Source: a virus. Taken from it: a stretch of 5,171 nt of DNA. Below are positions 1 through 5,171 of the stretch, piece by piece (position 1 is the first letter of the stretch; the number at the start of each line of letters is the position of its first letter). The translations under genes and the position numbers were made by a program. Below the pieces are notes generated by a model that saw nothing but the letters and a program-made list of their open reading frames with translations, did not search any database and was not told the DNA's origin. The stretch is from IMG/VR virus record IMGVR_UViG_3300045988_050557; one strand, given 5' to 3'.

Positions 1-99
1 CTTTTTTTTAGAAAGGAGAAAAATTATGGCAGATCCTTTAAAGACGGCTAAACAGTATGCTGCTTATAATAACTCATTGTATCAGTCTAATACTCGACA
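1..99. repeat. Terminal redundancy copy 1, identical to 5073..5171; defines a circular 5072-nt genome
   Basis: Read directly: bases 1..99 match 5073..5171 base for base at an offset of 5072. The repeat runs through a T-tract, an SD box and the first 74 nt of the VP2 ORF. That is what a circular contig overlap looks like, not a biological terminal repeat. Confidence 0.95.
9..23 (+). promoter_or_regulatory. Ribosome-binding box TAGAAAGGAGAAAAA upstream of VP2
   Basis: AAAGGAG core lies 5-7 nt upstream of the ATG at 26. The same 15-mer occurs at 3359..3373 upstream of VP1. Confidence 0.85.
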
Positions 100-844
100 A
101 GCTCAGGCGTTCAACGCCGCCGAGGCGGCGAAGAACCGCGATTGGCAGGAGCGTATGTCCAATTCTGCCCATCAGCGCGAAGTGGCAGATTTGAAAAAGG
201 CAGGCCTCAACCCCGTCCTGTCTGCAGGCGGTCAAGGTGCCGCGACAGGTTCCGGCGCGTCTGCGTCTAGTGAAGCCGCTAATGTGGACACTTCAATGCC
301 TCAAGCTGTTATTGATATGGCTGAAGCGCAGTTATCTAGTGCTACCGCGTTACAACAGACTGCAATGACCACTCAGTCTAATATGGCGCAAGCTGTTCTT
401 AAGTCTAATACTGATAAGTATGTTGCTGGTTTACAATACAAGCTTCAAAAATACAAGCATGATAATCCTTCTGCCGATACTGTCGGCGGTCAGTTTTCTC
501 GTTTTCCTGATTTCCTTAAAATTGCTACTAAGTCCACTTTGGATTTTGTTGACTGGGTCGGTAAAGGACTTGAGAAAGCAGGATTTGATACAACTGGTTC
601 TAAGAAGAAGAAAGCCGTTACAGGCTCTTCTGCTCGTGGTGTTAAAGGTTATAAAAATATTGATGAACTTATTGCTGATATTCCCGTTTATGATGAAAAA
701 GGTAAGCTTATTTCTGGCGGTAAACAGAGAAAGAATGAAGCTCGCTTAAATCTTGGCTCTAGGTCATCAAATTCATCACTTGGTAATAAATATCGCTTTG
801 ATACAATGGCTAGGTATCGTAGTAGTAAAAAACGTAAAAAATAA
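26..844 (+). CDS. VP2: DNA pilot / minor capsid protein VP2 (functional analogue of phiX174 H), 272 aa
   Basis: ATG preceded by a strong SD. The block NRDWQERMSNSAHQREVADLKKAGLNPVLS (nt 134..223) matches the conserved N-terminal signature I recall from Microviridae VP2 pilot proteins. It is followed by a Gly/Ala/Ser linker, a Gln/Ala-rich probable coiled-coil and a Lys/Arg-rich tail. Its position directly after VP1 on the circle is typical. No search was run. Confidence 0.85.
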   Translation: MADPLKTAKQYAAYNNSLYQSNTRQAQAFNAAEAAKNRDWQERMSNSAHQREVADLKKAGLNPVLSAGGQGAATGSGASASSEAANVDTSMPQAVIDMAEAQLSSATALQQTAMTTQSNMAQAVLKSNTDKYVAGLQYKLQKYKHDNPSADTVGGQFSRFPDFLKIATKSTLDFVDWVGKGLEKAGFDTTGSKKKKAVTGSSARGVKGYKNIDELIADIPVYDEKGKLISGGKQRKNEARLNLGSRSSNSSLGNKYRFDTMARYRSSKKRKK

Positions 845-874
845 CACGACACGACGATTTAACGACGTGACGTG
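845..874. repeat. Imperfect inverted repeat built from ACGAC / ACGTG pentamers (iteron-like)
   Basis: ACGAC occurs at 846-850, 851-855 and 862-866. ACGTG occurs at 865-869 and 870-874. The two arms pair 10/12, with two A.A mismatches spaced 5 nt apart. The element starts immediately after the VP2 stop codon. Confidence 0.6.
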
Positions 875-902
875 AATAATTCGTTTTTATTGATGTTTTC
901 TA

Positions 903-927
903 AAACGCAGGACTTGTTCCTGCGTTT
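903..927 (+). terminator. 10-bp stem-loop after VP2; possible weak or leaky terminator
   Basis: AAACGCAGGA / TCCTGCGTTT with loop CTTGT. Only three T residues close the 3' arm before CCCC, so it is not a canonical strong intrinsic terminator. Confidence 0.3.
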
Positions 928-974
928 CCCCTAGGGGACTGGGGGATGGAGTCCCCCAGCGCGGTAACGCCGCG

Positions 975-1003
975 GCACCTTTCCCCTCTTGATGGAAAGG
1001 TGC
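975..1003. promoter_or_regulatory. 10-bp stem with 9-nt loop CCTCTTGAT (candidate Rep recognition or nick hairpin)
   Basis: GCACCTTTCC (975-984) pairs perfectly with GGAAAGGTGC (994-1003). The structure is read directly; the function is inferred. Confidence 0.45.
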
Positions 1004-1093
1004 TAGGTGACACCTAACTAACAGTTAGTGCTCACCGCGGTGAGACCGCGCCGTAAGGCTTACTTGTGTTTTAATGAAAGGACTGATATAATT

Positions 1094-2104
1094 ATGACAT
1101 GTTATCATCCGCTAAAGGCTTTCGCTACAGGAGAAAGGACTAAAAATGGAAAAATTAGTTACATTGTTACTGGCTATGATGCACAGGCTATCATCATTGA
1201 TGGTAAAGGTCGTCGTACTGTGGTTGATTATAATCCTGAGTCTCGTGGTGATAAAGTTCTTCGTGATCCCATAGAGATACCATGTGGTAAATGTTTCGGT
1301 TGCAGATTGAAACGTGCCAGAGATTGGTCTGTTCGTATGATGCTTGAGTCAGAGTATCATGATGAAAACTGGTTTGTGACTCTTACATATAATAATGATC
1401 ACTTACCCATGAATGAGTATGTTGATGATGATGGTGTAATCCAGTTAAAATCTACGTTGTGTAAACGTGATTTACAGTTGTTTTGGAAACGTTTGAGAAA
1501 AAAGCAAGACATTAGGTATTATGCTTGTGGCGAATATGGAACAAGGACTGCGCGTCCTCATTACCATGCTGTTATCTTTGGACTCCATCTTGATCCAGAT
1601 CGGCTTGTCGAGTATCGTTCTCAGCCGTTTCAGCTTTGGACGTGTCCAGAGCTTGAAGAAATTTGGAAATGTGGCTATGTAGTAGTTGGTAAAGTTACCC
1701 AAGAGTCTTGTGAATATACTGCTAGGTACTGCATGAAAAAACTTAACGGCTCTGCCGCTGAAATTTATGATCAATTTAATTTTATTCCTGAGTTTTCATC
1801 CATGAGTTTGAAGCCTGCGATTGGTCGTCAATGGTTTGATGACCATGCGTTTGATATCTATCCAAAGGATGAAATTCAACTCCCTAAAGGTCGCTTAGTG
1901 ACACCGCCTAGATATTTTGACCAGTGTATGGAAAAATTGGATGAGGATTTGATGGTATCCGTCAAGGATGAACGAAAGGACATCGCCGAAAAGCTTGAAC
2001 ATGCTAGATTGCTTGAAACTGCTTTATCTAAGAGTGATTATCTTAAAGTTGCCGAAGTGAATATGAAGCAAAAAATGAAGCGTAAAGTTCGCCCTCTTGA
2101 TTAG
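1094..2104 (+). CDS. VP4: Rolling-circle replication initiator VP4 (HUH endonuclease, phiX174 gpA-like), 336 aa
   Basis: The N-terminus MTCYHPLKAF is typical of gokushovirus-type Rep. Cys cluster CGKCFGCR at 1283..1306. Motif WFVTLTY at 1370..1390. HUH-type PHYHAVIF at 1556..1579. Paired tyrosines in EYTARYCMKK at 1712..1741 are spaced by three residues, as for Tyr343/Tyr347 of phiX174 gpA. I prefer the ATG at 1094 (GAAAGGA at 1076-1082) over the GTG at 1028 given in the ORF track, because 1028 lies inside the hairpin cluster. Confidence 0.93.
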   Translation: MTCYHPLKAFATGERTKNGKISYIVTGYDAQAIIIDGKGRRTVVDYNPESRGDKVLRDPIEIPCGKCFGCRLKRARDWSVRMMLESEYHDENWFVTLTYNNDHLPMNEYVDDDGVIQLKSTLCKRDLQLFWKRLRKKQDIRYYACGEYGTRTARPHYHAVIFGLHLDPDRLVEYRSQPFQLWTCPELEEIWKCGYVVVGKVTQESCEYTARYCMKKLNGSAAEIYDQFNFIPEFSSMSLKPAIGRQWFDDHAFDIYPKDEIQLPKGRLVTPPRYFDQCMEKLDEDLMVSVKDERKDIAEKLEHARLLETALSKSDYLKVAEVNMKQKMKRKVRPLD

Positions 2105-2120
2105 TTTGATTTTTTTCAAA

Positions 2121-2141
2121 AATAATTATGCCTTAATTATT
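2121..2141. repeat. A/T-only inverted repeat AATAATTA-tgcct-TAATTATT
   Basis: Perfect 8-bp arms at 2121-2128 and 2134-2141, within the AT-rich spacer downstream of rep. Confidence 0.6.
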
Positions 2142-2166
2142 GATTATAGGAATAGTTTTTGATAAG

Positions 2167-2200
2167 ATAAGAGTAACAAAAATGTTGCTCTTATTTTTTT
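2167..2200 (+). terminator. Rho-independent terminator downstream of VP4
   Basis: Stem 2167-2177 / 2184-2194 is 11 bp including one G.U (ATAAGAGTAAC / GTTGCTCTTAT), with loop AAAAAT. A T-run at 2194-2200 partly overlaps the 3' arm. Confidence 0.7.
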
Positions 2201-2213
2201 GAAAGGAGACGTT

Positions 2214-2462
2214 ATGAATGAAACGAAGAAAAGTTGTGAAGAAGTCGAAAGACAGGAAGTTGTTTCGCCGGACGGCGAACAAAACGAAGAAAATGAACGT
2301 CAGTCCCCCCACGTTTCGCGGTGGAATTCGTTTGTAAATTCTTTTGTAAGTTGGATGCGTGTATACGGCGAACTGATTTCAGAGATTGTTTTGATGTTGT
2401 GCGTTGCCGGAGTTTGTTATTCCATGGTATGTCTTGTCGAAATTATTTCATTGTTTAGCTAA
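2214..2462 (+). CDS. Hypothetical 82-aa protein: acidic N-terminal half plus C-terminal hydrophobic helix (tail-anchored membrane protein)
   Basis: The ATG at 2214 lies 5 nt after GAAAGGAGA (2201-2209). It is a stand-alone, non-overlapping ORF in the viral gene orientation. The first 36 residues hold 10 acidic and 5 basic residues. The hydrophobic core IVLMLCVAGVCYSMVCLV is at nt 2385..2438. The stop TAA (2460-2462) overlaps the SD AAGGAGG of the next gene. I recognise no family. Confidence 0.6.
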   Translation: MNETKKSCEEVERQEVVSPDGEQNEENERQSPHVSRWNSFVNSFVSWMRVYGELISEIVLMLCVAGVCYSMVCLVEIISLFS

Positions 2463-2473
2463 GGAGGTCTATT

Positions 2474-2749
2474 ATGAAAAATCCTATTTTTTCCGTTAAA
2501 GATAATCTGATCGGTTTTAATGCACCGTATATTCGTCAGAATGAGCGTGTTGCTATACGTGAGTTTAGAACTCTTGTTGAGTCTCTTGATGAGAAAGCTG
2601 ATCATTCTGTTTTTGACTTAGGATTGTATTGCATTGGTACATTTGATTTAGAAACTGGCGTAATCGAGTCTCATGATCCACAGGTTGTGTTGCTCGCTAC
2701 TCAGTGTCTTACTTTGTCCCCTCGTGAGGTAGGTGAAATTGATGATTAG
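2474..2749 (+). CDS. Small non-structural protein, VP5-like (ORF5 family of gokushoviruses, proposed phiX174 C analogue), 91 aa
   Basis: SD AAGGAGG (2461-2467) lies 6 nt before the ATG. The pattern F-x-V-K-D ... F-N-A-P-Y ... N-x-x-x-A-I-R-x-F followed by D-L-x-L-Y-x-I-G-x-F-D-x-x-T-G resembles the roughly 85-95 aa proteins annotated VP5 or non-structural between Rep and VP3 in gokushovirus genomes. This is from memory only. The coding call is firmer than the name. Confidence 0.55.
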   Translation: MKNPIFSVKDNLIGFNAPYIRQNERVAIREFRTLVESLDEKADHSVFDLGLYCIGTFDLETGVIESHDPQVVLLATQCLTLSPREVGEIDD

Positions 2750-3284
2750 GACTCTTTTTGGTGTTTTGCAGAATATGCCTAAAATGCGTGTTGATGTGGC
2801 TTCTTGTCCCGGTTCGCCTGTTAAGGATAAATTCATTATGGAAGTTACTTCCAAGGGATATCCTTCTCTTCGTAAAACTGGAGAACATAACGTGTATGAT
2901 GAGATTCAGTCTTATCGTGAAGGTTGTGATCTCTCGGCAATTCTTCAGTCATTTGGTAATGAATGTCCTCGTTTCAATCCTCTCGGTTTTGAGGAAGCAG
3001 AAGGTTTTGTAAATGATTTCAGTGATGTGTCTAGTCTCGGCGATCTTGTCAATGACGGTGAGGCTGTTAAACAGTTCTTTAATGAGCTTCCATTGGAGGT
3101 TCGTAACTGTTTTGATAATTCTGTGCATAAGTTCGCTCGCGATTTTACTAGCGAGGGATTCCTCGATAGTCTTAGGAAGGCGTTTAATGTACCGCCTGAT
3201 CCAGTGCCTACCCCAGATCCTCCGTCCTCTGTTGAATCTTCTATTGACGGCGGCGGTGCTGATTCTGATCCTAGCACTGCTTAA
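2742..3284 (+). CDS. VP3: Internal scaffolding protein VP3, 180 aa
   Basis: The block TGEHNVYDEIQSYREGCDLSAILQSF and the later FFNELPLEVRNCFDNS match the conserved core I recall for gokushovirus VP3. The ATG at 2742 lies 5 nt after AGGTGA (2731-2736) and overlaps the upstream stop (ATGATTAG). Alternative starts are GTG 2733, ATG 2775/2784 and ATG 2838. The C-terminus is Pro/Asp/Ser-rich. Confidence 0.8.
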   Translation: MIRTLFGVLQNMPKMRVDVASCPGSPVKDKFIMEVTSKGYPSLRKTGEHNVYDEIQSYREGCDLSAILQSFGNECPRFNPLGFEEAEGFVNDFSDVSSLGDLVNDGEAVKQFFNELPLEVRNCFDNSVHKFARDFTSEGFLDSLRKAFNVPPDPVPTPDPPSSVESSIDGGGADSDPSTA

Positions 3285-3332
3285 TATTATATTTATTGTT
3301 TTGGTGTTTTCCATGTTTTTATGTTTTGGTTA

Positions 3333-3350
3333 AGGGGGCGTAAGCCCCCT
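3333..3350 (+). promoter_or_regulatory. GC-rich 7-bp stem-loop with GTAA (GNRA-type) tetraloop between VP3 and VP1
   Basis: AGGGGGC-gtaa-GCCCCCT, read directly. No T-tract follows (CTTCCGTATA), so it is more likely an RNA 3'-end stabiliser or processing signal, or an ssDNA structure, than a classical terminator. Confidence 0.6.
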
Positions 3351-3358
3351 CTTCCGTA

Positions 3359-3373
3359 TAGAAAGGAGAAAAA
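3359..3373 (+). promoter_or_regulatory. Ribosome-binding box TAGAAAGGAGAAAAA upstream of VP1
   Basis: Identical 15-mer to 9..23. The ATG at 3374 follows directly after the A-run. Confidence 0.85.
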
Positions 3374-5053
3374 ATGTTAGATAATAACTCAAAGTTCAGT
3401 TATGTTCCTGGTACTCGCGCAAGTCGTTCTATTTTTGACTTGAGTAATAGTGTAAAAACTTCTTTTGACGCCGCTCAGCTTGTGCCGTTTTATTATGAAG
3501 AGGTACTCCCAGGAGATACCTTTAATGTGGAAACTAATCTTATCGCTCGTATGCAGACGTTGGTTGCGCCTGTAATGGATGATTTATATTTGGATTTCTT
3601 CTATTTCTTCGTGCCGAATAGAATTGTTTGGGATCATTGGAAGGAATTTATGGGAGAGAATACAAAGTCGGCATGGTATCCGGAAACGGAATACAATGTG
3701 CCGCAGATATCGGTTGCTCCGTCTAAATCTGTAGCTGCTAAATCTGTAGCTGACTATTTCGGAATCCCTCCGATTACAGTTCCGCAAGGTGAAAAGAACT
3801 CTTTCACTTTTTCAGCATTACCTTTCCGCGCCTACGCGGAAATCTGGAACGAATGGTTTAGAGATGAAAATCTTCAAGATCCCGTTCTTGTGGATCATGG
3901 TGATTCCACGCATGTTTATGATGCAAATTCCGCCGTTGATGGTGGCTCTTTGTTATATGCAAACAAGTACCATGATTATTTCACGAGTGCGCTTCCTTCG
4001 CCGCAGAAGGGCGCAGATGTGACAATTCCTATTGGTACTATTGCGCCTGTATATCCTACTAATGCGTCCCAGCTTGGTAATGTTGAGAAGACATATCCTG
4101 TTTCTGTTCTTGAGTGGCGTAACTCTAATGATGCCGCCCTTCCGGCTCGTGGTGGTTTAGGTATTTTAGGATCTGGCGCTACTGATCCGTCCGGTTTGGC
4201 TGGTGTTACGTTTCTTGATCAGGAAGATAATCCTGGTATTTCCGGTAGTCCATATCCATCTAATCTGATCGCGGATATTGGTTCAATTCCTTCTACATCT
4301 ATCAATCAGCTTCGCCTTGCCTTTGCGACTCAAGCTCTCTTGGAGAAAGATGCTCGTGGTGGTACGCGTTATAGAGAAATTATTAAGTCTCACTTTGCGA
4401 CAAATTCTCCAGATGCTCGCCAGCAGGTTCCAGAGCTTTTGTCATATAATCGTGTCCCGATCCAGATCAATCAGGTGGTTCAGAATTCGTCTAGTACAGA
4501 CAACTCCCCGCAGGGAAATACTGCGGCCTATTCTCTCACTGCTGATAGTGACGGCTCTTTTTTAAAGTCGTTCACGGAACATGGCATGGTGATTGGTGTT
4601 ATGTGCGCACGCTATAAGCACACATACCAGCAGGGTTTAGATAAGCGTTTTACTCGCAAAACGCGTTTTGATTATTACTGGCCTCTCCTTGCTAATCTTG
4701 GCGAACAGCCTATTTTAAACCGCGAAATTTACGCGCAGGGAACTGAAAAAGACGGCGAAGTTTTCGGATACCAAGAGGCTTGGAGTGAATATCGGTATAA
4801 ACCAGATATTTGCACATCTGAAATGAGATCAACCTATCCGCAGAGTCTCGATGTTTGGCACTTCGGTGACAATTATAAGTCTTTGCCTACACTCTCATCC
4901 GGATGGATACAGGAGGACTTGAACAATATTAACCGCGCTCTTGCCGTTTCTAGTTCTGTCAGCAATCAGTTCTTTGCTGATATCTACATTAAGAACAAAG
5001 CAACTAGAGTAATGCCAGTTTATTCTATCCCTGGCATGCCTCGTACATTGTAG
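3374..5053 (+). CDS. VP1: Major capsid protein VP1 (phiX174 F-like jelly-roll), 559 aa
   Basis: This is the longest ORF and has a strong SD. The N-terminal pattern RSIFDLSNSVKTSFDAAQLVPFYYEEVLPGDTF, the mid-protein INQLRLAFATQALLEKDARGGTRY and the C-terminal region are hallmark Microviridae capsid motifs. The size fits gokushovirus-type VP1. Confidence 0.95.
   Translation: MLDNNSKFSYVPGTRASRSIFDLSNSVKTSFDAAQLVPFYYEEVLPGDTFNVETNLIARMQTLVAPVMDDLYLDFFYFFVPNRIVWDHWKEFMGENTKSAWYPETEYNVPQISVAPSKSVAAKSVADYFGIPPITVPQGEKNSFTFSALPFRAYAEIWNEWFRDENLQDPVLVDHGDSTHVYDANSAVDGGSLLYANKYHDYFTSALPSPQKGADVTIPIGTIAPVYPTNASQLGNVEKTYPVSVLEWRNSNDAALPARGGLGILGSGATDPSGLAGVTFLDQEDNPGISGSPYPSNLIADIGSIPSTSINQLRLAFATQALLEKDARGGTRYREIIKSHFATNSPDARQQVPELLSYNRVPIQINQVVQNSSSTDNSPQGNTAAYSLTADSDGSFLKSFTEHGMVIGVMCARYKHTYQQGLDKRFTRKTRFDYYWPLLANLGEQPILNREIYAQGTEKDGEVFGYQEAWSEYRYKPDICTSEMRSTYPQSLDVWHFGDNYKSLPTLSSGWIQEDLNNINRALAVSSSVSNQFFADIYIKNKATRVMPVYSIPGMPRTL
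3723..3752 (+). repeat. Perfect 15-nt tandem duplication (2 x CTAAATCTGTAGCTG) inside VP1
   Basis: 3723-3737 equals 3738-3752 exactly. It is in frame and encodes SKSVA-AKSVA (VP1 residues 117-126). Confidence 0.9.
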
Positions 5054-5054
5054 T

Positions 5055-5081
5055 AAGAGGGCTTTGTGCCCTCTTTTTTTT
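5055..5081 (+). terminator. Strong rho-independent terminator after VP1, spanning the circular junction
   Basis: Stem AAGAGGGC / GCCCTCTT (5055-5062 / 5068-5075) with loop TTTGT. A run of eight T (5074-5081) partly overlaps the 3' arm. Positions 1-9 of the window are the same T-tract. Confidence 0.8.
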
Positions 5082-5171
5082 AGAAAGGAGAAAAATTATG
5101 GCAGATCCTTTAAAGACGGCTAAACAGTATGCTGCTTATAATAACTCATTGTATCAGTCTAATACTCGACA
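5073..5171. repeat. Terminal redundancy copy 2 (identical to 1..99)
   Basis: Same evidence as for copy 1. Confidence 0.95.
5098..5171 (+). CDS. VP2: Duplicate 5' fragment of VP2 produced by the wrap-around (not a separate gene)
   Basis: Identical to 26..99 and truncated by the window end. Confidence 0.9.
   Translation, partial: MADPLKTAKQYAAYNNSLYQSNTR

What the first reader, a model, noticed from the sequence alone, without database searches (positions are those of the whole stretch)
845..1060. Hairpin-dense GC-rich intergenic region between VP2 and rep: candidate replication origin or structured element
Seen: about 215 nt with no credible ORF, filled almost end to end with at least nine self-complementary elements (coordinates in the feature list). 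It is visibly more GC-rich than the T-rich coding sequence. The motifs CACCT/AGGTG (976-980, 998-1002, 1005-1009, 1011-1015) and CCGCGG (970-975, 1035-1040) recur. An alternative long-range helix 968-975/1035-1042 would close a multi-branched, cloverleaf-like fold. Known: ssDNA coliphages use folded intergenic ssDNA as complementary-strand origins (the PriA assembly site in phiX174, the primase-recognised hairpins in G4, the RNA-polymerase site in M13). Origins of gokushovirus-type phages are, to my knowledge, not mapped. Inferred: this block is the minus-strand priming signal, the Rep-recognised plus origin, or both. It sits immediately upstream of rep. A structured RNA role (transcript 3' end or stability) is also possible.
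Basis: partly seen in the sequence, partly recalled or inferred. Interest (0 to 1): 0.7.

Follow-up and report, generated by a model that had tools for sequence, protein, structure and literature searches.

The report
Likely replication origin of a gokushovirus
The hairpin-packed spacer in front of the replication gene of this small single-stranded DNA phage holds one hairpin, found unannotated in hundreds of related phages, whose conserved loop matches the known nicking site of phage phiX174, so it is most likely the so far unmapped origin of rolling-circle replication.

Summary
Positions 845-1093 form a 249-nt ORF-free spacer between VP2 and VP4/rep. It is richer in G+C than its flanks and folds far better than shuffles (z -9.6 as DNA, -7.6 as RNA).

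Comparative data resolve it into parts. The core is hairpin H1 at 975-1003, with a 10-bp stem and the loop CCTCTTGAT, followed by a TGACA box at 1008-1012 inside palindrome H2. This roughly 40-nt element is single-copy here. It occurs in 291 GenBank microvirus records, in well over 150 IMG/VR microvirus contigs, in an E. coli gokushovirus prophage and, in variant form, in Chlamydia phage Chp2. It is almost always intergenic and never annotated.

Its stem covaries while its loop stays conserved (yyaCTtGaT), even when the search did not require the loop. A matrix built from those loops ranks the mapped phiX174 and G4 (+) origin nick site first genome-wide. VP4 is a phiX-A-like HUH Rep.

Best reading: H1 plus the box is the VP4-nicked (+) origin, with a predicted cut at CTCTTG^AT, G991/A992. 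The lineage-specific hairpins just upstream may be the complementary-strand origin; this is inferred only. The proposed cloverleaf-closing helix is not supported. This is a new variant of a known kind, and it can be tested in E. coli.

The parts
845..874 (+). Hairpin A, directly after the VP2 stop: CACG.CACG ... CGTG.CGTG, imperfect. It is part of the structured flank 5' of the core element and a candidate complementary-strand origin (inferred).
   Evidence: Fold. In Dulem virus 193 the arms are CGCG.CGCG/CGCG.CGCG, so A-T pairs become G-C at two pairs; helix 1 is 100% paired with two both-side changes.
903..927 (+). Hairpin B: AAACGCAGGA cttgt TCCTGCGTTT, a 10-bp stem.
   Evidence: The near relative L160 carries a compensatory A>T / T>A change in this stem. 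Dulem 193 has a different hairpin, AACCACCC ggaa GGGTGGTT, at the same place. The terminator scan does not call it.
928..959 (+). Palindrome CCCCTAGGGG (928-937) and hairpin C, CTGGGGGA tggag TCCCCCAG (939-959).
   Evidence: Both are unchanged in the 96-99% relatives, so those relatives say nothing about the structure.
960..974 (+). H0: a G+C-rich hairpin, CGCGG taacg CCGCG, abutting the core hairpin. Its sequence is lineage-specific.
   Evidence: Among near relatives the loop is the most variable spot of the spacer, while the stem stays paired (L003/L158: CCGGC tyt GCCGG). Most other microviruses also carry a G+C-rich hairpin immediately 5' of H1, each with a different sequence.
975..1003 (+). 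H1, the core hairpin: stem 975-984 GCACCTTTCC / 994-1003 GGAAAGGTGC, loop 985-993 CCTCTTGAT. It is the predicted VP4 nick site. The predicted cut lies between G991 and A992, by analogy with phiX174 CAACTTG^ATA.
   Evidence: The covariance model scores 65.3 bits at 963-1032 and the next best site in the window scores 7.7. The stem covaries across 47 microviruses: 83% of cells are paired against 31-43% when slid, and 55 both-side-change cells compare with 17 +/- 3.3 in shuffles (0 of 500 shuffles reach this). The loop is conserved in a scan that did not constrain it. A loop matrix ranks the phiX174 and G4 origins first genome-wide.
1004..1016 (+). H2 with the conserved box: TAGGTG a CACCTA, holding (G/C)TGACAC(C), with TGACA at 1008-1012. 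It is the putative Rep-binding part of the origin (inferred).
   Evidence: TGACAC follows H1 at a fixed distance in loci fetched through VP4 rather than through the motif (L001, L005, L006, L009, L010, L011). The box is usually base-paired, either with sequence upstream of H1 or with sequence downstream: the mean longest complement is 5.4 nt against 2.75 expected.
1017..1063 (+). H3 ACTAAC a GTTAGT (1017-1029); H4 CTCACCGCGGTGAG / CGCGGT gag ACCGCG (1031-1050); H5 GTAAG g CTTAC (1053-1063). These are lineage-specific hairpins 3' of the core, of unknown role.
   Evidence: In Dulem 193, H4 becomes CGCGCC tag GGCGCG, with two both-side changes. The stretch CCGT(A/T)AGGCTTACTTG is conserved in sequence with Dulem 193.
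1094..2104 (+). VP4, the rolling-circle replication initiator expected to act on H1. It carries the HUH motif PHYHAVIF and the tyrosine motif YTARYCMKK.
   Evidence: Pfam PF23343 REP_ORF2-G2P, E = 1e-18. BLASTP against phiX174 protein A gives E = 2e-6 and aligns FVTLTY/FDTLTL, HYHAVIF/HFHAVHF and IWKCGY/TWPYGY.

Best explanation
The VP2-VP4 spacer is the replication-origin region of this gokushovirus.

Core. The core is a roughly 40-nt element made of hairpin H1 (975-1003) and, directly 3' of it, a TGACAC box held in the small palindrome H2 (1004-1016).

Proposed mechanism. All of these steps are inferred.
- In the supercoiled replicative form, or in displaced single strands, H1 extrudes and presents its loop CCTCTTGAT as single-stranded DNA.
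- The phage HUH endonuclease VP4 binds, probably using the box.
- VP4 cuts the gene-sense (virion) strand at CTCTTG^AT and becomes linked to the 5' end through one tyrosine of its Y-x-x-x-Y motif.
- The host polymerase extends the 3' OH.
- After one round the regenerated hairpin is cut and the displaced strand is sealed, as for phiX174 protein A.

What is shown.
- The element is single-copy and intergenic.
- It is present across a large part of the gokushovirus-like microviruses.
- Its stem covaries.
- Its loop is conserved and is the best genome-wide match to the mapped phiX174 and G4 nick site.
- Its position relative to the genes varies.

Flanking hairpins. The G+C-rich, lineage-specific hairpins immediately 5' of H1 (845-974) are probably the complementary-strand origin, placed so that they are displaced last, as in rolling-circle plasmids. 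This is a weaker inference, at about 0.35-0.4.
For: 1. Strong structure: z -9.6 as DNA and -7.6 as RNA.

2. Wide distribution. The 40-nt consensus hits 291 GenBank phage records, all microviruses, and almost all hits fall under no annotated feature. Three IMG/VR pattern scans gave 27, more than 45 and more than 118 microvirus-sized contigs.

3. Negative control. For the pattern CCTCTTGAT-N14-TGACA, 47 of 50 unique hits in microvirus contigs have a perfect flanking stem of at least 7 bp. Among hits in other contigs, 89 of 90 have 5 bp or fewer.

4. Stem covariation over 47 sequences, with arm pairs such as GCACAGT/ACTGTGC, GAACAGTT/AACTGTTC, GCCCAGTTAC/GTAACTGGGC and GGACCATCT/AGATGGTCC.

5. 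Loop conservation when the loop was not part of the search. Of 106 unique instances, 40 are CTACTTGAT, 22 TTACTTGAT, 9 TCACTTGAT and 6 CTACTAGAT; the consensus is yyaCTtGaT.

6. Match to mapped origins. A 9-nt loop matrix ranks the known origin first of 10,772 positions in phiX174 (4299) and first of 11,154 in G4 (500), in the register that puts the known G^A cut at loop positions 7/8. The origin sequence and its position were verified.

7. The pC194 origin also contains TCTTGAT (PMC7072734, Table A2).

8. VP4 is homologous to phiX174 protein A, including the HUH motif.

9. The element is not tied to one gene. VP4 is the next major gene in 105 genomes and VP1 in 10; other placements appear. 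In at least five genomes it is antisense to all genes. This points to a strand-specific DNA signal rather than an mRNA element.

10. It lies inside an E. coli gokushovirus prophage, between VP3 and VP1, so it is not the attachment site.

11. For the flank: the 120 nt 5' of H1 are more structured than control segments in 41 genomes (median z -2.9 against -0.4, Wilcoxon p = 1.5e-10) and richer in G+C (0.51 against 0.44). Local hairpins in the window's clade show 7 pairs with both-side changes against 1.6 +/- 1.0 in shuffles. Rolling-circle plasmids often place the dso upstream of rep and need a separate, orientation-dependent folded sso (PMC5703833).
Against: - No biochemical or genetic data exist for any gokushovirus origin, so the nick site is assigned by analogy only.
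- The loop matrix's absolute score at the phiX174 origin is no higher than the best score in shuffled genomes: 42-58% of shuffles reach it. The evidence is the rank of a pre-specified site, not the score.
- The full 30-nt comparison with the phiX174 origin is not significant (rank 6-7). The resemblance of the TGACAC box to the phiX174 binding half is therefore unproven.
- The covariance model does not detect the element in Chp2, phiMH2K or SpV4. Chp2 and SpV4 candidates were found only with a looser hairpin search, and phiMH2K has no convincing one.
- The antisense cases require either that those phages package the non-coding strand or that the model is incomplete.
- The upstream hairpins have no conserved sequence and no known sso motif, so their assignment as a minus-strand origin is by position and structure alone.
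Confidence: 0.7

Rival explanations
1. The whole block, H1 included, is only the complementary-strand (minus) origin. On this view it is a folded ssDNA signal for host primase, PriA or RNA polymerase, as in G4, phiX174 or M13, and the Rep nick site lies elsewhere, for example inside VP4.
For: The region shows strong single-strand structure and its hairpins are kept by compensatory changes. Known microvirus minus origins are intergenic hairpins; the G4 record annotates one at 3970-3998. Bastien et al. interpreted conserved hairpins upstream of Rep in tiny microviruses this way, with reservations (PMC9865509).
Against: The conserved part is the loop sequence, and it is the top genome-wide match to the phiX174 and G4 plus-strand nick site, not to their minus-strand origins. 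A minus origin works only on the packaged strand. The element is intact but antisense to all genes in at least five genomes. This is easy to explain if it defines the packaged strand itself, and hard to explain if the plus origin sits in a gene. Host-recognised origins would be expected to differ with the host. Instead, closely similar loop sequences occur in phages of E. coli and Chlamydia and in gut, aquatic and insect-associated samples.
Confidence: 0.1
2. The hairpins act in RNA. On this view they are transcript 3' ends or terminators after VP2, stability elements, or a 5' leader that regulates VP4.
For: The region also folds well as RNA, z -7.6. Hairpin B (903-927) ends in TTT. The spacer lies between two genes, and a TTGnnn-N17-TATAAT promoter-like pair lies at 1064-1092.
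Against: No terminator-like site is called inside 845-1093, whereas clear ones are called elsewhere, such as 5055-5075 plus a T run. No Rfam family matches. The core element precedes VP4 in some genomes and VP1 in others, can lie about 850 nt from the next gene, and can be antisense to all genes. In the antisense genomes the mRNA would carry the complement of the conserved loop.
Confidence: 0.07
3. H1 and H2 are a double-stranded DNA site for a protein: a dif-like XerCD integration site, or an operator for a phage or host regulator.
For: H1 has an arm-spacer-arm layout of 10-9-10, and H2, H3 and H5 are 5-6 bp palindromes with a 1-nt centre. Some gokushoviruses carry dif motifs in non-coding DNA (PMC7062461).
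Against: In the E. coli prophage the element is intact and internal, between VP3 and VP1, and not at the prophage end. The arms change sequence freely while staying complementary. That pattern is the signature of selection on base pairing, not on recognition of two half-sites by a protein. The loop bears no resemblance to dif as I remember it (GGTGCGCATAA-TGTATA-TTATGTTAAAT).
Confidence: 0.04
4. The region is a neutral or selfish G+C-rich palindromic insertion with no function in the phage.
For: G+C is locally raised. The flanking hairpins differ in sequence between lineages.
Against: The same architecture is kept between the window and Dulem virus 193 despite sequence turnover. The core is conserved across hundreds of genomes. 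It is single-copy per genome.
Confidence: 0.02

Closest known systems
phiX174/G4 (+) strand origin: the 30-nt CAACTTG^ATATTAATAACACTATAGACCAC cut by protein A
   Same: The initiators are homologous: VP4 against protein A gives E = 2e-6 with the HUH motif aligned. The nick core is shared: gokushovirus loops are yyACTTGAT or CCTCTTGAT against CAACTTGAT. The loop matrix ranks this site first in both phiX174 and G4. In most genomes the element lies on the gene-sense (virion) strand.
   Different: The phiX174 origin lies inside gene A and is not a hairpin. Here the element is intergenic and the nick sequence sits in the loop of a 7-20 bp covarying stem. The other 20 nt of the two origins are not significantly similar. 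That cleavage occurs between G and A in phiX174 is from my memory of the literature.
Double-strand origins of rolling-circle plasmids: the pC194/pUB110 family, and the nick-hairpin plus adjacent binding site layout of pT181
   Same: The pC194 origin TTCTTTCTTATCTTGATAATAAGGGTAACTATTGCC contains TCTTGAT (PMC7072734). The general layout also matches: a nick site in a partially palindromic sequence next to a Rep-binding site, a dso often upstream of rep, and a separate folded, orientation-dependent sso (PMC5703833).
   Different: The Rep family differs: Rep_1 or Rep_trans against PF23343. No copy-control elements are evident here. No RSB or CS-6 sso motif is present in 845-1093 (read directly from the sequence). 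That pC194 is cut at CTTG^ATA is from memory.
Stem-loop origins of eukaryotic CRESS-DNA viruses: a conserved nonanucleotide in the loop with a variable stem
   Same: Both have an invariant roughly 9-nt loop and a covarying stem in an intergenic region near rep. By analogy the cut falls after loop position 7.
   Different: The loop sequences are unrelated and the Rep lineage is different. No iterons were looked for here.
Conserved hairpins upstream of Rep in reekeekee- and roodoodoo-microviruses (Bastien et al. 2022, PMC9865509)
   Same: Both are hairpins in microvirus intergenic DNA next to Rep, with conserved loops and compensatory stem changes. Their function is stated as uncertain.
   Different: Those hairpins were discussed as possible minus-strand origins. 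I did not compare their sequences with this element.

Membership tests
Rolling-circle (+) origin (dso) of an HUH-Rep replicon | A cognate HUH initiator is encoded by the same replicon. | tested here: met
   VP4 at 1094-2104 matches PF23343 (E = 1e-18). BLASTP against phiX174 protein A gives E = 2e-6 with the HUH motif aligned. YTARYCMKK supplies a Y-x-x-x-Y motif.
Rolling-circle (+) origin (dso) of an HUH-Rep replicon | A conserved nick sequence is presented as single-stranded DNA, typically in the loop of a hairpin whose stem varies. | tested here: met
   The stem covaries. The loop is conserved in a scan that did not constrain it. Chance pattern hits outside microviruses lack the stem.
Rolling-circle (+) origin (dso) of an HUH-Rep replicon | The nick sequence is related to mapped nick sites of related initiators. 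| tested here: met
   The loop matrix ranks the phiX174 and G4 origins first of about 11,000 positions each. TCTTGAT is shared with the pC194 origin. Caveat: the absolute score is not above the maxima of shuffled genomes.
Rolling-circle (+) origin (dso) of an HUH-Rep replicon | The element occurs once per genome, on the strand that is displaced and packaged. | tested here: inconclusive
   It is single-copy. It is sense to the genes in 115 of 115 genomes and 46 of 48. It is antisense in L034, L046, L007/L163, MK249147 and MG945812. Which strand those phages package is unknown.
Rolling-circle (+) origin (dso) of an HUH-Rep replicon | The site is cleaved and joined by the Rep, and is required in cis for replication. 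| not testable with these tools
   This needs VP4 cleavage assays and mutant phage or plasmid replication assays.
phiX174-type 30-nt origin (Bullavirinae) | The 30-nt sequence is conserved over its whole length and lies inside the initiator gene. | tested here: not met
   The element is intergenic. Only the 7-9 nt nick core is shared. The 30-nt matrix ranks the phiX174 origin 6th-7th, which is not significant. The covariance model finds nothing in phiX174 or G4.
Complementary-strand origins of ssDNA replicons (G4 oric, phiX174 PriA site, M13 ori, plasmid ssoA/ssoU) | Extensive secondary structure of the packaged strand in non-coding DNA. | tested here: met
   z is -9.6 for 845-1093. The 120 nt 5' of H1 are more structured than controls in 41 genomes.
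Complementary-strand origins of ssDNA replicons (G4 oric, phiX174 PriA site, M13 ori, plasmid ssoA/ssoU) | Family-specific sequence motifs are present (RSB and CS-6 TAGCGT in ssoA), or primer synthesis is demonstrated. | tested here: not met
   There is no TAGCG in 845-1093 (read directly). No 6-mer is shared by more than 26% of upstream flanks. No Rfam match was found. Priming cannot be tested here. The role is therefore inferred from position and structure only.
tRNA-like or cloverleaf element | A cloverleaf is detectable by tRNA or tmRNA models, or a closing helix is supported by covariation. | tested here: not met
   ARAGORN finds 0 genes. For the long-range helix 960-973/1037-1050, 56 of 500 shuffles reach the observed covariation, and L003 and L158 break its register.
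dif/XerCD integration site | The site lies at the junction of integrated prophages and resembles the host dif. | tested here: not met
   In the E. coli 06-00048 prophage the element lies inside the prophage, between VP3 and VP1. Kirchberger and Ochman place the dif motifs at the prophage ends (PMC7062461).
Intrinsic transcription terminator | A G+C-rich stem is followed by a T run. | tested here: not met
   No site is called within 845-1093, although 12 are called elsewhere in the window.

The most novel reading that the evidence does not exclude
The hairpin element may be a portable, strand-defining origin cassette for a large part of the non-phiX microviruses. It keeps the ancestral CTTG^AT nick core shared with phiX174 and pC194 but presents it in a hairpin loop. 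It can sit in different intergenic sites and can invert. In the lineages where it is antisense to every gene (L034, L046, L007, MK249147, MG945812), the phage would package the non-coding strand. Those would be 'negative-sense' microviruses, which are not known in this family.
Probability: 0.3. Interest if true: 0.8.

Novelty: new variant of a known kind. Interest (0 to 1): 0.62.

Why it matters
Gokushovirus-type microviruses are among the most abundant ssDNA phages in gut and aquatic viromes. I found no paper that maps or even proposes their replication origin. None of the 291 GenBank records holding this element annotates it.

A defined 40-nt candidate with a predicted cut site has several uses.
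- It makes the origin question directly testable, because the element is present in an E. coli gokushovirus prophage of the kind already resurrected in the laboratory, and in Chlamydia phage Chp2.
- It offers a natural zero coordinate and a strand call for thousands of metagenomic microvirus genomes.
- It offers a cis element for building gokushovirus-based ssDNA-producing vectors.
- It links the phiX174, pC194 and gokushovirus origins through a shared nick core while showing a different way of presenting it.

The antisense cases, if real, would change the assumption that all microviruses package the coding strand.

Tried and rejected
- ARAGORN found no tRNA or tmRNA.
- Rfam at E <= 10 gave nothing in the spacer except a 16-nt chance fragment.
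- The promoter/terminator scan found no terminator-like site in the spacer.
- Megablast of the whole genome against GenBank phages gave only short capsid hits, so there is no close deposited relative.
- A full 30-nt matrix against phiX174 and G4 ranked the origin only 6th-7th, with the score inside the shuffle range. I rejected it as evidence for similarity beyond the nick core.
- The long-range cloverleaf-closing helix is not supported.
- The dif/att idea is rejected because the element is internal to the E. coli prophage.
- The covariance model found nothing in Chp2, phiMH2K or SpV4. A looser hairpin search then gave a convincing Chp2 candidate, a plausible SpV4 one and only a weak phiMH2K one.
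- A search for a shared sequence motif in the upstream flanks found nothing universal.
- A scan of 185,579 species genomes for the 19-mer CCTCTTGATGTAACTGTGC gave one chance hit with no hairpin and no phage genes.
- The metagenome scan with VP4 added only four near-identical relatives, so covariation within the window's own clade rests mainly on Dulem virus 193 and a few point changes. MAFFT mis-registers Dulem 193 at several hairpins, which understates pairing there.
- Eight literature searches found no description of a gokushovirus origin. The original Chp2 and phiMH2K genome papers are not held and could not be checked.
Full report
**What the window is**

The 5171 bases are a circular gokushovirus-type microvirus genome of 5072 nt, with the first 99 bases repeated at the end. 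All genes are on the + strand:
- VP2: 26-844.
- VP4/rep: 1094-2104, Pfam PF23343.
- Small overlapping ORFs: 2214-2462 and 2218-2337.
- VP5: 2474-2749, PF20577.
- VP3 scaffold: 2778-3284 as scanned (the ORF list extends it to a GTG at 2733), PF09675.
- VP1 capsid: 3374-5053, PF02305.

No close relative is deposited in GenBank phages. IMG/VR and metagenome contigs hold relatives whose VP4 is 96-99% identical.

**Check of the observation**

The spacer between VP2 and VP4 runs from 845 to 1093 (249 nt). It has no credible ORF and has G+C of 0.47-0.53 against 0.36-0.41 on either side.

As single-stranded DNA the spacer folds to -62.3 kcal/mol, against -29.1 +/- 3.5 for dinucleotide shuffles (z -9.6). 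As RNA, z is -7.6. No shuffle did as well in either case. The CACCT/AGGTG and CCGCGG repeats are simply hairpin arms.

**First comparative lead**

A sensitive BLAST of the spacer found only two kinds of relatives, Dulem virus 193 and a pig-faeces microvirus, both in unannotated DNA.

Reading them side by side showed that hairpin 975-1003 is kept with different stem sequences. The inner stem arms are CTTTCC/GGAAAG in the window, AGTTAT/ATAACT in Dulem 193 and ATTTAC/GTAAAT in the pig-faeces phage. The closing GCAC/GTGC is kept in all three, as is a following (T/G)AGTGACACC. The loop CCTCTTGAT is identical in the window and the pig-faeces phage.

**How widespread the element is**

- The pattern GCAC-N6-CCTCTTGAT-N6-GTGC hit 27 IMG/VR contigs. 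All are microvirus-sized or carry microvirus genes.
- The 40-nt consensus hit 291 GenBank phage records. All are microviruses, and nearly all hits lie under no annotated feature.
- A looser pattern that leaves the stem free, CCTCTTGAT-N14-TGACA, provided a built-in control. In contigs that encode microvirus VP1 or VP4, 47 of 50 unique hits have a perfect flanking stem of 7-18 bp. In other contigs, where the hits are chance matches, 89 of 90 have 5 bp or fewer.

**Structure test**

I aligned the 47 unique instances. The 10 stem pairs are formed in 83% of cells, against 31-43% when the 3' partner is slid by 1-3 columns. There are 55 cells with changes on both sides, against 17 +/- 3.3 in column shuffles; none of 500 shuffles reached this.

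The outer stem takes many forms: GCACAGT/ACTGTGC, GAACAGTT/AACTGTTC, GCCCAGTTAC/GTAACTGGGC, GACCCAT/ATGGGTC, GGACCATCT/AGATGGTCC and CGTACAGTCC/GGACTGTACG.

**Loop conservation, tested without bias**

The first scans fixed the loop, so I ran one that fixes only the 3' arm and the box: GTAACTGTGC-N4-TGACACC. It returned more than 118 contigs, all but a few of them microvirus-sized.

The 106 unique instances carry these loops: CTACTTGAT (40), TTACTTGAT (22), TCACTTGAT (9), CTACTAGAT (6) and CTACTTGTT (5), plus rarer variants. The consensus is yyaCTtGaT. The pattern is therefore a conserved loop on a variable stem. That is the signature of the stem-loop origins used by HUH initiators.

**Link to a mapped origin**

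The phiX174 (+) origin CAACTTGATATTAATAACACTATAGACCAC lies at 4299-4328 inside gene A and is identical in G4.

A 9-nt matrix made from the unbiased gokushovirus loops ranks exactly that site first of 10,772 positions (both strands) in phiX174, and first of 11,154 in G4. In that register the phiX174 cut, which from memory falls between G4305 and A4306, lies at loop positions 7/8. In the window this is G991/A992.

The absolute score is ordinary for a 9-nt matrix: 42-58% of shuffled genomes reach it somewhere. The evidence is that a site named in advance comes out on top, which has a chance of about 1 in 10^4. The two phages share the origin sequence, so they do not count twice.

A 30-nt matrix does not single out the origin (rank 6-7). 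I therefore claim homology for the nick core only.

Two further points support the link. The pC194 origin also holds TCTTGAT (PMC7072734). VP4 aligns with phiX174 protein A at E = 2e-6, including the HUH motif, and has a Y-x-x-x-Y motif, YTARYCMKK.

**Evidence for a DNA-level, strand-specific function**

- The element is single-copy. In the window the covariance model scores 65.3 bits at 963-1032, and the next best site scores 7.7.
- It is essentially intergenic: in about half of the 42 genomes checked no ATG-ORF of 60 aa or more overlaps it on either strand, and most overlaps in the rest are short or clip its edge.
- Its neighbours vary. VP4 is the next major gene in 105 genomes and VP1 in 10. 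Other arrangements occur, including about 850 nt from the next gene.
- It is on the gene-sense strand in 115 of 115 genomes and in 46 of 48.
- It is antisense to every gene in L034, L046, L007/L163, MK249147 and MG945812. The asymmetric loop and box make the strand call unambiguous.

An mRNA element would not tolerate inversion. A minus-strand origin working with a plus origin located elsewhere would not tolerate it either. A self-contained plus origin that defines the packaged strand would.

**Not an attachment site**

In E. coli 06-00048, a gokushovirus prophage with gene order VP4-VP5-VP3-VP1-VP2, next to hipBA, carries a canonical copy (53 bits) between VP3 and VP1. The copy is therefore inside the prophage. 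Kirchberger and Ochman showed that such prophages are bounded by dif motifs (PMC7062461).

**Isolates**

- The covariance model misses Chp2, phiMH2K and SpV4.
- A hairpin search finds in Chp2, at 2904-2941, an intergenic 14-bp stem with loop TCTACTTGAT, followed by GTGATAGC.
- In SpV4, at 512-544, it finds a 10-bp stem with loop ATTACTTGTTATA, followed by TTGACGAC.
- phiMH2K has no convincing candidate.

**The box and H2**

TGACAC follows H1 at a fixed distance in loci that were fetched through VP4 rather than through the motif.

The box is usually paired. In some genomes it pairs with sequence 5' of H1 and extends the hairpin to about 20 bp, as in L024, L053 and L062. In others it pairs with sequence 3' of itself and forms a separate small hairpin; the window's TAGGTGaCACCTA is of this kind. 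The mean longest complement is 5.4 nt against 2.75 expected. Its role as the Rep-binding half of the origin is inferred from the layout of phiX174 and plasmid origins (PMC5714925 and PMC5703833).

**The other hairpins**

Within the window's clade the local hairpins are 94% paired. Seven pairs show both-side changes, against 1.6 +/- 1.0 in shuffles. Examples:
- An A>T/T>A swap in 903-927 in L160.
- A-T to G-C changes in hairpin A in Dulem 193.
- CGCGGT/ACCGCG becoming CGCGCC/GGCGCG in H4.

The long-range helix that would close a cloverleaf is not supported: 56 of 500 shuffles match its covariation, and L003 and L158 alter H0 so that only the local hairpin survives.

Across 41 genomes the 120 nt 5' of H1 are more structured than control segments of the same genomes (median z -2.9 against -0.4, p = 1.5e-10) and richer in G+C (0.51 against 0.44). 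They share no sequence motif.

This pattern fits a host-specific complementary-strand origin placed just upstream of the nick site. I recall that arrangement from rolling-circle plasmids, and PMC5703833 describes their folded, orientation-dependent sso. It remains an inference.

**Literature and novelty**

Eight full-text searches, and reading of the main microvirus surveys, found no description of a gokushovirus origin or of this motif. Bastien et al. noted conserved hairpins near Rep in two clades of tiny microviruses and left their function open (PMC9865509). Older subscription papers on Chp2 and phiMH2K could not be read, so prior mention cannot be excluded.

**Verdict**

The finding is real. 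Its core is most likely the VP4-dependent plus-strand origin of a large group of gokushovirus-like phages (confidence about 0.7). It is a hairpin-presented variant of the phiX174/pC194 nick site, flanked by lineage-specific hairpins that may serve complementary-strand synthesis.

Noticed in passing
L034, L046, L007:2418-2487 (= L163), L169 (MK249147), L170 (MG945812): The origin-like hairpin element, with its asymmetric loop and TGACA box, lies antisense to every gene in these microvirus genomes. It is sense in more than 160 others. If the element is the nicked origin, these phages would package the non-coding strand.
   Followed up: partly
L168:4989-5058 (E. coli 06-00048 chromosome, NZ_CP015229 about 2049848-2049917): A gokushovirus prophage next to hipBA carries a canonical copy of the element (53 bits) between VP3 and VP1. 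This gives a cultivable E. coli system in which to test it.
   Followed up: yes
L165:2904-2941 (Chlamydia phage Chp2) and L167:512-544 (Spiroplasma phage SpV4): Both isolates have long perfect hairpins with loops TCTACTTGAT and ATTACTTGTTATA, followed by GTGATAGC and TTGACGAC. They are likely divergent versions of the same element that the covariance model missed.
   Followed up: partly
window 2214-2462 and 2218-2337: Two overlapping ORFs in different frames. One encodes an 82-aa protein with an acidic N-terminal half and a hydrophobic C-terminal segment, possibly a membrane or lysis protein. The other encodes a 39-aa very basic peptide (MKRRKVVKKSKDRKLFRRTANKTKK...) resembling the small DNA-binding J/VP8 proteins. 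Neither matches Pfam.
   Followed up: no
window 5055-5081, 2169-2200, 3333-3350: There are terminator-like hairpins outside the finding. A clear one with a T8 run follows VP1. AAGAGTAAC...GTTGCTCTT plus a T7 run follows VP4, in a 27% G+C spacer. A G+C hairpin without a T run lies just before VP1.
   Followed up: no
window 1064-1092: A sigma-70-like pair TTGTGT-N17-TATAAT (TTGAAA in L003 and L004, TTGATT in Dulem 193) is conserved. Its -10 hexamer ends one base before the VP4 ATG, so a transcript started there would lack the VP4 start codon.
   Followed up: no
window 960-974 (H0 loop 965-969): Among relatives whose VP4 is 96-99% identical, the loop of this hairpin is the most variable spot of the whole spacer (TAAC, CTCT, CGTT, CTTT, CAAC, CAAT), while the stem stays paired.
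   Followed up: partly
L108 (9-kb contig) and L091 (part of a 30-kb contig): A complete set of microvirus genes ending at the element is followed by a gene for a 939-aa SLH-domain protein (L108), or is embedded between tailed-phage portal and terminase genes (L091). These are either integrated microviruses or chimeric assemblies.
   Followed up: partly

Follow-up and report, generated by a model that had tools for sequence, protein, structure and literature searches.

The 82-residue open reading frame between the replication gene and VP5 of the virus analysed here (hereafter ORF82) is almost certainly a real, translated gene, judging from the pattern of substitutions among its relatives. Its first half is superimposed on VP8, a small gene for a putative DNA-binding protein, and its second half runs past the VP8 stop codon to encode a predicted C-terminal membrane helix. 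A genuine VP8-overlapping gene with a C-terminal membrane helix, for which lysis is the most likely role, is the combined explanation put forward here, with chances somewhat short of even.

The window, that is the whole stretch of 5171 bases that was analysed, reads as a complete gokushovirus-type microvirus genome (Table 1). Whole-window megablast against phage GenBank records returned no close relatives. As called mechanically, the Rep frame opens with GTG 1028; MTCYHPLKAF, with which the conserved part of Rep begins, starts at ATG 1091, after the stretch 1028..1090, and the Rep genes of relatives are called as 336 aa. Since this conserved N-terminus begins at ATG 1091, the VP2-Rep intergenic region comes to about 246 nt. 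Directly 3′ of the VP1 stop codon, a canonical intrinsic terminator occupies positions 5055..5075 and consists of AAGAGGGCTTTGTGCCCTCTT followed by six T.

Table 1. Features of the window, in positions of the whole stretch
Feature	Position	Strand	Remarks
VP2 pilot protein	26..844		
Rep/VP4	1091..2104		probable start ATG 1091
Phage dif-like attachment site	core 2141..2157 (site 2124..2160)	.	17-nt core TGATTATAGGAATAGTT; upstream of ORF82
Strong stem-loop, then U-run	2161..2200	+	RNA fold -16.2 kcal/mol, z-score -5.4; kept in most relatives
Shine-Dalgarno sequence	2202..2209	+	AAAGGAGA, core AGGAG 2204-2208; precedes both start codons; kept in all relatives
Paired start codons ATGAATG	2214..2220	+	ORF82 start 2214, VP8 start 2218
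ORF82	2214..2462	+	ATG 2214, TAA 2460-2462; 82 aa; disordered N-terminus and predicted C-terminal membrane helix
VP8, putative DNA-binding protein	2218..2337	+	39 aa, basic; +1 frame relative to ORF82; phrog_10695 full-length, E 8e-9
Predicted continuous alpha-helix, residues 32-81	2307..2456	+	AlphaFold2; pLDDT 86-95 for residues 41-80; aromatic-rich membrane-adjacent segment, then membrane segment
12-nt tandem duplication	2326..2349 (2326-2337, 2338-2349)	+	ATTCGTTTGTAA / ATTCTTTTGTAA; contains the VP8 stop codon
Invariant Met48 codon	2355..2357	+	possible internal or re-initiation start, giving a 35-aa membrane peptide
Hydrophobic core I58-V75	2385..2438	+	IVLMLCVAGVCYSMVCLV; E57 and E76 on either side; almost invariant across the family
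VP5 Shine-Dalgarno GGAGG	2463-2467	+	adjoins the ORF82 stop codon
VP5	2474..2749	+	PF20577, E 1.2e-15
VP3 scaffold protein	2733..3284		PF09675
Hydrophobic ORF, 106 codons	3013..3333	+	within the VP3 scaffold gene (3′ half, +1 frame); extends 49 nt beyond the VP3 stop
VP1 capsid protein	3374..5053		PF02305

Two frames behind one ribosome binding site

The second ATG of the locus, that of VP8 at 2218, lies four bases after the ORF82 ATG, and the Shine-Dalgarno core is 5 nt from the first start codon (2214) and 9 nt from the second. The first-pass annotation had described ORF82 as a stand-alone orphan with a strong Shine-Dalgarno sequence and tight coupling to the next gene. The signal and the coupling are both borne out, by AGGAG at 2204-2208, 5 nt from the ATG, and by GGAGG straight after TAA with the VP5 ATG at 2474. 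The other two terms have to be given up: codons 2-41 are overlapped by VP8, behind a common Shine-Dalgarno sequence, and ORF82 has 69 clusters of homologues, all full length and 63-100% identical.

The overlapping frame has the features of VP8, named in gokushoviruses as a putative DNA-binding protein (PMC7062461). It encodes about 40 residues rich in lysine and arginine, adjoins VP5 and ends in ...TANKTKK.N....RGGIRL, and the peptide (MKRRKVVKKSKDRKLFRRTANKTKKMNVSPPTFRGGIRL in the window) is almost invariant in the clade. Its C-terminal 25 residues have tblastn matches in 857 microvirus records, many of which are annotated 'DNA binding protein'. At this locus, automatic annotation calls either ORF82 or VP8 and never both, so that VP8 is probably missing from the annotation of the whole clade. 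In most other gokushoviruses (the VP8-bearing viral contigs L017-L094), the VP8 stop codon overlaps the start of a small gene whose products differ between clades and are not membrane proteins, examples being Cys-rich acidic peptides and a ~67-aa protein with ...LPRSKVTRALLRYGL... in its sequence.

Selection was analysed on 14 distinct DNA relatives collected via ORF82 itself. The VP8 frame has a dN/dS of 0.032 at a dS of 1.15, and the 35-codon tail of ORF82 past the VP8 stop (W47-F81) has one of 0.064 at a dS of 1.06, its variable sites being distributed 11/7/28 over codon positions 1, 2 and 3. Read in the two remaining frames, these bases have values of 1.46 and 1.59. With the 5′ part of VP3 at 0.054 for comparison, purifying selection on the ORF82 tail, a point that the first-pass annotation had left to be checked, is as strong as on core genes. 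In the overlap half, the ORF82 frame has a dN/dS of 2.4, with no sign of a separate constraint on its sequence; the only detectable constraint on the first ~41 codons is that of staying open.

This last constraint is strict. A T at those third positions of VP8 where it would create an ORF82 stop occurs in 0 of 110 cases, against 92 of 213 elsewhere. Counted over 17 genomes of the clade, among which are three of the four relatives found through VP5 (see below), such use of T amounts to 0/250, against 129/~1128 in other VP8 clades. When VP8 is resampled synonymously under the codon usage of its genome, the ORF82 frame stays free of stops in only 0.03-0.3% of trials per genome; when the codons of each VP8 gene are shuffled among themselves, 0.5-9% of trials keep it open. 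In all 17 relatives with sequence there, a start codon of the ORF82 frame (ATG or GTG) precedes that of VP8 (ATG or GTG) by 4 or 7 nt, and the equivalent frame is almost always closed in ~75 other gokushovirus VP8 loci. Because stop codons are so strictly avoided, the overlap half is probably translated. Low dN/dS in VP8 and in the ORF82 tail, combined with stop avoidance in the overlap, characterizes the two genes as a dual-coding (overprinted) pair.

The overlap also bears on the N-terminal domain of ORF82, first described as highly acidic. The acidity is present in the window's protein, with 12 D/E against 6 K/R ahead of the hydrophobic segment, and it is not conserved, the net charge before the helix ranging from -9 to +1 across the family (N-terminal mean -4.5). 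It is mostly a by-product, since codons 2-41 are VP8 read out of frame: Lys and Arg codons of VP8, shifted one base earlier, yield an N-terminus rich in E, K, Q and N. An acidic domain as a selected trait was rejected in view of this range of charge and of a third-position composition of VP8 that resembles that of clades without ORF82.

Inside VP8, many relatives (L002, L004, L006, L007, L011, L098 and L099) carry a homopolymer of eight A that is absent from the window. A 40-aa database protein, P0086, is a chimera, with a first part that follows the ORF82 frame and a remainder that follows VP8, the change falling where relatives have their A-run; it could result from a sequencing indel or from genuine slippage. 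Frameshift fusion at the A-run was rejected, as the run is absent from the window.

Predicted architecture of the ORF82 product

The sole hydrophobic segment of ORF82 covers residues 54-81 of 82 and is without proline. Its best 19-residue Kyte-Doolittle window (residues 60-78) reaches 2.33, where the usual cut-off is 1.6, and its insertion free-energy sum is borderline at ~+0.4 kcal/mol, an approximate value. The flank after the helix, SLFS, is uncharged. AlphaFold2, run on a 40-sequence alignment, leaves residues 1-28 disordered (pLDDT <50) and turns most of the rest into one long helix. Hydropathy and structure prediction, the latter suggested in the first-pass annotation, both uphold the C-terminal hydrophobic helix that it had placed with its core at nt 2385-2438. 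One hydrophobic helix within ~30 residues of the C-terminus, a hydrophilic disordered N-terminus and no N-terminal signal sequence give ORF82 the predicted layout of a tail-anchored protein, and on these models it is very probably a membrane protein.

The divergent members P0084 and P0085, for which homology searches gave no match, retain Y.EL[IL][ST]EI.LL...[AG][GA]...[SA]M.....I[IL]SL. The NSFV-NSFV repeat, which had been singled out as an amphipathic duplicated segment, exists in the window's protein, where the 12-nt tandem duplication adds a second NSFV (four residues) in frame; it is confined to the window's subclade, most relatives having a single copy, and is not a family-wide trait. 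Downstream of it, the Met48 codon lies 17 nt from the VP8 stop in the window and 5 nt in most relatives.

Relatives, prophages and hosts

Four further relatives, found independently through VP5 (64-82% identity), provide a check without ascertainment bias. Three of the four hold the whole of ORF82, including the most divergent one (VP5 64% identical); the contig of the fourth starts inside ORF82, so that the tail alone is visible. The position between Rep and VP5, whose conservation the first-pass annotation had raised as a question, is conserved in the relatives examined. When 1.84 billion representatives (50% clustering) were searched exhaustively by profile, three ORF82-family representatives and a group resembling Dulem virus 193 were recovered, the latter through its VP8-driven N-terminus, and nothing else. 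A scan of species-representative genomes for ORF82 gave no match, and comparisons with Pfam, PHROGs, NCBIfam, PADLOC and PDB sequences gave no meaningful one. Most other gokushoviruses are without ORF82.

A comparable gene is found in Dulem virus 193 (PP511346.1; XCD03350.1, 'hypothetical protein'; L012 701..967), as an ORF of 88 codons with 14 homologue clusters. Like ORF82, it starts 4 nt before the VP8 ATG with the same frame relation, its overlap half is variable and its C-terminal hydrophobic segment almost invariant, and a tryptophan-rich segment adjoins the membrane segment, as in the architecture of ORF82. Unlike ORF82, it has the membrane segment GFAIGLGVCSLLLVFLLLLF, for which there is no convincing alignment, and a longer, charged C-terminal tail. 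The profile-profile probability between the two families is 98%, a value driven by the overlap half that VP8 imposes on both. Either an independent origin or extreme divergence of one architecture could account for the Dulem virus 193 gene.

An attachment site can be placed just upstream of ORF82, because the 17-mer that flanks an integrated prophage in L007 (7928-7944 and 12947-12963, within sites 7905-7944 and 12930-12963) is present at 2141-2157 of the window. The host copy of the site is a palindromic dif-like site. This arrangement matches the XerCD/dif integration of enterobacterial gokushoviruses (PMC7062461). Prophage relatives are present on a 572-kb scaffold, with host genes on both sides, and in assembly GCA_048234615.1. 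In a second scan of the species-representative genomes, a flanking gene was used for host identification: the enzyme it encodes is 95% identical to its homologue in an uncultured Clostridia genome, against 68-83% for the other matches, which are mostly from Anaerovoracaceae, Eubacterium and other Clostridia. The hosts are likely Clostridia, and the ORF82 clade is temperate, with dif-integrated prophages in Clostridia contigs related to Anaerovoracaceae. Microviral prophages in Gram-positive bacteria have rarely been reported (PMC9239249). Reports of gokushovirus prophages in such hosts are likewise few.

Between the attachment site and the Shine-Dalgarno sequence of ORF82 and VP8, immediately upstream of the latter, stands the stem-loop of positions 2161-2200, which could act as a terminator, an insulator or an mRNA 5′ structure.

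Candidate roles and known systems

In the mechanism proposed here, a single Shine-Dalgarno sequence in front of two start codons 4 nt apart (ATGAATG) would split ribosomes between VP8 and ORF82. The C-terminal helix of ORF82 would cross the membrane once, right at the end of the protein, in a tail-anchored layout, with the disordered N-terminus presumably in the cytoplasm. This helix would be the functional part of the protein, and it would probably act within the host membrane through sequence-specific helix-helix contact, for which the ELISEI boundary motif with its invariant E53 and E57 and the small-xxx-small motif G66xxxS70 are candidate features. Single-gene lysis could then proceed by inhibition of a membrane-embedded cell-wall precursor enzyme or by direct membrane damage.

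Host-cell lysis is the leading guess for the role of ORF82, a conjecture whose chances we put at somewhat less than even. It ranks first because no lysis family is recognizable in the 5.2-kb genome, because the ribosome binding site is common with VP8, and because small phages have repeatedly put lysis genes in overlapping frames, phiX174 E and MS2 L being precedents. On the first of these points the initial reading was right, as none of the genome's products matched a lysis-related or membrane-protein family. Two further observations count in favour of lysis: a second clade, that of Dulem virus 193, has a VP8-overlapping gene with a C-terminal membrane segment, and the constraint on the helix (0.064) is comparable to that on the 5′ part of VP3 (0.054) and on VP8 (0.032). 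Against lysis count the narrowness of the family and the fact that the many gokushoviruses without ORF82 must lyse their hosts too, as do the temperate nature of the clade, the competing hydrophobic ORF at 3013..3333 and the borderline insertion value of the helix. In addition, the likely hosts, Clostridia, are thick-walled, and we know of no single-gene lysis protein for thick-walled hosts.

A bolder form of the proposal is that ORF82 is the missing lysis effector of a Clostridia-infecting gokushovirus clade, a new dual-start, overprinted, tail-anchored single-gene lysis protein whose almost invariant helix would stop cell-wall synthesis at one of its membrane steps, a solution that would have arisen at least twice, here and in the clade of Dulem virus 193. 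This form is speculative and, as a whole, rather unlikely. Among microviruses, phiX174 is the only one with a lysis mechanism worked out, and its protein E has no homologue in gokushoviruses (PMC3394797).

With similarly limited chances, ORF82 could be a non-essential accessory membrane protein, either a superinfection-exclusion factor of the prophage or a modulator of burst size like K of phiX174. Superinfection exclusion is plausible because the clade is temperate; its dif-like-site prophages lie in Clostridia contigs with ORF82 as the first gene past the left junction, the restriction of ORF82 to one clade fits an accessory better than a core function, and exclusion factors are typically small single-pass membrane proteins. 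The expression signals argue otherwise, in that a Shine-Dalgarno sequence common with VP8 is expected to be used in the productive cycle, while the strong hairpin and U-run between the junction and this sequence make host read-through into ORF82 unlikely. The presence of ORF82 in every relative examined (as a tail only in one contig), under a constraint like that of core genes, also speaks for a role beyond the accessory.

Lysis could also be the work of another gene. The first-pass annotation had called ORF82 the most plausible membrane effector of the genome. It is not the only candidate: the ORF at 3013..3333 may, on sequence signatures of dual coding, be a second overprinted membrane-protein gene, with a position in VP3 like that of E within D. 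All 13 relatives, down to 68% nucleotide identity, have this frame open from an ATG; dS of VP3 falls from 1.17 to 0.38 where this ORF overlaps it; over the last ~45 VP3 codons, pS exceeds pN in the +1 frame and pN exceeds pS in the VP3 frame; and the product, with two or three hydrophobic segments, reaches a Kyte-Doolittle value of 3.35. Its openness counts for little, since 55% T at VP3 third positions gives 8-9% openness expected from composition. Moreover, the VP3 tail is of low complexity and possibly just unconstrained, the ORF has no clear Shine-Dalgarno sequence of its own in the 35 nt before it, and the non-overlapping stretch is too short for a clean dN/dS. That this ORF encodes the lysis protein, with ORF82 assisting or regulating it or taking no part in lysis, is improbable. 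Two other hydrophobic +1-frame ORFs were considered alongside it. The one at 420..749, inside VP2, is interrupted in the majority of the relatives that aligned and is ascribed to base composition, third codon positions being rich in T. The one at 1146..1274, inside Rep, has no stops in 7 aligned relatives, but it is so short that this says nothing for or against it.

Less probable still is a product other than full-length ORF82, either a 35-aa peptide re-initiated at Met48 after VP8 or a slippage-made fusion of VP8 to the membrane segment. The invariance of Met48 and its distance from the VP8 stop (5 nt in most relatives, 17 nt in the window) fit re-initiation, as does an N-terminal half which, at a dN/dS of 2.4 in the ORF82 frame, shows no constraint of its own; slippage could draw on the A8 run in VP8 of many relatives and on the P0086 chimera, joined at the position of that run. 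Neither version explains why stops are avoided throughout the overlap and why an upstream start is conserved, unless the frame is read from 2214, and the A-run is absent from the window. Finally, many short ORFs called in unexplored genomes are not genes, and database annotation of this one never goes beyond 'hypothetical protein', but a chance open frame over a conserved DNA or RNA element is hardly credible and is ruled out by protein-level purifying selection on the tail: hardly any residue of the protein varies at a dS of ~1, substitutions fall mostly at third codon positions, dN/dS exceeds 1 in the other frames of the same bases, and, with 69 full-length homologue clusters and a tail dN/dS of 0.064, ORF82 is far beyond chance. 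A conserved nucleic-acid element was likewise rejected on its own account, synonymous sites being near saturation.

As a lysis candidate, ORF82 has the merit of being concrete and genetically testable in gokushoviruses, the most abundant microviruses of guts and oceans. A single base change, G2247T, would create TAA at ORF82 codon 12 and leave Ser10 of VP8 unchanged (TCG to TCT). Should ORF82 turn out to lyse Clostridia, the target on which it acts would be of interest for antibacterial work. Independently of its role, the gene offers a clean natural case of gene birth by overprinting, in which the N-terminus would be a passenger of the older gene and only the extension past the older gene's stop codon would carry function, and in which two proteins would be made from one ribosome binding site through starts 4 nt apart. 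No paper describing a VP8-overlapping membrane protein was found in the literature.

Among known lysis proteins, ORF82 is not a recognizable holin, with no holin match in Pfam, PHROGs or NCBIfam and no charged C-terminal tail (SLFS). The E protein of phiX174, an inhibitor of MraY that depends on host SlyD, has several features in common with it: E is a small single-pass membrane protein of the Microviridae, encoded by an overlapping gene, and its function resides in a membrane helix of specific sequence, as proposed for ORF82. The helix of E is N-terminal, with an essential proline and a dispensable C-terminal part behind it, whereas that of ORF82 is C-terminal and proline-free, and E lies wholly within the scaffold gene D, whereas ORF82 overlaps VP8 by its N-terminal half and uses the ribosome binding site of VP8. 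No match to the E family was found in Pfam-A (hmmscan, E up to 1) or in PHROGs. Lack of homology and a membrane helix at the other terminus set ORF82 outside the E family. The K protein of phiX174, a small membrane protein that the phage can do without and whose gene spans the A/C junction, resembles ORF82 as a small hydrophobic microvirus accessory protein from an overlapping frame. It differs in being hydrophobic at the N-terminus and in having no sequence relationship with ORF82, which is far more conserved in its clade.

The first-pass annotation had reasoned that a C-terminal membrane helix would make any mechanism new. This was too strong, as L of the MS2 type also has its hydrophobic domain in the second half of the protein and is encoded in an overlapping frame. 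In the ssRNA leviviruses, L has ~75 aa; its C-terminal half contains the functional hydrophobic domain, and its charged N-terminus is largely dispensable; ORF82 is likewise short, with a C-terminal hydrophobic domain and a frame that overlaps VP8. The two proteins have no sequence similarity, the N-terminus is basic in L and mostly acidic in ORF82 (mean net charge -4.5), the Leu-Ser dipeptide of L-like proteins is absent from the conserved tail YGELISEIVLMCCVAGVCYSMVCLVEIISLFS, and ORF82 comes from a DNA phage with a likely Clostridia host. ORF82 is not L-like in the strict sense, because its N-terminus is acidic and the LS motif is absent. By analogy, it would nevertheless be most like MS2 L in its layout, and like phiX174 E and K in its genome logic.
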